From the NCBI GenBank assembly GCA_036270875.1, contig DATBBR010000051.1:8582-72581 (forward strand): 64,000 nt of DNA, in the 5' to 3' direction. How positions within the stretch are numbered: the stretch's first letter is position 1; each line of letters starts with the position of its first letter. The position numbers and the translations under genes are program-made. Shown piece by piece: positions 1-64,000 of this stretch. Origin of the DNA: Acidimicrobiales bacterium (GTDB lineage Bacteria; Actinomycetota; Acidimicrobiia; Acidimicrobiales; AC-9). The notes beneath the pieces are model-generated. The model did no database searches. It was not told where the DNA came from and saw only the letters and a list, made by a program, of their open reading frames with translations.

Positions 1-1
1 G

Positions 2-985
2 GTGAGCCACCGCCTCATCACCGATCGAGACCACACGGTGGCCCCAGTGATCCTGGTCGACGGGCACAGGGCCGTCGCCTCCGTCCCCGTACGACCGGGC
101 GACCGGATCGAGCTCCGGCAGGGGTCGGCCGTCGAGCCGACGGTGGTCCGCCTGGTGAAGCTCGATCCAGGTGCGGCGAGCTCCCCCGGAGCCGCCGGCG
201 CTGCCGGCAGCTCCGGCACGGGCCAGCCCGGCCTCGTCGCCACTGCGCCGATGGGCGACGTCCGCGCCGGGTTGCCCGACGTTGAGCGCACGCTATGGCA
301 CCCGGGCTCGGCGGCGTCGCTGGCCGAGCGGGTAGGCGAGCTCAGCGGCGAGGTCGTTGCCACGTCACCGGTGGCCTCCGCCTCGCCCGTCCAGCCCGAG
401 GCCGATCGCGTCGTGGCTCTCACGTTCGACGATGGGCCGGACCCGACCTGGACGCCAGAGGTGCTCCGTATCCTGGGCGCCGAGCGCGTCCCGGCCACGT
501 TCTGCGACATCGGCCGCTGGGCCTGGGCCCATCCGGAGCTCGTCCGAGCCGAGGTGGCGCAGGGGGAGACCGTCTGCGACCACACGGTCGACCACGACAC
601 CACACTCAACTACGCGTCCCACGCCCGAGTGGCGTTTGAGGTCGGACGGGGAGCGGACCTGATCGAGGCCGCCGCCGGCGTGCGACCCCGCTTCTATCGG
701 CCGCCGGCCGGCGTCCTCTCGCCCGACGTGATCGCGACCGCCCACGCTCGAGGGCTGCGCGTGCTCACCTGGTCGATCGATCCGAGCGACTACCTGGTAC
801 CGCCGCCTGATGTCCTGCTGTCGCGCATCCTCTCCCAGGTGCGCCCCGGCGCCGTGATCCTGCTCCACGACGGCGGGGGGTTCCGGGGCAACACCGTTGG
901 CATGCTCGCCCAGCTCATCGACACGCTGAGGGCCGAGGGCTACCGCTTTACGACGCCGGCCCAGGAGGTACCGGCCGCGTCGTAG
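2..985 (+). CDS. Polysaccharide deacetylase (NodB homology, CE4), possibly 5'-truncated by the window edge
   Basis: CE4 motifs TFDDGP, HTVDH, RPPAG, WSIDPSDY and LLHDG in the translated ORF; the N-terminal half is a low-complexity linker and the true start may lie upstream of base 1. Confidence 0.85.
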   Translation: MSHRLITDRDHTVAPVILVDGHRAVASVPVRPGDRIELRQGSAVEPTVVRLVKLDPGAASSPGAAGAAGSSGTGQPGLVATAPMGDVRAGLPDVERTLWHPGSAASLAERVGELSGEVVATSPVASASPVQPEADRVVALTFDDGPDPTWTPEVLRILGAERVPATFCDIGRWAWAHPELVRAEVAQGETVCDHTVDHDTTLNYASHARVAFEVGRGADLIEAAAGVRPRFYRPPAGVLSPDVIATAHARGLRVLTWSIDPSDYLVPPPDVLLSRILSQVRPGAVILLHDGGGFRGNTVGMLAQLIDTLRAEGYRFTTPAQEVPAAS

Positions 986-1466
986 GGGAGACGTCGACCT
1001 GGCACGTCTCGTCGATGCCGAGGACGCGCAGCAGACGGCCGAGCCCGAGAAAGGTGGCCACACAGATCGTGAGGTCGAGGATCTCGGCGTCGGTGAAGCT
1101 CTCCCGCAGCCGGATGAAGAAGTCATCATCGATCCGGGTGTGGTCGAGCACGAACCGCTCGGCGTACTCGATAGCCAGCCGCTCCTGTTCCGAGTAGTCG
1201 GCCGTGCGGTACTCGGCGACGTGACGGTAGAATTCCTCGGTGAGTCCCTGCTGCGTCACCGACGCAGCCCGAAAGCTCAGTCAGATGGGACAGTCGTTGA
1301 GCTGGGCGATGCGCATCCGCGCCGCCTCCCGGACGCGGACCGGCAGAATGCTCTTGTTGTAGGCGGCATCGCTCAACCGGGCCACAGCCCCGCCCATCTC
1401 CGGTCGCAGCGACCAGACCTGGACGGCGTCGCCGCCCTCACCCTCGGGAATGTCGATGCGAGCCAT
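948..1466 (-). CDS. AhpD/carboxymuconolactone decarboxylase-family protein with in-frame UGA (probable selenocysteine, CxxU), 172 aa
   Basis: ATG at 1466 gives MARIDIPEG...REAARMRIAQLNDCPI, then TGA (1283-1281), then in the same frame LSFRAASVTQQGLTEEFY...ERLAIEYAERF...EILDLTIC to the stop at 948. The two ORF-track fragments are in frame and together form one CMD/AhpD-like protein; a SECIS-like hairpin follows the UGA. Confidence 0.8.
1241..1279 (-). promoter_or_regulatory. Bacterial SECIS-like stem-loop
   Basis: After the UGA the mRNA reads C UGAG C UUUC GG GCUGCGUC GGU GACGCAGC A GGGA CUCA: perfect 8-bp upper stem, GGU apical loop starting 20 nt after the UGA, 2x1 internal loop and a lower stem. 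Confidence 0.75.
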
Positions 1467-1471
1467 TCGTT

Positions 1472-2695
1472 TCAGCCGACCGAGGCGGGGCTTGCCGAGA
1501 AGGCGACGGGCATGTGCTTGATCCCGTTGATGAAGTTCGAGCGCAGGCGCCCGACCGGTCCCGCCAGCTCCATGTCGGGCAGGCGACGGAGCACCTCGTC
1601 GAAGATGACCCGGATCTCGAGCCGGGCGAGGTTGGCGCCGAGGCAGAAGTGGGGACCCCCGCCTCCGAAGGAGATGTGCTCGTTGGGGGAGCGCCCGACG
1701 TCGAAGCGGAACGGGTCGGGGAACACGGTGTCGTCCCGGTTGGCAGAGATGTACCAGATCACGACCTTCTGGCCCTCGGCGACGGGCTGGCCGAGGATCT
1801 CGATGTCGCGCTGGGCCGTCCGGCGGAAATGCATGACCGGCGTCCCCCACCGCAGCATCTCCTCGATGGCACTCGGCAGGAGGGACGGATCCTTCAGCAG
1901 GCGTGCCCGCTCGTCGGGATGCTCGATGAGGGCGAGCATCCCGTGGGCGATGAGGTTGCGGGTGGTCTCGTTGCCGGCCACCGCCAAGAGCAGGAAGAAG
2001 AGGTCGAACTCGAGCTCGCTGAGCTTCTCCCCGTTCACCTCGGACCCGAGCAGGACGCTGATGATGTCGTCCCTCGGCGAGGACCGCTTCTGGGCCGCCA
2101 GCTCGTGGGCGTAGGCGTAGAGCTCGGTCGACGCCTCCATCGCGCCTTCCTCGGTGGTCTGGTACTCCGGGTCCTCGGAGCCGATCATCCGGTTGCTCCA
2201 GTCGAACACGAGGTGGCGGTCCTCCTGGGGGACGCCCATGATCTCGGCGATCACCTGGAGGGGCAGCTCGGCTGCGATGTCGGTGACGAAGTCGCACTCG
2301 CCCTTGGCAGCCACGGCGTCGACGATCTCCCCCGCCAGCACCCGGACCCGATCCTCGAGGCGGCCAACCATCCTCGGGGTGAACCCCTTGTTCACGAGGA
2401 GCCGGTAGCGGGTGTGCATGGGCGGGTCCATGTTGAGCATCATCATGCGCTGCTGGGCCAGCATCTCCTCGTCCTGGTCCATGAGCAGCGCGCTGCCCCG
2501 GTTGGAAGAGTAGGTCTCCCAGTCGCGGTTGATGGCCACCACGTCCTCGTAGCGGGTGACGGCCCAGAAGCCCGAGCCGTCGGGCTCGTCCTGCCAGCAG
2601 ATCGGCGCCTTGGATCGCAGGGTCGTCAGCATGTCGTGGGGCACGCCGCGGACGAAGACGTCCTTGTCGGCCAGGTCCACGTCAGAGATCTCCAC
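1472..2695 (-). CDS. Cytochrome P450 (CYP124/CYP125-like lipid or sterol omega-oxidase)
   Basis: I-helix AVAGNETT, EEMLR (ExxR) and heme motif FGGGGPHFCLG; GAGGAGG SD upstream of GTG 2695. Subfamily is inferred from overall resemblance. Confidence 0.9.
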   Translation of the reverse strand: MEISDVDLADKDVFVRGVPHDMLTTLRSKAPICWQDEPDGSGFWAVTRYEDVVAINRDWETYSSNRGSALLMDQDEEMLAQQRMMMLNMDPPMHTRYRLLVNKGFTPRMVGRLEDRVRVLAGEIVDAVAAKGECDFVTDIAAELPLQVIAEIMGVPQEDRHLVFDWSNRMIGSEDPEYQTTEEGAMEASTELYAYAHELAAQKRSSPRDDIISVLLGSEVNGEKLSELEFDLFFLLLAVAGNETTRNLIAHGMLALIEHPDERARLLKDPSLLPSAIEEMLRWGTPVMHFRRTAQRDIEILGQPVAEGQKVVIWYISANRDDTVFPDPFRFDVGRSPNEHISFGGGGPHFCLGANLARLEIRVIFDEVLRRLPDMELAGPVGRLRSNFINGIKHMPVAFSASPASVG

Positions 2696-2729
2696 GGGCA
2701 GTCCTCCTCGGCGCGGGAGCCTGGATCTG

Positions 2730-2735
2730 ATTCTA
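2730..2735 (-). promoter_or_regulatory. Putative -10 element (TAGAAT) of the P450-AhpD transcript
   Basis: Near-consensus TAGAAT on the minus strand 34 nt upstream of the P450 start, with the SD in between. Confidence 0.5.
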
Positions 2736-2760
2736 TGTCAGCTCGAGCGTGGGCGGGAGA

Positions 2761-3337
2761 TCAGGGGAAGATCGAGTTGCCGAAGAGCAAGTTCAGGGTG
2801 CCGGTGTTGGCGACCGCCAGGCCACCGTCGGGGAGGGGCTGGCGCAATCGGTTCACCCCGATGAAGTTGCTGGTCAGGAGGTTGCGGGAGTCTTGCCGTT
2901 CGTCGTCAGCCCGACGATGTCGGGATCGACCTTCACCCCCGAGGCATTGCCCGCCAGCTCGATGCCGTTGTCGTCGTTCCCCGAGAAGACGTTCGTCCGA
3001 ACCTCGTTGTTGCCTCCGGCGGACGTGATGAGCAGGCCGTCGTTGCCGTTCGCGGCGGCTCCCTTGAAGGCCAGCAGACCACCGAAGGTGTTGAAGGTGA
3101 TGAACCCGTTGACCGTGTCGCGGACCTCGATGCCGTTCTGGTGGTTGCGTAATAGACGAACGGGTTGTTCACGAACTGACAACCGATCAACTGGTTGTTG
3201 TCGGACCCGCTGACAGATACTCCGTCAAGACCGTTGCCGATCGCCCCATCCCCGTTCGCTGTGGTCCCTACGAAGTTGCCGTTGACGACGTTGCTCTGCG
3301 AGCCGCCGGTGATCGAAATGCCAGTGTGCAGAGACAT
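2761..3337 (-). pseudogene. Degraded right-handed parallel beta-helix repeat protein
   Basis: Three frame segments with Asn/Gly beta-helix repeats (NVVNGNFVGTTANG...GNGLDGV; NHQNGIEVRD...NVFSGNDDNGIEL; LTSNFIGVNRLRQPLPDGGLAV...GNSIFP-stop at 2761), frame changes near 3149 and 2885, no N-terminus, visibly lower GC than flanks. Confidence 0.7.
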
Positions 3338-3450
3338 GCAAAAGGGACTTCACGAAAGGTGAAAATCACCACGATTCCTGCCCCGCACCCCCAGGGAGAC
3401 AGCGAGTGGCCGAACTTGTCGGGAAAACTGGCATGTGTTCTACTCGGGCC

Positions 3451-4362
3451 ATGAGTGGCATCTGTGACGGTCGGGTGGTCATCGTGACGGGCGCGGGTCG
3501 CGGCATCGGCCGGGGCCACGCGCTCGAGTTCGCCCGCCAGGGCGCCAAGGTCGTGGTCAACGACCTTGGCGCCGAGGTGGACGGGACGGGTGGGTCGTCG
3601 GGGGTCGTCGGCGAGGTCGTCGACGCGATCCGCGCTGGCGGTGGGGAGGCGGTGGCCAACGGGGACGACGTGGCCGACTGGCAGGGCGCACAGCACCTGA
3701 TCTCGACCGCCCTCGAGACCTGGGGACGCCTTGACGTGGTGGTCAACAACGCGGGCATCCTTCGGGACCGGATGCTGGTGAGCATGACCGAGGACGACTG
3801 GGATCTGGTCATGCGCGTGCACTTGAAGGGCACCTTCTGCGTCAGCCACCACGCCGCCGTCCACTGGCGGGAGCTGGCCAAGGGGGGCGAGCCGGCCGAC
3901 GCCAGGATCATCAACACCAGCTCGGCCGCCGGGCTCTACGGCAACGTGGGGCAGACCAACTACTCCACGGCCAAGGCCGGCATCGCCGCCTTCACCGTCG
4001 TGGCCTCGGCCGAGCTCGGCCGCTACGGCGTGACCGCGAACGCCATTGCTCCCATGGCCCGCACACGGATGACCGAGTCGTTGTTCCCCGAGATCATGGC
4101 CAAGCCCGAGGAAGGCTTCGACAAGATGGCGGCCGAGAACGTGGCTCCCCTGGTGACCTGGCTCGGGAGTGCCGAGTCCAAGGACGTCACCGGGCGGGTC
4201 TTCGAGATCTTCGGCGGGCTGATCGCGGTGGCCGAGGGGTGGCGACGGGGCCCGTCCATCGACCAGGAGGACCGCTGGGACCCGGCCAAGCTCGGCCCCG
4301 TGGTCCGCGACCTCGTCGAGAGCGCCCAGGCGCCGAGGGTTATCGGGGCCTCACCCGCCTGA
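3451..4362 (+). CDS. Short-chain dehydrogenase/reductase (3-oxoacyl reductase-like, steroid-catabolism type)
   Basis: TGAGRGIG, VVVNNAG and YSTAK motifs; ATG 3451 chosen because the SDR fold begins there. Confidence 0.9.
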   Translation: MSGICDGRVVIVTGAGRGIGRGHALEFARQGAKVVVNDLGAEVDGTGGSSGVVGEVVDAIRAGGGEAVANGDDVADWQGAQHLISTALETWGRLDVVVNNAGILRDRMLVSMTEDDWDLVMRVHLKGTFCVSHHAAVHWRELAKGGEPADARIINTSSAAGLYGNVGQTNYSTAKAGIAAFTVVASAELGRYGVTANAIAPMARTRMTESLFPEIMAKPEEGFDKMAAENVAPLVTWLGSAESKDVTGRVFEIFGGLIAVAEGWRRGPSIDQEDRWDPAKLGPVVRDLVESAQAPRVIGASPA

Positions 4363-5772
4363 TCGGGTGCCCTGGCGTTCCTCCGCCAGCTTGCGCAGCT
4401 CCTCGACGGCCTCGGTGAAACCGGTGGCGATGTCCCACAGGTCGGGGACCATCTCCCGGCAGGCGATCGCGCCGAAGTCGACCGAACCCATGTTGGACAG
4501 CACGGTGAGGTTGAGCCCTGCTCCTTCGATGATCGGCCCGAACGGATAGACGGCCAGGACGCGGGCGCCGGCGCTGTACAGGGGGACAGGCGGTCCGGGG
4601 ACGTTGGAGATGACCAGGTTGTGCACGACCGGATGGCGGTCGGCCAGCTTGCTGGCCGAGTAGAAGCGGGCGGCCCGGGCGAAGACGGCCGGTGCCGCGA
4701 ACTCGGCCCAGTTCTGGAGGGCATCGGCGCCGATCGCACCGTGGACGTCCTTGGCCGACTTGGTGTCGCTCCGGATGTGCAACAGCCGCTCGATCGGGTC
4801 CTCGATGTGCACCGGCAGCCCGACGAACATGGCCGAGAGCTGGTTGCCGGGCTGGTCCTGCTTGTCATCCGAGCGGACCGAGACCGGCACGGACGCCACG
4901 AGGGACTTCTCGGGCAGGTCGTCGTGCGCGATCAGCCACTTGCGCATGGTGCCGGCGCAGGCAGCCAGCACGACGTCGTTGACCGTCGTGCCGTAGACCT
5001 TCTTCACCAGCTTGAAGTCGTCGAGGGAGGCCTTGCCGAAAGCGACCGCCCGGTGCGGGGTGACTGCGCCGCTGAAGCTCGTGCGGGGAGCGGTGAAGGG
5101 CAGTGTGGCCGCCGGGCCCTCGTTGCGCCGGACCACGCGGAGCAGCTCCAGGGCCGACCGACCGGTCCGGGCCATTGTCGGGAACACCTGCGGCCAGTGA
5201 CGGATGCGGGACGCGACCGAGTGGGTGACGAGCTCGACATCCGAGGGCTTGTGCTCGGGTTGCCACTCCTGCTCGGGCGGTTCCACCTTGGTGTCGGGCT
5301 CGAGGTCGAACAGGTGCACCATGAGGTCGGCACCCGACACTCCGTCGATGACGCAATGGTGCATCTTGGCGATGAGTGCCACATAACCGTGCTCCAGCCC
5401 CTCGGCCACCCACATCTCCCACAGGGGCTTGCTCCGGTCGAGGGGGCGGCTGGCGATGTTGCCGACGAGCTCGGCGAGGTCCTGAAGCGTCCCCGGCGCG
5501 GGTACGCCGATCCGGAAGAGATGGTTGTCGATGTCGAAGGCCGGGTCCTCGATGAGAAGGGGGTGGGCCAGCTGGAAGGGCACGGTCATGACCCGCTCGC
5601 GAAATGGCGGCAGGAGGTGCATGCGGCTGGTCAGCATCTGCTTGACGGTGTCGATCGAGTAGCCGCCCGGCATCGTCGACGGGTCGAGGAGGATCACCCC
5701 CGTCACGTGCATGTGCATCGACGGTGTCTCGGCGTACAGGAAGATGGAGTCGAGACCGGAAAGTCGTCTCAT
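4351..5772 (-). CDS. Wax ester synthase/diacylglycerol acyltransferase (WS/DGAT)
   Basis: N-terminal RLSGLDSIFLYAETPSMHMH, catalytic HHCVIDG (HHxxxDG), TVNDVVLA and SNVPGP. Confidence 0.93.
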   Translation of the reverse strand: MRRLSGLDSIFLYAETPSMHMHVTGVILLDPSTMPGGYSIDTVKQMLTSRMHLLPPFRERVMTVPFQLAHPLLIEDPAFDIDNHLFRIGVPAPGTLQDLAELVGNIASRPLDRSKPLWEMWVAEGLEHGYVALIAKMHHCVIDGVSGADLMVHLFDLEPDTKVEPPEQEWQPEHKPSDVELVTHSVASRIRHWPQVFPTMARTGRSALELLRVVRRNEGPAATLPFTAPRTSFSGAVTPHRAVAFGKASLDDFKLVKKVYGTTVNDVVLAACAGTMRKWLIAHDDLPEKSLVASVPVSVRSDDKQDQPGNQLSAMFVGLPVHIEDPIERLLHIRSDTKSAKDVHGAIGADALQNWAEFAAPAVFARAARFYSASKLADRHPVVHNLVISNVPGPPVPLYSAGARVLAVYPFGPIIEGAGLNLTVLSNMGSVDFGAIACREMVPDLWDIATGFTEAVEELRKLAEERQGTRSGG

Positions 5773-7440
5773 CTATGCCCCCTTTGGCGAGGCGACCGGC
5801 TCGATGGCGCGGTCGCGAGCCCAGCGGTAGTCGGCCTTGCCGCTGGGCGATCGAAGGATCTTGTCCACCACCAGCAGCTGGCGCGGGACCTTGTATCCCG
5901 CCATCCGCTCCCGAGACCAGGACCGGATGTCGTCCAGCTCCAGGTGCTTACCGGTGCGGGGCTCGACCACGGCGACCACCCGCTCCCCCCAACGCTCGTC
6001 GGGCACACCGACGACGACGGTGTCGAAGATCGCCGGGTGACTCTTGAGGACCGCCTCGACCTCTTCGGGGTAGACCTTCTCACCGCCGGTGTTGATGCTC
6101 CCCGAGCCCCGACCGAGCAGCACGACCGTACCGTCCTCTTCGACCGTGGCCATGTCGCCGGGCAGCACCCAGCGCACGCCGTCGACCTCGACGAAGGTGC
6201 TCGCCGTCTTGGCTTCGTCCTTGTAGTAGCCGAGCGGGATGTGCCCCCGGCGGGCCAGGCGGCCGGTCACCGCCGAACCGGGGACAACGGGCCGGAGCTG
6301 GTCGTCGAGCACCGTGGTCTGCTCGTTGAGGGTGAACCGGGGCAGGTCGTCGCCGGCCGACGAGCCGGGCAGGCTCGACCGGCTCCCGACGGTGCCCGTC
6401 TCTGACGCCCCGAAGCCGTCCACGATCAATGCGTTCGGCAGGTGCGATGACAGCGCCTGCTTGGTGGAAGGAGACAGGATCGCGCCGCCGGACCCGATCA
6501 CGATCAGCGTCGACGTGTCGTACGGCTCGCCCGCCCCGGCCAGGGCGTCGGCGAGGGGGCGGGCCATGGCATCACCCACGATCACGAGGACGTTGACCCC
6601 CTCGCGCCCGATCAGGGTCCAGATCGTCTCGGGATCGAAGCGGCCGTGGGGCGTGACCACGAGCCTGCCACCGCCGAAGAGCGACGTGAACGCCAGCCAA
6701 TGGGCGCTCACGTGCATCAACGGCGGCGTGGCCAGCGTGACCAGCCCGGTGTCGGGGAGCCGCTCGACCAGCTCCTCGGGCCGGCTGATGAAGTCGCCCG
6801 ACTGGAGAGGGTCGCCTCCGCCCATGGCGGCGAAGAAGATGTCCTCGTGACGCCAGAGCACGCCCTTGGGCATCCCGGTGGTGCCGCCCGTGTAGGCGCA
6901 GTAGATATCGTCGCTCGAACGAGGTTGGAAGTCCCGGTCCGGCCGCCCGGCAGCCACCGCCTCCTCGTAGCCGACCGCACCGGCGGGACACCGCTCGTCG
7001 GTCCCGTCGTCCACTACCACCAGGCTGTGCAGCAGCGGAAGGTCTGGGGCCACCGCGGCGACACGGGGGGAGAACTGCCGGTGGAGGACGACGGTCACGA
7101 GGTCCGCGTCATCGAAGAGCTGAGCCAGCTCGGCGTCGACGTAGCGGTAGTTGACGTTGATGGGTACGGCCCTGATCTTGAATGCGGCCAGCATGGCTTC
7201 GACGTACTCGGCGCCGTTTAGCAGCTGGAGCCCCACGTGGTCGCCGGCTCGGACCCCGGCTGACTGCAGGTGATGGGCGAGACGGTTGGCCCGCCGGTCG
7301 AGCCCGGCGTACGTCAGCCGACTCTCACCCGCGACGAGCGCCTCGCGGTCGGGAATGGCGTCGGCCACCAGCTCGAACAGGTCACAGAGGTTGAACGTCC
7401 GAGATGGTCGTGTCGGATCCCCAGCATCCTGACGTACCAT
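5773..7440 (-). CDS. Acyl-CoA synthetase / AMP-binding enzyme (FadD19-like)
   Basis: YTGGTTGMPKG P-loop, GFGASE, INTGGEKVYPEEVE and PRSPSGK; start placed at ATG 7440 (7449 also possible), not the ORF-track 7653. Confidence 0.88.
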   Translation of the reverse strand: MVRQDAGDPTRPSRTFNLCDLFELVADAIPDREALVAGESRLTYAGLDRRANRLAHHLQSAGVRAGDHVGLQLLNGAEYVEAMLAAFKIRAVPINVNYRYVDAELAQLFDDADLVTVVLHRQFSPRVAAVAPDLPLLHSLVVVDDGTDERCPAGAVGYEEAVAAGRPDRDFQPRSSDDIYCAYTGGTTGMPKGVLWRHEDIFFAAMGGGDPLQSGDFISRPEELVERLPDTGLVTLATPPLMHVSAHWLAFTSLFGGGRLVVTPHGRFDPETIWTLIGREGVNVLVIVGDAMARPLADALAGAGEPYDTSTLIVIGSGGAILSPSTKQALSSHLPNALIVDGFGASETGTVGSRSSLPGSSAGDDLPRFTLNEQTTVLDDQLRPVVPGSAVTGRLARRGHIPLGYYKDEAKTASTFVEVDGVRWVLPGDMATVEEDGTVVLLGRGSGSINTGGEKVYPEEVEAVLKSHPAIFDTVVVGVPDERWGERVVAVVEPRTGKHLELDDIRSWSRERMAGYKVPRQLLVVDKILRSPSGKADYRWARDRAIEPVASPKGA

Positions 7441-7477
7441 CAGGAGCATGCTAGTTGGTGGCCGTGAGGGTGAGGCG

Positions 7478-7519
7478 GGGTCGCAGACGGGGTCAGCTGG
7501 GTCGCAGAGGGGGTCAGCT
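7478..7519. repeat. 21-bp tandem duplication in a divergent intergenic region
   Basis: gggtcgcagacggggtcagct followed by gggtcgcagagggggtcagct (one mismatch). Confidence 0.8.
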
Positions 7520-7588
7520 GGGAGGCCGCTGCCGGCCGAGGTGTACCGGCTGCTGGTTCGCGCTGCCGAACCCCCCGTCCGCATCGCC

Positions 7589-8773
7589 ATGACCGCGCCG
7601 CGTACAGCTGCGTTCGTGGCCCGCTCCTGGGCCCGCAGCCGGCGGCCACCCATCCCCGCCTATCCGCCCTCGCCGCAACCGAGCGCCGGGCTGGCGGCCC
7701 AGGTGGCGATGGACGAGCTGCTCCTGGCCGTCATGAAGAGCCCGAAGCGCTACCCGCACCGCGCCGACTACGAGCGCGTCGGGCGAGAGGTCCTCGAGGC
7801 GGCCGACCTGTTCGAGAGCCGGGGATGGCTGACCGATACCACCTCCTACCACCCTGACCCGCCGGCCCTGTCGTCGCCCACCATCGAGGCCTGCAGGCCG
7901 CTCGACCTGGCCTGGACGCGGGGGATCTCGTACGAGCACCTGTGGTTCGAAAGCGGCTACGAGCCGCACGAGGGGGAGCCGGGCCGGCGGCGATGGCTGG
8001 ACATGACGCCAAACCGGACGGCCCACGCGTGGGTCCTCCGCCATCCCGGCCCGCCCCGGCCCTGGCTCGTGTGCCTGCACGGCTTCGGGACCGGGAGCGC
8101 CATGCTCGACCTCCCGGCCTTCCGTGCCCTGCGCCTTCATCGCGACCTCGGGCTGAACCTCCTCCTGCCGGTCCTGCCCTGCCACGGCCCTCGAAAGATC
8201 AGCCGGCTGGGCTCGGACAGCCTGCTGTCGTTCGACATCCTCAACAGCATCCACGGGATCGCCCAGGGCGTCTGGGACATACGTCGGCTGCTGGGCTGGG
8301 TCAGGAGCGAGGGAGCGCCGGCGATCGGCCTCTACGGCATCTCCCTCGGCGGCTACATGACCGCCCTCCTGGCCGGGCTGGAGGACGGTCTGGGCTGTGC
8401 CATCGCCGGCATCCCGGCGGCCGACCTGCCGCACCTGTTCTTCCATCACTCTCCGCCCCAGGTTCGGCGCCGGGCCGCCGAGCACCACCTCCTCGGCGAG
8501 GAGGCGAGCCGGATCCACAGGGTGATCTCGCCGCTGGTCCTCAGATCCCGCGTGCCGCACTCGGGTCGGTTCATCTACGCCGGGCTCGCCGACCGCCTGG
8601 CCACCCCCGGACAGGCCCAGCGGCTGTGGCTCCACTGGGACCGACCCACCATCCACTGGTACCCGGGCAACCACGTCGGCTTCTACTGGGCACGCGAGCT
8701 CGGCGACTTCGTCGACAGCGCCCTCGTCTCGTCGGGGCTGGCCGACAGGCCAGCCGTCTCCGCCACGGCATAG
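7589..8773 (+). CDS. Alpha/beta hydrolase (lipase/esterase-like)
   Basis: CLHGFG oxyanion region, GISLGG nucleophile elbow, likely Asp in ADRL and His in GNHVG; start uncertain (7589 or 7709). Confidence 0.8.
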   Translation: MTAPRTAAFVARSWARSRRPPIPAYPPSPQPSAGLAAQVAMDELLLAVMKSPKRYPHRADYERVGREVLEAADLFESRGWLTDTTSYHPDPPALSSPTIEACRPLDLAWTRGISYEHLWFESGYEPHEGEPGRRRWLDMTPNRTAHAWVLRHPGPPRPWLVCLHGFGTGSAMLDLPAFRALRLHRDLGLNLLLPVLPCHGPRKISRLGSDSLLSFDILNSIHGIAQGVWDIRRLLGWVRSEGAPAIGLYGISLGGYMTALLAGLEDGLGCAIAGIPAADLPHLFFHHSPPQVRRRAAEHHLLGEEASRIHRVISPLVLRSRVPHSGRFIYAGLADRLATPGQAQRLWLHWDRPTIHWYPGNHVGFYWARELGDFVDSALVSSGLADRPAVSATA

Positions 8774-8779
8774 GACGTC

Positions 8780-10183
8780 GTGGAGCGGCTCACCGGCATC
8801 GACGCCGGGTTCTTGTACATGGAGACCCCGACGCTGCACATGCACACCCTGAAGATCTCGATCGTCGACCCCACGACGGTCCCCGGCGGGTACTCGTTCG
8901 CGCGGGTCGGCGAGGTCCTGGGGGAACGGCTCCACCTGGTTCCACCCTTTCGGCGCCGCCTGGTCGAGGTCCCCGGGGGTCTGCACCATCCCCTTTGGGT
9001 CGAGGACCCGGAGTTCGACCTTGCCCACCACCTCCACCGGGCCCAGATCGCCGCTCCCGGCGGCCCCCGCCAGCTGGGCGAGCTGATCTCCGACATCGCC
9101 AGCCGCCAGCTCGACCGGCGCTACCCGCTCTGGGAGCTGTGGGTCGTCGAGGGTATCGAGCACGACCACATCGGCTTCGTCGCCAAGATCCACCACGCCG
9201 TTGCCGACGGGGTGGCCGCAGCGGCCATGCTCGCCAACGTCCTCGAGGCCGAGGCCGACCCCAGGCCGGTCGCTCCGCCTTCGGCCCCGTGGCGGTCCGA
9301 GGCCATCCCGCCGCCCACCGAGCGCCTGGTCGACGGCCTCCGGGACCTTCTCCGCAACCTCGCCAGCCTGCCCGGCCTGCTGCGCAGGACGGTCTCGGGA
9401 CTCGCCGCGGTCATCCGCCGGAGGCGCTCCGGAGCCCTGTCGCCACCCCTGCCGTTCAGCACGCCGCGGACCTCGTTCAACCGGGCGCTGACCCCGAACC
9501 GGTGGTTCGCCATGACGTCGCTCCCACTCGATGAGGTCAAGGCGGTTCGCCGGGCCTTCGATGCCACGGTGAACGACGTGGTCCTGGCGTTGTGCGCCGG
9601 TGCCCTCCGGCGTTACCTCGACGACCGCGGCGAGCTACCCGATCGCCCCCTGCTCGCCGGCGTGCCCGTCTCGGCCGGTACCGCCGACCAGGAGCAGCGC
9701 TTGGGAGGCAACAAGGTCTCCAACCTGTTCACGTCGCTGCGGACCGATATCGCCGACCCGGTCGAGCGCCTGCGGGCCATCCACGACGTCACCCAGGCGG
9801 CCAAGGAGGTGCAGGACGCGTTGGGCAGCGAGCTGCTCATCGACTGGAGCGAGATCACCCCGCCGCGCATCTTCGCGGCCTGGATGCGCCTGTACTCGCG
9901 GCTGCGGCTTGCCGATCGACATCGCCCGCCGATCAACCTGGTTGTCTCCAACGTGCCGGGGCCCCGCCAGCCTCTCCACATCGCCGGAGGGCGCCTGCTC
10001 GACCTGTACTCGATGGGCCCCATCCTCGAGGGGATCGGGCTCAACATCACGGTGTGGAGCTATGTCGACCGCTTGGGGTTCGGCCTGGTCGCATGCCGGG
10101 AGACCATGCCCGACATCTGGGACCTGGCGGACCACCTCCGCGATGCCCTGGCCGAGCTGCTCAAAGCTGCTCAGGCAGCCTGA
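8780..10183 (+). CDS. Wax ester synthase/diacylglycerol acyltransferase (second paralogue)
   Basis: RLTGIDAGFLYMETPTLHMH, HHAVADG, TVNDVVLA and SNVPGP motifs. Confidence 0.93.
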   Translation: MERLTGIDAGFLYMETPTLHMHTLKISIVDPTTVPGGYSFARVGEVLGERLHLVPPFRRRLVEVPGGLHHPLWVEDPEFDLAHHLHRAQIAAPGGPRQLGELISDIASRQLDRRYPLWELWVVEGIEHDHIGFVAKIHHAVADGVAAAAMLANVLEAEADPRPVAPPSAPWRSEAIPPPTERLVDGLRDLLRNLASLPGLLRRTVSGLAAVIRRRRSGALSPPLPFSTPRTSFNRALTPNRWFAMTSLPLDEVKAVRRAFDATVNDVVLALCAGALRRYLDDRGELPDRPLLAGVPVSAGTADQEQRLGGNKVSNLFTSLRTDIADPVERLRAIHDVTQAAKEVQDALGSELLIDWSEITPPRIFAAWMRLYSRLRLADRHRPPINLVVSNVPGPRQPLHIAGGRLLDLYSMGPILEGIGLNITVWSYVDRLGFGLVACRETMPDIWDLADHLRDALAELLKAAQAA

Positions 10184-10689
10184 CGCTCGGCGGCCGGGCG
10201 CCCCCAGATGTCGTTGCACTCCTCGCACACGCTCTCGGGTATGACACCGGCCCGCATCAGCAGGGCGAAGATCTTGCAGCCCAGGCAGTAGCCGAGGAAG
10301 GCCTCGAGGCTCGCCGCCACCAGCAGCCCGCCCATGACGGCGTACGCCGCTCCCCGCAGCCCGAAGCCGAGGGCGAGCACGGCGGCGCTGACGCTGAAGG
10401 CAACGCCCACGGCCTGGGCGAAGCGCTTCGGCGGTCCAGGGACAGGGCGGCCCGGCACGGGGAGGCGAGGCGTGATCGCCCGCGTCACCAGTTGGCCGAG
10501 CGGGCTCAGGCTCGGCCCGGTGAGGGCCCTGGCCACGAAGCCGTAGGCGATGAGGGCGAGGAGCCAAGGCTGGTCGGCTGCGATTGCGACGACGGTCATG
10601 ACGACAACCCCGGCCGCCACGAGGCGGGCCGAGACCTCGTTGACCGGGTTGGGAAAGGAGAACAGCTCACGGAGAGAGGGCAGCGACAT
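10171..10689 (-). CDS. DUF4395-like membrane protein
   Basis: FPNPVNEVSAR, GPPKRFAQAVG and LEAFLGYCLGC segments recognised as DUF4395-like; C-terminal CEEC; start ATG 10689. Confidence 0.75.
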   Translation of the reverse strand: MSLPSLRELFSFPNPVNEVSARLVAAGVVVMTVVAIAADQPWLLALIAYGFVARALTGPSLSPLGQLVTRAITPRLPVPGRPVPGPPKRFAQAVGVAFSVSAAVLALGFGLRGAAYAVMGGLLVAASLEAFLGYCLGCKIFALLMRAGVIPESVCEECNDIWGRPAAERQAA

Positions 10690-10745
10690 TGTCCCCCCTA
10701 CAACACGCAAGGACGGCCCAGGTGTTCCCCGGTACCCTCGTGGCC

Positions 10746-10898
10746 ATGGACCGGCCGAGCATCCGAACCTCCCTCCGCAACTTCGTCGAGTACGACGCTC
10801 CGGTCGGGACCAAGCTGCGGATGGCACTGACCAACAACCTCACGAAGCTGCGCACCCACTCGCAGTGCTGCGGGCACCCCGGCCAGCCCGGGTGTTGA
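10746..10898 (+). CDS. 50-aa protein with Cys-rich C-terminus (CCGHPGQPGC)
   Basis: ATG 10746 lies 7 nt after a TACCCT -10 hexamer (leaderless layout); codon usage is typical of coding sequence; divergent from the DUF4395-like gene. Confidence 0.65.
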   Translation: MDRPSIRTSLRNFVEYDAPVGTKLRMALTNNLTKLRTHSQCCGHPGQPGC

Positions 10899-10942
10899 CA
10901 GGGGGCTCCGGGACCCCGTGAGGGTCCAGGGCATCATCACCA

Positions 10943-11377
10943 CTAGCCCTGCTCGGGCGTGAAGTAGGGCGCGATCACCTCGCGATCGATGCCGGGGAAC
11001 GACAGCGGCCGGAACACGACCCTCACCGGCAGGTCGACGCTGAGATGCGTCGGATCGCAGTCGACGATCCTGGTGACGATGCGCACCGCCGGGTCCTCGT
11101 CGAGGGCAACCAGCGCGGGCACGTAGGGCACCTCGGCCGAGAACTGCGGCAGGAAGGCGTGGCGCACGACGGTCCATGCGAACAGCTGGCCCCGCCCGCT
11201 CATCGTCGTCCACGTAAACGAAGAGTGCCCACAGGCCGGGCACGACTGCGCCGGGTACCACGCGTAGGCGCCGCAGGCGCGGCAGCGGGGGACGGCGAGC
11301 TCCCCCCGGGCGGCCGCCGCCCAGTACTCGCGTGTCGGCTCCCACTCGGTGTCGGGGAGAGGGAAGTCCGGGCGCAT
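10943..11377 (-). CDS. Zn-ribbon/OB-fold protein (DUF35 type, thiolase partner)
   Basis: CRACG-x9-SCPACG Zn ribbon followed by an OB fold (TVVRHAF...PYVPALVALDE); directly downstream of a thiolase-like gene. Confidence 0.88.
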   Translation of the reverse strand: MRPDFPLPDTEWEPTREYWAAAARGELAVPRCRACGAYAWYPAQSCPACGHSSFTWTTMSGRGQLFAWTVVRHAFLPQFSAEVPYVPALVALDEDPAVRIVTRIVDCDPTHLSVDLPVRVVFRPLSFPGIDREVIAPYFTPEQG

Positions 11378-11384
11378 CAGCGTG

Positions 11385-12596
11385 TCATGCCCGCCGGAGC
11401 ACGACGGTGGACGCCTGGGGACCGGTGTAGCCGCCGTAAACGCCCACCGCGGCATCGGGCACCTGGGCCGCCGCCTGGCCCCGAAGCTGGCGGACGACCT
11501 CTACCACGTGGGCGATACCGAGCACGTAGGCGTGTGACAGGAGACCGCCATGGGTGTTGTAGGGCAGCCCGCCGCCGTCGTGATCGAGGGCCTTTCCTTC
11601 CACGAAGGGCCCGCCCTCGCCCTTGGCACAGAAGCCCATGTCCTCGATCTGCATTATGGCGTGGATGGTGAAGGGGTCGTAGAGGGTCAGCACGTCGACG
11701 TCGGCGGGAGCCACTCCCGCCATCGAGAACGCTCCGGGGGCGGCGAACACCTGCGGCGTCGACGTGAACGCCCGCTGCTCGGCCCAGTGGACACCGGTAT
11801 CGGAGTTGCCCAGCCCGACGCCCGCCACCTCGACCAGGGGTTGGCGGAGGTCCCTGGCCCGATCGGACGCGGACATGATGTAGGCGCCGCCGCCGTCGGA
11901 GATGAGACAGCAGTCCTCTTTGCGGAACGGGTCCACGATCGTCGGCGACGCCAGGTAGGCCTCGAGAGTGAGCGGACGTCCGTGCATGACGGCGCTGGGC
12001 GTGAGGTTGGCGTGGCGCCGGCAGGCCACGGCCACCGCGCCCAGCTGCTCCTGGGTGGTGCCGAACTCGTGCATGTGACGCTGGGCGATAGTGGCGAAGT
12101 AGACCGGCTGTGGAAACCACCCGAACGGCACCTCCAGGCTCTGCTTGAACAGCTCCTGGGCGTGGGACTCGCCCGGTCCGCCGACCATCTCCGACCGGCG
12201 GGTCGCCCAGGCCACGGCGAAGGTGTTCAGCACGTGGCGGGCGCGGCCCTCGCGAATGGCGAGTGCGGCCTCGTGGGCCGCCGTCGCCGCCCACACCATG
12301 CCGCCACCTCGCTTCGACACCCACATCTCCTGCGAGGTCCCGAAGTGGCGGTGGAAGGCGTCCTCGTCGAGCTGGTCGCCCGCGAACGGGGCGTACATGA
12401 TGCCGTCGATGTCGGAAGGAAGCAGACCTGCGTCATCGAGCGCCCGTTCGACGGCCTGGGCCGCGATCTGTCCGCTGGTCCGGCCCGACGCCCGGGTGTG
12501 GTCGGACTCGCCTACGCCGACGACCGCGATCTCGCCGCTGACGTCCTCGTAGGTGGTGGCGTGGCCCCAGTCCGGGGCAGGGTGCGGCACGGTCAC
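11385..12596 (-). CDS. SCP-x-type thiolase / lipid-transfer protein (Ltp-like)
   Basis: IAVVGVGES, DCCLISDGG, LYDPFT and NTHGGLLSH motifs; GTG 12596 overlaps the upstream stop (GTGA). Confidence 0.88.
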   Translation of the reverse strand: MTVPHPAPDWGHATTYEDVSGEIAVVGVGESDHTRASGRTSGQIAAQAVERALDDAGLLPSDIDGIMYAPFAGDQLDEDAFHRHFGTSQEMWVSKRGGGMVWAATAAHEAALAIREGRARHVLNTFAVAWATRRSEMVGGPGESHAQELFKQSLEVPFGWFPQPVYFATIAQRHMHEFGTTQEQLGAVAVACRRHANLTPSAVMHGRPLTLEAYLASPTIVDPFRKEDCCLISDGGGAYIMSASDRARDLRQPLVEVAGVGLGNSDTGVHWAEQRAFTSTPQVFAAPGAFSMAGVAPADVDVLTLYDPFTIHAIMQIEDMGFCAKGEGGPFVEGKALDHDGGGLPYNTHGGLLSHAYVLGIAHVVEVVRQLRGQAAAQVPDAAVGVYGGYTGPQASTVVLRRA

Positions 12597-14956
12597 ACCC
12601 CGACCGGGCGGTCGCCGATGATCCCGTCGGACCGCAGCGCCTCGATCTCGTCGTCGCCCAGGCCGAGCACGACGCGCAGCACCTCCTCGTTGTGCTGCCC
12701 GAGCGTGGGCGGTGGCGATCGCAGCCAGGCGCCTTCTCGATCGCTCAGACGAAAGGGAAGTCCCGGCAGATCGTGGGTGCCCACCACTGGGTGGTCGACG
12801 GTCTCGAAGAAGCCCCGCGCCCGCATCTGCGGATTGTGCGCAATGTCGCGTGGGGCCACAACCGGCGCCGCCGGAACCCCGTGGTCGGCCAGGAGCTCGA
12901 TGAGGGGATCCCGGTCCCGGTCGGCGCACCATCGGGCCAGCGCCTCATCGAGCCGGTCGTGAGCGCCCCGCCGGCCCGCCGCCCGGGCCAGGGCCGGATC
13001 GGCCGCCCAGTCGGGATCACCGAGCGAACGGCGCAGGCCCAGCCACTGCTCGTCGGTGGCCGCGGCCAGGGCGACCCACTGCTCGTCGCCGCGACACGCG
13101 TAGACGCCCTGCGGGGCGGCTACCGGGCCGCGGTTGCCGTCCCGATGCAGCACCGCTCCGTACGCGGATCGCTCGACCACCTGCTCGGCGGCAGCGTTGA
13201 GGGCCGCCTCGACCATGGTCATCTCGACCATCGTGCCGTTGCCGGTCCGCTGGCGCTCGTCCAGGGCGACCAGCAGGGCCAGCACCGCGTGCATGCCCGC
13301 CATGGGGTCGCAGGTCCCTCGTGGGATGAGCGGTGGTCCGTCGGCGAGCCCGGTCACCCAGGCCATGCCGCTGACCTGTTCCATGGTCTGGGCGAAGCCG
13401 GTGCGGTCCCGCCAGGGGCCGCTGAGCCCGAAGGCGGGCATCCGCACCAGGATCGCTCGCGGGTTGGCGGCCGCCACGGCCTCCCAGTCCAGGCCGAAGC
13501 CCTCCATGACCCGCGGCGAGAAGTTCTCCACCACGGCGTCGGCCCAGGCGACCAGGCCCTTGGCCAACTGGAGGCCTTCGGGCCGGGTCATGTCCAGGGT
13601 AACGCCGCGCTTGCCCGCGTTGGCGCCGTTGAACACCGGCCCCCACTCCCACCAGCGGTCGGTCGTGGGGCGCGCCGTCGTCGTGAAGCGCATGCCGTCC
13701 GGTCGCTGGATCGACTCCACCTTGATCACGTCGGCGCCGAGGGCGGCCAGCATGTGGGTGGCCGCCGGCCCCGCCCAGAACGCGGTGAAGTCGAGCACCC
13801 GCACGCCCTCCAACGGGAGCGGGTCGGGCGTGGATTCGAGGCCCGGCTCCTCGCCGCTCCGCGGGCCCCACGCCACCTGTCCCGTGTGCTCGCCGAGCGT
13901 CGGTGCGGGGCCGAAAGCAACCCGAGGTGTGTCGCCGATCCGGTAGGGAACCCTCGGCTGGACGAAATCGGCGCCCGGGTTGTTCACGAACGCGCCCCGC
14001 TCCCTGAAGTGCTCGAAGCCGGTGACCGTGTCGCCCGTGCCGATCGGCGCCACTGGTATCCGCAGAAGGGTGGCGAGCTCGATGATCTCCTCGGTGGTGC
14101 GGCCCCGGGTCCAGGGGTGCACGGCGTCCAGGAACTCCCGCATGCGCCGGGTGCGCCCCGGAGCAGACGCCAGGTCCCGGTCGTCCAGGAGGTCGGGACG
14201 CTCGATGAGGATGAGGAAGTCACGGAACTGCTGACCGGTGATCGTGCAGAATCCGACGTAGCCGTCCGCCGTCGGCTCGATGGACGGGAGCTCGACCGTC
14301 CGGGCCGGACCCGCCGCCGGCTTCCAGCCCGTGAAGCTGGCGAACAGGGGCGCGTAGGTGTTCATCGACATGCACATGCACTCGAGCAGCGAGAGGTCGA
14401 CGTGCTCGCCCCGTCCGCGCCGGCGGCCGCGGGCGACACCCGCCATGGCGGCGACGGCCGCGTAGGCGCCACCCACCCACTCGCCCAGGCGTCCCCCGGC
14501 GTACAGGGGAGGCCCGTCGGGGACGCCCCGGCCGCCGGTCGAGCCGCACCACGCCTGCAGAGTGAACTCCGTGGCGGGCCGCTCCGACCAGGGGCCCCGG
14601 CGGCCGAAGGGGGAGATGGACAGCACGGTGAGGCCGGGATTCGCGTCGTGCAGCGCCTCGACGTCGACGGCGCCAGGCGCCGCGCTCTCGACCACGAGGT
14701 CGGCCGCGCCGACCAGCTCGTCGACGGCGCTGTCCCCGAGCGCGCCGATGACCGAGCGCTTGGAGGTGTTGAGAAAGCGGAACAGTGCCCCGTCGTCGTC
14801 CCCGAGCTTGGCTCCCGATGCCGTCCAGGAGCGCATCGGATCACCGTCGCCCGTCTCGACCTTCACCACGTCGGCGCCGGCGTCGGCCAGCAGCTTGGAG
14901 CAGTACGGTCCGGCGATCTCGGTGGACAGGTCGACGACCCGTAGGCCTCTGATCAA
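12593..14956 (-). CDS. Class III CoA-transferase with two fused CaiB/BaiF domains
   Basis: Two copies of V(V/L)D(L/F)...AGP...LGADV(V/I)KVE...GD and RPDLLDDR/DPDW segments; TTG start. Confidence 0.9.
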   Translation of the reverse strand: MIRGLRVVDLSTEIAGPYCSKLLADAGADVVKVETGDGDPMRSWTASGAKLGDDDGALFRFLNTSKRSVIGALGDSAVDELVGAADLVVESAAPGAVDVEALHDANPGLTVLSISPFGRRGPWSERPATEFTLQAWCGSTGGRGVPDGPPLYAGGRLGEWVGGAYAAVAAMAGVARGRRRGRGEHVDLSLLECMCMSMNTYAPLFASFTGWKPAAGPARTVELPSIEPTADGYVGFCTITGQQFRDFLILIERPDLLDDRDLASAPGRTRRMREFLDAVHPWTRGRTTEEIIELATLLRIPVAPIGTGDTVTGFEHFRERGAFVNNPGADFVQPRVPYRIGDTPRVAFGPAPTLGEHTGQVAWGPRSGEEPGLESTPDPLPLEGVRVLDFTAFWAGPAATHMLAALGADVIKVESIQRPDGMRFTTTARPTTDRWWEWGPVFNGANAGKRGVTLDMTRPEGLQLAKGLVAWADAVVENFSPRVMEGFGLDWEAVAAANPRAILVRMPAFGLSGPWRDRTGFAQTMEQVSGMAWVTGLADGPPLIPRGTCDPMAGMHAVLALLVALDERQRTGNGTMVEMTMVEAALNAAAEQVVERSAYGAVLHRDGNRGPVAAPQGVYACRGDEQWVALAAATDEQWLGLRRSLGDPDWAADPALARAAGRRGAHDRLDEALARWCADRDRDPLIELLADHGVPAAPVVAPRDIAHNPQMRARGFFETVDHPVVGTHDLPGLPFRLSDREGAWLRSPPPTLGQHNEEVLRVVLGLGDDEIEALRSDGIIGDRPVGV

Positions 14957-14961
14957 CGTGA

Positions 14962-16029
14962 CTAGGCGAGGCCGTAGAAGCGCTGGGCGTTCGCTCCCGC
15001 GATCTTGGCCCGGTCCTCGTCGCTGATGTCGCCTCGGCTGCGGAGATGCTTGGTGCTCTCGGGCCAGTCACCGTCCCAGTGGGGATAGTCGCTGGCGAAC
15101 ATCACGAAGTCGGCGCCGAGGACGTCGATCACTCCCGGGAGGATCGGCTCGTCCGGTTCGCAGGTGACGAAGACATTGCCCGCGCGCAGGTACTCGTTGG
15201 GATCGCGCGTCCAGCCTCCGGGGATCCAGTCCCCGCGCTTTTCGTAGTGCTCGTGCATCCGGTCCAGGAAGTAGGGCACCCATCCCACACCGGCTTCGAG
15301 GAAGGCCACCCGCAGGCCGGGGTGGCGGTCGAAGACGCCCCCGCTCACGAGCGCGGTCATGGCCGTCATCTGGTCGAACGGGAAGCTGATGCAGTGGACC
15401 TGGATGTAGTTGTCGAACCGGTCGACTCCGATCTTGGGCAAGTGGATCCCAGGTGCCCCGTGCACTGCCAGCGGCATGCCGAGATCCTCCGCCGCCGCGT
15501 AGAAGGGGTCGAGATCGGGATGGTCGAGGTTTCGGGTCTTGAGGGCGGGAGGGATCATCGTGGCCACCAGGCCGGCGTCCTTGGCCGCGGTCATCACCTC
15601 GACAGCGGTCTCGGGCCACTCGATCGGGGCCACGGCCACACCGTGCAGCCGCCCGCCGCCCTCGGCGCACCACCCGGCCAGCCACTCGTTGTAGAAGCTG
15701 GCGAAGCCGGCGGCGAAGCCCGGGTCCTCGAGACTTGGCGCGCACAGCCCGAAGCTCGGGAACAGGACCATGGTGTCGATGCCGTCGCGGTCGGCGTCGG
15801 CCAGCACCCCGTCGACGGTGTGGGGGTTGATGCCCGGTGCCCGGCTCAGCCCGTGCTCAGGCGGGCATCCCGCGCCGGGACCCTCCGGCTCGGGATAGTT
15901 GCGCCCCTCGATGGTGAGCGCCCGACGGCCGTCGGTGCGCACCGCCAGGTGATCGGGCCACCGCTCGAGCACCGCTCGACCCAGCGAGGTGCCCTCGGCC
16001 ACGTGGGCATCGGCATCGACGAATATCAT
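14962..16029 (-). CDS. Amidohydrolase (Amidohydro_2 family)
   Basis: DADAHVAE metal motif, LAVHG, FLEAGVGW and FASDYPHWD. Confidence 0.88.
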   Translation of the reverse strand: MIFVDADAHVAEGTSLGRAVLERWPDHLAVRTDGRRALTIEGRNYPEPEGPGAGCPPEHGLSRAPGINPHTVDGVLADADRDGIDTMVLFPSFGLCAPSLEDPGFAAGFASFYNEWLAGWCAEGGGRLHGVAVAPIEWPETAVEVMTAAKDAGLVATMIPPALKTRNLDHPDLDPFYAAAEDLGMPLAVHGAPGIHLPKIGVDRFDNYIQVHCISFPFDQMTAMTALVSGGVFDRHPGLRVAFLEAGVGWVPYFLDRMHEHYEKRGDWIPGGWTRDPNEYLRAGNVFVTCEPDEPILPGVIDVLGADFVMFASDYPHWDGDWPESTKHLRSRGDISDEDRAKIAGANAQRFYGLA

Positions 16030-16062
16030 CTGCAGCTCCCGTCGCGCGGCGTCGGAGGACAG

Positions 16063-16770
16063 TCAATCACGCGGGGCCGGGTCGGACGCCAGCTCTCGAG
16101 CCTCGGGCTCACCCTCTTCGAACGGCAGGCAGATCCGGCACGGGGAACGGCCCCTGGCACCGGCCCGCACGGACCGAAGCTCCTGTGCGGGGCGGTCGGC
16201 GACCACCAGGCAGTCCCGCCGGTGGTAGAGGGAGCCGCTGGTGGTGGCGACGAACTCCGGCCGCGTCGAGGACAGCGGCGCCCGAGCCGGGGCGGACGCT
16301 GTGGCCCGCGCCGGTGCCGTCGAGCCGTTGGCGAGATGGCCCTCGATCCGCTCGAGCGCCTCGAGGAGCTGATGGCTCTGGTGGCGTTCGTCGGACACCA
16401 GGCGGGCGAGCCAGTAGCCGAAGTAGGAGAACCCCCCTGCGACCACGAGCACCAGACCGAAGAGCCCGCCCGAGATCATGTAGGGGATCTGCTCGAACAG
16501 CCGGCCCGTGTGGGAGGCGCCGAACCATCCCAGGATGACCAGGATGCCGCCTAGGGGAACCATGACGCTGCCGGCGACGAGCAGCCAGCGCTCGGTCGCC
16601 ACCAACTTGGTCCGCCGGCGCAGCCGGGCCAGGCTGTCGGCCAGGCGGGCCTGCTGGCCGTCGATCCGGTCAGCAGGGCCGGATGGAGCGGGGTCGGGGC
16701 CCGGTGTCCGGGGCTCGGGGGCGCCGCGCCCACTCTGATGGGCCGAGGGTGAAGGAATGGTCGTCGCCAT
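16063..16770 (-). CDS. Membrane protein of unknown function with C-terminal His/Cys motif
   Basis: Two hydrophobic segments (WLLVAGSVMVPLGGILVILGW; QIPYMISGGLFGLVLVVAGGF) and YHRRDC...PCRIC; last gene of the ABC operon. Confidence 0.7.
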   Translation of the reverse strand: MATTIPSPSAHQSGRGAPEPRTPGPDPAPSGPADRIDGQQARLADSLARLRRRTKLVATERWLLVAGSVMVPLGGILVILGWFGASHTGRLFEQIPYMISGGLFGLVLVVAGGFSYFGYWLARLVSDERHQSHQLLEALERIEGHLANGSTAPARATASAPARAPLSSTRPEFVATTSGSLYHRRDCLVVADRPAQELRSVRAGARGRSPCRICLPFEEGEPEARELASDPAPRD

Positions 16771-16782
16771 GGCTGGCTCCTG

Positions 16783-18189
16783 CTAGTCGTCGAGAGGGCA
16801 GCTGGTCGCGGTGCGCCCGGTGAGAAGGTCGTCAGCGAGGCGCCGCGCGCCCAGTGCAACCAAGGCCGCGCCGGCCACGGTCAGCACGATCCACGCGCTG
16901 CCGATGCCCCCGAAGAACGCCACCGGCGAGGTGCCGACGGTCCCGGTCGGCTGGGTCTGTCCGCCGTTGCCGCCCGATGGGCCCGCCGCGGGCGCGGCGC
17001 CGGCGAGCGGGGTGGAGCCGGCCAGGTCCGACGAGCCCGCTCCGCCGGTGTCGCTGCCTGTCGCCGCCGCCGCTCCGGTCCCTGCGCCGGTGTCGGTCCC
17101 TGCCGTGCCGGCGTCGGTCGTGGCGCCGCTCTGGAAGGTCGGCGTGGCGTTGACCGCTACCCGAGCGCCCCCGAGGGTCACGGTGAAGACGTTCTGGTTG
17201 GGATTGCTGGGTGGGATCCAGGTGAACACCAGCGAGCCCGCCGTGTAGCTCGCGGTGGCCCCACCTGTCTGGCTCTGGGGCGCGCCGACGAAGGTCTTCA
17301 TGCCGAAGCCGGCGAGCGCCTGGTTGAGGATCTGGTCGGCCGCCGCGTTGGCCGGCTGGCCGGCCGCGCCGGCGTGCACGCCGGTCTGGTCGAAGTAGGC
17401 CCGCTGGCCGCCGATGGTCATGTCCGCCACCGTCGTGCCGCCGCTCGTCGTCGACTTGCTGCCGTCGCTGACGGCCTGGGCCGTGCTGGAGACCGAGGCG
17501 ATCTTCACCGCCCCGCCGGCCAGAACGATGTTGTCGACCGTGCTGCTGGCGACGGCCTTGGCCTGGTTGTTGGTCAGCGTGCTGGCGCTGTCGGAGCGCA
17601 TGGTGCCGTAGGTGGCTCCGCCGGGCTGGTCCGCCCCCTTCAGCTGGGCCAGACCCTCGACCCGGTTGGCGTCGGCGTGGGCCGTGAGATCGGCCGCCGG
17701 CACCTGGTTGTAGCTGGCGTCGGGGCTCGTGCCTGTGCGGGCCTCGGCCCGGATCGGATAGTCGAGGAGCGAGGCCTCGCCCTTGACCAGCCCCGTCACG
17801 GCGTCGGGCACCGGGACCACGGCGCCCGCGGGACCGGGGAACAGCAGCGACACGAGCTGGCCTCCGTTGGCGCCGGTGGCGCCGGGCCAGGCCACGGTGG
17901 ACAAGGCGTAGCCCACCGGCCCCGACGACAGGAGCGACGAGGTCTCGGGGACCGCCCCCTGGGCCTCCGGATGGGCCTGGGCGCTGGGCTCGTCCTCGGT
18001 GACCTCGACACCCGGCGCCGTGGCCGTGATCGAGTACCCGCCGAACGCGGACGTTCCCGACTGGTCGGCGTGGGCCGTGAGCGTGGTGGCCAGGCCCACC
18101 CCGCCGGTGGCGACGAGGACGAGACCGGCTGCGAGCATCGACCGCCCCCGCCGCCGTCTGAGGGCCCCCTTCACGCTCACGCCGCTCAT
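16783..18189 (-). CDS. Secreted beta-rich protein with C-terminal membrane anchor, unknown function
   Basis: RRRRGR plus hydrophobic signal ending AHA, Gly/Ala/Thr-rich beta segments and linker, C-terminal TM (WIVLTVAGAALVALG) followed by RR; start 18189 or 18204. Confidence 0.7.
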   Translation of the reverse strand: MSGVSVKGALRRRRGRSMLAAGLVLVATGGVGLATTLTAHADQSGTSAFGGYSITATAPGVEVTEDEPSAQAHPEAQGAVPETSSLLSSGPVGYALSTVAWPGATGANGGQLVSLLFPGPAGAVVPVPDAVTGLVKGEASLLDYPIRAEARTGTSPDASYNQVPAADLTAHADANRVEGLAQLKGADQPGGATYGTMRSDSASTLTNNQAKAVASSTVDNIVLAGGAVKIASVSSTAQAVSDGSKSTTSGGTTVADMTIGGQRAYFDQTGVHAGAAGQPANAAADQILNQALAGFGMKTFVGAPQSQTGGATASYTAGSLVFTWIPPSNPNQNVFTVTLGGARVAVNATPTFQSGATTDAGTAGTDTGAGTGAAAATGSDTGGAGSSDLAGSTPLAGAAPAAGPSGGNGGQTQPTGTVGTSPVAFFGGIGSAWIVLTVAGAALVALGARRLADDLLTGRTATSCPLDD

Positions 18190-18200
18190 GCCGCCTCTCC

Positions 18201-18911
18201 TCATGCCACCTCCCCGAAGTAGGCGCCGGAGACGGCGTCGGTCACATCCGCCGGCTCCCCGACACGGGTGATCCGCCCCTGGGCCATCACGGCGGCGAAG
18301 TCGGCCACCGCCATGGCGGTACGGGCGAACTGCTCGACCAGCAGGATGGCGATCCCGTCGGCCGCCAGCTGACCGACCAGGTCGTACAGCTCGGCCACGA
18401 TGCGCGGCGCCAGGCCCATCGAGATCTCGTCCAGCAGCAGGAGTGCGGGGTCGGTCGTGACCGCCCGGGCCATGGCCAGCATCTGCTGCTCACCTCCCGA
18501 CAGCGTGCCTGCCAGCTGGTGACGGCGTTCCCCGAGGCGGGGAAAGCGTGAGAAGGCCCGCTCCTCGACGTCCTTGGGCCGCAGGTCGTTGCGGAACGTC
18601 ATCATCCGCAGGTTCTCGGTCACGGTGAGGTTGGCGAACACGCCGCGGCCCTCGGGGATGGTGCACACGCCATGGCGGGCGAGGGCCTCCGGCGACGCCC
18701 CGTTCACGTGCACCCCGGCGATGTGCACGCAGCCCGCGGTGGGCTCCATCTGGCAGCCCGCCACCTTGAGGAGGGTGGTCTTGCCTGCGCCGTTGGGCCC
18801 GAGGAGGGCGAACACCGACGAGCGAGGGACCACGACGTCCACGCCGTGCACGACCTCGATGCGGCCGTAGGCGGCTCGGATATCGCGCAGCTCGAGGGCG
18901 GGGGCCGTCAT
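18201..18911 (-). CDS. ABC transporter ATP-binding subunit, LivF-like
   Basis: Walker A GPNGAGKT, signature LSGGEQQ, Walker B LLLLDE; ATG 18911 overlaps the upstream stop. Confidence 0.92.
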   Translation of the reverse strand: MTAPALELRDIRAAYGRIEVVHGVDVVVPRSSVFALLGPNGAGKTTLLKVAGCQMEPTAGCVHIAGVHVNGASPEALARHGVCTIPEGRGVFANLTVTENLRMMTFRNDLRPKDVEERAFSRFPRLGERRHQLAGTLSGGEQQMLAMARAVTTDPALLLLDEISMGLAPRIVAELYDLVGQLAADGIAILLVEQFARTAMAVADFAAVMAQGRITRVGEPADVTDAVSGAYFGEVA

Positions 18912-19681
18912 CTGGCTCCCACCTCCTCCTCGACGTCGTCGAGCTCGCCCGTGGCCTCGTCGCCTGCACCGAGGTACGCCGCCTGGACGGCAGGATCCCG
19001 CTGCACCTCGGCCGGAGTGCCTTCGGCGATGAGCCGGCCGAAGTCGAGCACGTTCACCCGGTCGCACACCCGCATGACGAGCTCCACGTCGTGCTCCACG
19101 AGCAGCACGGCCATTCCCTCAGCGGCCAGGTCGAGCAGCAGGTTGCCGAGCACACCCGTCTCCTGGTGGTCGAGGCCCGAGCCGGGTTCGTCGAGCAGGA
19201 GCAGCGTCGGCCGGGTGGCGAGCGCCCGCGCCAGCTCGACCAGGCGGGCGGTGCCGGTCGGTAGGGCGTCGACGCGGGCGTCGGCCACACCGGTCAGGCC
19301 GATGCGGCCGATGAGCTCGTCGGCCACGGCGGACGGGTTCGAGCGATCGCGAGCCCATCCCTTTCGTATCTCGGCGGCCACCTGGATGTTGTCCCGCACG
19401 CTGAGCGAGCCGAATGTCTCGAGGCGCTGGAAGGTCCGCGCCATGCCCCGCCGGGCTCGGGCGTGGGCCTTCAGTCGGGTGATGTCCTTGCCGTCGAGCA
19501 GGACCTTGCCCTCCGTCGGCTGTTGGAGCCCGCCGAGGACGTTGAAGATCGTCGTCTTCCCCGCCCCGTTGGGACCGATCAGGCCGGTGATGGCTGCGGC
19601 CTCGATCGACAGGTCGACGCTGTCCACGGCGACGACCCCGCCGAAGCGCACGCTGACCCGTTCAGCCTGCAACGCCGGCAA
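18908..19681 (-). CDS. ABC transporter ATP-binding subunit, LivG-like
   Basis: VRFGGVVAVD, GPNGAGKT, ARTFQ, LPTG and LLLDEP; TTG 19681 follows an AGGAGG SD. Confidence 0.92.
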   Translation of the reverse strand: MPALQAERVSVRFGGVVAVDSVDLSIEAAAITGLIGPNGAGKTTIFNVLGGLQQPTEGKVLLDGKDITRLKAHARARRGMARTFQRLETFGSLSVRDNIQVAAEIRKGWARDRSNPSAVADELIGRIGLTGVADARVDALPTGTARLVELARALATRPTLLLLDEPGSGLDHQETGVLGNLLLDLAAEGMAVLLVEHDVELVMRVCDRVNVLDFGRLIAEGTPAEVQRDPAVQAAYLGAGDEATGELDDVEEEVGAR

Positions 19682-21608
19682 GGCTCCCCTCCTCTTCGGT
19701 GGGCTGGCCTTCCGGATCGGCATCTTCCTTGTCAGCCGCCGGCAGCGGTGTCGCGCTGCGAGCCGACCACCACCTCCGCAGCGCGGCGCCTGCGGGCGCC
19801 AGCTTGCTCATGGTGCCGTCGGGGTTCCAGGCAAGGCTCAGGGCGCCGAGACCGACGGCAAGGAACTGCAGGCTGTGGATGCTCGTGACGTGGGCCTGGA
19901 TGACCGGGAACAGGGCATAGGTGATCCCGGCGAGGAGCACACCTGTCACCGAGTCGAGGCCCCAGATCGCCAGCAGCAACAGTAGGGAGAGGCTGGCGAG
20001 CGTCTGGAAGTCGTTGCTGCCCACCGACCCGCGCAGGCCGCCGTAGAGCACGCCGGCGAGCCCCGCCAGCCCGGCCGACATGGTGAACACCGCCAGCTTC
20101 ATCCAGGTGATGTTCATGCCGAGGGTTGCCGATGCGGCGGGGCTGTCGGACATGGCCGCCAGCCGGCGGCCGAACGACGCCCGCCGCACGGCCAGGACCC
20201 CGACGGCTGCGGCGGCGAAGACGACGGCGCAGGCCATGAAGAATGCCCGGTCGCTCTGGAGCGAGAGCCCGGGCAGGTGGAGGCGGTCCACGGGCAGGGC
20301 CCCGCCCTGGCCGAACACGTTGTTGTTGTCGAAGAAGACATAGACCATGGCTTGGGCGAAGGCGAAGGTGGCCAGAGCCAGGTAGAGGCCCTTCAGTCGC
20401 AGGGCAGGCAGCGCCACGAGCGCACCGACGGCGGCCGACAGGCCCACCGCGGCAACCACACCGAGCAGCGAGCCCCCGTGGCCAAGCTTGCCCATGGCGA
20501 AGGCCCCGAAGCCCACGAAGGTGAGCTGGCAGGCCGAGATCTGTCCCCCGTAGCCGGTGAGCATCAACAGCGACAGCAGGACCAGGGCCAGCACCAGGCC
20601 CTCTCCGCCGGTGATCAGGTTCGTCAGGGACAGCTGCCCCGACACGATCCAGGCGGCCACGGCGAAGACCGCCGCCGCCACCAGGGTCGTTCGCAGCGTC
20701 GGCACTCGCGTCCTGTGCCGACCCGCCGCCCGTCCCACCCGCAGGCGGTCCTGGGGTTGGAGCAGCAGGATCACGAACAGGAAGATGATCGGCAACGTCG
20801 GGCGGAGCTGGCTGAGAAAGCTCCCGGGCACGTAGCCCACGGCGTAGGACTCGAACAGCCCGAGGAGCAGGCCCCCGCCGAAGGTGAGGGGGAGGCTCCG
20901 AAGGCGGCCGACGATCGCCGCGGCGAAGCCGTTGATGACGAGGAATGTCAGCAGCAGGATGTCGAGCGTCACCAGAGGGGCGAGGAGGATCCCAGCCAAC
21001 GATGCCAGCATGGCGCCGATGGCCCACCCCATGGACCGCACCCGAGCGGGCGGGGCGCCGTTGAGGGCAGCAAGCCCGGGGTCGTCGACGACCGCCCGGA
21101 GCGCGATGCCCGAGCGCGTGCGGAACAGAAAGAGCCGGAGGCCCAGAGCGACGGCCGCGGCGACTATCACAACGATGATCTGGTGGTAGCTCACGACCAC
21201 GCCGAAGAGGCTCACCTGGTGGCCGGCGAAGAACTTGGGGATCGTCCGGGGGAACCCGGGATCCCACCGCGTGTTCGCCAGGCCGAGCAGGAGCAGCATG
21301 AGGCCGAGCGTGATGACCAGCGTGATCACCTCCGGCTTGCCGTGCAGGTTGCGCATCAGCAGCCGGTCGATGAGGACGCCGGTCAAGGGGGCGAGCACGA
21401 ACAGGACGAACAGCAGGGCCAGCGGGACGGGCCAGCCGTCCTTGACCGTGAGCTCCCAGTAGGTGAAGGCGGCAAGCATCCCGATGCCGGCATGGGCGAA
21501 GTTGAAGATTCCCGAGCTGATGTAGGTGACGACCAGTCCCGTGGAGGTGAGGGCGTAGATGCAGCCCACCACGATGCCGACGATGGTGAAGGAGAGGAAG
21601 GTGGTCAC
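19662..21608 (-). CDS. Fused LivH-LivM-type ABC permease
   Basis: 648 aa multi-TM protein with SGIFNFAH (LivH-like) and TGYGGQIS...LRLKGLYLALATFAF (LivM-like) halves. Confidence 0.9.
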   Translation of the reverse strand: MTTFLSFTIVGIVVGCIYALTSTGLVVTYISSGIFNFAHAGIGMLAAFTYWELTVKDGWPVPLALLFVLFVLAPLTGVLIDRLLMRNLHGKPEVITLVITLGLMLLLLGLANTRWDPGFPRTIPKFFAGHQVSLFGVVVSYHQIIVVIVAAAVALGLRLFLFRTRSGIALRAVVDDPGLAALNGAPPARVRSMGWAIGAMLASLAGILLAPLVTLDILLLTFLVINGFAAAIVGRLRSLPLTFGGGLLLGLFESYAVGYVPGSFLSQLRPTLPIIFLFVILLLQPQDRLRVGRAAGRHRTRVPTLRTTLVAAAVFAVAAWIVSGQLSLTNLITGGEGLVLALVLLSLLMLTGYGGQISACQLTFVGFGAFAMGKLGHGGSLLGVVAAVGLSAAVGALVALPALRLKGLYLALATFAFAQAMVYVFFDNNNVFGQGGALPVDRLHLPGLSLQSDRAFFMACAVVFAAAAVGVLAVRRASFGRRLAAMSDSPAASATLGMNITWMKLAVFTMSAGLAGLAGVLYGGLRGSVGSNDFQTLASLSLLLLLAIWGLDSVTGVLLAGITYALFPVIQAHVTSIHSLQFLAVGLGALSLAWNPDGTMSKLAPAGAALRRWWSARSATPLPAADKEDADPEGQPTEEEGSLAGVAG

Positions 21609-21614
21609 GGGCGC

Positions 21615-23081
21615 TCAGCCGCCGAAGTACGAACCATCACACCGGTAGCCGTTGGGCGGGTCGTCGACCCGGGAGAAGTGCCCACCTGAGACCTTGACCA
21701 TCAGGTAGCAGGTCGGCGGCCCCTTGCCGGCCGGGTCGCCGGCGGCGAGGAACCCGTTGGCGTTGAACTGGTGGATGCTCTTGAGGGCGGCCTGCAGCGA
21801 TGGACGCGTGGCGCGGGGACCGGCGGCCTGGAGGGCCTGCACGAAGAGCCGGGCCGACGACCAGCCGTAGGCCGCGAACAGGTCGGCATTGGCGTCGGGG
21901 TGGGTGCGGCGCATCCAGGTCTGGAACAGGCCGACCTCGGGGATCCCACCCGAGTCTTCGCCCAGGTACATGGCGGTGGGCAGATAGACCAGGCTGCCCT
22001 CGCCGGCGCTGCCGACCAGGGGCATATAGGTGGAGTCGTAGGCCGACGCGCCGAGCAGCCACACGTCGGGGTGCCACCCTTGTTGTTGGGCCGCCTGCTG
22101 GATGCGGGCGATGCCCTTCACGTCGGCGGCGATCAGCACCACCGTCTTCACGTTCTTGGACTTCATCTGGACGATGTCGGCCGTGAAATCGGTCTCGGTC
22201 GGCTCGTACTTTCGCTCGTAGGTGAAGTTGTATCCGAGCGACTGCATCGTTGCCTTCTCGCCGACCCAGGCGTCCTTGGCTGACTGCACGTCGCCGACGA
22301 GAGATCCCACCGAGCCGATAGAGCCCGGGTGCGCCCCCTTGACGTATTGGAAGGGTCCCGTGGCGGCGCCCGACTTGAGCGGCGAAGCCGAGAAGCCGTT
22401 GGCCTCGACCTGGGCGTCCTTCGAGAGGGCGACGTGGACGTCGGACATGCCCGGGTTCTGGCCGATGACCTGGGCGCCGCAGTTGTCGTAGAGCGAGAAG
22501 GAGCCGACGAAGGCGAAGGCCTTCGGGACGTCGGACTGGGTCACGGCCTTGTTCTGGCCGCAATCGAACTGGTCGTCGCCGGCGTTGACCTTGAGCTGGC
22601 GCCCAAAGACACCACCCTGGCTGTTCTGGTAGGCGAAGAAGGCATCGGTGCCGTTGACCGCTCCGGCGAAGAGGCCCGGCACCGGGCCGGTGAGGGTCGA
22701 GATGTTGCCCACCGTGATCGAGTTGGGTGTCACGCCGATGTCGGTGGCGCCCCCGTTCCCCCCGGGGGGCAACGTGTTGAGGCCGGCGCCCCCCGCGGCG
22801 CCACCGGCCCCGCCGGCGCCACCGGCCCCGGTCGCGCCCGCCACCCCACCGGCGAGCGGGCCACCGCCGGTGGACGCGGTGCCGGCGCCCCCACCCACGC
22901 CGCCTGCGCCGGCAGACCCCTGGCCCCCCGCGTTCAGTCCCGTCCCCCCGTTCGTCCCGATGGCCTCGGCCAGCTGGCGGGGGCTCAGCCGGGCGCCGCA
23001 GCTGGTCAGCAGCAGCGCAGCGGCGGCGGTGAGGCAGGCGGCCACCCGGCTCGACCGCCCCGACGGCCTCGTGATCCTCAT
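21615..23081 (-). CDS. ABC substrate-binding lipoprotein (Liv/type I periplasmic-binding fold)
   Basis: Lipobox LLLTSC, Gly-rich linker, ATDIGVT...ITVG and GGVFGRQL...DDQ motifs. Confidence 0.88.
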   Translation of the reverse strand: MRITRPSGRSSRVAACLTAAAALLLTSCGARLSPRQLAEAIGTNGGTGLNAGGQGSAGAGGVGGGAGTASTGGGPLAGGVAGATGAGGAGGAGGAAGGAGLNTLPPGGNGGATDIGVTPNSITVGNISTLTGPVPGLFAGAVNGTDAFFAYQNSQGGVFGRQLKVNAGDDQFDCGQNKAVTQSDVPKAFAFVGSFSLYDNCGAQVIGQNPGMSDVHVALSKDAQVEANGFSASPLKSGAATGPFQYVKGAHPGSIGSVGSLVGDVQSAKDAWVGEKATMQSLGYNFTYERKYEPTETDFTADIVQMKSKNVKTVVLIAADVKGIARIQQAAQQQGWHPDVWLLGASAYDSTYMPLVGSAGEGSLVYLPTAMYLGEDSGGIPEVGLFQTWMRRTHPDANADLFAAYGWSSARLFVQALQAAGPRATRPSLQAALKSIHQFNANGFLAAGDPAGKGPPTCYLMVKVSGGHFSRVDDPPNGYRCDGSYFGG

Positions 23082-23317
23082 CCGCTCCCCGCCTCCCGGG
23101 GCAAGCCCCCGATCCGACCGACGATACCATTTGCCCGATTTGAGAAGGTCGGAGGGCGGAGCACCGGGCTGGCTCCCGCACGCCGCCGGACGTGGCTGAC
23201 GACGCGTCAGGAACTTGACCCGGATTGGTTCGACGGGCGCCCCGTGATGCCCTTCCGATTCCGACCGTTTTGTGGGGGTTCGGCGGCTCGTCGTCGCCGT
23301 CGCGCGAGGATGCCTGC

Positions 23318-24112
23318 ATGTCCACCCTGGTCACCTTCCACGCCCACCCCGACGACGAGGCCATCGCCACCGCGGGGGTCATGGCCAAGGCGGCGGCCGA
23401 AGGCCACCGAGTGGTGCTCGTGGCGGCGACGAAGGGCGAGCACGGCGAGGTCGTCGAGGGCGTGCTCCGGGAGGGTGAGCGACTCGCCGATCGCCGCGCC
23501 GTCGAGCTCGAGCAGGCCGCCGCCGTGCTGGGCGCGGCCCGCTGCGAGGTGCTGGGCTACGTCGACTCGGGCATGATGGGCACGCCGGAGAACGATCACC
23601 CGGGGTCCTTCTGGCGGGCTGATCTCGAGGAGGCGGCTGGAAGGCTCGCTGCCATCCTGGCCGAGGAGCGGCCCGACGTGCTCACCGTCTACGACGAGCA
23701 CGGCACCTACGGCCATCCCGACCACATCCAGGTGCACCGGGTCGGCGTGCGGGCCGCGGAGATGGCCGGGGTACCCAAGGTCTACGAGGCCACGATCAGC
23801 CGTGACCACGTGCGCCGGCTGGGGGCCCTGCGGCCGCCCGACGTCGCCGAGGAGGACATGCCCGACGTCGACGCCATTGACCTGGGCGTCCCGGAGGAAG
23901 AGATCACCACCGTCGTCGACGTGACCGCCTACCTGGACAAGAAGCGCGAGGCCATGGCCGTGCACGCCAGCCAGATCCCGGAGTCGTCGTGGTTCCTCTC
24001 GCTGCCGGCTGATGCCTTCGCAGCCGCCTTCGGCCAGGAGTGGTTCATCCTGCGGGGCACGACCCCCGACGGCACGGTCGAGCGCGACCTGTTCGAGGGC
24101 GTCCCGGCCTAG
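23318..24112 (+). CDS. PIG-L family deacetylase (MshB/Mca-like)
   Basis: HAHPDDE, ATKGEHGE, DSGM and YGHPDHI motifs; ATG 23318. Confidence 0.88.
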   Translation: MSTLVTFHAHPDDEAIATAGVMAKAAAEGHRVVLVAATKGEHGEVVEGVLREGERLADRRAVELEQAAAVLGAARCEVLGYVDSGMMGTPENDHPGSFWRADLEEAAGRLAAILAEERPDVLTVYDEHGTYGHPDHIQVHRVGVRAAEMAGVPKVYEATISRDHVRRLGALRPPDVAEEDMPDVDAIDLGVPEEEITTVVDVTAYLDKKREAMAVHASQIPESSWFLSLPADAFAAAFGQEWFILRGTTPDGTVERDLFEGVPA

Positions 24113-24125
24113 GCCGGCCCAGCGA

Positions 24126-25397
24126 CTAGGAGCGGCGGCGGGTCAGATCGGTCGCCTTGGTCATACGGTTCGCTCGCACCTGCCCCGTGCTCCTCGGTGT
24201 GACGTCCACGTCGGCCGCACCGGCTCGGAGGGCTCCGACAGTGGACTCCTCCCGGCGTCGGTGGGCGAAGGGGTCGAAGCGAAAGTGTCGCATGGCGTTG
24301 CGGTAGGTGATGCGGTCGATGTCGTCGTCCTCGACACCGGCCAGCGACTTCATGAGCGTCTCGGGCGACTGGGGCCAGGTCGAGTCGGAGTGCGGGTAGT
24401 CGCACTCCCAGGTGATGGTGTCGACCCCGACGCGGTGCCTGGCCTCCACGCCGGCCGGGTCGTCGATGAAGCAGGTGACGACCCGCTCACGGAAGACCTG
24501 GCTCGGCAGCTGGTCGCCGAAGTCCTGACCGGTCCAGGCGTGGTGGCGCTGGTAGATCCAGTCCATGCGCTCGAGGAAGTACGGGATCCAGCCGATGCCG
24601 CCCTCGGAGAGGGCGAAGCGCAGGGACGGGAACTTTCGGAGGACCGGCGACCACAGCAGGTCGGCCGCGCCCTGCACGATGTTGATCGGCTGGAGGCTGA
24701 TCAACACATCGATGGGGGCGTCCGGCGCCGTGATGACCAGCGACGACGAGGACCCGATGTGCAGGCACACGATCGTGCCCACGTCCGCGCAGGCCGACCA
24801 GAAGGGGTCCCAGTGGTCGCTGTGCAGGCTGGGGAGCTTGAGCTTGGCCGGGTTCTCGGAGAAGGAGACGGCGTGACAGCCCATGGCGTCGACCCGACGC
24901 ACCTCGTCGGCCATGGCCTCGGGGTCCCAGATCGGCGGTATGGCGAGCGGGATGAACCGGCCGGGGTACGTGCCGCACCACTCCTCGATGTGCCAGTCGT
25001 TGTAGGCGCGCAGGACAGCGAGGGAGACGTCGGTATCGCTCGCCCGGGCGAACAGCTGGCCGCACAGGTTGGGAAAGGACGGAAAGCACATCGACCCGAG
25101 CACCCCGTTGGCGTCCATGTCGCGGACCCGACGGTGGATGTCGTAGCAGCCGGGCCGGATCTCCTCGAACGCCGTGGGCTCGACCCCGTACTCCTCGGGC
25201 GGCCGCCCTGCCACCGCGTTCAGCCCGATGTTGGTGGCTTCCTTGCCGTCGTAGACCCAGGCATTGGCGCCATCGTCCTTGCGCACGACCCGGGGCGCGA
25301 GCTCGGCCAGCCGCCCCGGGAGCCGGCCCTCGAACATGGTCGGCGGCTCCACCACGTGATCGTCGACGCTCACGAGGATCAGGTCTTCGGTCTGCAT
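24126..25397 (-). CDS. Amidohydrolase (Amidohydro_2 family)
   Basis: ISVDDHVVEP, RAYNDW, CLHIG, LSEGGIGW and WECDYPHSD. Confidence 0.9.
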   Translation of the reverse strand: MQTEDLILVSVDDHVVEPPTMFEGRLPGRLAELAPRVVRKDDGANAWVYDGKEATNIGLNAVAGRPPEEYGVEPTAFEEIRPGCYDIHRRVRDMDANGVLGSMCFPSFPNLCGQLFARASDTDVSLAVLRAYNDWHIEEWCGTYPGRFIPLAIPPIWDPEAMADEVRRVDAMGCHAVSFSENPAKLKLPSLHSDHWDPFWSACADVGTIVCLHIGSSSSLVITAPDAPIDVLISLQPINIVQGAADLLWSPVLRKFPSLRFALSEGGIGWIPYFLERMDWIYQRHHAWTGQDFGDQLPSQVFRERVVTCFIDDPAGVEARHRVGVDTITWECDYPHSDSTWPQSPETLMKSLAGVEDDDIDRITYRNAMRHFRFDPFAHRRREESTVGALRAGAADVDVTPRSTGQVRANRMTKATDLTRRRS

Positions 25398-25488
25398 GGG
25401 CCGTGCCCTCCCACGTGGTCACACCACCTGACGCTGGCGTCACCCTAGCCGGGGCGGGCGCCCGGGGTCCGCCCTAAGCTGCGCCGCC

Positions 25489-26535
25489 GTGGCAGCCCCC
25501 GTGCTGATCGGCATCCTCTACGACTTCCCCCAGGCCGACGGGGGAGCGGGGTTCGAGGAGGCGGCGCGGATCGGCATCGACGAGGTGGCCGCCGGCGGGC
25601 GGCTCGACCGACCGGTGGAGCTCGTGGCCCGACACGCTCCCGGGCTCCCCGCCGGGACCGCGCACGGGGTGGAGGCGGTGTTCCGGGAGCTGGAGTCCAC
25701 CGGCGTGCTCGCCACCCTCGGGCCGTCCATCAGCGACAACGGCCTCGTGGTGCGGCCGCTGGCGGACGCCTTCGGCCTGCCGTGCATCAACTACACGGGC
25801 GGGGAGATCACGCGCAGTGAGCTCGTCTACCACTATCAGGTGGGGTCGCTCGAGGAGGAGCCCGCCGTTCTCGCCGAGCACCTCGTGCATCGATCGCTCC
25901 GGTCGGCAGCGGTCGTCCACGACCACTCGCCGGTCGGACGGCGCTACGCCGAGTTCTTCGCCGAGAGCTGCGCCCGCCTGGACGTGGAGATCGCCGCCAC
26001 CGCCGCCATCTCAGCCTTGAGCGAGGACGCCGGCTCGACCGTCGCCCGTCTTCGCGTGAGCGACCCCGAGGTCCTCGTGTACCTCGGACTCGGGGTCGCA
26101 GCCCGGGCGGTCGCACTGGCGCGCGCCGAACAGGGCTGGGAGGTCCCGGTCGTGGCCAACTCCTCGCTGATGTTCGGCTACGCCCGGCCCGAGTGGCGCG
26201 AGGCGTGGGAGGGCTGGGTCTACGTCGACAACGTGGCCGATGGCAACCAGGTTCGAGCCTCCCTGCGCGAGCGTTCGAGGCGCGCCGCGGCCGGTCCGAT
26301 CGGCCTCGCCGCCTACGACCTGGGCCGCCTGGTGGCCGAGGGCGTGGCCCGATCGGCGAATCTGACGAGGGCGGGCGTGAAAGACGGCCTGGAGCGGGTG
26401 AAGCGCCTCCCCGCGGCGAGCGGCCTCGATGGCACCGTCATGGGCTTCGGCGCCTGGGACCACGCCGCGCTCAAGGGGAGCTACCTGGTCCTGCGCCGGT
26501 GGCAGGCGGGCCGCTCCGTGCAGGTCGACGCCTAG
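25489..26535 (+). CDS. Type I periplasmic-binding-fold protein without signal peptide
   Basis: Starts directly with the first beta strand (VLIGILYD), has GGRLDRPVEL and LGPSISD segments typical of Liv-like binding proteins; no hydrophobic leader or lipobox. Confidence 0.75.
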   Translation: MAAPVLIGILYDFPQADGGAGFEEAARIGIDEVAAGGRLDRPVELVARHAPGLPAGTAHGVEAVFRELESTGVLATLGPSISDNGLVVRPLADAFGLPCINYTGGEITRSELVYHYQVGSLEEEPAVLAEHLVHRSLRSAAVVHDHSPVGRRYAEFFAESCARLDVEIAATAAISALSEDAGSTVARLRVSDPEVLVYLGLGVAARAVALARAEQGWEVPVVANSSLMFGYARPEWREAWEGWVYVDNVADGNQVRASLRERSRRAAAGPIGLAAYDLGRLVAEGVARSANLTRAGVKDGLERVKRLPAASGLDGTVMGFGAWDHAALKGSYLVLRRWQAGRSVQVDA

Positions 26536-26900
26536 TCCCCGCGCTGGATATACACCGCGATCCGGGCGATCTGGCCCCTGGCGTCGAGGTCGAAGACCAG
26601 CGCCTCGGGCGTCTCGAGGGGAGCGCCGTCCACGTCCATGGTCTCGCTCAGCTCCGCCACGGCACGCGCGTCGCCGTAGGTCACCCGGGCTACCTTCATC
26701 GAGTAGTTGGGCAGCTGGGGCATGAGGTCGGCGAGGAAGGCCACGTACCGTTCCCTCGGTGAATAGGTGTCTCCGAACGGCCCGATACGCACGACGTCGG
26801 GCGCCAGACAGTCGGTGATGCCCGCCCAGTCGTGGGCAACCATGCGATCGAGGAACTGCTCGACGACATCCGTGGCTGGGAGGCTAGCCCGCGTCGTCAC
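26532..26900 (-). CDS. SnoaL/NTF2-like protein
   Basis: 122 aa with VVEQFLD...LAPDVV...GRE-like segment and LVFDLD...GQIARI beta sheet pattern. Confidence 0.75.
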   Translation of the reverse strand: MTTRASLPATDVVEQFLDRMVAHDWAGITDCLAPDVVRIGPFGDTYSPRERYVAFLADLMPQLPNYSMKVARVTYGDARAVAELSETMDVDGAPLETPEALVFDLDARGQIARIAVYIQRGD

Positions 26901-26912
26901 CTCGCCGTCTTC

Positions 26913-26937
26913 CTCCCCGTGACGGGGGAGCGCTTTT
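26913..26937 (+). terminator. Possible hairpin with short T tract upstream of the stressosome operon
   Basis: CTCCCC-GTGACG-GGGGAG stem-loop followed by CGCTTTT; T tract is short and offset. Confidence 0.3.
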
Positions 26938-27051
26938 CACCCTGATTGCGCACCACGCAGGTGGGCTCTATGGTTCCCAAGCAGTCGAGGAGCATCGTTG
27001 CTCGCCTTCGCCCAGACCGCCACAGCTCCCGCTCTCATTGGAGGAGACGCG

Positions 27052-27948
27052 ATGGCTCAAGAGGTCAACTCTTACCGGCCGACGGAGGCGACCCTCACCA
27101 GCGACGCGCTGCTGCCGGAGCTCGTGGCCCACCTTCGCGAGAACCGCACCCCGTTGCGGGAGGAGTGGGCTCGGCGGATCACCAACGCCAACCTGCTCAC
27201 GGCGATGACACCGGAGGAGCTCTTCTCGGAGGCGACCTCGGTCTACGACAACTACGTCGAGGTGCTCGAGACCGGGAGCGTGGAAGCGCTGCAGGACTAC
27301 GCCCGCAACCTGTCGGAGCGCATCATCCCCCGGGGAGTCGAGACCGAGGAGGTCCTCGGGATCGTCCTGCTGCTGCGCGACGTCCTGGCCCGCTCGTTGT
27401 TCGAGAAGTACCAGAGCGACTTCGAGCTGCTGAACCGCGTGCTCGACGCCTACGAGCCGGCGGCCAACCGCATCGCCAACACCGTCGGTGTGAGCTTCGT
27501 CCAGGAGCGGGAGCGGATCATCCGCCAGCAGCAAGAGGCGATCCGCGAGCTGTCCACCCCGGTATTGCAGGTCCGGGAACGGCTGCTCATTCTGCCTATC
27601 ATCGGCGTGCTGGACAGCCAGCGTGCCCGCCAGGTCACCGAGCAATTGCTGCGGGGAATTCGTACAAATAGGGCCAAGGTCGTCGTGATCGATATCACTG
27701 GTGTGCCGGCGATCGACTCGACCGTGGCCAACCACCTCGTGCAGACGGTCGAGGCGTCACGGCTCATGGGTGCGAGCGTGATCATCACCGGCCTGTCCTC
27801 GGAGATCGCGCTCACCCTGGTGACCATCGGTGTCGACCTTTCCAAGATGAACGCCGTCGGCGACCTCCAGGGCGGCATCGAGGAGGCCGAGCGGCTCCTC
27901 GGCTACGAGGTCACCCGCAGCGCCGAGCCCGTAGCCGAGATGCGTTAG
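27052..27948 (+). CDS. rsbR: Stressosome sensor/scaffold RsbR (helical N-terminal domain plus STAS)
   Basis: ELSTPVLQV...LPIIGVLDSQRA...VIDITGVPAIDSTVANHL...IITG STAS signature; GGAGGAG SD before ATG 27052. Confidence 0.9.
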   Translation: MAQEVNSYRPTEATLTSDALLPELVAHLRENRTPLREEWARRITNANLLTAMTPEELFSEATSVYDNYVEVLETGSVEALQDYARNLSERIIPRGVETEEVLGIVLLLRDVLARSLFEKYQSDFELLNRVLDAYEPAANRIANTVGVSFVQERERIIRQQQEAIRELSTPVLQVRERLLILPIIGVLDSQRARQVTEQLLRGIRTNRAKVVVIDITGVPAIDSTVANHLVQTVEASRLMGASVIITGLSSEIALTLVTIGVDLSKMNAVGDLQGGIEEAERLLGYEVTRSAEPVAEMR

Positions 27949-27971
27949 GTCTGCGGATCGGACCATCGCCG

Positions 27972-28352
27972 GTGTCCGTCCCCATTCTCAAGCAAGGGAC
28001 GTACCTGATCGCCTCGATCCAGTCGGCCATGACCGACAGCGAGGCGCTCTCGTTGCAGGACGACCTCATGGACCAGGTCAGCCGGTACCGGTCCAGGGGC
28101 ATCATCGTCGACGTCACGGCGCTCGACGTGATGGACTCCTTCGCCGCCCGCTCGCTGCGGACGATCGCCCACATGACCGACCTTCGTGGTGCGGTCACCG
28201 TCATCGTCGGGATCCAGGCCGAGGTGGCGTTCGCCATGGTCCAGCTCGGGATGAGCCTCGAGGACGTCCACACGGCCCTGGACCTCGAGGAGGGCCTCGC
28301 CTTCTTGGACCAGCGGACCCGGAACTGGGGCGGCGACGGCCGTGGCGGATGA
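27972..28352 (+). CDS. rsbS: Stressosome STAS protein RsbS
   Basis: VPILKQG...IIVDVTALDVMDSF...VGIQAEVAFAMVQLG...TALDLEEG. Confidence 0.92.
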   Translation: MSVPILKQGTYLIASIQSAMTDSEALSLQDDLMDQVSRYRSRGIIVDVTALDVMDSFAARSLRTIAHMTDLRGAVTVIVGIQAEVAFAMVQLGMSLEDVHTALDLEEGLAFLDQRTRNWGGDGRGG

Positions 28353-28752
28353 TCTCGTCATACCGATCACAACCGACACCGACATCGTGGTCGCTCGCCA
28401 GAAGGGGCGCGAGCTCGCCGAGCCGCTCGGATTCTCCCGCATCGACCTGACCTTCATCGCCACCGCCATCTCCGAGGTGGCGCGCAACATCACCAGCTAC
28501 GCGGGCCGAGGCGAGATCCTCTTCCGGATCGTGAACGGCGACGGCCGACTGGGCATCAGCATGGAGGCGCGCGACGAGGGCCCCGGCATCGGCGACTTGC
28601 AGCGGGCGCTCGAGGACGGCTATTCCACCGCTGAGGGAATGGGTCTCGGCTTGCCCGGAGCCCGTCGGCTCATGGATGAGTTCGAGGTGCGGTCCGAGGC
28701 CGGCCTGGGGACGACGGTGATCATGTGCAAGTGGGCGCCGAATCGTGGCTGA
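28342..28752 (+). CDS. rsbT: Switch kinase RsbT (GHKL fold)
   Basis: DIVVARQ, AISEVARNI, DEGPGI, GYST and GMGLGLPGARRLMDEF motifs. Confidence 0.92.
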   Translation: MADDLVIPITTDTDIVVARQKGRELAEPLGFSRIDLTFIATAISEVARNITSYAGRGEILFRIVNGDGRLGISMEARDEGPGIGDLQRALEDGYSTAEGMGLGLPGARRLMDEFEVRSEAGLGTTVIMCKWAPNRG

Positions 28753-29374
28753 GTGCGGCGCCGCCGGGCTCCTCGAGTGGGCCGTTGCCGCCCGGCCCAT
28801 CCCGGGCGAGTCGGTGTCGGGAGACCATTGTGTGGTGCGGGTCACCGACACCGAGGCGCTCCTTGCGGTGATCGACGGGCTCGGTCACGGCCCAGAGGCA
28901 GCCGCCGCCGCTGAGCGGGCGGTCGACGTGCTGCGGGAGAACCCGGCCGAGCCCGTGGAGGTCCTCCTCCTGCTGTGCCACACGGCGCTGGCCCGCACGC
29001 GCGGCGCTGCGGTCACGGTGGCCAGCATCAGCACCACCAAAGGGTCGATGAGCTGGTTGGGCGTGGGCAACGTCGAGGCGGTGCTGCTCCGGGGCGTCCC
29101 GTCCGGCAACCCGCCCCGCTCGTCCACCGAGTGGGCACTGCTCCTCGGCGGCATCGTCGGCCATCAGCTCCCGACGCTGCGCCCAGGAGTCGTCGACCTC
29201 CAGCCCGGCGACATGCTTCTGATGGCGACTGACGGCATCGCCAGGACGTTCGCCGAGGAAGCGAACGTGGCGGCGGGACCCACCCGCCTCGCCGATCGCA
29301 TCCTGGAGAACCTGGCCCGGCCGAACGACGACGCCCTGGTGCTCGTCGCCCGCTACGGGACGGAGCGGTCGTGA
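28745..29374 (+). CDS. rsbX: PP2C/SpoIIE phosphatase, RsbX-like
   Basis: GESVSGD, AVIDGLGHG, RGAA, GVGNV, MATDG and DDALVL; position directly after rsbT. Confidence 0.8.
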   Translation: MAECGAAGLLEWAVAARPIPGESVSGDHCVVRVTDTEALLAVIDGLGHGPEAAAAAERAVDVLRENPAEPVEVLLLLCHTALARTRGAAVTVASISTTKGSMSWLGVGNVEAVLLRGVPSGNPPRSSTEWALLLGGIVGHQLPTLRPGVVDLQPGDMLLMATDGIARTFAEEANVAAGPTRLADRILENLARPNDDALVLVARYGTERS

Positions 29375-31587
29375 GCGCGGCCATCGACCGCTTTCGTCAC
29401 GACTACGAGGCGGCGCTGGGCGAGCATCTCGCCTCCCGGAGCGAGGCGGGGCTGAGCGTCGCCTACGAGCTGGGCCGGCGGGCATTGTCCGAGGGGATCA
29501 GCCTGCTCGAGATCGCCAGCATCCACCTGGCGGCCGCCGGCCGCTCACCGGGTGGCCCGCCGGGGGGTGGCGCTGCCGCGGGGGACTCCGAGGCCAGGGC
29601 CGAAGCCGGCACCCAGTTCCTGCTCCAGGGGATGGCCGCGTTCGATATGGCCCAGCGGGGATTCTGGGAAGCCCAGGAGCGCACCCGGGTCGAGCAGGGC
29701 CACGTGGCTCGCCTCCAGACTCTGGCCGAGGCGTCGGTCGCGGTCATCGCCTGTCCGTCGCTCGCCGACCGGTTCCCGGAGATCGCCAAGCAGGCCCTGG
29801 TGGTCGCCGGAGGTGGAGAGGCGGCGATCCTGTTCCACGCCGAGGACGGCGTCCTGCAGTCCTCGACGTCGGAGGTGCCGCCGGCCGTGGCGGCGGCGAT
29901 GGCCGAGGTGGTCGACAGCGGCCAGGCCCGACCCAGCACCGTCGCCAGCGGGCTCGTTGTACCCATCACCGGTCCCCGCGCCAGCACCCCTGGCGCCATC
30001 GCGGTGTGGGGGAGTCGTGACGGCCTGGGCCCGCTGGACGAGGCCATCCTCGCCCAGTTCGCTCAGATGGCCTCCGAGGCGCTGCACAACGCCCAGGTCT
30101 ACGAGGAGATGCGGCGCATCGCCGTCACCCTCCAGCACAGTCTCCTGCCCAAGGCCCTACCCGAGCTGCCGGGCCTCGTCCTCGGCGCCCGCTACCTGCC
30201 CGGGGGCGCCGGCCTCGACGTCGGAGGGGACTGGTACGACGTCTTCCCGTTGGGAGCGGGTCGTCTCGGGGTCGTCATCGGCGACGTGGTCGGGCGGGGC
30301 GTACCCGCCGCCGCCATCATGGGCCAGCTGCAGCTGGCGGTGCGGGCCTGCGCCCTCGAGGGCGGGTCGCCGGCGACGGTCGTGAACCGGGTCAACAACC
30401 TGATCCAGAACCTCGACGTGCCCCAGATGGCGACGCTCATCTTCGGCGTGGTCGAGCCCGACAGCGCGACCCTGAGCCTGACGAGCGCCGGCCATCCCCC
30501 ACCGCTCGTCGTGGAGCCCGACGGCACGGCACGCTTCCTCTCCCTGCATCCTGTCGCCCCGCTGGGCATCGAGCCGGGAACCGCCCGGGAGACGGTCGAG
30601 GTGCTGCTCCCCGGCTCGACGGTCATCCTCTACACCGACGGGCTCGTCGAGCGGCGGGGGGCGACGATCGACGACGGCCTGGGGAACCTGCTGCGAGCGG
30701 CCACCGGATCGAACGGGGACATCGAGTCGCTGTGCGATCGTCTGGTCGAGACCCTCGGCGCCGAGGGGTCGCCGGATGACGTCGCCCTGCTGGCGCTGCG
30801 CCTCACGCCACCCGAGCGGGAGCGGTTCGAGCTGACCATCCCCGGCCAGCCCCGGCTGCTCGCTCCTGCCCGTCGGGCCCTCCGGCAATGGCTCTCGCAA
30901 GCCGGCGCCGAACGGGGAGAGGTCGAGGATCTGGTGCTCGCGTGCGGCGAGGCTGCCGCCAACGCCCTCGAGCACGCCTACGGGCCCGGCGAGGACGGCA
31001 TGCTGCGGATCGAGGCGGTCGAGCATGGCGGCGAGGTCACGATCACCGTCACCGACTCGGGACACTGGCGTCCTCGCGCCGAACGCCCGGGAGGACGGGG
31101 CTTTCACCTGATGAGCTCGCTCACCGACGAGGTGGAAGTCATCCCCGGCCCTCATGGGACGGTGGTGCACCTCCGGCGCCGGCTCGGTGCCCAGCCCCAA
31201 CCTCGGGACCCGTCGTTCTCGGCGCCCGGCGTCGACCCCGCCGAGGGGCTCGCCTCCAGCGCCGAGGTCGTGGTGGTGCGCATCGAGGAGGAGATCGACC
31301 TGTCGAACGCCGACCGGCTCGGGGCCCAGGTGGCCAAGGCGGTGCCCAACTCCGCCGCCGGGCTCGTCGTCGACCTGTCGGGCGTGGACTACATCGACAG
31401 CGCCGGGATCGGCCTGTTGTCCAAGGTCAGCGAGCGGCTCCAGCGCCGTCGCCAGCACCTGGCCGTCGTGGTCCCGGAGGAGTCGCCGGTGCGAAGGGTG
31501 CTGGTCGTGAGCGCCTTCGACCGGGTCGTGGACCTGGCTGCGAGCGTCGAGGACGCCACCTCACGGGTGCGGGCGGCCCTGCGCTAG
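29371..31587 (+). CDS. Multidomain partner-switch protein: RsbU-N-like, GAF-like, PP2C, anti-sigma HATPase, STAS
   Basis: YEAALGEHL...AYELGRRA (RsbU N-terminal-like); LQHSLLP...VGGDWYD...GDVVGRG...YTDGLVE...DDVALL (PP2C); EAAANALEH...DSG...GGRGFHLM (HATPase); VVDLSGVDYIDSAG (STAS). Confidence 0.88.
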   Translation: MSAAIDRFRHDYEAALGEHLASRSEAGLSVAYELGRRALSEGISLLEIASIHLAAAGRSPGGPPGGGAAAGDSEARAEAGTQFLLQGMAAFDMAQRGFWEAQERTRVEQGHVARLQTLAEASVAVIACPSLADRFPEIAKQALVVAGGGEAAILFHAEDGVLQSSTSEVPPAVAAAMAEVVDSGQARPSTVASGLVVPITGPRASTPGAIAVWGSRDGLGPLDEAILAQFAQMASEALHNAQVYEEMRRIAVTLQHSLLPKALPELPGLVLGARYLPGGAGLDVGGDWYDVFPLGAGRLGVVIGDVVGRGVPAAAIMGQLQLAVRACALEGGSPATVVNRVNNLIQNLDVPQMATLIFGVVEPDSATLSLTSAGHPPPLVVEPDGTARFLSLHPVAPLGIEPGTARETVEVLLPGSTVILYTDGLVERRGATIDDGLGNLLRAATGSNGDIESLCDRLVETLGAEGSPDDVALLALRLTPPERERFELTIPGQPRLLAPARRALRQWLSQAGAERGEVEDLVLACGEAAANALEHAYGPGEDGMLRIEAVEHGGEVTITVTDSGHWRPRAERPGGRGFHLMSSLTDEVEVIPGPHGTVVHLRRRLGAQPQPRDPSFSAPGVDPAEGLASSAEVVVVRIEEEIDLSNADRLGAQVAKAVPNSAAGLVVDLSGVDYIDSAGIGLLSKVSERLQRRRQHLAVVVPEESPVRRVLVVSAFDRVVDLAASVEDATSRVRAALR

Positions 31588-32619
31588 CTGCGCTTGCTGT
31601 GCTGGCTGCGCTGGCCGTGGGCAACACCCGACCGGGCAGGAGTCCGGTCGGGGCCGATCGCGTCCCAAGCGTCGCCGCTCGCGCTCCGGTCGACCTCGCT
31701 CGGCGACGAGGTCGACGATCATGGCGACGAGCTCGGGATCGGTGCCGACCGTCGGTGCCCGGTGGGCCCGCAGGCCCAGCTCGTCGGCCTTCGCCGCCGC
31801 CTCGACGTCCAGGTCGAATCGGACCTCCATGTGGTCCGACACGAACCCGATGGGGACGATGACAACGTCGTCGACCCCCGCCGCGGCCAGCGTCTCGAGG
31901 TGGTCGCCGACATCGGGCTCCAGCCACCGCTGGACCGGCGGGCCGCTGCGGCTCTGGTAGACGAGGTCCCACCGATAGGGCTCGCCGAGCAGCCCACAGA
32001 CCAGCCGGCAGGCCTCCTGCAGCTGTGCCTCGTAGTCGCTCGACCGGGCCATGGCCACCGGGATGCTGTGGGCGGTGAAGACCAGGTGGGCACTTCGCCG
32101 TCGTTCCTCGGGCACGGCGGCGAGCGTGGCTTCCACTCCGCGCGCCATGGGTTGGACGAAACCAGGATGGTTGTAGAACGCCCGGAGCTTGCCCACCTCC
32201 GGGGCACGATCTCCCACCTCGGCTCGGGCTCGCTCGATGTCGTCGAGGTACTGCCGGCACCCGGGGTAGGAGCTGAAGGCAGAGGTGACGAAGGCCACCG
32301 CCCGGCCGATGCCGTCTTGGGCCATTTGGCCGAGCGTGTCGGCGAGGAGCGGATGCCAGTTGCGGTTCCCCCAGTAGACCGGGAGCCGCCATCCCCGCGC
32401 CGCGAGCTCGGCTTCGAGGGCGGCCACGAGGGCCCGGTTCTGGGCGTTGATCGGGCTCACCCCGCCGAAGCGGTGGTAGTGCTCGGCTACCTCGAGCAGG
32501 CGCGGCCGGGGCACGCCGCGCCCGGCGGTCACTCTCTCGAGGAAGGGGAGGACGTCATCGGGACCCTCCGGCCCGCCGAACGACACAACCAGCAGGGCGT
32601 CGCAACCATCGGCGTTCAC
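31561..32619 (-). CDS. hemH: Ferrochelatase (coproporphyrin/protoporphyrin)
   Basis: VSFGGPE, GGVSPI, YWGNRNW, FTAHSIP, YQSRSG, WLEPD and GFVSDHMEV. Confidence 0.93.
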   Translation of the reverse strand: MNADGCDALLVVSFGGPEGPDDVLPFLERVTAGRGVPRPRLLEVAEHYHRFGGVSPINAQNRALVAALEAELAARGWRLPVYWGNRNWHPLLADTLGQMAQDGIGRAVAFVTSAFSSYPGCRQYLDDIERARAEVGDRAPEVGKLRAFYNHPGFVQPMARGVEATLAAVPEERRRSAHLVFTAHSIPVAMARSSDYEAQLQEACRLVCGLLGEPYRWDLVYQSRSGPPVQRWLEPDVGDHLETLAAAGVDDVVIVPIGFVSDHMEVRFDLDVEAAAKADELGLRAHRAPTVGTDPELVAMIVDLVAERGRPERERRRLGRDRPRPDSCPVGCCPRPAQPAQQAQLAQGRPHP

Positions 32620-32646
32620 GCCCGGCGAGCCTACGCTGGGTTCCTA

Positions 32647-32685
32647 GCGGCTCCGCCGCCCTGGGCTTGGCCCCCGCTCCGCGGG
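32647..32685. repeat. Pair of short GC palindromes (REP-like)
   Basis: GCGGC-TCC-GCCGC (32647-32659) and CCCGC-TCC-GCGGG (32673-32685) in the satP-hemH intergenic region. Confidence 0.55.
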
Positions 32686-32749
32686 CGGGTAGCGATCCCA
32701 CCCCGGGGGCGCGAAGCAAGGGGGGTCGACGTCGGCGGCCCTGAGGGTT

Positions 32750-33493
32750 CTACCGACCTTGGGCGGTGGTCTCGCCGCGGGTCTCGCCGAGGCCGAGGCC
32801 CTCGCCTGTCGAGCCGTTCCCTCTGCGCCCCGTCCCGTTGTGGCTGAACTCGAGCGGCCGCGTTGGGAGCACGGTGCGCTTCCAGGTCGCGTTCGTGACC
32901 CCGGCGAAGGACGCGTACCAGGCGACGGCGCCGGTGAGGATCCCGACGTAGCCTCCGATCTTCACGATCTGGGTGCTCTGGGCGAGCTCACCGCTGGCCA
33001 GGATGGCGAAGGTGACGAACAGGGTGAGGAAGACGAGCGCCACCGCGGCGGTCGTCCTGAGCGAGGCGACCAGCATGTACAAGGTGAAGAAGCCCCAGAC
33101 AGCCAGGAAGAGCCCCGTGGCCTGAAAGGCCGTGGACTTCGGCAGGCCCGGAACGACGAACCTGGCATAGCCCGCGTAGGCGAGCCAGAACGCTCCGAAC
33201 GAGGTGAACGCCACTGCTCCGAACGTGTTGTTCCTCACGAACTCCCACATGCCGGCGAGCAGCTGAGCCAGCCCGCCGTAGAAGAGGGCCAAAGGAAGCA
33301 CCACGGCAGCCAGCGCGGCGGGGATGAGATCGGCGTTCACCACGCTGAGCACCACGGTGCTCATGGCGAAGGCGGCCAGCCCGAGTGGAGCGGGGTCGGC
33401 TATCTCTCGATGGGAGAGCAGCCGGGGTCCGGCCGGCTCCTCCTCACGCGTTTCGGGCCCGACCTCGTCGGGTCTCCTCGAGACGTACGCCAT
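32750..33493 (-). CDS. satP: Acetate uptake transporter (GPR1/FUN34/YaaH family)
   Basis: ADPAPLGL, YGGLAQLLAGMWE and NTFGAVAFTSFGAFW motifs; co-oriented directly after acs. Confidence 0.9.
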   Translation of the reverse strand: MAYVSRRPDEVGPETREEEPAGPRLLSHREIADPAPLGLAAFAMSTVVLSVVNADLIPAALAAVVLPLALFYGGLAQLLAGMWEFVRNNTFGAVAFTSFGAFWLAYAGYARFVVPGLPKSTAFQATGLFLAVWGFFTLYMLVASLRTTAAVALVFLTLFVTFAILASGELAQSTQIVKIGGYVGILTGAVAWYASFAGVTNATWKRTVLPTRPLEFSHNGTGRRGNGSTGEGLGLGETRGETTAQGR

Positions 33494-33541
33494 TGGTCGT
33501 CACCTCTTTCGGTTGTCTATGGGACTCGGTTCCGGGTCGGG

Positions 33542-35530
33542 TCAGTCCTCCTTGCTGGCGCCGGTGGCCCGTCGGGAGATGTCGTCGATGACGGCCGCGT
33601 TGGCGAGCGTGGTGACGTCGCCCAGATGACGGCTCTCGGACACGTCCTTGAGCAGGCGACGCATGATCTTGCCCGAGCGGGTCTTGGGCAGCTCCGGGGT
33701 GAACACGATCGAGGCCGGGCGGGCGATCTTGCCGATCTTGGTGGCCACGTGCTCCCGCAGGGTGGCGATGAGCGGCTCGTCACCCTCGACGTCGCCCTTG
33801 AGGCTCACGAATGCGGCGATGGCCTGCCCGGTCCGCTCGTCCATGCGGCCGATCACCGCCGCCTCGGCGACCATCGGGTGGTCGACGAGGGCAGACTCCA
33901 CCTCCAGGGTGGAGATCCGGTGCCCGGAGATGTTCATGACGTCGTCGACCCGCCCGAGCAGCCAGAAGTAGCCGTCTTCGTCCCGCTTGGCGCCGTCGCC
34001 CGCGAAGTACACCCACCGGTTGGCCTTCGGATCGCTGAAGCGGCTCCAGTAGGTCTCGACGAAGCGGTCGGGGTCCTTGTAGAGGGTGCGCAGCATCGCC
34101 GGCCACGGCCTGGTGAGAACCAAATAGCCACCGCCGCCGAGCGGCACGCTGGCTCCCTGATCGTCCACCACGTCGGCACCGACGCCCGGGAAGGGGAAGG
34201 TCGCCGATCCGGGGCGGGTGGTGGTCACGCCCGGGAGCGGAGTGATCATGATCATGCCCGTCTCGGTCTGCCACCAGGTGTCGACGATGGGGCACCGCTC
34301 CCGGCCGATGACGGTGTGGTACCAGATCCAGGCCTCAGGGTTGATGGGCTCGCCCACCGTTCCCAGCAGGCGCAGGCTGGACAGATCGTGCTTCTCGGGG
34401 TACTCGGGTCCCCACCTGATCATGGTGCGGATGGTCGTCGGCGCCGTGTAGAGGATCGTCACCTTGTAGCGCTCGACGATGTCCCAGAACCGGTCCTTGT
34501 CGGGGTAGTTCGGCACGCCCTCGTACATCACGCTCGTGCACCCGTTGGCCAGGGGCCCGTAGACGATGTAGCTGTGCCCCGTCACCCATCCGACATCGGC
34601 CGCGCACCAGTAGACGTCGGTGTCAGGGTGGATGTCGAAGACAAGGCGGTGCGTCGTCGCCGCGCCGACCAGGTAGCCGGCCGTGGTGTGCACGATGCCC
34701 TTGGGCCTGGCCGTGGTGCCCGAGGTGTAGAGGATGTACAGCATGTCCTCGCTATCCACCTCGGTGGCTTCGCGGCTGTCCGGCTGTCCGGCGACGACGT
34801 CGTGCCACCAGACGTCGCGACCCTCGGTCATGACCACGTCCTGACCGGTGCGACGCAGCACGACCACCGTCTCGATCGACGGGCAGTCCGCCACGGCGGC
34901 GTCGGCGTACTCCTTGAGCGGGAAGGTCGCGCCGTTGCGCCACGAGCCGTCGCACGTGACGAGCGCCTTGCACTCGGCGTCCTGGATGCGGTCCCTGAGG
35001 GCCTCGGAGCTGAAGCCGCCGAACACGACCGAGTGCGGCGCGCCCAGCCGAGCGCAGGCGAGCAGGGCCACCGGCAGCTCGGGGACCATGCCCATGTAGA
35101 TGGCGACCCGGTCGCCCTTGGTCACGCCCCGGTCGGCCAACGCGTTGGCGAGCCGGCACACCTCGGCGTGGAGCTCGGCGTAGGTGATGACCCTTCGGTC
35201 GCCGGGCTCACCCTCCCAGTAGTAGGCGACCTTGTCCCCGGCCGACTCGAGATGGCGATCGAGGCAGCTCTCGGTGATGTTGAGCTTGGCGTCGACGAAC
35301 CAGCGGGCGAAGGGGGGGTTGGACCAGTCCAACACCTGACGATGCGGCCGGCGCCACGCGAACTGCTCTGCCTGGCGGGCCCAGAAGTCCTCGAACCTCT
35401 CCGCTTCCTCGTAGATGGAAGGAGAAGAGACCAGCGCACGGCGGACGAACTCCTCGGGTGGAGGAAACTCGCGTCGCTCGCTCAGCAGCGCTTCGATGGT
35501 GCTGGTGACGTCACGACTCGGGTCCGACAT
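33542..35530 (-). CDS. acs: Acetyl-CoA synthetase
   Basis: YWEGEPG, HSVVFGGFS, YTSGTT.RPKG, ADVGWVTGHSY, VGEPINPEAW, DTWWQTETG and PKTRSGKIMRR; start 35530 or 35536. Confidence 0.96.
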   Translation of the reverse strand: MSDPSRDVTSTIEALLSERREFPPPEEFVRRALVSSPSIYEEAERFEDFWARQAEQFAWRRPHRQVLDWSNPPFARWFVDAKLNITESCLDRHLESAGDKVAYYWEGEPGDRRVITYAELHAEVCRLANALADRGVTKGDRVAIYMGMVPELPVALLACARLGAPHSVVFGGFSSEALRDRIQDAECKALVTCDGSWRNGATFPLKEYADAAVADCPSIETVVVLRRTGQDVVMTEGRDVWWHDVVAGQPDSREATEVDSEDMLYILYTSGTTARPKGIVHTTAGYLVGAATTHRLVFDIHPDTDVYWCAADVGWVTGHSYIVYGPLANGCTSVMYEGVPNYPDKDRFWDIVERYKVTILYTAPTTIRTMIRWGPEYPEKHDLSSLRLLGTVGEPINPEAWIWYHTVIGRERCPIVDTWWQTETGMIMITPLPGVTTTRPGSATFPFPGVGADVVDDQGASVPLGGGGYLVLTRPWPAMLRTLYKDPDRFVETYWSRFSDPKANRWVYFAGDGAKRDEDGYFWLLGRVDDVMNISGHRISTLEVESALVDHPMVAEAAVIGRMDERTGQAIAAFVSLKGDVEGDEPLIATLREHVATKIGKIARPASIVFTPELPKTRSGKIMRRLLKDVSESRHLGDVTTLANAAVIDDISRRATGASKED

Positions 35531-35666
35531 CGTCACCTCCAGGGTCGGCGGCGTGGCCCTCCTGGTCTACGTCATCGACCGCAGCATCGATAGAAATACC
35601 CGGGGGCATCCGGTCCCAATCCGGGCCGGGCCGGGCCGGCGAAACCGGCGGGCGCCGCCGTGCGAG

Positions 35667-37193
35667 TCAGCCGCCGGGAAAGGCGGCGAGGGCGGCCACG
35701 ACGCGCTGCTCCACGTCGGCCAGGTTGCCGGGCCCGTTGAGGATCAGGGCGAAATGGATCGGGTGGCCCAGGTCGAGCACCCCGGCCATGGCCGCCACGC
35801 CAGCTATGGAGCCGGTCTTGGCTGCGAGGTGGCCCTGGAGCGGCGTGCCGGCCCACCGGTTGACGAGCGTGCCCGACAGCCCGGCGACGGGCAGACCGAG
35901 GGCGATGGCGTTCAGCTGCGGCCCCGTGCTCGGGCCGGCCTCCGCGGCCGGCGGCGACGTGCCCCGGTCGATGGACGCCAGGAGGGCGTCGCAGGTGGCC
36001 CGGTTGTCGTGGCTGAGTCCCGACCCGTCGACCAGGCTCGTGCCCACGGTGGGGATGCCGAGGCCCCGATCGACCTGGGTCACGGCCCGCAGCCCGGCCG
36101 CCGTGCTTCCGTCACCCTCGAGCCGGCGACCGAGCTCCAGGGTCAGCATCTCGGCGGTGTGGTTGTCGCTCGCTCGGAGCATGGCCGCCACGATCTGGCC
36201 CAGGGGTGGCGACTGGACGCTGGCCAGCACCGATCCCTGTGGGGCGACGGCGTCAGGCGCCGGCACCGGTGGAGCGGCGACGCCCCTCAGGGCGAGGAGG
36301 TGGGTCAGCTCGCCAGCGGCAACGGCGGGTGGGTCGGCCGCGGGGACGTACCTGGTCGTGAAGCCCTGCCAGCCCTGGTTCAGGTCGAGCGCGCTCAGGG
36401 GGCTGGCGTTGCCGTCGGCCACATCGGCCGGGGTCCACTGTGGAAGCAGTCGCACACCCGACAGGCGTGAGTCGTCGCCGTGGATGCCTCCCGGCACGCT
36501 GCGCACGCCCGCCGCCGCCAGCTGGTCGGCGAGGGACTCGAATGGGGTCGTGGGCTGGCCCGCGTAGCGGCGATCCTTTGTCCACGTGGCGGCGTAGTCC
36601 GCGGTGGCCAGAACCGGGTCGCCCGACCCGACCAACCAGAGCTGGCTCACGGCGCCGTCGCTCGGGGGCCCAGGGCCGAGCGCCGTGGTCTGGAAGCGGT
36701 AGTCGGGACCGAGCACGGCGAGCGCCGCTGCGGCCACGAGAAGCTTCTGGGTTGAGGCCGGCGCGAACGGGGTGGCGCCCTGGAGGTCGGCCACTCGGGT
36801 GGCGCCGTCGCTGGCGACGGCGCAGCCCGGTGTCCCTCCGAGGGCCGCCGCCAGCTGGCTCTGCAAACGGATCGCGGCCGGCGTCGGCGGCGGGGGCAGG
36901 GGCGTAGTGGTGGCGGGGGCGGCCACGCCCGGCACCGCGGCGGCCCCGAGGGCGGTGATGGCCCGGCTCCGCACCCCAGCTCGAGCCACCGGCTCGGAGC
37001 CCGAATGCAGGTAGATCCATCCCGAGGCGGCAGCGGCTTGCAGCACGGCCAGGCCGGCCAGCAGCGGGAGCATCCGCCGGAGCGGTCCTCCTCGGGGCAC
37101 CACCCGCCGTGCGTCGGCACCGTTCACCGACTGTGAACTACGCCGGTGACGAGCGGCTCCCCTGCCGAGAGCCCCTTTTCGGACATAGGGCAC
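35667..37193 (-). CDS. dacB: D-Ala-D-Ala carboxypeptidase/endopeptidase, peptidase S13
   Basis: PASTQK (SxxK), LVGSGDP, SDNHTAE (SxN), DGSGLS and AKTG; hydrophobic leader near 37073; true start uncertain (likely downstream of 37193). Confidence 0.82.
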   Translation of the reverse strand: MPYVRKGALGRGAARHRRSSQSVNGADARRVVPRGGPLRRMLPLLAGLAVLQAAAASGWIYLHSGSEPVARAGVRSRAITALGAAAVPGVAAPATTTPLPPPPTPAAIRLQSQLAAALGGTPGCAVASDGATRVADLQGATPFAPASTQKLLVAAAALAVLGPDYRFQTTALGPGPPSDGAVSQLWLVGSGDPVLATADYAATWTKDRRYAGQPTTPFESLADQLAAAGVRSVPGGIHGDDSRLSGVRLLPQWTPADVADGNASPLSALDLNQGWQGFTTRYVPAADPPAVAAGELTHLLALRGVAAPPVPAPDAVAPQGSVLASVQSPPLGQIVAAMLRASDNHTAEMLTLELGRRLEGDGSTAAGLRAVTQVDRGLGIPTVGTSLVDGSGLSHDNRATCDALLASIDRGTSPPAAEAGPSTGPQLNAIALGLPVAGLSGTLVNRWAGTPLQGHLAAKTGSIAGVAAMAGVLDLGHPIHFALILNGPGNLADVEQRVVAALAAFPGG

Positions 37194-37217
37194 CCGGCTG
37201 GAAGAAGGGGACCGGGA

Positions 37218-37236
37218 TAGTTTGCTTTGCTAATTA
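37218..37236. promoter_or_regulatory. AT-rich imperfect palindrome, probable MarR operator
   Basis: TAGTTTGC-TTT-GCTAATTA overlapping a TAAACT -10 hexamer (37235-37240) just before the MarR start. Confidence 0.6.
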
Positions 37237-37245
37237 AACTGGCTG

Positions 37246-37701
37246 GTGATGAAGACAGCGCACCCGGTCACGACGGTCGATGGCGATGCCGAGCTGGCGG
37301 CGCGCCTGCGTCTCGCCGTCAACAGGCTGGCGCGGCGCCTGCGCCACCAGGGGGAGACCGGCATCAGCCCCTCACAGCTGTCCGCCCTGGCCACCGTCGA
37401 CCGGTCGGGACCGATGACCCTGGGGGACCTCGCCGCCGTCGAGCAGGTCCGGCCCCCGAGCATGACGAGGATCGTGTCCCGCCTCGAGGGGGGCGGCCTC
37501 GTCGACCGCCAGGCATCCGAGCAGGATCGTCGAGTCGCCCGGGTGCGGGTGACCGCGGCCGGCCGGCAGCTGCTCCAGCGCAGCCGGACGCGCAAGGACG
37601 CTTACCTGGCCCGCCGGCTGCAGACCCTCGACGCCGCCGATCGGGCCCTGATGGGGGAGGCTGTCGCCGTCCTCGAGCGGATCCTGGAGCGCGGCGAATG
37701 A
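37246..37701 (+). CDS. MarR family transcriptional regulator
   Basis: SPSQLSALATV...MTLGDLA...PPSMTRIVSRLE.GGLV.R....DRR wHTH pattern. Confidence 0.92.
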   Translation: MMKTAHPVTTVDGDAELAARLRLAVNRLARRLRHQGETGISPSQLSALATVDRSGPMTLGDLAAVEQVRPPSMTRIVSRLEGGGLVDRQASEQDRRVARVRVTAAGRQLLQRSRTRKDAYLARRLQTLDAADRALMGEAVAVLERILERGE

Positions 37702-39215
37702 TGAGCGTCAAGGAGACGACGGTTCGGACCTTCCGCTCGCTGGGCGTGCGCAACTACCGGCTGTACTTCGCCGGGCAGGTCGTGTCCGTGAGCGGCACCT
37801 GGATGCAGCAGGTGGCGCAGGCCTGGTTGGTGCTGCGGCTCACCAACAGCGGGGTCGCTCTGGGGACGGTCACGGCGCTGCAGTTCCTTCCCGTGTTGCT
37901 CGGTGGCGCGTGGGGTGTGGTCATCGCCGACCGCTTCGACAAGCGCCGAGTGCTGTTCGGGACCCAGGCGACGGCGGGACTGCTGGCGCTGGTCCTGGGC
38001 CTGCTCACCCTGAGCGGCGACATCCAGCTCTGGATGGTGTACGTGCTGGCCGCCGCCCTCGGTTGCGTCAATGCCGTGGACAACCCGAGCCGCCAGGCCT
38101 TCGTGCACGAGCTCGTCGGTCGGGCCGACCTGCCCAACGCGGTGAGTCTCAACAGCGTGCTGATGAACGCGGCGCGGGTCATCGGTCCCGCCCTGGCGGC
38201 CGTCTTGATCGTCACCGTGGGCATCGCCCCCTGCTTCCTCATCAACGCCGCCTCATACGTCGCGGTCATCGTCGGGCTCGCCTTGATGCGTCGCGAAGAC
38301 CTCCTCGGCACGGGCACCGTCGCCAGAGCCAAGGGGCAGCTGCGGGCGGGCCTCCACTACGCCTGGTCCACGCCCGAGCTGCGGAACCCGTTGCTCCTGA
38401 TGGTGGTCATCGGCACGCTGGCCTACGAGTTCCAGGTCACGCTGCCGCTGCTGGCGAAGTTCACCTTCCACGGTGGTGCCGGCGCCTATGGGCTGATGAC
38501 CTCGTGCATGGCCGCCGGAGCCGTGGTCGGGGGGCTGGCCGTGGCCAGCCGGGAGCGTCCCACGTCGATGGGCCTGACGAGGGCGGCGCTGGCCTTCGGC
38601 CTGCTGATCCTCGGCGTCGCCGCCGCGCCCACCCTCGCCGTCGAGGTCGTGGTCCTCGTCCTCATGGGCGGGGCCAGCATCGCGTTCATCGCCATGTCGA
38701 ACTCCACGCTGCAGCTGCGCGCCGACCCGGCCATGCGCGGCCGCGTGATGGCTCTGTTCGCCGTCGCGTTCCTGGGGAGCACTCCTATCGGCGCCCCCGT
38801 GGTCGGCGCCGTGGCGCAGGCCTGGGGGCCGCGGGCCGCTATCGCCATCGGCGGTGTCGCAGCCCTGGCGGCGGCGCTGGTCACCGCCGGTCGCCCACTA
38901 CGGGCGGTCGTGTCGCGCGCCGCGGCGGACGCTCGCGGCGAGCACGGCGACCACGGCCAGTGGCAGGAGCACCGCGGCCGCGACTCCGAGGCCGGCGAGG
39001 GCGGCAGCCAGGCCGATGACGACCAGAGCCCCGACCGCCAGCTCGGGAGTGTCGCCGACGAGGAAGTCCCACCAGAACCGGCCGAAGGCCTGGAGGGCGC
39101 GACCAGCGGTCACGGTGACCGCACCTCGGCCGTTGCTCCGAGCCGGGCTTCCGGGCCCGTCGCCAGCCGGGATCGGCGCAGCCACGCCACGAGACCGAAC
39201 GTGACGGCGCCGTAG
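37698..39215 (+). CDS. MFS transporter (MFS_3-like) with long hydrophilic C-terminal extension
   Basis: FRSLGVRNYRLYFAGQVVS..GTWMQ..AQAWLV, ADRFDKRR, PSRQAF and MRGRVMAL; ATG overlaps the MarR stop; transporter domain ends near 38900. Confidence 0.88.
   Translation: MMSVKETTVRTFRSLGVRNYRLYFAGQVVSVSGTWMQQVAQAWLVLRLTNSGVALGTVTALQFLPVLLGGAWGVVIADRFDKRRVLFGTQATAGLLALVLGLLTLSGDIQLWMVYVLAAALGCVNAVDNPSRQAFVHELVGRADLPNAVSLNSVLMNAARVIGPALAAVLIVTVGIAPCFLINAASYVAVIVGLALMRREDLLGTGTVARAKGQLRAGLHYAWSTPELRNPLLLMVVIGTLAYEFQVTLPLLAKFTFHGGAGAYGLMTSCMAAGAVVGGLAVASRERPTSMGLTRAALAFGLLILGVAAAPTLAVEVVVLVLMGGASIAFIAMSNSTLQLRADPAMRGRVMALFAVAFLGSTPIGAPVVGAVAQAWGPRAAIAIGGVAALAAALVTAGRPLRAVVSRAAADARGEHGDHGQWQEHRGRDSEAGEGGSQADDDQSPDRQLGSVADEEVPPEPAEGLEGATSGHGDRTSAVAPSRASGPVASRDRRSHATRPNVTAP
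38898..39113 (-). CDS. Small membrane protein (71 aa), partner of the COG4280-like gene
   Basis: GTG overlapping the upstream stop (GTGA at 39113-39110); FGRFWWDFLVGDTPE followed by two hydrophobic segments. Confidence 0.65.
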   Translation of the reverse strand: MTAGRALQAFGRFWWDFLVGDTPELAVGALVVIGLAAALAGLGVAAAVLLPLAVVAVLAASVRRGARHDRP

Positions 39216-39892
39216 AGGGCTATGAGTGCGAGGATCGAGAGGTCGGTCCCCGGCCAGTCCACACCCATCCCCTCCCCGGTCCAGAAGGTCCCGAAGCTGA
39301 CGAGCATGATCCCCACCACCATCTTCAGGGTGTTCTCGGGCACCTCGACCAGCCGGCGGGCCAGCACCAGGCCCGCCAGTCCCACCGCCAGGGCCGCCGC
39401 CGCGGCACCGGCTGCCGCCAGGCCCAGGCGCCCGGACGTCGTTCCCAGCGTGAGCACGATCATGACCACCTCGAGTCCTTCGAGGAGGACCCCCTTGAAG
39501 GCGACCGTGAACGCGGTGGCGTCGCGCCGCCGGCCCGTCGCCCTGGGGATCCCGGACAGCTCCTCGACCTGCCGGCGGTAGATGGCGTCCTCGTCGTGGA
39601 GGGCCTTGAGACCGCTGGCCCGCAGGATCGCCTTGCGCAACCACTGAAGGCCCAGCATCAGCAGCAGCCCGCCGACGACGACGCGCAGCACGTCGAGCGG
39701 CACGTAGCGCACGAGGGCGGGCCCGAAGGCGGCCACGACCACGGCCAACGCCAGGAGGGCTGCGCCCGCACCCTCGAGCGCCGATCGCCACCCGCGGCTC
39801 ACCCCCGCAGCCAGCACGATCGTCAGGGCCTCGACCATCTCGACGGCGCTGGCCGCGGCCACGGCCAGCACGAGGAGGACTGCGCTGGTCAC
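39110..39892 (-). CDS. COG4280-like membrane protein (putative cation transporter)
   Basis: Duplicated acidic TM motifs EMVEALTIVLA and KGVLLEGLEVV, VPENTLK and FGTFW; GTG overlaps the ACAD stop. Confidence 0.78.
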   Translation of the reverse strand: MTSAVLLVLAVAAASAVEMVEALTIVLAAGVSRGWRSALEGAGAALLALAVVVAAFGPALVRYVPLDVLRVVVGGLLLMLGLQWLRKAILRASGLKALHDEDAIYRRQVEELSGIPRATGRRRDATAFTVAFKGVLLEGLEVVMIVLTLGTTSGRLGLAAAGAAAAALAVGLAGLVLARRLVEVPENTLKMVVGIMLVSFGTFWTGEGMGVDWPGTDLSILALIALYGAVTFGLVAWLRRSRLATGPEARLGATAEVRSP

Positions 39893-41226
39893 GCGGCGCC
39901 CGTGCCGGACCCTGCCGTCGCCTTCGACGCTCCGCCGGGCCCCGTGGGAGCCTTCGGCTCTCTGCCGGCCCCGGTCGCCTTCGGCTCTCTGCTGGCCCCG
40001 GTCGCCTTCGGCTCCTTGGGCAGACCGAGCACCCGCTCGCCCACGATGTTGCGCTGGATCTCGGCCGAGCCGCCCCAGATGCTCTCCGAACGGGAGAAGA
40101 AGAATGAGGCCTGGAGCGGGCTGACGGGATAGCCCGGGGTGCCTCGGCGCCGGCCGACGCCCGGGACGAACTCGTCGTCGGTCGACCCGGTGAGGATCTG
40201 CCCGTGCATGCCCAGGATGTCGATGGCCAGCTGCATCGCCTCCTGGTGGTACTCGGACCAGAACATCTTGTTGGTCGCGCCCAAGGCCGCGGTGGAGCTG
40301 TCGCCCTTGAGAACCGACGTCAGCGTCCGCAGGCCGTTGATCTGCATGATCTTGACCTTGCTCCACGCCCGGGCCAGGTCCTGGCGCACCAGGGGATCGG
40401 CGGCCCGCCCGTTCTCCTGGGCCAGGCCGACGATGTGCTCGAGCTCCTTCTGGAACCGGCGGTGGCTGGTCGTGGCGGACGTGCCCCGCTCGAACCCGAG
40501 CGTGGTCATCGCCACCTTCCAGCCGTTGTTCACCCCGCCCACCACGTTGTCGCGCGGTGCTCGCGCGTTGGAGAAGAACACCTCGTTGAACTCGGCCGAC
40601 CCGTCGATCTGCTTGATGGGTCGGACCTCGACGCCTTCTTGGCGCATGGGCACGAGCAGGTACGAGATCCCGGCGTGCTTGTCCACGTCGGGATCGGTGC
40701 GTGCCAGCAGGAAGATGTAGTCGGCGTACTGGGCCTGGGTGGTCCACACCTTCTGGCCGTTCACGACCCACTCGTCGCCGTCCAGCTCGGCTCTGGTCTT
40801 GAGCGAGGCCAGGTCCGACCCCGCATCCGGCTCGGAGAACCCCTGGCACCAGGAGATCTCCCCGGACAGGATCTTGGGGAGGAACTCCTTGCGCAGCTCG
40901 TCGGTTCCCCACTGCAGGATGGTGGGACCCACCAGCGTGTCCCCGAAGAAATCGGCCCGCATCGGGGCTCCAGCACGGTCGAACTCCTCGTTCAGCACGA
41001 CCTGCTGCATCGTCGTCAGGCCCTTGCCGCCGTACTCCTCCGGCCAGGAGGCGCAGATCCAACCGCCCTGGCGGAGCTTGTCGGGCCACTGCTCGTTGAA
41101 CGCCCGGCGCTCCTCGCTGGACATGGCGAAGTCGGGGTCGCCCCAGCCGGCCGGAAGGTTCGACTGGAGCCAGGCGCGGATCTCGGCGCGGAACTCCTCG
41201 GCCTCGGGCGGGTAGGTCAGCTCCAT
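39889..41226 (-). CDS. Acyl-CoA dehydrogenase
   Basis: WCQGFSEPDAGSDLA, NGQKVWT, FNEVFF, TTLGFER and WGGSAEIQRNIV; ATG 41226 lies 6 nt after TACATT. Confidence 0.93.
   Translation of the reverse strand: MELTYPPEAEEFRAEIRAWLQSNLPAGWGDPDFAMSSEERRAFNEQWPDKLRQGGWICASWPEEYGGKGLTTMQQVVLNEEFDRAGAPMRADFFGDTLVGPTILQWGTDELRKEFLPKILSGEISWCQGFSEPDAGSDLASLKTRAELDGDEWVVNGQKVWTTQAQYADYIFLLARTDPDVDKHAGISYLLVPMRQEGVEVRPIKQIDGSAEFNEVFFSNARAPRDNVVGGVNNGWKVAMTTLGFERGTSATTSHRRFQKELEHIVGLAQENGRAADPLVRQDLARAWSKVKIMQINGLRTLTSVLKGDSSTAALGATNKMFWSEYHQEAMQLAIDILGMHGQILTGSTDDEFVPGVGRRRGTPGYPVSPLQASFFFSRSESIWGGSAEIQRNIVGERVLGLPKEPKATGASREPKATGAGREPKAPTGPGGASKATAGSGTGAA
39950..40014. repeat. 27-bp tandem repeat (about 2.4 copies) in the ACAD 3' end
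   Basis: gccttcggctctctgc(c/t)ggccccggtc at 39950-39976 and 39977-40003, partial copy to 40014; encodes EPKATGA(S/G)R. Confidence 0.85.
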
Positions 41227-41263
41227 GGTCCGAATGTAGTGCCCCGGTAGTACGCTGCCCGTA

Positions 41264-42523
41264 GTGGCCACGCAGGTTCTCCACCTGTCGACGGTGGTGA
41301 AGAGCCCACTACTGGATCGGGCCGGCGAGAAGCTGGGCCGGATCGAGGACCTCATCGTGCGTCTCGGCGAGGACGGAGGATACCCACCGATCACCGGGGC
41401 GCTGGCCAGGATCGGTGGCCGGGAGCTGTTCGTGCCCATCGACCAGATCGCCGGGATCGAGTCGGGCCGGGTCCAGCTCCAGGGAGACCGGCTGAGCCTG
41501 CGGCGTTTCGAGCGGCGGCCAGGTGAGGTGCTGCTGAACCGTGACCTCGCCGCTCGCCACCTCATCAACGTGGTGGGCGCTCGGCTGGTCAGGGCCAACG
41601 AGATCGAGCTGGCCTGCATCGACGGCAGGTGGGCCGTCGTCGGCGTCGACACCAGCGCCCGACCCGTGCTGAGGCGACTGCTGCCTCGTCCACTTCGCCG
41701 CCGGGTCGAGCCCGGTCCAATCCTCGACTGGTCCAGCATCGAGCCCTTCGTGAGTCACGTGCCGACGGCTCGTCTGCGGCTGACCCATCGCAAGCTGGCC
41801 CGCCTTCATCCCGCGCAGATCGCCGACCTGGTCGAGGCGGCCTCTCACGACGAGGGCGAGGAGATCATCGAGGCCGTCGGGCAGGACCGGGAGCTGGAGG
41901 CGGACGTCTTCGAGGAGCTCGACCCCGAGCACCAGCAGGAGTTCGTGAAGGCCCGCTCGAACGCCGAGGTTGCCGAGCTCCTGGCCAAGATGGCGCCTGA
42001 CGACGTCGCCGACTTCATCACCAATCTCGACCAGGAGCGCCGATTGCCGGTCCTCGAGCTCCTGCCGTCCGACCTGCAGCGCAAGGTGCGCTCACTGCTC
42101 AGCTACAACCCCGAGACCGCCGGCGGCCTCATGAGCCCCGACTTCCTCGCCGTGTCCCACGCGACACCGGTCGGCGTCGCCCTCGATCGTGTTCGCACCA
42201 CCGACATCCCACCCGACGCTCTCGAGGTGGTCTACGTCACCGACGACGAGGGGTGCCTCTGCGGTCTGGCGCCGCTGGCGGCTCTGGTGAGAGCGGACCC
42301 GTCCCTCCCTCTCGACGCCCTGGCCGAGCACGAGCCGGTCATGATCCGGCCCGACGCCGACGTCCACGAGGTCGTGCGCAAGATGACCGACTACAACCTC
42401 AGCGTGTTGCCGGTCGTCGACGATTCGTGCCACATGATCGGACAGATCACCGTGGACGACGTCCTCGAGCTGCTCCAACCCAGCGGCTGGAAGGGCGATT
42501 TCGGGCTCTCGGCGGCGGACTGA
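41264..42523 (+). CDS. MgtE-like cytosolic protein (PRC barrels, MgtE N-domain, CBS pair) without membrane domain
   Basis: GEKLGRIEDL (PRC), HPAQIADLVE, MAPDDVAD, ETAGGLM, LPVVD and GQITVDDVLE; ORF ends right after the CBS pair with no TM segments. Confidence 0.85.
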   Translation: MATQVLHLSTVVKSPLLDRAGEKLGRIEDLIVRLGEDGGYPPITGALARIGGRELFVPIDQIAGIESGRVQLQGDRLSLRRFERRPGEVLLNRDLAARHLINVVGARLVRANEIELACIDGRWAVVGVDTSARPVLRRLLPRPLRRRVEPGPILDWSSIEPFVSHVPTARLRLTHRKLARLHPAQIADLVEAASHDEGEEIIEAVGQDRELEADVFEELDPEHQQEFVKARSNAEVAELLAKMAPDDVADFITNLDQERRLPVLELLPSDLQRKVRSLLSYNPETAGGLMSPDFLAVSHATPVGVALDRVRTTDIPPDALEVVYVTDDEGCLCGLAPLAALVRADPSLPLDALAEHEPVMIRPDADVHEVVRKMTDYNLSVLPVVDDSCHMIGQITVDDVLELLQPSGWKGDFGLSAAD

Positions 42524-42525
42524 GC

Positions 42526-42543
42526 CTGCCGACTCGGCGGCAG
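42526..42543 (+). terminator. GC hairpin after the MgtE-like stop
   Basis: CTGCCG-ACTCGG-CGGCAG immediately after TGA; no U tract; followed by TATCCT -10 hexamer at 42551-42556. Confidence 0.4.
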
Positions 42544-42574
42544 CGGCTGCTATCCTCGACGAGCAAGCCAGTCG

Positions 42575-42735
42575 CGCCTCGTTCGGTGAGGTGGCTGCTC
42601 AGACACAGGCCACTGACCCCACCTGTCGAGAGACACTCCGGGTCAGACCAGGTCACTCCGGCTCAAGGGGTGACCCAAAGTGGCTGGCCCTTCTGGGGCT
42701 TACGCTGGGCAGTGCCAAAGCTCTGACGAGTAGGG
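42575..42735 (+). ncRNA. M-box (ykoK) Mg2+ riboswitch
   Basis: Ordered conserved blocks CCTCGTT.GGTGAGG, ACACAGGCCACTGACCC, GTCGAGAGAC, GGGTCAG, CGGCT.AAGGG, CCCAAAGTGGCT and GTGCCAAAGCTCTGACGAG match the actinobacterial M-box as I recall it; upstream of a metal transporter. Confidence 0.92.
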
Positions 42736-42976
42736 GTGCACCGGGGCCTCTCGGGCCGCGGCGAGTCCGGCGCCCACCGGACGTCACTCCTGTGGGGTGC
42801 GCTGGGTCGTGGGCCGGACGAGGAGCAAGCGCTGTACGCCGACAGTTGGTTACGAACCGCCTTGGCGCGCGCTACCTGACGTAGGTCGCGAGGGCTCGGC
42901 TACGTAGCCGGGTGGCCTGAGGGTGGGCGCGTCGAGGTTCGCCCGACGTGTCCTGACGGAGGAGGTCACCTGCGCC

Positions 42977-44614
42977 ATGGCTGAGGAGATCCGCGCCCCA
43001 AGGGTGCACACGGCCTCGCCGGTCCTCGACGAGGCCCACACCGGTCAGATCCGTGGCGCCCTCGGCACCATCGGAGAGCAGGACCTCGCGCCACGCCGGT
43101 CGCTGCGGGCGCGACTGCTGACCCTGGCTGCGATCGTCGGACCCGGCCTCATCGTCATGGTGGGCGACAACGACGCCGGCGGCGTGGCCACCTACTCCCA
43201 GGCCGGGCAGAACTACGGGACCAGCCTGCTGTGGACGCTCCTGCTGTTGATCCCGGTCCTGATCGTCAACCAGGAGATGGTGGTGCGGCTCGGGGCCGTC
43301 ACTGGCGTCGGCCACGCCCGGCTCATCATCGAGCGCTTCGGCCGGTTCTGGGGCGCCTTCTCCGTGGGCGACCTCTTCCTCCTCAACTTCCTCACCATCA
43401 CGACCGAGTTCATCGGCGTCAGCCTGGCTTTCAGCTACTTCGGGGTGAGCAAGTACGCGGCCGTGCCTGTCGCCGCCGTCGCACTCATCGCCATCACCGC
43501 CAGCGGCAGCTTCCGGCGCTGGGAGCGGTTCATGCTGCTGTTCGTCCTCGTGAACTTCCTCGTCATCCCGCTGCTGGTGATGAGCCATCCGCAGGCGGGA
43601 CCCATTGTCCGGGATACCTTCGTCCCGGGGATCCAGGGCGGCATCAGCTCGGGAGCCGTGCTGCTCATCATCGCCATCGTGGGCACGACGGTGGCCCCCT
43701 GGCAGCTGTTCTTCCAGCAGTCCAACATCATCGACAAGCGCATCACTCCGCGGTGGATCAACTACGAGCGGGCCGACACGGTCATCGGCTCGTTCGTGAC
43801 GGTGATCGGCGCCGGGGCCCTGGTGGTGACCACGGCCTTCGCCTTCCAGCACACGTCTCTCGCTGGTCATTTCAGCGACGCCTTGGGGGTGGCCGACGGC
43901 CTGGCCCGACAGCTCGGTCGCACCGCCGGCGACCTGTTCGCCATCATCCTTCTCAACGCCTCGATCATCGGCGCGGCGGCGGTCACGCTGTCGACGTCCT
44001 ACGCCTTCGGCGACGCCTTCGGCACGCGCCACTCGCTCCACCGCGGCATCCGTGAGGCCAAGTCCTTCTACGCCAGCTTCGCCCTCATCGTGGTGTTGGC
44101 GGCCAGCATCGTGCTCATCCCCGGTGCTCCGCTGGGGCTCATCACCACGTCGGTCCAGGCCCTGGCCGGGGTGCTGCTTCCGTCGGCCACCGTCTTTCTG
44201 CTGCTGCTCTGCAACGACCGCGACGTCCTGGGGCCGTGGGTCAATCGCCCTTGGCTCAACGCCGTCGCCACTGTCATCGTGTCGGTGCTCCTGATGCTGT
44301 CGCTGACCCTGATGACGACCACGGTCTTCCCGGGCATCGACGTGCCCCTGCTGGTGCTGGTGCTCGGCGCCGTGCTGGTGGTCGGCCTGGCTGCCGGCGG
44401 GCTGGCGGCGCTCTGGACTCGCGCCAGCCGCCCGGCGCCCCCCGCGGCCGAGGCGCCCAGGCGGGAGACGTGGCGCATGCCGCCGCTGGCCCTGCTCGGC
44501 CGGCCGGTGTGGTCGCGCGGGCGGCGGGCGGCGATGATCGCGCTCTGGGTCTACCTTGCCCTGGCCGTCATCCTCCTGCTGGTGAAGACGATCCAGCTCG
44601 GCCTCGGACACTGA
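42977..44614 (+). CDS. NRAMP-related divalent cation (probably Mg2+) transporter
   Basis: VGPGLIVMVGDNDAGG, QEMVVRLG, GTTVAPWQLFFQQS and LLLLCND; GGAGGAGG SD before ATG 42977. Confidence 0.9.
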   Translation: MAEEIRAPRVHTASPVLDEAHTGQIRGALGTIGEQDLAPRRSLRARLLTLAAIVGPGLIVMVGDNDAGGVATYSQAGQNYGTSLLWTLLLLIPVLIVNQEMVVRLGAVTGVGHARLIIERFGRFWGAFSVGDLFLLNFLTITTEFIGVSLAFSYFGVSKYAAVPVAAVALIAITASGSFRRWERFMLLFVLVNFLVIPLLVMSHPQAGPIVRDTFVPGIQGGISSGAVLLIIAIVGTTVAPWQLFFQQSNIIDKRITPRWINYERADTVIGSFVTVIGAGALVVTTAFAFQHTSLAGHFSDALGVADGLARQLGRTAGDLFAIILLNASIIGAAAVTLSTSYAFGDAFGTRHSLHRGIREAKSFYASFALIVVLAASIVLIPGAPLGLITTSVQALAGVLLPSATVFLLLLCNDRDVLGPWVNRPWLNAVATVIVSVLLMLSLTLMTTTVFPGIDVPLLVLVLGAVLVVGLAAGGLAALWTRASRPAPPAAEAPRRETWRMPPLALLGRPVWSRGRRAAMIALWVYLALAVILLLVKTIQLGLGH

Positions 44615-44668
44615 GACGCGCCGGCCCTGTTTGCGCTGTTGCCCCACCTCAGGAGAGGCTCTCCCGTC

Positions 44669-45985
44669 ATGCATGAGTCTCCCCGACGGCTTCGGATCGC
44701 GTTCCTCGCCTATCGGGGCAACCCGCATTCGGGGGGCCAAGGTGTGTACACCCGGTATCTCACCAGGGAATTGACCGCCCTCGGCCACCATGTCGAGGTG
44801 CTCGCCGGGCCCCCGTACCCGATCCTCGACGACGGCGTGCCGCTCGTCGAGGTGCCCAGCCTCGACCTGTACCGTCAGCCCGACCCTTTTCGGATCCCCC
44901 ATCCCCGCGAGGTGCGCAGCCGCATCGACGTGCTCGAGTTCGCCCTCATGTGCACCGCCGGGTTCCCCGAGCCGCTCACCTTCAGCTTGCGGGCGCGGAA
45001 GGTCCTGGCCGGGCGTCGGGACGACTTCGACATCGTCCACGACAACCAGTGCCTGGGCCGGGGCCTGCTGGGGATGATCGAGGACGGCTGGCCCATCGTC
45101 GCCACCGTGCACCACCCGATCACGGTGGACCGCGACCTGGAGCTGGCCCATGCCCACAGCCTCCGCCGCCGGCTGATCCTGAGGCGCTGGTACGGGTTCG
45201 TCGGGATGCAGCTCGAGGTCACCCGCCAGCTTCCCCGGGTCGTCACCGTCTCGGCGTCGTCGAAGTCCGACATCGTCGAGCACATGGGTGCCGAGCCGTC
45301 CCGGGTGTCCGTGGTGCCGGTCGGCGTGGACGACGAGCTCTTCCGCCCCCTGCCCGGCGTCGCCCGGGTGCCCGGCCGCCTGATGACCACCGCCAGCGCC
45401 GACGTACCCCTGAAGGGCCTCGTCCCCCTGCTCGAGGCCCTGGCCAAGGTCCGCACCGAGCGGTCTGCCGATCTGGTCGTCATCGGCGAGCCCCGCTCCG
45501 CCAGCAGGGTCGGCGCCACGATCAAGCGCCTCGGGCTCGAGGACGCGGTGCGCTTCGTGAGCAAGGTGAGCGACGAGCGCCTCGTGCAGCTGTACGCCGA
45601 AGCCGAGGTGGCCGTCGTGCCCTCGCTCTACGAGGGCTTCTCGCTGCCCGCCATCGAGGCCATGGCGTGCGGTGTGCCGGTCGTGGCCACGACCGGCGGG
45701 GCGCTGCCCGAGGTGGTAGGTGCTGACGGTGTCACCGGCCTGCTGGTGCCGCCGGGCGATCCCGGCGCGCTGGCCATGGCTATCGGCACCGCGCTGGACC
45801 AACCCGGGCTGCGGGCCCGGATCGGTGCCGCCGGCCGGGCCCGCGTGCTCGAGCGCTTCACCTGGGCCGCCGCCGCCCGGGCGACGGTCGAGCAGTATCG
45901 GGCCGTCCTGGGCGCGAACGCGCCTGCGGATGATCTCTCCGGCCGGCCTCCCGGGCCGGCCCGAGACGGCATCGGCGGCATCTGA
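44669..45985 (+). CDS. Glycosyltransferase family 4 (GT-B)
   Basis: GGQGVY, GHHVEV, HDNQ, TVHHP, KGL and PSLYEGFSLPAIEAMACG. Confidence 0.92.
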   Translation: MHESPRRLRIAFLAYRGNPHSGGQGVYTRYLTRELTALGHHVEVLAGPPYPILDDGVPLVEVPSLDLYRQPDPFRIPHPREVRSRIDVLEFALMCTAGFPEPLTFSLRARKVLAGRRDDFDIVHDNQCLGRGLLGMIEDGWPIVATVHHPITVDRDLELAHAHSLRRRLILRRWYGFVGMQLEVTRQLPRVVTVSASSKSDIVEHMGAEPSRVSVVPVGVDDELFRPLPGVARVPGRLMTTASADVPLKGLVPLLEALAKVRTERSADLVVIGEPRSASRVGATIKRLGLEDAVRFVSKVSDERLVQLYAEAEVAVVPSLYEGFSLPAIEAMACGVPVVATTGGALPEVVGADGVTGLLVPPGDPGALAMAIGTALDQPGLRARIGAAGRARVLERFTWAAAARATVEQYRAVLGANAPADDLSGRPPGPARDGIGGI

Positions 45986-46699
45986 GTGCTCTCCGTCGAC
46001 TACGACCGGCTGGGCCTGCGCGCGGGCGAGCGGCTGCTCGACCTCGGCTGCGGCGGCGGCCGCCATGCCTACGAGGCGATGCGACGGGGGGCGCGGGTCA
46101 CGGCGCTCGACGCCAGCGAGGCCGAGCTGAAGGACGTGTCCTCCTTTGTGAGCGAGATGACCGGCCAGGGCGACGTGGGAACGGACGGCAGCGGCGCCGT
46201 GGTGTGTGCCGACGGTCTGGCGATTCCGTTTCGCGACGGCAGCTTCGACCGCGTGATCGCCGCCGAGGTGCTCGAGCACGTCCCCGCCGACCAGGTCGCC
46301 ATGACCGAGCTCGCCCGGGTACTGCGTCCCGGCGGTTCGCTCGCTGTGACCGTCCCGAGGTTCGGCCCCGAGGCCGTGAACTGGGTCCTGTCGGAGGCGT
46401 ACCACTCGGTCGAGGGCGGCCACGTGCGCATCTACCGTCGCTCGTCCCTGCTCAGTCGCCTGCGCCGGGTCGGGCTCAAGCTCCGCGCTTCCCACCACGC
46501 CCACGCTCTGCACTCGCCCTACTGGTGGCTCCGGTGCGCTGTCGGTGTCGACCGCGACCAGCACCCGCTGGTGCGCGCCTACCACCGCCTGCTCGTGTGG
46601 GACATCGTGCAGGCGCCCGTTCTCACCAGGGCCGCCGACCGTCTCCTCAACCCCTTCCTCGGCAAGAGCCTGGTCCTCTACCTGGACCGCCCGGCATGA
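45986..46699 (+). CDS. Class I SAM-dependent methyltransferase
   Basis: LLDLGCGGGRH, IPFRDGSFD, EVLEH and RVLRPGG. Confidence 0.92.
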   Translation: MLSVDYDRLGLRAGERLLDLGCGGGRHAYEAMRRGARVTALDASEAELKDVSSFVSEMTGQGDVGTDGSGAVVCADGLAIPFRDGSFDRVIAAEVLEHVPADQVAMTELARVLRPGGSLAVTVPRFGPEAVNWVLSEAYHSVEGGHVRIYRRSSLLSRLRRVGLKLRASHHAHALHSPYWWLRCAVGVDRDQHPLVRAYHRLLVWDIVQAPVLTRAADRLLNPFLGKSLVLYLDRPA

Positions 46700-47772
46700 G
46701 GGCGGTCTCGGTTCCAGAGGTCCCAGGGGTCCTGAGCGCGCCAGACGTGGTGGCCACGGCGGAGTCCATCGCGGCCGTCCAGCTCGCCAACGGCATGATC
46801 CCGTGGTTTCCCGGCGGCCACGCCGACCCCTGGAACCACGTCGAGGCGGCGATGGCCCTGTCGATCGGCGGACTGACGGCCGAGGCCGAGCGCGCCTATC
46901 AGTGGCTGATGGATACCCAGCATCCCGACGGCTCGTGGTGCATGTACTACCTCGAGGCGGGCGTGGAGCAGCCCCGGCGCGATACCAACGTCTGCAGCTA
47001 CCTCGCCGTCGGCGCCTGGCACCACTTCCTTCAGACCGGCGACCGGGGGTTCCTCGAGTCCCTCTGGCCCGTGGTGACGCGCGCCCTCGAGTTCGTGCTG
47101 GGTTTCCAGCAGCCGGGCGGGGAGGTCCTGTGGTCGGTGGAGCCCGACGGCACGCGGGGGCGGTACGCCCTCCTGACCGGCTCGTCATCGGTGTACTTCA
47201 GCCTTCGGTGCGCCGTCGCTGCCGCCGAGCAGCTCGGTCTGGAGCGGCCGGACTGGGAGCTGGCGGCCGGGCGACTCGCGCACGCCGTGGCCTTCTGCCC
47301 CGAGGCCTTCGAGCCCAAGGACCGCTGGGCGATGGACTGGTACTACCCGGTCCTCTCCGGCGCCCTGGTGGGCGGGCCTGCCCGGGCCCGCATGGCCGAG
47401 CGGTGGGCGCAGTTCGTGATGGACGGACGCGGAGTTCGCTGTGTCTCTGACCGGCCCTGGGTCACAGCCGCCGAGACGGCCGAGTGCGTCATGGCCCTCG
47501 ATGCATCGGGTCTGCGGGACGACGCCCTGCGGTTGTTCGACTGTGTGCAGGCCTTCCGCCACGACGACGGCTCCTACTGGACTGGCTGCGTCTATCCGGA
47601 GGACGTGCACTTTCCGGGCGGGGAGCGCAGCACCTACACGTCGGCGGCCGTGGTGCTGGCGGCCGACACGCTGGCGGGGACGGGTTCTACGGCCGGGCTG
47701 TTCCGGGGGGAGGGACTGCCCGCCGGCTTGGACCTCTCAGATCCCGTCGGCGACCCGACGCGCAACCCGTAG
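46696..47772 (+). CDS. Prenyltransferase/terpene-cyclase-like alpha-alpha barrel protein
   Basis: QW-like repeats WLMDTQHPDGSW, FVLGFQQPGGE and AFRHDDGSYW; ATG overlaps the methyltransferase stop. Confidence 0.72.
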   Translation: MRAVSVPEVPGVLSAPDVVATAESIAAVQLANGMIPWFPGGHADPWNHVEAAMALSIGGLTAEAERAYQWLMDTQHPDGSWCMYYLEAGVEQPRRDTNVCSYLAVGAWHHFLQTGDRGFLESLWPVVTRALEFVLGFQQPGGEVLWSVEPDGTRGRYALLTGSSSVYFSLRCAVAAAEQLGLERPDWELAAGRLAHAVAFCPEAFEPKDRWAMDWYYPVLSGALVGGPARARMAERWAQFVMDGRGVRCVSDRPWVTAAETAECVMALDASGLRDDALRLFDCVQAFRHDDGSYWTGCVYPEDVHFPGGERSTYTSAAVVLAADTLAGTGSTAGLFRGEGLPAGLDLSDPVGDPTRNP

Positions 47773-48384
47773 GCTGCCGCACTCGCTCTCCTGGGCGAAG
47801 GCGCCGGACGCCAGAGCCCGAGACCACAGCTCGAACGGCGGACGGCCCCCGTCGGCTGGGTCCGGGAACACGTCGTGGATGGCGAGCAGGCCGCCTTTGG
47901 CCACGTGGGGGACCCAGCCTCGGTAGTCGGCCCATGCCGGTTCCTCGCCGTGGCCGCCGTCGATGAAGACGAGCGAGAGCGGGGTGCGCCAGTGGGCCGC
48001 GATCGTCGGGGAGTCCCCGACCAGGGCGACGACCTCATGCTCGAGGGCGGCCTCCGCCAGTGTCCTGCGCCAGGTCGGGAGGGTGTCCATGCGCCCCGTA
48101 ACGGGGTCGACCAGCGTGGGATCGTGATGCTCCCAACCGGCCTGGTTCTCCTCCGAGCCGCGGTGGTGGTCGAGGCTGAACAGCACGCTCGCCCCTTGGC
48201 GGGCGGCGGCGCCCAGATAGATGCTCGACTTACCGCAGTAGGCACCGACCTCCAGCAGGGGGCCAAGCCCGGAACCCGCGGCGCTCACGCCCATGTGGAA
48301 GAGCTCGAGACCCTCGCCGTCGGGCATGAAGCCCTTGGCCGCCCGGGCCAGGGCCAGCAGGTCGTCCGGCATGCTCGGTGCCAT
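47737..48384 (-). CDS. SAM-dependent methyltransferase (Methyltransf_24-like)
   Basis: LEVGAYCGKS, SLDHHRGS, VFIDGGH and AIHDVF. Confidence 0.85.
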   Translation of the reverse strand: MAPSMPDDLLALARAAKGFMPDGEGLELFHMGVSAAGSGLGPLLEVGAYCGKSSIYLGAAARQGASVLFSLDHHRGSEENQAGWEHHDPTLVDPVTGRMDTLPTWRRTLAEAALEHEVVALVGDSPTIAAHWRTPLSLVFIDGGHGEEPAWADYRGWVPHVAKGGLLAIHDVFPDPADGGRPPFELWSRALASGAFAQESECGSLRVARRVADGI

Positions 48385-48444
48385 CGGGCTCAGCTTGTCG
48401 GGAGCGGGAGAACCGCGTCCATCCCGGCGCCCGCCCGGCGAGGC

Positions 48445-49851
48445 TCACTCGGCCAGGGCCACCAGCTGACCTCCGGCGGCGACGTAGAGCTGTCCACCGC
48501 CGCTGCCCGGCGTGGCGAAGTGATTGACCCCCCCGACGTGGACGCGCGCTCGGACCGCGCCTGTGGCGAAGTCCAGCGCGACGGCGTCGCCCGGGTTGCG
48601 GTCCAGCGCCCAGAGCGTGGCGCCGGCCACGATCGCCGGTCCGGTGGTGAGGGAGGCGACCCTCCAGGCAACGCTGAAGCTGGGTTGCCCGCCGCTGTCG
48701 AGGCGGAGAGCGACCAGCCCGTCCTCGCACGACACCACGATCAGCGGCGCGCTGTATGTCGTCGCCCCGAGGGCGCTGCCGCAGACTTGACCCGAGTACG
48801 CCTGTCCGCCGATCCCCCCGAGGTGGTCGGCACGTAGCAGGTAGCCGACGCCGGCCTTGCCGATCTGGAAGACGAGGCCCCCGCCCACCTGGAGCGGGGC
48901 GGTGGAGCCCAGGTCTGTGTCCTCCGCGTTGAGCTGTGGCGAGTTGATTGGTGTGAACGAGTCGAGCTGGTGGAGATCGGGCGACAGCCGGATCACCGAG
49001 TTGCCCCCGTCGTAGCCCGTGGTGGCGCTGCCGTTCCCGGTGGCAACCAGGAGGGTGCCGTCGGGTGCCACCGCCGCACCCGGCGGCGCCCAGATGGCAC
49101 CCTGGCGCTGGGACGGGACCTGGTACACGAGCAGGGGATTGGTGGGCGTTCGGGCGTCCGCCCCGACCAGGTAGCCGTGGTAGGCGCCACAGTCTCCGAA
49201 CAGCCCGCCGAATGGCACGTAGACGCGCCCGGCCGACAGCGTGAGCGCGCCCCGCTGTTGCTCGACGCGCGGGTCGGCGCCCTGGGGGTCGACGGCCGTC
49301 CGGGAGCGGACGGCCCCATTCGACAGGTCGAGCGCGGCCAGCACGTGCCGGCCCGGGCGAACGAAGGCCACGACCCACACGGTCCCGGTTGAGGAGTCCA
49401 CGACGGGCGTCCCGGTGATGCCGCTGGGGTCGATGTTCCCGCATGGGAGGTCGCTGCCGGCCATGGGCTGTCCCAACGTGGTGGACCACAGCACCCGGCC
49501 GGTGCCGGCCTGCACGGCGAGGACCGTGTCGTGCTCGGTCGCGACCACGACCCGGTCACCCACCGAGAGGGGCTCGGCGTACACGTCGCCCGAGACCGGG
49601 GTGGACCACCGGCGCGCCGGAGTGGCGAAGGCCGGGGCGCCAGGATCGACGCCGGCGCGCCGCGCGTCATGGTGGTACGTCGGCCAGTTGCCCGGCGCCA
49701 GCGTCGGCGCCGGGCGGGCGAGGGTCGGGGACGGTGCCGCGGCCCGGGGGGTCGAGCTGCAGCCGGCGAGCAGCACGGCGCCGCTGGCGACGACGACGAT
49801 GGTGGAGCGGGGGCCGGCACGGATGGCGGCGAGGGCGCGGCGGATCGGCAC
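48445..49851 (-). CDS. PQQ-like beta-propeller lipoprotein
   Basis: Lipobox VLLAGC, WPTYHHD..RAG, repeated TGRVLWS/AYSAP-type propeller motifs, GAIW, D.DLGS; start uncertain. Confidence 0.75.
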   Translation of the reverse strand: MPIRRALAAIRAGPRSTIVVVASGAVLLAGCSSTPRAAAPSPTLARPAPTLAPGNWPTYHHDARRAGVDPGAPAFATPARRWSTPVSGDVYAEPLSVGDRVVVATEHDTVLAVQAGTGRVLWSTTLGQPMAGSDLPCGNIDPSGITGTPVVDSSTGTVWVVAFVRPGRHVLAALDLSNGAVRSRTAVDPQGADPRVEQQRGALTLSAGRVYVPFGGLFGDCGAYHGYLVGADARTPTNPLLVYQVPSQRQGAIWAPPGAAVAPDGTLLVATGNGSATTGYDGGNSVIRLSPDLHQLDSFTPINSPQLNAEDTDLGSTAPLQVGGGLVFQIGKAGVGYLLRADHLGGIGGQAYSGQVCGSALGATTYSAPLIVVSCEDGLVALRLDSGGQPSFSVAWRVASLTTGPAIVAGATLWALDRNPGDAVALDFATGAVRARVHVGGVNHFATPGSGGGQLYVAAGGQLVALAE

Positions 49852-49950
49852 GGCCCATCATCGCTCCTGCTCGCTGCGAGCTGGCAGTCAGGCCCGCCGG
49901 GCCATCATCAAGGCCGGTTGACAGAGCCACCCTTTACCATTGGCGGCTGC

Positions 49951-51231
49951 ATGGAGATGTTCCCCGCCGAGCGAGCCCCCGCCGTCAGGCGTCTCAGCCT
50001 CGTCCGCCTGAGCTCGGAGATCGCCCGGTCGGTGGCGACCGTGGGCCAGGTCGCGGTCGAGGGAGAGGTCGTCCAGCCGGGCACGTCGCGCTCTGGCGCC
50101 GTGTACTTCACCCTCCGGGACCGAGCCGCCCAGATCACGGTGGTGTGCCCGCGGGCCCGCCTCGGCCGGTGCCGCACGGTCCACGGCGAGCGGGTGTGCG
50201 TGACCGGCACGCTCGGCTATGTCAACGAGCGGGGGCTGCTGCAGCTGTTCGCCGACGAGGTGACGCCGGTCGGCGAGGGGGCGATCCTGGCGGCCATCGC
50301 CGACGTACGCCGGCGACTGACGGCTGAGGGCCTGCTCGATCGGGCCCGTCGGCCCCTGCCGTTGTTGCCGGCCGCCGTCGGTGTCGTGTGCGGTGCCGAC
50401 GCCGCCGTCCGCGCCGACATCGAGTCGGTGGTCGCCGCCCGCTTCCCCGGCTACCCGGTCGAGTTCGACGAAGTGGCGGTATCGGGACCCGGCGCTGCGG
50501 AGGCGGTCGTCGGCGCGTTGCAGGCCTTCGACGCGACGCCCACCGTCGAGGTCGTCATCCTCGCTCGGGGTGGCGGCGATCCGGCGTCGCTGCTTCCGTT
50601 CAGCGACGAAGAGCTGTGCCGGGCGATCTGCGCCTCGACGACGCCGGTCGTGTCCGCCATCGGCCACGACCGCGATCGCCCCCTGTGTGACGAGGTGGCC
50701 GACTGGCGCTGCGGCACGCCGTCGCTCGCCGCCACGGCAGTGGTGCCCGACGCGGTCGCGCTGCGGGCGCACCTCGACCGGCTGCTGGAATCGGTGCACG
50801 CCTCGTGCGCCCAAGTGCTCGCGGTGGGTGGCGATCGTCTCGATGCGGTCGACCTACCCGCCGCGCTGCGCTCGGGCGTGACGACCGCGGTGGAGCGGCT
50901 GGACCGGGCCGACGGCCGTCTGCAGCTCGTCGACCTGGGCCGCCGGGTTGCGGATGCCGCTCTGCGGTTGGCGTCGGTCGACTGGCGCTCCCCGTTGGCG
51001 CGTCGGCTGGCCGCCCTCGATGGGGACCTCTCCGGCCGCCGCCGCACCCTCGACGCACTTGATCCCACGCGGGTGCTGTCTCGGGGCTACGCCATCGTGC
51101 GCACCGCCGACGGCAGCGTCGTGCGCAGCCCCGCCCAGGTCACCCCCGGCGAGGAGCTCGACCTCGCTGTCGCACGGGGCGGCATCCGGGCCACCGTCAG
51201 CGACACGCCGAGCGACAGTGACGCCCCGTGA
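49951..51231 (+). CDS. xseA: Exodeoxyribonuclease VII large subunit
   Basis: VEGEV...YFTLRD OB fold, EGLLD..R.RPLP, ILARGGG, SAIGH and GTPS; followed by xseB. Confidence 0.9.
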   Translation: MEMFPAERAPAVRRLSLVRLSSEIARSVATVGQVAVEGEVVQPGTSRSGAVYFTLRDRAAQITVVCPRARLGRCRTVHGERVCVTGTLGYVNERGLLQLFADEVTPVGEGAILAAIADVRRRLTAEGLLDRARRPLPLLPAAVGVVCGADAAVRADIESVVAARFPGYPVEFDEVAVSGPGAAEAVVGALQAFDATPTVEVVILARGGGDPASLLPFSDEELCRAICASTTPVVSAIGHDRDRPLCDEVADWRCGTPSLAATAVVPDAVALRAHLDRLLESVHASCAQVLAVGGDRLDAVDLPAALRSGVTTAVERLDRADGRLQLVDLGRRVADAALRLASVDWRSPLARRLAALDGDLSGRRRTLDALDPTRVLSRGYAIVRTADGSVVRSPAQVTPGEELDLAVARGGIRATVSDTPSDSDAP

Positions 51232-51440
51232 CCCATACCGACGATCTCGCTGCCCTCACCTACGAGGAGCTGGTGGAGAAGCTCGAGGACCTCACCCGGC
51301 GGATCGCCTCCGGTGAGGTTGGCATCGAGGAGGCGTCCGAGCTCTACGAGCGAGCCGGCGCGATCCACCGGCTGGCGGCCGAGCGACTGGCCCAGGTGCG
51401 GGCGAGGATCGAGCGCCTGGACGGCACCTCGCGCGACTAG
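51228..51440 (+). CDS. xseB: Exodeoxyribonuclease VII small subunit
   Basis: TYEELVEKLEDL...I.SGEVGIEEA..LYERA...L pattern; GTGA overlap with xseA. Confidence 0.9.
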   Translation: MTHTDDLAALTYEELVEKLEDLTRRIASGEVGIEEASELYERAGAIHRLAAERLAQVRARIERLDGTSRD

Positions 51441-51453
51441 GCGCCGTCGCTGC

Positions 51454-51825
51454 CTAGGGAACGACCGGCCGTCGCCGCGGCGCGCCTGCCGCCACCTCAG
51501 CCGGCACCTCGATCTCCATCCGCAGCAAGGCGCCACCCAGGGTCTTGCCCAGGTTGTCGGAGCGGAGCGAGCGGGGGCCGCCACCGCCCAGGGCGCGCTC
51601 CATGACGAAGTTGAGGGCGAGCACGTTCGCCGCCTCGTACCGGCGCACCTGGCCGAGCACCATCGGGCCGAAATGGCGCTTGACCCGATCCGCCGTCACC
51701 GCGGCGCGGATCGCGTCGTAACCCGCCTCGTCGTAGGCGAACAGGGCGACGTTGGAGATGTCCCCCTTGTCCCCGGCCCGGGTGCCGCAGAGGTCGCGCA
51801 GCTGGATGCGGCCAACGTCAGCCAC
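51454..51825 (-). CDS. AtuA-associated small protein
   Basis: RAGDKGDISN, VRRYE...ALNFV..RALGGGG..SLR.D.LGK, typical of the C-terminal or partner domain of AtuA-like proteins. Confidence 0.8.
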   Translation of the reverse strand: MADVGRIQLRDLCGTRAGDKGDISNVALFAYDEAGYDAIRAAVTADRVKRHFGPMVLGQVRRYEAANVLALNFVMERALGGGGPRSLRSDNLGKTLGGALLRMEIEVPAEVAAGAPRRRPVVP

Positions 51826-51834
51826 GGGCGACCG

Positions 51835-53205
51835 TCACACCTCGACCATCTCGACGGCGACGCCGGGATCCACGGCGGCCTTGTCGACCAACGCGGGCCA
51901 CAATCCCATCAGCTGGGACGATCCGCCTCCCATGCCCCGGCCGGTGCCGGCGAGACCCCAGGGGGGCGCCGACAGCGCCATGGGAGCCATCTCCCGGGCG
52001 ACCCGCGCCGCCGTCGCCTGGTCCCCACAGCGCCAGGCCAGGCGCACGATCACCTCAGGCGCCTCGTCCGCCCCGTCGAGCGGGACGGTCGGGCCATGCA
52101 GCGCGTTGACGCCCCAGTACTCCTCGAGCCAGTCGTCGACGACGTGACCCGCCAGCTCCACCCGCCGGCGGAAGATCGCCGCCGCCGCCCGAGCCTTGGC
52201 ATAGGCGTCGGGCCACGAGAAGGCCACTCGGCTCTCCCCGCTCCATCCGTAGGGATAGGTGAACAGCACCTTGTAGGTGGGAGTCGCGGCCGAGCCCCGG
52301 ACGCCGGACAGACGGACGCGGTCGCGTCCCAGGTCGTCGACCGTCACCGAGGTGAAGTCGGCGACGACGTCGGGCGTCAGGTAGGCGGCCGGGTCGTGCA
52401 CTTCGTACAGCAGCTGATGGCGCACCGTGTCGAAGTCGACGCGCCCACCCGTGCCGTTCGCTTTGGTCAGCACCGCGGTCCCGTCGGCTTCGCACTCGGC
52501 GATCGGGTAGGCGAAATTCCAGGGCTCCGGTACCGTCCACCACTCCCCGGAGAGATTGCCGCCCGTCGACTGCCCGGAGCACTCGCACAGGTGGCCGACG
52601 ACGATGCCGGCAGCCAACCGGTCCCAGTCGTCGTCGGCCCAGCCGTGCTCGTACACGAGGGGAGCCAGGAACAGCGACGGATCCGCGCTGCGGCCGGTGA
52701 TGACCACGTCGGCACCCTGCTCCAGGGCCGACACGATGGGCCCCGCACCGAGGTAGGCGCTGGCGAACAGCAGGTCGCCCGGAAAGGCCGACCACGGCTC
52801 GCCCGTCTCGGCGTTGGCCAGCGAGGTGCCCGACCCAAGGAGATCCTTGACCCGGCCCGTGAGGTCGTCCCCGACCACGGTGGCGATGCGGATGCCGCTG
52901 ATCCCGAGACGCTTGGCGGTCTCGACCGCAGCCCGACCGGCACCGACGGGGTTGATGCCGCCGGCGTTGGTGATGACCTTGGTCCGCCGGTCGGCGACGT
53001 AAGGGAGCGCGATGGACAGGTAGGCCGGGAGGTCCCGCGTGTAGCCGAGGGCCTCGTCGCGCTGGCGGTCCTTCTGGAGGATGGCCATGGTGAGCTCGGC
53101 CAGCGCTTCGAGGCAGAGGTAGTCGACGCCAGCCTCGAGCAGCGTGCGGGTGGACCCGACGTGGTCGCCGTAGAAACCCTGTCCGCCCGCGACGGTGACG
53201 GTCAC
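51835..53205 (-). CDS. Acyclic terpene utilisation AtuA-like (DUF1446) protein
   Basis: GGQGFYGD, DYLCLEALAELT, TNAGG.NP, AYLGA, VITGR.AD, GHLCECSGQ and YEVHDP.AYLTPDV; GTG 53205 overlaps the peptidase stop. Confidence 0.88.
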   Translation of the reverse strand: MTVTVAGGQGFYGDHVGSTRTLLEAGVDYLCLEALAELTMAILQKDRQRDEALGYTRDLPAYLSIALPYVADRRTKVITNAGGINPVGAGRAAVETAKRLGISGIRIATVVGDDLTGRVKDLLGSGTSLANAETGEPWSAFPGDLLFASAYLGAGPIVSALEQGADVVITGRSADPSLFLAPLVYEHGWADDDWDRLAAGIVVGHLCECSGQSTGGNLSGEWWTVPEPWNFAYPIAECEADGTAVLTKANGTGGRVDFDTVRHQLLYEVHDPAAYLTPDVVADFTSVTVDDLGRDRVRLSGVRGSAATPTYKVLFTYPYGWSGESRVAFSWPDAYAKARAAAAIFRRRVELAGHVVDDWLEEYWGVNALHGPTVPLDGADEAPEVIVRLAWRCGDQATAARVAREMAPMALSAPPWGLAGTGRGMGGGSSQLMGLWPALVDKAAVDPGVAVEMVEV

Positions 53206-55808
53206 GTCGCCGGCCCTGCCTGGCGGGCGAGATCGAGGAGGCCGCCGAGACCAGGCGCCTCCCGGGCCGCGAACGCCTGGTTGACGTCGAGCCGTTCGAG
53301 CGTCTGCTGGAGGGTCCGCTGCCCGCTCCGCAACGGGTGGGCGGCGAAGAAGGCATGCACGTCGGCGGCCAGCTCCGGCGGCCGCCAGAGGGCGCTGACT
53401 CCTTCCACCATGCGCGGGATCGTGTTGTCCGGAAGGCGCGCCAGCAGCTCCTCCCACCGCTCCTTCACGAAGGCCCACGCCTGCGGGCCGCCCGTCCGGT
53501 TCCCCAGCAGGATCTGGATGAGGAACGGGGCGTTCTGGGTACGCACCTCGGACCGTGAGAGCTCGAGGGTCCGAGCCACCAGGTCGGCTTCCTCGAACCG
53601 GGCCAGGGCGTACATGTACCGCAGCTCTTCCTGGGGCGTGCGGGGATGGCGAAAGCGATCCAGGAAGGCGTCGTACTCGGCCGCGCCACCAGTGGACGCC
53701 ACCACGGACACGATCGCTCCCGCCAGCTCGGGGTCGAGGGGAGCCTTGTCGGCCAGGAAGTCTGCGTGCAGCCGTGCCGACCGCTCGCGCACCTCGAAGT
53801 CCCCGCCGATCGTCCCGAGGGCCTCCAGCAGGGTGGACCTGAGAGTGCCGGTGCGCTCGCCCTCGCCCGGCTTTCGCTCCCAACCGACCGACCTGAACGC
53901 GGGCGTCAGCAGGAAGCGCACGAAGGCCTCCGATTTCGCCCGCTCCTCGTCGGTCACCACCCGATCGAGGAAGCCGAGAGCCGCCACGACCACAGCCCAT
54001 ACGTCAGGGTCGCGCTCGGACCGCAACCCGCCCGCCAGGTCGACGAAGTCCGCCACCTCGGTGAGCCCCGCCAACGAGGAGGCCCAGGCGTCGCTGACGA
54101 GGTTGAAGCGCTCGAGGGCGTCGAGGCGGCCGAGATCGGCGGTGAGCCGGGCCTGCAGGTCGCTGCCGTAGCGCACCCGGTAGAACCCCCAGCCACCGGC
54201 GTTGGCCACGACCCACTCGACCGGTCCTGAGAACGACGCCGTGACGCCGCCCTCGTCGAGCAGGACGCGCTGGTGCTCGACCTCGCCGTTCACGCCCGCC
54301 CGGAGCAGGACCGGGACCCGCCAGCCCGAGCCGATGGCGTCGGTGCCCGCCCGGTCAGGGAGGTAGCGAAATGGGCGCTGGTCCAACACGAGGGCCTGGT
54401 CCCCGTCACTCGGGGTGACGGTCACCACGGGGTGGCCGCCCTGGAAGATCCAGGAGTCCATCGTCGTGCGCGCCGGCTCACCGCTGGCCGCCTCGATGGC
54501 GTCCCACAGGTCGGTCGTCTCGGCGTTGCCGTGGCTGTGGTCGGCCAGATAGCGACCGATGCCCGATCGGAAGGGCTCCGCGCCGAGGTAGCGCTCCAGC
54601 ATGCGCAGCACGCCGGCGCCCTTCTCGTAGGTGAGGATGTCGAACATGCCCTCGGCCTCTTCCGGGCGTGCGACCGGGAACTCGATCGGACGCGTCGAGG
54701 GAAGGCCGTCGGTGCGCATCGCTGCCGCTCTCGACAGCCCGAAGGTCACCCACCGGTGCCAATCGGGACGAAAATCGTCGACGCACAGCATCTCCATGAA
54801 CGTGGCGAAGGCCTCGTTGAGCCAGAGGCCGTTCCACCACCTCATGGTCACCAGGTCGCCGAACCACATGTGGGCGATCTCGTGGGAGATCACGTCCGCG
54901 ACCCGCTCCAGCTCGACCCGCGAGGCGGCAGACGGGTCGATCAGCAGGACCGACTCCCGGAACGTCACCGCCCCCAGGTTCTCCATGGCGCCGAAGGCGA
55001 AGTCGGGTAGGGCGATCAGGTCCAGCTTGTCGCTCGGGTACGGGATCCCGAACCATCCCGAGAAGAACCGCAGCGCGTGGGCGCCGACCTCGAGCGCGAA
55101 TCCCGTGAGGTGGTCCTTTCCCGGCACGTAGGCGATGCGGAGGGGGACGCCGTCGACGTCGACCGGGTCTGTCAGGTCGAGTGGGCCGACCACGAAGGCC
55201 ACCAGGTAGGTGGACATGGGCATGGTGTCGGCGAAGCGCACCCTGCGCCGCCCGTCGCCGAGGTCGGTCTCCTCGACCGGGGCCGTGTTGGAGATGGCGG
55301 TCAGACCGCCGTCGGCGTCGAGGCTGATCGAGAAGACGGCCTTGCGATCGGGCTCGTCCCAGCACGGAAAGGCGCGGCGAGCGTCGGTCGCCTCGAACTG
55401 TGTCGTGGCGATGACGCGCGATGTCCCGTCGAGCTCGAAGGTGCTGCGGTAGAAGCCCCGCAGCTTGTCGTTGATCGTCCCCGAGAACCTGGTCCGCAGC
55501 GTCCACGGGCCCGGCGTCGCCTCGGCCGACAGAGCGATCGCGGCGCGCCCGGACTCCTCCTCCAGCTCGACACGCCCGGACAGCACCGATCCGGTATCGC
55601 TGACCAGATCGGCCGACTCGATGGCGAGCTCCAGGGCGTTGAGAATGATCTGCGAGGTGGCCTCGTGGACGACCACCTGCACCTGTTCCTCGCCTCTGAA
55701 CGTGGCGCGGTCGAGGTCGGGGGAGATGACGAGCTCGTAGCGACGGGGCTCGACGTTGCGGGGGAGGCGGTGGGACGTCTCCCGCTCTTCCGAGGTCTGC
55801 TGGGTCAC
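53202..55808 (-). CDS. pepN: M1 family aminopeptidase with ERAP1-like C-terminal domain
   Basis: TQFEATDARRAFPCWDEP, GAMEN, HEIAHMWFG, WLNEAF and YEKG; GTG 6 nt after TAGCCT. Confidence 0.93.
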   Translation of the reverse strand: MTQQTSEERETSHRLPRNVEPRRYELVISPDLDRATFRGEEQVQVVVHEATSQIILNALELAIESADLVSDTGSVLSGRVELEEESGRAAIALSAEATPGPWTLRTRFSGTINDKLRGFYRSTFELDGTSRVIATTQFEATDARRAFPCWDEPDRKAVFSISLDADGGLTAISNTAPVEETDLGDGRRRVRFADTMPMSTYLVAFVVGPLDLTDPVDVDGVPLRIAYVPGKDHLTGFALEVGAHALRFFSGWFGIPYPSDKLDLIALPDFAFGAMENLGAVTFRESVLLIDPSAASRVELERVADVISHEIAHMWFGDLVTMRWWNGLWLNEAFATFMEMLCVDDFRPDWHRWVTFGLSRAAAMRTDGLPSTRPIEFPVARPEEAEGMFDILTYEKGAGVLRMLERYLGAEPFRSGIGRYLADHSHGNAETTDLWDAIEAASGEPARTTMDSWIFQGGHPVVTVTPSDGDQALVLDQRPFRYLPDRAGTDAIGSGWRVPVLLRAGVNGEVEHQRVLLDEGGVTASFSGPVEWVVANAGGWGFYRVRYGSDLQARLTADLGRLDALERFNLVSDAWASSLAGLTEVADFVDLAGGLRSERDPDVWAVVVAALGFLDRVVTDEERAKSEAFVRFLLTPAFRSVGWERKPGEGERTGTLRSTLLEALGTIGGDFEVRERSARLHADFLADKAPLDPELAGAIVSVVASTGGAAEYDAFLDRFRHPRTPQEELRYMYALARFEEADLVARTLELSRSEVRTQNAPFLIQILLGNRTGGPQAWAFVKERWEELLARLPDNTIPRMVEGVSALWRPPELAADVHAFFAAHPLRSGQRTLQQTLERLDVNQAFAAREAPGLGGLLDLARQAGPAT

Positions 55809-55886
55809 AGCGGGAGGCTAGTGGCAGCCGGCCGGATCGGCGGCCGAGCAGTCCGGGGCCCGAGCCGCTCAGGCTAGGGTCGCCGG

Positions 55887-56903
55887 GTGCCCGCCCGCCC
55901 CGACTCCACTGGAAGCGCCTTCGACATCGCGACCATAGGCAACGCCCTCGTCGACGTGCTGGCGCCTGTGGACGAGGACATGGTGACGGAGCTGGGACTC
56001 GTCAAAGGCACGACCGCACTGGTGGACCTGGCCGAGGCGGAGCGCCTTTACGCCGCCGCCCAGCCGATCGTCGAGGTGGCCGGCGGCTCCGCCGCCAACA
56101 CGGCCGTCGGCGCAGCCAGCCTCGGGAGCCGGACCGCCTTCGTCGGCAAGGTGGCCGACGACCGCCTGGGTCGGCTGTTCGAGGCCGACATCAAGGCGGC
56201 CGGTGTCGACTACGCCACTCCGGTGGCGGGCGACGGGGCCATGACGGGACGGTGCCTGTCGATCGTGACTCCGGACGCCGAGCGCACCATGTGCACCTAC
56301 CTGGGGGCGGCGGCCCAGCTGCGGACCGAGGACGTCGACACGGAGCAGCTGCGGCGAGCCCGAGTCACCTACCTCGAGGGCTATCTGTGGGACCTGCCCG
56401 ACGCCGAGGCGACGCTCGGCGAGGTCATGGCCCGGGTCCACCGGTCGGGAGGCCTGATCGCCCTCAGCCTGTCGGACCCGTTCTGCGTCGAGCGCCACGG
56501 CGAGGCGTTCCGCAAGCTCCTCGGAAACCAGGTCGACATGCTGTTCGCCAACGAGGCCGAGATCACTCTGCTGCTGGGCGTGGACGACATCGAGGGGGCA
56601 GCGGAGGCGATCCGTCCTCTCGGGATCCTCGCCGCCCTGACGAGGGGAGCGAACGGATCGACGGTCGTGAAGGACGACGAGCGCGCCGACGTCGAGGCCC
56701 GTCCTGTCGAGAAGGTGGTCGATGTCACGGGGGCCGGGGACCTGTACGCCGCCGGCTTCCTCCATGGCCTGACCCATGGCGTGGGCCTGGCGACGTGCGC
56801 CCGGCTAGGGAGCCTGGCGGCGAGCGAGATCATCAGCCATCTCGGCGCTCGTCCCGAGGTGCCGCTGCGTCCGCTGGCTCAGGAGGCCGGCCTGCTGCCC
56901 TGA
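55887..56903 (+). CDS. PfkB family kinase (adenosine kinase-like)
   Basis: GNALVD, AGGSAANT, ERTM.TYLGA, FANEAE and DVTGAGD.YAAGF. Confidence 0.9.
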   Translation: MPARPDSTGSAFDIATIGNALVDVLAPVDEDMVTELGLVKGTTALVDLAEAERLYAAAQPIVEVAGGSAANTAVGAASLGSRTAFVGKVADDRLGRLFEADIKAAGVDYATPVAGDGAMTGRCLSIVTPDAERTMCTYLGAAAQLRTEDVDTEQLRRARVTYLEGYLWDLPDAEATLGEVMARVHRSGGLIALSLSDPFCVERHGEAFRKLLGNQVDMLFANEAEITLLLGVDDIEGAAEAIRPLGILAALTRGANGSTVVKDDERADVEARPVEKVVDVTGAGDLYAAGFLHGLTHGVGLATCARLGSLAASEIISHLGARPEVPLRPLAQEAGLLP

Positions 56904-56905
56904 GG

Positions 56906-57520
56906 TCAGTGGTCGGCTTCGTCGCCGATCTGGCCGGGCGGCAGGAAGCTCAGCTCCAGGTCGCCCAGGCGGACCAGAGTCGAGGACACCCACCGGGCCA
57001 GGGCGCCCACGTGGGTGTCGAGGGACGACGGGTCCTCGAGCACGGTCTCGTCGAGGCGGTACGTCCCCTCGTAGGAGATCTCCACCGCGGCGCGGGGCTG
57101 GTCGTTGTTGCGGTCGAACGCCTGCTCGACCGTCAGGCCGCAGCGGTCCAGGACGTCGGTGCCCATGGCCGGGCCCTCGCGGGGCAGGGCGGCGACGACC
57201 GTCGCCGGCTCGGGCGCCGTGGCCAGGCGCTGGATGCGCAGCGCGATCTCCACCAGCATCTCGGGCTGGTCGTCCGGCGGCTCGCCGATCGACCAGGAGC
57301 GGTAGGCGCTCTGGCTCCACGTGGGCCAGTCCAGGCTGATGTCGGCCCTCACCCGCGGCAGGGTGCCCTCGCCCGGCAGGCTGTAGGACGTCTCCCACGA
57401 CAGGTCGCCGAGCAGCACGTCGACCTGGAACCGCTCTTCGACGGCCTGCCGCTCCAGCAGCGCCTCGGAGAAGCTCGTGCGCATGGCCGCGATGACATCG
57501 AGAAATACGTGATCCAGCAT
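56906..57520 (-). CDS. Hypothetical protein (204 aa)
   Basis: Coding-like composition and GC3 bias (MLDHVFLD...DVLLGDLSWETSYSLPGEG..PRVRAD.SLDWPTWSQ); no family recognised. Confidence 0.7.
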   Translation of the reverse strand: MLDHVFLDVIAAMRTSFSEALLERQAVEERFQVDVLLGDLSWETSYSLPGEGTLPRVRADISLDWPTWSQSAYRSWSIGEPPDDQPEMLVEIALRIQRLATAPEPATVVAALPREGPAMGTDVLDRCGLTVEQAFDRNNDQPRAAVEISYEGTYRLDETVLEDPSSLDTHVGALARWVSSTLVRLGDLELSFLPPGQIGDEADH

Positions 57521-57588
57521 GCCGAGGACGAGGCTATCGGGCCGGACAGCCGGGGAGCAGGCGAGCAGGGGTGGGGTACGGTCGGAGC

Positions 57589-58440
57589 GTGGGCAACCCG
57601 TGGCTGGAACGGCGAGTGCTCGCCTACGCCCACCGGGGCGGGGCCCGCGAGTGGCCCTCCAACACCATCCTGGCCATGCGCCGGGCGCTCGCAGCCGGTG
57701 CCACGGCGCTCGAGATGGACGTGCACCCGACGGCCGATGGCCACCTGGTCGTCTCACACGACCCGACCGTGGACCGCACCACGAACGGGTCGGGCGCCAT
57801 CAGCTCAATGACGCTGGCCGAGGTCCAGGCGCTCGACGCCGCCCATTGGTTCGTGCCCGGCCACGAGGTGGCGCCGGGTCGACCGCCCGACGACTACCCC
57901 CTCCGTGGTCGCGCCCCCGACGACGTCGAGCTGCGGATCCCCACCCTGAGGGAGGTGCTGGAGGCGTTCCCGGGGGTGCTGCTCAACATCGACATCAAGC
58001 AGACGGCACCGAGCGTGGAGCCCTACGAGGACGCCCTGGCTCGCATGCTCATGGACCACGACCGCTCCGACGACGTCATCGTCACATCGTTCCATGACGC
58101 GGCCTTGGTGGCGTTCTCGGCGGCGGCTCCCCAGATCGCGACCGCAGCCGGGCTCCTCGCCGTGGCGGGGTTCTGGCGAGCGGTGCAGGACGGCGTCGCC
58201 TCGCCACCGATCGCGCACGCCGCCATCCAGGTGCCGGCCGAGTTCGAAGGCGCGACCGTCGTCGACGAGCCGTTCGTCCGGTCAGCCCATGCCGCCGGCG
58301 CCGCCGTTCACGTGTGGACGATCGATGACCCGTCCGAGATGGTGCGGCTGGCCGCCCTCGGGATCGACGGCATCATGTCGGACCTGCCCTCGGTGCTGGC
58401 GTCCACTCTCGCCGAGCTCGGCGTGGCCTGGGCGCCCTAG
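57589..58440 (+). CDS. Glycerophosphodiester phosphodiesterase
   Basis: AHRGGA...PSNT, EMDVH.T.DG.LVVSHD..VDRTT, NIDIK, VHVWTID and GIMSD.P; GTG 6 nt after TACGGT. Confidence 0.92.
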   Translation: MGNPWLERRVLAYAHRGGAREWPSNTILAMRRALAAGATALEMDVHPTADGHLVVSHDPTVDRTTNGSGAISSMTLAEVQALDAAHWFVPGHEVAPGRPPDDYPLRGRAPDDVELRIPTLREVLEAFPGVLLNIDIKQTAPSVEPYEDALARMLMDHDRSDDVIVTSFHDAALVAFSAAAPQIATAAGLLAVAGFWRAVQDGVASPPIAHAAIQVPAEFEGATVVDEPFVRSAHAAGAAVHVWTIDDPSEMVRLAALGIDGIMSDLPSVLASTLAELGVAWAP

Positions 58441-58467
58441 CGAACCGCGCCCAGCCCGCGGGGCGTC

Positions 58468-58551
58468 TCAGCCCCGTCCGGCGTTGGGCCGCTTGCCGTG
58501 GTTGGCCTTCTTCTTGCGCGTCGTCCGGCGCTTGACAGTCTTCTTGGACAC
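58468..58551 (-). CDS. 50S ribosomal protein bL37-like peptide (27 aa)
   Basis: MSKKTVKRRTTRKKKANHGKRPNAGRG; the KANHGKRPNA stretch matches mycobacterial bL37 as recalled. Confidence 0.85.
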   Translation of the reverse strand: MSKKTVKRRTTRKKKANHGKRPNAGRG

Positions 58552-58591
58552 GACCCCGGCAACACTAGTCGAGCGGAGTAGCCTCGGCGCG

Positions 58592-59719
58592 GTGGAGCGC
58601 CTCGGTCTGGTCGGTCTACCCAACTCCGGCAAATCGGCGCTGTTCAACGCGCTGACCGGGGGAAGCGCCGCCGTGGCGCCCCATCCGTTCTCCACGACCC
58701 AGACCACGGTCGGCGTGGCCCAGGTGCCCGATTCGCGCGTGGAGGAGCTGGCCAGGATCAGCAAGAGCCGCAAGATCGTCCACACCACGGTCGAGGTCGT
58801 CGACATCGCCGGCCTGGTTGCGGGGGCGGCGACCGGCGAGGGTTTGGGCAACCGCTTCCTCGCCGGCATCCGCGAGGTCGACGCCCTGTGCCTCGTGCTG
58901 CGGGCGTTCGAGGACCCGGGGGTGGTGGGCGACTCCGACCCGGTCGGCGCCCTGGGCGTGCTGGAGCTGGAGCTCGTGCTGGCCGACCTGGCCACGGTGG
59001 AGGGCCAGATCGACAAGCGCCGCAAGGTCGCCCGCACCGATCCCTCGACGGCCGGCGAGCTCGCCGCCCTGGAGGCCGCCCTCGAGTCCCTCCAGGCGGG
59101 CGTGCCCGTCTACCGCTCCGCGCTCGACGCCGAGCAGCGGGCGGCCCTGGGTCCGGCGTTCCTGCTGACCAACAAGCCGGTGCTGGCCGTCGTGAACCTG
59201 GGCGAGGACCAGGTGGGTGACTCCGACGAGCTGGTGAAGCGGGTCGCCACCGAGATGGCCGCGGGGGCGGAGGCCAGCCCGGGGGGCTGGTCGGGGAACC
59301 GACCGCCGGCGCGTAGCGGCGAGGTGCTGGGTGTGAGCGTGCAGCTCGAGGCCGAGGCGGCCCGCCTGGATCCGGCCGAGCGCACCGAGCTGCTCGAGGG
59401 CCTGGGTCTCGGTGAGGGCGCCCTTCCCCGGGTGGCCCGAGCCGCCCACCACCTGCTCGGGCGGCGAACGTTCCTGACCACGGGCGACGACGAGTCTCGT
59501 GCGTGGACGTTCCGAGCCGGTGCCCGAGCGCCCGAGTGCGCCGGGGTGATCCATTCCGACCTTCAGCGGGGCTTCATCCGCGCCGAGGTGATCCGTTGGG
59601 ACGAGCTGGTCGAGCTGGGTTCGTGGAACGCGGCCAAGAGCGCCGGTCGTCTCCGGGTCGAAGGAAAGGACTACGAGGTGGCCGACGGGGACGTGCTCGA
59701 GATCCGGTTCAACGTGTGA
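58592..59719 (+). CDS. ychF: Redox-regulated ribosome-binding ATPase YchF
   Basis: GLVGLPNSGKS.LFNALT, VDIAGLV.GA..GEGLGNRFL, LTNKP, RAWT, IHSD.QRGFIRAEV and EGKDY.V.DGD. Confidence 0.95.
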   Translation: MERLGLVGLPNSGKSALFNALTGGSAAVAPHPFSTTQTTVGVAQVPDSRVEELARISKSRKIVHTTVEVVDIAGLVAGAATGEGLGNRFLAGIREVDALCLVLRAFEDPGVVGDSDPVGALGVLELELVLADLATVEGQIDKRRKVARTDPSTAGELAALEAALESLQAGVPVYRSALDAEQRAALGPAFLLTNKPVLAVVNLGEDQVGDSDELVKRVATEMAAGAEASPGGWSGNRPPARSGEVLGVSVQLEAEAARLDPAERTELLEGLGLGEGALPRVARAAHHLLGRRTFLTTGDDESRAWTFRAGARAPECAGVIHSDLQRGFIRAEVIRWDELVELGSWNAAKSAGRLRVEGKDYEVADGDVLEIRFNV

Positions 59720-59734
59720 GGAGGAGCGCATCGG

Positions 59735-60064
59735 GTGCCATGGCTCCTGCGTGAGGGCGAGGTCCTGGCCACGCTCGAGGTGGCCGACTCCTTCGCCGAC
59801 CGCGTCCGGGGCCTGCTCGGCCGAGACGGCATCGACGGGGCGCTGCTGCTGCGCCCGGCCCACTCGGTCCACACCATCGGGATGCGCTTTCCGATCGACG
59901 CGGCGTTCTGCGACGCCCATCTCGTGGTGATCACCACGAGGTGCCTGGAGCGCAATCGGGTCTGTCTTCCCCGGGTCCGGGCCCGGTCGGTCCTCGAGGC
60001 CGAGGCGGGGGCGTTCGACCGCTGGAACCTGCGCATCGGGGACGAGCTGGAGATCAAGGGTTGA
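59735..60064 (+). CDS. DUF192 family protein
   Basis: LEVADSFADR.RGLLGR, VHTIGMRFPID.AF and VLEAEAG. Confidence 0.85.
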   Translation: MPWLLREGEVLATLEVADSFADRVRGLLGRDGIDGALLLRPAHSVHTIGMRFPIDAAFCDAHLVVITTRCLERNRVCLPRVRARSVLEAEAGAFDRWNLRIGDELEIKG

Positions 60065-60927
60065 CCCTCGCCGGCGCCACCCGCGACGGGTCCGGCGCCG
60101 GGGGCGCCCTGGTCCTCGTCGCCACCCCGATCGGCAACCTCGGCGACCTGTCGCCCCGGGCCGTGGATGCGCTCCGGAACGCGGACGTGATCGCCTGCGA
60201 GGACACTCGCAAGACGGGGCGCCTCCTGGCGCATGCCGGCATCACCGACAAGCGCCTGCTCGCCGTGCACGACCACAACGAGGCGTCGCAGACCCGCTCC
60301 ATCCTGACGCTGCTCGATCGGGGGCGAAATGTCGCCGTCGTCACCGACGCCGGGACGCCCGGGATCTCGGATCCGGGCGGGCGCCTGGCGGCTGCGGTGG
60401 CCGCCGCGGGCGGCGAGGTGACGGTCGTGCCGGGTCCTTCTGCGCTCGTGGCCGCGTTGGTGGTCAGCGGGCTGTCGACCGCGAGGTTCGTCTTCGAAGG
60501 ATTCCTACCCCGCAAAGGCGGCGATCGGTCCGAGCGGCTGGCTGGTCTGGCGGGAGAGCAACGCACGGTGATCCTCTACGAGGCTCCCCACCGGCTGGCC
60601 ACCACCCTGGAGGACCTCGTCGACCGCTGCGGCCCGCTGCGCCAGGTCGCCGTGATCCGGGAGCTGACCAAGCTCCACGAGGAGGTGTGGCGGGGGACCC
60701 TGGCCGGCGCCGTTGACCGGGCCCGGGCCGCCCCGCCCCGCGGTGAGCACGTGCTGGTGATGGCCGGAGCGCCGGTGTGCGTGCCAGGCGAGGCCGAGGT
60801 CGAGGCCGCCCTCCAAGCTCGGCTCAGCTCCGGGCAGACCGCCAAGGAGGCGGTCGCCGAGGTGGCGGGGGAGCTCAAGGTCCCCAAGCGGCGCGTGTAC
60901 GACGCCGCCCTGCGCCTACGTTCCTGA
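60061..60927 (+). CDS. rsmI: 16S rRNA (cytidine-1402-2'-O)-methyltransferase
   Basis: LVATPIGNLGDLSPRA, ACEDTR.T, TDAGTPGISDPG, FEGFLP, YEAPHR and RELTK.HEE; TTG overlaps the DUF192 stop. Confidence 0.95.
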   Translation: MTLAGATRDGSGAGGALVLVATPIGNLGDLSPRAVDALRNADVIACEDTRKTGRLLAHAGITDKRLLAVHDHNEASQTRSILTLLDRGRNVAVVTDAGTPGISDPGGRLAAAVAAAGGEVTVVPGPSALVAALVVSGLSTARFVFEGFLPRKGGDRSERLAGLAGEQRTVILYEAPHRLATTLEDLVDRCGPLRQVAVIRELTKLHEEVWRGTLAGAVDRARAAPPRGEHVLVMAGAPVCVPGEAEVEAALQARLSSGQTAKEAVAEVAGELKVPKRRVYDAALRLRS

Positions 60928-60976
60928 CCAAATCCGCGCCGGCCCTTCGGGAGGTCGTCGGTACTGTGAGTGGGCA

Positions 60977-62482
60977 GTGGCCCGCTTCTTCCTGACGACT
61001 CCCATCTACTACGTCAACGACGCTCCCCATATCGGCCACGCCTACACCACGGTGATCGCCGATGCCCTGGCTCGCTGGCATCGCCTGCTCGGCGACGATG
61101 TCTTCTTCCTTACCGGCACCGACGAGCACGGTCTCAAGGTTGCCCAAGCGGCCGAGGCCAACGGTGTGAGCCCCAAGGAGTGGGCCGACCTCACGAGCGT
61201 GCGGTTCGTCGAGGCCTGGCGGCAGCTGGATATCTCCTATGACGACTTCATCCGGACCAGCGAGCCTCGTCACCATCTGGCGGTGCAGCGGTTCCTTCAG
61301 GCGGTCAAGGACAACGGCCACATCGAGCTCGGCACGTACGAGGGGCTGTACTGCGTCAGCTGCGAGGCCTACTACACCGAGGACGAGCTCGTCGACGGCA
61401 TGTGCCCCATCCACGGCCGGCCGGTCGAGCTGGTGAAGGAGGAGAACTACTTCTTCAAGCTCAGCAGTTTCCAGCAGGCGCTCCTCGACTGGTACGAGGC
61501 GAACCCCGACGCGGTGCAGCCCGAGTCCAAGCGCAACGAGGCCCTTGGCTTCATCCGCCAGGGCCTCCAGGACATCTCCATCACCCGGACGTCGCTCAAG
61601 TGGGGAGTGCCGGTGCCGTGGGACGAACGCCACGTCTTCTACGTCTGGTATGACGCGCTCATCAACTACATCACCGCCATCGGCTACGGCGAGGACCCCG
61701 ATCGGTTCGCCTCGTGGTGGCCGGCGGTGCATCACCTGATCGGCAAGGAGATCATCCGGTTCCACTGCGTGTGGTGGCCCGCGATGTGCATGGCGGCCGG
61801 TATCGATCCGCCGGCCCACTTCTTCGTGCATGGGTGGCTGCTCGTCGGCGGCGAGAAGATGTCGAAGACCAGCGCCAATCAGATCGCCCCCGCCGACCTG
61901 GTCGCGGACTTCGGTGTCGATGCGCTCCGGTACCACCTGCTCCGGGACGTGGCCCTCGGCCCCGACGGGGATTTCTCCTACGAGCGCATCGTGGCCCGGT
62001 ACAACGCTGACCTCGCCAACAACCTCGGCAACCTGGCGTCGCGGGTCACGACCGTGGTGGCCAGCAAGTGCGACGGCGTCGGGCCGGCTCCCCGAGCCGA
62101 CTCTCCGCTGGCGGTCGTCGCCGGCGAGGTGGTGCAGGCGGCGGCGGACGCGTGGGAGCGCTTCGCGCCGCACGACGCACTCGAGGCGGCCTGGAGGCTC
62201 ATCCACGAGACCAACGCGTCGCTGGAGGCCGCGGAGCCCTGGAAGCAGGATCCCGGACCGCAGGTGAGTGCCGTCCTCGGCGATGCCCTGGAGGCGCTGC
62301 GTATCGTCGCCCTGCTGACCTGGCCCGCGATGCCGGCCGCCTGCTCGGAGCTGTGGCGACGTATCGGTCTCACCGGGTCGCCGGCCGACGCCCGCCTGCC
62401 GGAGGCCGCGGCGTGGGGCGGCTATCCCGCCGGGCGGTCAGTGGAGCGGGCAGCGCCGCTCTTTCCTCGGCGCAAGGCCTGA
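60977..62482 (+). CDS. metG: Methionine--tRNA ligase (short form, no C-terminal tRNA-binding domain)
   Basis: TTPIYYVN..PHIGHAYT, TGTDEHG, CVSCE...CPIH knuckle, YVWYDALINY, KMSK and LANNLGNL. Confidence 0.96.
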   Translation: MARFFLTTPIYYVNDAPHIGHAYTTVIADALARWHRLLGDDVFFLTGTDEHGLKVAQAAEANGVSPKEWADLTSVRFVEAWRQLDISYDDFIRTSEPRHHLAVQRFLQAVKDNGHIELGTYEGLYCVSCEAYYTEDELVDGMCPIHGRPVELVKEENYFFKLSSFQQALLDWYEANPDAVQPESKRNEALGFIRQGLQDISITRTSLKWGVPVPWDERHVFYVWYDALINYITAIGYGEDPDRFASWWPAVHHLIGKEIIRFHCVWWPAMCMAAGIDPPAHFFVHGWLLVGGEKMSKTSANQIAPADLVADFGVDALRYHLLRDVALGPDGDFSYERIVARYNADLANNLGNLASRVTTVVASKCDGVGPAPRADSPLAVVAGEVVQAAADAWERFAPHDALEAAWRLIHETNASLEAAEPWKQDPGPQVSAVLGDALEALRIVALLTWPAMPAACSELWRRIGLTGSPADARLPEAAAWGGYPAGRSVERAAPLFPRRKA

Positions 62483-62498
62483 GCGAGGGAGCAGCCGG

Positions 62499-63296
62499 GT
62501 GAGCCCGCCGGTAGAGCCGGCCCGGGAGGCCGGCCCAGAGCGGTGGACTGACAGCCACTGCCACCTTCAGGACGCGGCCGACCCCGAGGAGGCGGTGCTC
62601 CGGGCGCGTGCCGCCGGCGTGACCCGCCTCGTCTGTGTCGGGACCGACGCCGCACAGTCGCGCCGGGCGCTGGCGTTGGCCGGCGGCGAGCTGTGGGCCA
62701 CCGTTGGTCTGCATCCCCACGACGCCAAGCAGGGCGTGGAAGGTGTGACCGCGCTCTTGGACGAGGTGGTCGGCTCCGATGACTCCTCGCTCGTGGCCGT
62801 GGGCGAGTGCGGGTTGGACTACCACTACGACCACTCACTGCGGGCGACCCAACGTGAGGCCTTCGCCGCCCAGGTCGCCCTCGCCCATCGGCACGGTCTG
62901 GCGCTCGTCGTGCACAGCCGGGAGGCTTGGGACGACACGCTCGCCATCCTCGAGTCCGAAGGCGTGCCCGAGCGAACCGTGTTCCACTGCTTCACCGGGG
63001 GTGCGTCCGAGGCGCGGCAGTGCCTCGAGCTCGGCGCCTTCTTGTCCTTCAGCGGGATCGTGACGTTCAAGGGCGCCGGCGACGTCCGGGAGGCGGCGAC
63101 GCTGTGTCCGGCCGAGCGGTTGCTGGTGGAGACGGACTCGCCCTTCTTGGCGCCCGTTCCGCATCGCGGCCGCCCCAACGAGCCGGCCTTTGTGGCATTG
63201 GTGGGCGCCGCTGTGGCCGAAGTGCGTGGGGAGGCTGTCGAGGATGTGGCCGCGTCGTCGTGGGCGGCGACGGCGGCGGCGTTCGGCCTGCCGTGA
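62499..63296 (+). CDS. tatD: TatD family hydrolase
   Basis: DSHCHL, GLHPH, VGECGLDY, VHSREA, FHCF and ETDSPFLAP. Confidence 0.94.
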   Translation: MSPPVEPAREAGPERWTDSHCHLQDAADPEEAVLRARAAGVTRLVCVGTDAAQSRRALALAGGELWATVGLHPHDAKQGVEGVTALLDEVVGSDDSSLVAVGECGLDYHYDHSLRATQREAFAAQVALAHRHGLALVVHSREAWDDTLAILESEGVPERTVFHCFTGGASEARQCLELGAFLSFSGIVTFKGAGDVREAATLCPAERLLVETDSPFLAPVPHRGRPNEPAFVALVGAAVAEVRGEAVEDVAASSWAATAAAFGLP

Positions 63297-64000
63297 CGCT
63301 GGGCCGGTCGGAGGTGCTCGATCTGCTCGCTCGTCACCAGCTGCGTCCGCGCCGGGCCCTGGGCCAGAACTTCGTGGCCGACGCCAACACGGTCAGGCGG
63401 GTCGCCCGGCTGGCAGGCATCGGCCCCGGCGACCGGGTGATCGAGGTGGGCGCCGGTCTGGGCTCGCTGACGCTTGCCTTGGTCGAGACGGGCGCCGAGG
63501 TGACCGCCGTCGAGGTCGATGCCGGGCTGGTCTCGGTTCTGCGGTCGGTCGCCGAGCCTGCCGGGGTCCGGGTGGTCGAGGCGGATGCCATGAGGCTCGA
63601 CTGGGCCACGGTGCTCGGGTCGGAGAGCTGGGTGCTGGTCGCCAACCTTCCCTACAACGTCGCCACTCCGCTGGTCGCGAGGCTCCTCGACGAGGTGCCG
63701 GCTATCACGCGCATGGTGGTGATGGTCCAACGCGAGGTGGGAGAGCGTCTGGCCGCGGCGGTCGGCGACCCCGCCTACGGTGCGGTCTCGGTGAAGGTTG
63801 GGTACTGGGCCACGGCCGCAGTCCTGGGCCGGGTGCCGCCGACGGTGTTCGTGCCGCGCCCGAAGGTGGAGTCGGTGCTGGTGTCGATCGAGCGCCGTTC
63901 CTTGCCCGCGGTTGATCCTGGCGTCGTGGCGCCCGAGCGGCTGTTCGCACTCGTGCGGGCGGGCTTCGGGCAGCGGCGCAAGATGCTGCGGCGCTCCCTG
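63293..64000 (+). CDS. rsmA: 16S rRNA adenine dimethyltransferase, 3'-truncated by window end
   Basis: GTG 63293 overlapping the tatD stop; LGQNFV, EVGAGLGSLT, EVD, VANLPYN, MVQREV, F.PRPKVES and FGQRRKMLR. Confidence 0.93.
   Translation, partial: MTLGRSEVLDLLARHQLRPRRALGQNFVADANTVRRVARLAGIGPGDRVIEVGAGLGSLTLALVETGAEVTAVEVDAGLVSVLRSVAEPAGVRVVEADAMRLDWATVLGSESWVLVANLPYNVATPLVARLLDEVPAITRMVVMVQREVGERLAAAVGDPAYGAVSVKVGYWATAAVLGRVPPTVFVPRPKVESVLVSIERRSLPAVDPGVVAPERLFALVRAGFGQRRKMLRRSL

Follow-up and report, generated by a model that had tools for sequence, protein, structure and literature searches.

On the minus strand near the beginning of the window, by which we mean the whole stretch of 64,000 nucleotides analysed here, the listing of open reading frames breaks one frame at a single TGA, so that one piece stops at 1281 and another, of 103 amino acids, extends from a GTG at 1259 to 948. 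The question raised by this locus is whether the TGA ends or ruins a protein here or whether it is decoded as Sec within one gene. An earlier note, made from the letters alone, had proposed the latter: two pieces in the same frame, kept apart only by the TGA at 1283-1281, and together encoding a selenoenzyme of 172 amino acids. Frame and translation agree with that description, and the Sec machinery of the genome, the conservation of the TGA and a hairpin that covaries and is confined to Sec forms all support the proposed selenoenzyme; each refuting condition named in the earlier note turned out in its favour. We hold with very high confidence that 1466 to 948 is one intact Sec-decoding gene and that its predicted product is a thiol-selenol oxidoreductase of the AhpD/CMD fold.

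Read from 1466 to 948, the minus strand offers a single frame of 172 sense codons, the sole internal TGA of which is codon 62. When TGA is translated as U, residues 57 to 66 read N-D-C-P-I-U-L-S-F-R. The features of the gene on which the argument turns are the following:

948 to 1466, minus strand: coding sequence of the putative AhpD-like/CMD-fold selenoprotein, 172 residues, with ATG at 1466, TAA at 950-948 and Sec62
1326 to 1328, minus strand: codon for Glu47, 12 residues before Cys59, invariant and aligned with the Glu of PA0269
1290 to 1292, minus strand: codon for Cys59 (TGT), the first residue of CxxU, invariant in 29 homologues
1281 to 1283, minus strand: UGA codon 62, predicted to be read as Sec, at the second position of the redox motif C59-P-I-U62
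1269 to 1271, minus strand: codon for Arg66 (CGG), four residues after Sec, at the site of the catalytic His of canonical AhpD (CxxCxxxH)

A check of the TGA in raw reads had been recommended. Three soil metagenomes, each from another study, supply independently assembled Logan contigs in which the triplet at 1281-1283 is free of variants. Strain differences are visible close to 1281-1283 in the same contigs.

The protein encoded by the undivided frame matches the Pfam CMD family (PF02627) over residues 22 to 102 with 27.3 bits at a gathering cut-off of 23, and in a six-frame search of the genome, where the CMD match is broken by the TGA, the score is 22 bits. Among 5.8 billion proteins 2250 relatives were found; the best 120 of these are about 160 amino acids long and 72-80% identical, and those of the 120 that carry an organism label are from Acidimicrobiales MAGs and are named AhpD-family alkylhydroperoxidases by their sources. 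The earlier note had located the TGA precisely where the second Cys of the AhpD CxxC motif is expected. In fact, all 29 close full-length homologues (73-81% identity, all Acidimicrobiales) carry an invariant Cys in the column opposite U62, and over all 96 Cys forms U62 likewise aligns with Cys. The Glu-x11-Cys spacing of AhpD is retained through the invariant E47 and C59, and R66 is invariant in Sec and Cys forms alike. Cys59 is presumed to be the resolving thiol. Four residues past the second Cys, where canonical AhpD has its His, an invariant Arg was found, and because of this replacement the chemistry may differ from that of AhpD from Mycobacterium tuberculosis.

When the family profile was compared with solved structures, it matched P. 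aeruginosa PA0269/AhpD and Agrobacterium Atu0492 with E = 6e-10; the alignment to PA0269 places NGCAYCVNMH opposite NDCPVCLAFR. An AF2 (AlphaFold) model of the protein (pLDDT 78, pTM 0.72) has continuous helices. The top 36 fold matches of this model in the PDB (Foldseek) are all AhpD/CMD-fold proteins at a probability of 1.00, and it matches the AhpD-fold structures 7xw1, 2ijc and 2gmy with TM values of 0.73-0.81 when normalised to the target. As modelled, the protein has the all-helical AhpD fold.

These data bear on the possibility that UGA mostly terminates translation, yielding a 61-residue peptide, and that the 103-residue piece from GTG 1259 is a separate product or is not translated at all. 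Bacterial Sec insertion competes with termination, and some truncated product is to be expected from this competition. Public collections list the halves of 61 and 103 amino acids as two proteins, and NCBI nr does so for this very contig of 78 kb. The N-terminal half falls into a 90%-identity cluster of 28 members from dozens of contigs, and those listed are all exactly 61 residues long. These entries, however, come from automatic gene calling, and their deposition is what had been predicted for a gene that standard callers miss. Moreover, the CMD match and the helices of the AhpD-fold model run across the TGA, each half would be an incomplete fold, and GTG 1259 lies inside a conserved hairpin and is replaced by TTG, GCG or GTT in the closest Sec relatives from outside the genus. 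We regard two separate products as highly improbable.

The hairpin just mentioned follows the UGA within the coding region, and two parts of it need to be distinguished:

1250 to 1268, minus strand: conserved core of the predicted SECIS, an 8-bp stem (1268-1261/1257-1250) with a GGU apical loop (1260-1258)
1241 to 1279, minus strand: predicted extension of the hairpin in the window sequence, with a lower stem (1279-1271/1248-1241) and a 2x1 internal loop

The core begins 12 nt 3' of the UGA and its GGU loop 20 nt after the UGA. The fold had originally been described as a lower stem, a 2x1 internal loop, a perfect 8-bp stem of G and C and a GGU loop; these elements were all recovered, except that the upper stem, GCUGCGUC/GACGCAGC, is not purely G-C and consists of six G-C and two U-A pairs. 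The 66-nt region after the UGA folds no better than shuffled G+C-rich sequence (z = -0.93). Since the fold of this larger region is indistinguishable from shuffles, the case is built on the 19-nt core and on the relatives. By itself, the 19-nt hairpin has a folding energy of -12.6 kcal/mol (z = -3.85), and none of 200 shuffles was as good. Use of a bacterial SECIS predictor had also been advised. The published bSECIS constraints demand a loop of 3-9 nt, a stem of 4-16 bp, a G in loop position 1 or 2, a UGA-to-loop distance of 16-37 nt and an MFE of -7.5 kcal/mol or lower (PMC13188914), and the window hairpin, with a loop of 3 nt, 8 bp, a distance of 20 nt and the -12.6 kcal/mol given above, lies within all of them. 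A scan of 900-1600 against Rfam at a permissive threshold returned chance snoRNA matches only and none for the hairpin.

A hairpin in the same register is present in every Sec form. Within a set of 92 sequences, all seven core stem positions are paired in each of the 12 Sec forms, as opposed to none to four in the 80 Cys forms. Cys relatives with an identical hairpin had been named as the sign of an incidental structure; not one of the 80 pairs more than four of the seven positions. Cys forms with a nearly identical peptide in this region also lack the hairpin (AASVKEQ versus AASVTQQ). When 56 distinct Sec-form sequences are aligned without gaps, the 8-bp stem is paired in 93% of cells. The covariation that the earlier note had suggested looking for is found in the same 56 sequences: six of the eight stem pairs change on both sides, in 53 cells, with G-C replaced by A-U in 25 and C-G by U-A in 8 as examples. 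The covariation values were reached by none of 500 shuffles, and registers slid along the sequence pair in only 21-60%. One subfamily possesses a wholly different stem (CUUCCGC/GCGGAAG) with the register unchanged. The eight distinct hairpins of the first 12 Sec forms have folding energies between -8.3 and -14.1 kcal/mol (z from -3.2 to -3.9), and the loops of Sec forms are GGU, GUU, GGC, GGG or GGA, or else comprise 5 nt with G second, which fits the bSECIS constraints (PMC13188914). As a comparison of sequences, this evidence, that is the difference between Sec and Cys forms together with the covariation, is decisive against a hairpin formed by chance. The lower stem (columns 17-25 with 48-55) has many broken cells across 12 relatives, and for this reason it was dropped as a functional part together with the 2x1 internal loop. 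Both probably lie outside the functional element, the conserved element being the upper stem-loop alone.

If the TGA were a nonsense mutation of a Cys codon (TGC or TGT), the gene would be a decaying AhpD-like gene and its hairpin incidental. A single base change leads from TGC to TGA, the 29 closest full-length database homologues all have Cys, and the 66-nt region does not stand out from shuffles in its fold. The distribution of the TGA speaks clearly against this reading. A six-frame search of 60 related genomes revealed the same in-frame TGA in all four genomes of the same genus that have the gene; four genomes from other families also have it, with proteins 39-65% identical. Three more Sec forms and 71 Cys forms came from a scan of named genome contigs; each belongs to an Acidimicrobiales or Acidimicrobiaceae MAG, and many of these MAGs are labelled as originating from soil or peat. 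An order-wide census yielded 148 family members in 125 of 401 species genomes. Every match flagged with an internal TGA was fetched and examined, with the result that Sec forms account for about 60 of the 148 members and occur in about 50 of the 401 genomes, i.e. in about one in eight species sampled. TGA-bearing orthologues and paralogues span 38-94% protein identity and several genomes carry two Sec paralogues. Sec forms have intact frames downstream of the TGA and conserved C-terminal residues. Within the genus, dN/dS 3' of the TGA is 0.13-0.62, below 1 and higher than 5' of it, which indicates that the C-terminal half is under purifying selection, albeit weaker than that on the N-terminal half. 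Furthermore, the covarying hairpin is confined to Sec forms, and these occur only alongside selA: of 11 other Sec-form genomes, 10 have the gene and the eleventh is only 59% complete, whereas of 16 Cys-form genomes only 7 have it. A pseudogene has next to no probability in the face of this evidence.

Alignment of the homologues, another of the checks initially proposed, shows Sec and Cys alternating at column 62. In a maximum-likelihood tree the Sec forms constitute a basal grade and 73 Cys forms make up one nested clade (SH-aLRT 94), and at least three changes of the Sec/Cys state are needed. Sec is apparently the older state, which one large clade later gave up for Cys, losing the hairpin as well. 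The direction from Sec to Cys is one that we infer, given long deep branches and an arbitrary root.

Decoding of UGA as Sec requires a matching machinery, and the genome had been named as the place to search for it. The assembly to which the window belongs, an uncultured soil MAG, comprises 2.99 Mb and is 97% complete. The complete set of tRNA-Sec(UCA), selA, selB and selD is present. The tRNA-Sec scores 67.9 bits at a cut-off of 47 and is called SeC(tca) by ARAGORN, with the anticodon UCA. selA (402 bits) and selB (255 bits) adjoin each other on the same contig as the tRNA-Sec and, like selD (333 bits), exceed their cut-offs. A second selenoprotein gene resides on another contig and encodes FdhA, a molybdopterin oxidoreductase with the classical site QARI-UGA-HSATVPG. 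Its hairpin has 7 bp and a GGUCU loop and stands 11 nt after the FdhA UGA. The Sec site and the hairpin of FdhA imply that the Sec machinery has at least one other client with a similar SECIS layout. The meaning of TGA elsewhere in this genome can be read from the gene immediately upstream:

1472 to 2695, minus strand: cytochrome P450 gene (Pfam p450, 95 bits) with its TGA stop at 1474-1472

A reading of UGA as Trp in a reassigned code, or as Cys through a mis-acylated tRNA-Sec or near-cognate read-through, could appeal to the fact that the Sec machinery of bacteria can place other residues at UGA when selenium is limiting, but its probability is vanishingly small: this genome uses TGA as an ordinary stop, as at the end of the P450 gene five bases upstream, the aligned column is invariant Cys and not Trp, and a dedicated SECIS stands beside the full set of selA, selB, selD and tRNA-Sec. 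Pseudogene, split gene and alternative code were all rejected on the evidence from conservation, fold and machinery.

With the locus read as one Sec-decoding gene, established bacterial Sec biology suggests how the protein would be made. A ribosome arriving at UGA62 would find the hairpin 12 nt downstream (7-8 bp, G-G/U-N loop), to which SelB-GTP would bind together with Sec-tRNA-Sec; SelA and SelD would make the latter from the tRNA-Sec(UCA) that the genome encodes. SelB would then deliver the Sec-tRNA-Sec where a release factor would otherwise act. The active site of the product would consist of E47-x11-C59-P-I-U62-x3-R66, in which Sec replaces the nucleophilic Cys, the second one of the AhpD CxxC motif. 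In line with the literature on AhpD, Sec62 would attack as the nucleophile and cycle with Cys59 via a selenenylsulfide, and the enzyme would reduce peroxide, a peroxiredoxin-type partner or some other oxidised substrate.

The neighbourhood of the gene bears on possible partners. Neither ahpC nor genes of a lipoamide system were found beside the window gene, the neighbour of which is the P450 gene. The stop codon of the latter precedes the ATG of the selenoprotein gene by 5 nt, so that the two probably share a transcript. The 3' end of the selenoprotein gene overlaps a convergent gene for a polysaccharide deacetylase. The P450 gene is kept in three of the four relatives from the same genus. Over the whole family, a P450 gene is directly adjacent on the same strand at 13 of 56 Sec loci as compared with none of 96 Cys loci. 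In the genus of the window the P450 gene precedes the selenoprotein gene, and in other lineages it follows it. Between these two arrangements P450 identity is only 26-33%, and the P450s encoded downstream form groups that share about 29-36% identity with one another. On these counts P450 was rejected as a family-wide partner. That Sec forms in this AhpD-fold family with Arg serve as dedicated partners of cytochromes P450 is in our estimation unlikely. We treat the pairing as a lead only, because most Sec loci lack a P450 and the loci are not independent of one another in phylogenetic terms. If such a pairing exists, the selenoprotein might clear peroxide arising from uncoupled P450 turnover or exchange reducing equivalents with the P450. 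A P450-linked selenoenzyme pairing of this sort is not known to have been described. Other neighbours within the family vary and include genes for a nitroreductase, an SDR, an enoyl-CoA hydratase and a FAD oxidase. In one Sec form (L027), a glutathione peroxidase gene precedes the selenoprotein gene and overlaps its start, an arrangement that fits a role in peroxide metabolism.

The subfamily is covered by no curated NCBIfam model. A YciW-related (seleno)protein model gives the best match along with TIGR01926, and the two stay far below cut-off. The scores are 34.2 versus 81.8 bits for TIGR01926, 60.7 versus 310 for NF053654 and 20 versus 110 for NF041047, and membership in these three models was rejected accordingly. 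Six divergent Sec members likewise remain under the cut-offs of the NCBIfam selenoprotein models. The word "hidden", by which the gene had been characterised at the outset, is appropriate in view of the halves being listed separately and of no NCBIfam selenoprotein model reaching its cut-off. With a whole subfamily split into fragments in the databases, the use of selenium in common soil actinobacteria is undercounted. The set assembled here constitutes a clean and large natural series of Sec/Cys alternation. Its compact SECIS consensus (12-nt spacer, 7-8 bp, G-G/U-N triloop) could be of use for a curated model or for recoding work in hosts of high G+C content. New, albeit minor, points are the Arg in place of the catalytic His of AhpD, the apparently ancestral state of Sec and the occurrence of P450 beside Sec forms only; the Arg-for-His site and the recurrent P450 neighbour are biochemical leads and not yet findings.

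How does this gene relate to systems already known? Judged by its sequence, it is a member of the known AhpD-like/CMD-like CxxU kind, within which it represents a sizeable actinobacterial subfamily. AhpD-like (COG2128/TIGR01926) and CMD (PF02627) selenoproteins with CxxU were reported from the Sargasso Sea in 2005 (PMC1088965), ranked among the most abundant selenoprotein families in the GOS data of 2008 (PMC2398784) and are included in a review and a database, both from 2026 (PMC13188914, PMC13326102). The earlier note was thus right to call such proteins known; the family is a long-known and abundant one (PMC1088965, PMC2398784, PMC13188914). The window protein shares with these metagenomic selenoproteins the Pfam CMD fold family and a CxxU motif with Sec in second position; both have widespread Cys homologues and a SECIS inside the coding sequence just past the UGA, and both are presumed to be redox proteins. 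The differences are that the present subfamily belongs to soil Acidimicrobiales (Actinomycetota) and has Arg instead of His.

Among proteins of solved structure, PA0269 (7xw1, 2ijc, 2o4d) and Atu0492 (2gmy) are the best profile and fold matches. They are small one-domain proteins of the same size class and have the same Glu-x11-CxxC placement. However, they carry Cys and the canonical CxxCxxxH, whereas the window family has CxxU and CxxxR, and identity is about 25%. AhpD from Mycobacterium tuberculosis (1knc, 1gu9) is a characterised alkylhydroperoxidase that re-reduces AhpC. It shares the core helical fold and the Glu before CxxC with the window protein but resembles it only distantly (8-12% identity, with Foldseek E values of 0.14 or worse), and it uses His137 where the window protein has Arg. 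By position, Sec62 corresponds to Cys133 of this enzyme, which we take to be its nucleophile.

With regard to the RNA element, the E. coli fdhF element has a bulged U, and such a U is absent in the window family. In other respects the elements are alike: as in the fdhF-type or consensus bSECIS (PMC13188914), a stem-loop lies 3' of the UGA within the coding sequence after a spacer of 11-13 nt, and a small apical loop opening with G-G/U is common to both, the FdhA element of the same genome being similar. The SECIS of the window family stands out by its bare triloop (GGU, GUU, GGC or GGG), which is closed by C-G in most members.

A cytochrome P450 gene is the immediate same-strand neighbor of the selenoprotein gene at 13 of the 56 loci of Sec forms (in-frame TGA at the column of residue 62) and at none of the 96 loci of Cys forms. 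The window and the following relatives belong to this group:

Window 1472-2695, minus strand: cytochrome P450 gene adjoining the selenoprotein gene
L028:272-1393: P450 gene beside a Sec form
L031:217-1440: P450 gene beside a Sec form
L134, L135, L137, L144, L148, L166 and L172: further loci with a P450 gene beside a Sec form

The P450 gene is located upstream of the selenoprotein gene in the genus of the window and downstream elsewhere, and the upstream and downstream enzymes share only 26-33% identity. The downstream P450s themselves fall into groups (about 29-36% identity between groups). In one Sec-form relative, L027 (65% identity), the neighbor is a different one:

L027:1013-1501, plus strand: gene for a glutathione peroxidase of the Cys type (NVASQCGLT; 134 bits to Pfam GSHPx)

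Since this gene ends where that for the AhpD-like selenoprotein starts, the pair suggests a peroxide-related operon.

Several Acidimicrobiales genomes contain two Sec-containing paralogues of the family, namely G195 (L126/L127), G158 (L132/L163), G075 (L142/L162) and G334 (L145/L146) as well as G215, G169, G366, G294 and G226. In a divergent subfamily with the motif NGCPV-U-LEWR (L175, L180, L183) the hairpin has a wholly different stem sequence at an unchanged distance from the UGA. The gene was not found in three genomes of the window's genus (G001, G005, G007), all with selA (a partial match only in G001); that it is truly absent is not firm, since completeness reaches just 83% and 68% in two of these genomes. 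The window's own genome has a second selenoprotein gene on another contig, C132:

C132:17782-19155, outside the window: formate-dehydrogenase-type molybdopterin enzyme gene, TGA at 18382

The gene extends past the contig end; its in-frame TGA (QARI-U-HSATVPG) is followed after 11 nt by a SECIS hairpin, GGUCCCC-GGUCU-GGGGACC.

Two further features concern the window's selenoprotein gene and its product:

Window 948-985: overlap of the 3' ends of the selenoprotein and polysaccharide deacetylase genes
Window 1269-1271, minus strand: Arg66 codon, at the canonical AhpD catalytic His position

The final 38 nt of the gene are shared with the convergent deacetylase gene (2-985, plus strand). The 13-residue C-terminal tail, SPTTRPVPPGPAS, is modeled with low confidence, missing in most relatives and variable inside the genus. 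Elsewhere in the protein, the pair Asp108-His109 is invariant and might be the three-dimensional source of the missing His: whereas canonical AhpD possesses a catalytic His in CxxCxxxH, the family carries an Arg there that is invariant in Sec and Cys forms alike.

Follow-up and report, generated by a model that had tools for sequence, protein, structure and literature searches.

Class I bacterial P450 operons combine a P450 gene with a ferredoxin gene, with or without a reductase gene. CYP125A1 is a steroid C26-monooxygenase and CYP124 is a methyl-branched lipid hydroxylase. The redox partners of Mycobacterium tuberculosis CYP125 are not predicted by genomic proximity (PMC6208970). AhpD-like selenoproteins with a CxxU motif are already known, as AhpD-like 1 (COG2128/TIGR01926) and as AhpD-like 2, or CMD-like (PF02627); in both, selenocysteine (Sec) stands for the second Cys of CxxC and Cys homologues far outnumber the Sec forms (PMC2398784, PMC1088965, PMC13188914). 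Literature searches for a described operon of a P450 with a CMD gene or with a selenoprotein gene found none.

The locus described here lies in a 64,000-nucleotide stretch of DNA from an Acidimicrobiales bacterium, which we analysed whole and call the window. It resembles class I P450 operons in that a gene for a small redox protein lies close behind a P450 gene on the same strand, but that protein does not belong to the iron-sulfur proteins and is not known to pass electrons to P450s, and the pairing is not conserved. Like CYP125A1, the window P450 has no adjacent redox-partner gene (PMC6208970); it differs in that no cholesterol-catabolic (igr-type) operon is shown around it. The small redox protein shares the Sec-for-Cys replacement and the abundance of Cys homologues with AhpD-like 1 and 2, whereas it scores below the cut-offs of the named models, has Arg for the His of CxxCxxxH and belongs to an Acidimicrobiales subfamily with leaderless-type promoters. 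It is of the same superfamily as mycobacterial AhpD, with a CxxC-type active site, yet no AhpC or peroxiredoxin gene adjoins its gene, the catalytic His is missing and its fold match to M. tuberculosis AhpD is poor (Foldseek E ~1).

Two adjacent genes and their signals

The features of the locus, in window coordinates, are:

2..985 (+): polysaccharide deacetylase gene (Pfam Polysacc_deac_1), convergent with the CMD gene, whose last 38 nt it overlaps
948..1466 (-): AhpD/CMD-like predicted selenoprotein gene, 172 aa, ATG at 1466, TAA at 950-948, translated with TGA as U
1241..1279 (-): bSECIS-like stem-loop, from folding and hairpin conservation
1281..1283 (-): in-frame TGA, read as Sec, residue 62 of the CMD-like protein (C-P-I-U), a Cys-aligned codon
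1467..1471 (-): 5-nt spacer AACGA from the P450 stop to the CMD start, with no -10 box and no clear Shine-Dalgarno sequence
1472..2695 (-): cytochrome P450 gene assigned to the CYP125 family, 407 aa, apparently intact, GTG at 2695, stop TGA at 1474-1472
2703..2709 (-): Shine-Dalgarno sequence GAGGAGG, 7 nt ahead of the P450 GTG, read directly
2730..2735 (-): candidate -10 box TAGAAT, upstream of the P450, read directly
2874..3337 (-): remnants of a frame-broken gene for a right-handed beta-helix protein, flanked by the SDR gene and the P450 (ORFs, Pfam)
3406..4362 (+): short-chain dehydrogenase (SDR) gene, divergent from the P450 (Pfam adh_short, E 9e-40)

Directly read coordinates agree with the initial annotation that the P450 and AhpD-like genes are same-strand neighbours separated by 5 nt. 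The annotation had also set a TAGAAT -10 box and a Shine-Dalgarno sequence ahead of the P450, and this stands in part. Both motifs are present, and GAGGAGG is also kept in the related loci L015 and L178; TAGAAT as the P450 -10 box, however, is only a motif match, and the corresponding sequence is TAGGAT in L015 and GAGGAT in L178.

The surroundings vary among close relatives. Among them, only this genome has the polysaccharide deacetylase gene, which is absent from that place in L015, L178 and a further related locus, L016. The beta-helix remnants are two overlapping ORFs in different frames, one with a Pfam Beta_helix match; part of this region is homologous to L015, and L178 has 3.3 kb at that position. 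Synteny shows that in L016 the SDR gene and the CMD gene are directly adjacent and divergent. The genes around the P450 belong to lipid metabolism (SDR, WS/DGAT, acyl-CoA synthetase). A scan of the window at Rfam gathering thresholds returned only an M-box riboswitch, at 42571-42742, with nothing near the gene pair, and a tRNA search of the window found none.

A CYP125-type P450 with redox partners probably encoded elsewhere

The window P450 matches Pfam p450 (E 4.7e-27), is 63.2% identical to CYP125MRCA in the PDB (E 3e-174) and aligns end to end with M. tuberculosis CYP125A1 (7qke; E 6e-110, 47.2% identity over 390 aligned positions). Under the P450 nomenclature a family unites proteins with more than 40% amino-acid identity to one of its named members, and by this measure of sequence the protein is placed in CYP125. 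Its translation contains the heme-thiolate loop FGGGGPHFCLG, the I-helix AGNETT and the K-helix EEMLRW, which fit FxxGxxxCxG, (A/G)GxxT and ExxR, align with the same motifs of the CYP125 structures and are shared with CYP125A1 and CYP125MRCA. The gene has a dN/dS of 0.11 against orthologues. The match to CYP124 is nearly as strong (E 2e-103), and the probable activity of the enzyme is terminal hydroxylation, on sterol side chains or on methyl-branched lipids. 'TGA inside' flags on P450 matches in related genomes raised the idea of Sec-containing P450s, which we rejected: the 16 flagged regions contain no in-frame stop except natural C-terminal stop codons in three alignments.

No ferredoxin or ferredoxin reductase had been noticed in the window, and we find the same: none of the genome's Fer4_15, Fer2 and Pyr_redox_2 matches lies on the contig that holds the window (C51), and tblastn of the window with four of the genome's own ferredoxins gave no match. 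Seven of the nine P450s in this genome are without an adjacent ferredoxin, only one ferredoxin, on contig C85, adjoins P450 genes, and a search of 4 kb around 79 related P450 loci found no ferredoxin at 74 of them. Absence of an adjacent ferredoxin is the normal state for the group to which the window P450 belongs. Like most P450s of the genome and group, the CYP125-like enzyme most likely depends for its electrons on ferredoxins and reductases whose genes lie elsewhere.

An AhpD-like gene with UGA recoding signals

The initial annotation had called the second gene a candidate selenoprotein, and three kinds of evidence bear it out: Cys homologues, a hairpin in all TGA loci and the genome's Sec machinery. 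The codon aligned with the window TGA is TGC or TGT in 73 and TGA in 7 of 80 homologous loci; with the window and L178 this makes nine TGA loci in total. The core hairpin GCUGCGUC-GGU-GACGCAGC (1268-1250) begins 12 nt after the UGA and has an 8-bp stem and a GGU loop, consistent with a SECIS element, that is, a stem-loop just downstream of the UGA with a G in the apical loop. The form GCTGCGTC-GGT-G(A/G)CGCAGC recurs in all nine TGA loci, where a single pair varies from U-A to U-G, and none of the Cys loci has it. Because the whole-segment folding z-score of the region is not significant (z -0.25) and, in DNA so rich in GC, Sec and Cys loci cannot be told apart by minimum free energy, the SECIS argument rests on conservation of this specific hairpin. 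The Sec forms group as one clade (97/93 support). The genome carries selD (333 bits), selA (402 bits) and selB (255 bits), all above cut-offs, and a tRNA-SeC(tca) on contig C14. Judged from its sequence, the gene is a genuine selenoprotein gene, whose UGA-62 would be recoded via the stem-loop by the genome's SelA, SelB, SelD and tRNA-Sec.

A gene decaying in this lineage, with its promoter lost and the TGA a plain stop in a remnant, would lack a -10 box and a Shine-Dalgarno sequence as this one does, and three genomes of the genus are without a CMD gene. We regard such decay as very improbable, since the frame is unbroken before and after the TGA, with dN/dS below 1 in both parts (0-0.09 before, 0.23-0.62 after), the TGA and hairpin are kept in nine genomes from two clades ~70% identical, and the Sec machinery is complete.

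The predicted protein scores 27.3 bits against Pfam CMD (PF02627; cut-off 23), and its AlphaFold model (pLDDT 75.6) has the all-alpha AhpD-core fold, with Foldseek matches to Atu0492, PA0269/AhpD, D. radiodurans AhpD and Bmp8 at TM 0.65-0.73. Score and modelled fold together place it in the AhpD/CMD superfamily. It falls far below the NCBIfam cut-offs of NF053654 (60.7 against 310), TIGR01926 (34.2 against 81.8) and NF041047 (20 against 110), and so outside both the YciW-related (seleno)proteins (NF053654) and the peroxidase-related enzymes (TIGR01926). The CxxCxxxH motif is incomplete, its His position being an invariant Arg in the family (C-P-I-U-L-S-F-R). The protein, with its CxxU redox motif, probably acts as a thiol/selenol oxidoreductase; with Arg for His and a debrominase among its structural relatives, the label 'peroxidase' is unproven.

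The pairing within and beyond one genus

Among 80 CMD loci, a P450 adjoins the CMD gene in L014 and L015 only; 77 more distantly related loci have no adjoining P450, and one of them has a distant P450 ~3.4 kb upstream. Conversely, none of 79 CYP125-like loci has a CMD gene of the window type within 4 kb. A search of eight genomes of the genus found the pair in four (G000, G015, G018, G019), the CMD gene alone in G013 and neither gene in G014, G016 and G017; the genomes are metagenome-assembled, and little weight can be put on the absences in G016 (83% complete) and G017 (68% complete). Synonymous divergence among the four pair-bearing species is 0.2-0.3, and both genes are under purifying selection.

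The solitary CMD gene of G013, at L016, is sister to the P450-bearing L178 (CMD dS 0.04). Relative to L178, two deletions removed 3.3 kb and the P450 body and left as relics 48 nt of the upstream region and the last ~20 nt of the P450, which rules out that L016 never had the P450. The match of the L016 spacer to the P450 3' end covers 17 of 18 nt and is borderline against shuffles. The L016 genome has no orthologue of the P450 elsewhere, its best P450 match being 55% identical, and L016 keeps an intact Sec gene.

The initial annotation had proposed a dedicated two-gene module, expected to be conserved in relatives, in which the selenoprotein clears the peroxide that uncoupled turnover releases, acts as a reductant of hydroperoxide products or has a role in the P450 pathway. 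The 5-nt spacing, the loss of the CMD -10 box in three of four linked copies, the retention of the pair in four species under purifying selection and an AhpD-like fold, some relatives of which are alkyl-hydroperoxide reductases, all speak for it. The neighbourhood survey does not: the pairing is confined to one genus, where half of the genomes have it, and fails to recur beyond close kin as a conserved operon would; L016 secondarily lost the P450, yet its Sec gene is intact and has a -10 box of its own; 73 Cys and four other Sec homologues work in many contexts without a P450 neighbour; and Arg replaces the AhpD catalytic His. Because these genomes carry 9-31 P450 genes each and the CMD family occurs in at least a dozen different neighbourhoods (YceI, enoyl-CoA hydratase, acyl-CoA synthetase, phosphotriesterase, ThiF/rhodanese, NUDIX and MarR among its neighbours), one adjacency is unsurprising and no more than chance would give. 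A functional module is, on this evidence, distinctly unlikely, and the pairing looks like a recent chance juxtaposition.

Expression of the downstream gene

Of 79 CMD loci, 75 have a TANNNT box 4-10 nt ahead of the start codon and 70 have it at exactly 6 nt, a layout that marks, at the level of sequence motifs, a self-standing leaderless gene. L178 has a TAACCT box 6 nt ahead of the CMD ATG that overlaps the P450 stop TAA, and the CMD gene of L016 stands alone after the P450 deletion with a -10 box of its own. The window, L014 and L015 have no TANNNT within 40 nt upstream of the CMD ATG, and no Shine-Dalgarno sequence is visible ahead of that ATG in any P450-linked copy. Because the CMD -10 box has been lost here and the gap between the genes is only 5 nt, co-transcription and coupled translation of the two genes are plausible in this genome.

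Alternatively, a promoter within the 3'-terminal part of the P450 gene might drive a leaderless or short-leader CMD mRNA even here. The box of L178 coexists with an upstream P450, and the missing Shine-Dalgarno sequences would fit leaderless translation, but the three box-less copies argue in the other direction, and a sigma-70 consensus scan of 700-3500 returned no promoter, its E. coli-type consensus being uninformative for a high-GC actinobacterium. We consider separate transcription unlikely. A terminator scan of the same interval found terminator-like sites at chance level only.

Discussion

The explanation that we favour, with a probability of about 70%, is that two unrelated, ordinary genes are chance neighbours in one genus, the second read through from the P450 promoter, with co-expression as a by-product. 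The order of events that we infer begins in an ancestor of part of one Acidimicrobiales genus, where the two genes would have become neighbours when the P450 landed directly upstream of the CMD gene, its stop overlapping the CMD -10 box. L178 appears still to be in this state. The box would then have decayed in three lineages, that of this genome included, and because of this decay transcription of the CMD gene here most likely runs on from the P450 promoter, and ribosomes would re-initiate 5 nt beyond the P450 stop. We take co-expression for a side effect of the juxtaposition; it does not speak for a shared function.

Retention of the pair in four species under purifying selection counts against the view that it is chance, and some benefit of linkage is possible; loss of the -10 box in three lineages makes CMD expression depend on the P450 and could reflect selection for co-regulation instead of neutral decay. 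Taken further, the AhpD-like selenoprotein would have been captured into a CYP125 operon in this genus and would act as a partner of the P450, one that might clear the peroxide of uncoupled turnover or reduce hydroperoxide intermediates of the lipid or sterol substrate, and the decay of its promoter would reflect selection for stoichiometric co-expression. This we hold to be very doubtful. If true, it would be the first P450-selenoprotein partnership and the first selenoprotein dedicated to a P450, and a functional module could offer a route to better P450 coupling in biocatalysis. The evidence points away from a module and towards two genes of known kinds that are neighbours in one genus.

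These loci form a small natural series in which a self-standing leaderless gene may become dependent on the gene upstream, its -10 box intact over the upstream stop in L178, decayed in three lineages and standing alone again in L016. For selenoprotein annotation, the locus should be of use as a clean Sec/Cys pair with good support, from an AhpD-like subfamily of the Acidimicrobiales.

Layout of the gene pair

The initial annotation placed a P450 gene directly ahead of a candidate selenoprotein gene of the carboxymuconolactone decarboxylase (CMD)/AhpD type, and its coordinates and description of the pair proved correct against the sequence.

Features of the pair and of the genes beyond the P450
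2735-2730, minus strand: TAGAAT, upstream of the P450 ORF
2709-2703, minus strand: GAGGAGG, upstream of the P450 ORF
2695-1472, minus strand: P450 ORF, 407 aa, GTG at 2695 to stop TGA at 1474-1472
P450 stop to CMD ATG, minus strand: 5-nt spacer AACGA
1466-948, minus strand: CMD/AhpD-like ORF, ATG at 1466 to TAA at 950-948, single in-frame TGA
1283-1281, minus strand: in-frame TGA of the CMD gene, motif C-P-I-U when TGA is Sec
3406-4362: short-chain dehydrogenase (SDR), divergent from the P450
4351-5772: WS/DGAT acyltransferase
5773-7653: acyl-CoA synthetase

Right-handed beta-helix repeats are encoded at 2874-3337 (minus strand) by two overlapping ORFs that differ in frame, apparently what a frameshift left of a larger gene; the same place holds 3.3 kb in L178 and nothing in L016, two loci of relatives. 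A polysaccharide deacetylase gene (2-985, plus strand) is convergent with the CMD gene and overlaps its 3' end by 38 nt; no such gene is at this position in L016, L178 or a third related locus, L015. The window's only Rfam match is an M-box (Mg2+) riboswitch at 42571-42742 (plus strand; 126 bits against a gathering score of 44).

The P450 and its electron supply

The P450 ORF matches Pfam p450 (E 4.7e-27), and its best match among solved structures is the reconstructed ancestor CYP125MRCA (E 3e-174, 63% identity), with CYP124 matched at E 2e-103. It aligns end to end with M. tuberculosis CYP125A1, a steroid C26-monooxygenase (E 6e-110, 47% identity), contains the heme-thiolate loop FGGGGPHFCLG, the I-helix AGNETT and the ExxR motif EEMLRW, and has a dN/dS of 0.11 against its orthologues. 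It is an intact, ordinary CYP125-family enzyme, and terminal hydroxylation of sterol side chains or methyl-branched lipids is its most likely activity; the nearby SDR, WS/DGAT and acyl-CoA synthetase genes are consistent with lipid metabolism. P450 matches flagged for internal TGA or TAG in related genomes (L179, L182, L191) were considered as selenocysteine P450s and rejected, as the 16 regions examined hold only natural stops overrun by the alignment.

The statement that no ferredoxin is in sight holds true: Fer4_15, Fer2 and Pyr_redox_2 have zero matches on the contig holding the window, and tblastn searches of the window with ferredoxins from this genome gave no match. Such isolation is ordinary. 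Only two of the genome's nine P450 genes flank a ferredoxin, both on contig C85, and 74 of 79 related CYP125-like loci have none within 4 kb. The C85 arrangement (C85:692-4396, outside the window), with a small Fer4_15 ferredoxin between two P450 genes, is the genome's only P450-ferredoxin cluster, and its ferredoxin is a candidate electron source for the orphan P450s.

The selenoprotein

Across 80 homologous CMD loci from Acidimicrobiales genomes (63-94% identical), the position of the TGA is occupied by a Cys codon (TGC or TGT) in 73 and by TGA in seven; L178 is an eighth TGA-bearing relative. A hairpin (GCUGCGUC-GGU-G(A/G)CGCAGC) starting 12 nt past the UGA is present in every TGA locus, where its sole variation is U-A to U-G, and was found at none of the Cys loci. 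The Sec forms make up a single clade (support 97/93), dN/dS is 0-0.09 before the TGA and 0.23-0.62 after it, indicating purifying selection on both sides, and the genome encodes selD (333 bits), selA (402 bits), selB (255 bits) and tRNA-Sec. Together these lines of evidence establish the candidate as a genuine selenoprotein. It belongs to a kind already known, AhpD-like CxxU selenoproteins having been catalogued since 2005-2008 (PMC1088965, PMC2398784; review PMC13188914).

Its assignment to the CMD/AhpD family (Pfam CMD, 27.3 bits against a cut-off of 23) agrees with an AlphaFold model (pLDDT 75.6) that matches the AhpD-core structures of Atu0492, PA0269/AhpD, D. radiodurans AhpD and the debrominase Bmp8 at TM 0.65-0.73. 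Bmp8 is a thiol-dependent enzyme. Throughout this subfamily an invariant Arg (R66, codon at 1269-1271) replaces the His of the AhpD-type CxxCxxxH motif, which suggests that its chemistry may differ from that of AhpD peroxidases. Because of this replacement, and because the protein scores far under the cut-offs of the named NCBIfam (seleno)protein models, "peroxidase" is an assumption; AhpD-fold CxxU redox protein is the safe description. The CMD proteins of the window, L014 and L015 end in a C-terminal tail (residues 160-172) that those of L016 and L178 lack.

Conservation of the pairing

The initial annotation proposed a module in which the selenoenzyme protects or serves the P450, and itself named conservation of the pairing in relatives as a test of it. 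In the 80 CMD neighbourhoods (flanks up to 4 kb per side), a P450 adjoins the CMD gene only at L014 and L015, whose CMD proteins are 93-94% identical to that of the window. Conversely, none of 79 loci with CYP125-like P450s 58-73% identical to the window's has a CMD homologue within 4 kb. Elsewhere the CMD gene occupies at least a dozen different contexts, often between opposite-strand genes, with neighbours including YceI-like proteins, enoyl-CoA hydratase, acyl-CoA synthetase, phosphotriesterase, ThiF/rhodanese, NUDIX and MarR. These genomes each carry 9-31 P450 genes, and it is nothing unusual for one of the many contexts to lie beside a P450. Literature searches for a described operon joining a P450 to a CMD or selenoprotein gene found none.

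At L033 (L033:16-597) there is a distant P450 (37% identity) about 3.4 kb and three genes upstream of the CMD gene, the intervening genes being an SDR, a NUDIX gene and one other. L033 and the related L030, L037 and L039 belong to the Cys-type clade that stands closest to the Sec clade, a weakly supported sister placement; the P450 is visible at L033 only, the flanks of the other three ending earlier.

A DNA search of the eight genomes of the genus recovered the full pair in four (G000, the window's own; G015 with L014; G018 with L015; G019 with L178), the CMD gene without the P450 in G013 (L016) and neither gene in G014, G016 and G017. L016 and L178 are sisters (CMD dS 0.04), and removing two blocks from L178, the P450 body and a 3.3-kb stretch of beta-helix-type sequence, gives L016; L016 keeps 48 nt of the P450 upstream region and the final ~20 nt of the gene, and its genome has no P450 orthologue elsewhere (best match 55% identical). 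L016 has thus lost the P450 by deletion, with its Sec gene still intact. Since the pairing failed the test of conservation and a sister lineage dropped the P450 while retaining the Sec gene, a dedicated P450-selenoprotein module is unlikely.

Promoter architecture and origin of the adjacency

Of 79 loci, 70 have a TANNNT box (such as TAAAGT, TAGAGT or TAGGCT) that ends exactly 6 nt ahead of the CMD start codon, and 75 have one at 4-10 nt, with almost none at other offsets in the 40 nt upstream. In known actinobacterial promoters a TANNNT close before the start codon is the layout of leaderless mRNAs, and we infer the same layout for the CMD gene, with a very uniform signature across Acidimicrobiales. 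Four loci have no box at 4-10 nt: L040, where it stands at 12 nt, and three that are P450-linked (the window, where TANNNT is missing from 1467-1506, L014 and L015). The L178 box is TAACCT, its TAA doubling as the P450 stop codon, and the L016 box after the deletion is TAAAGT. Every P450-linked copy lacks a Shine-Dalgarno sequence ahead of its CMD ATG.

The simplest reading of these alignments is that the P450 was placed directly upstream of the CMD gene, over its promoter, that this promoter then decayed in three lineages, and that CMD expression there would proceed by read-through and re-initiation past the P450 stop. The arrangement would thus be derived, and co-transcription of the two genes in the window's genome is plausible. 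The adjacency is a novelty at the genus level and most likely fortuitous, and operonic co-expression of the pair would probably be a secondary consequence of it.
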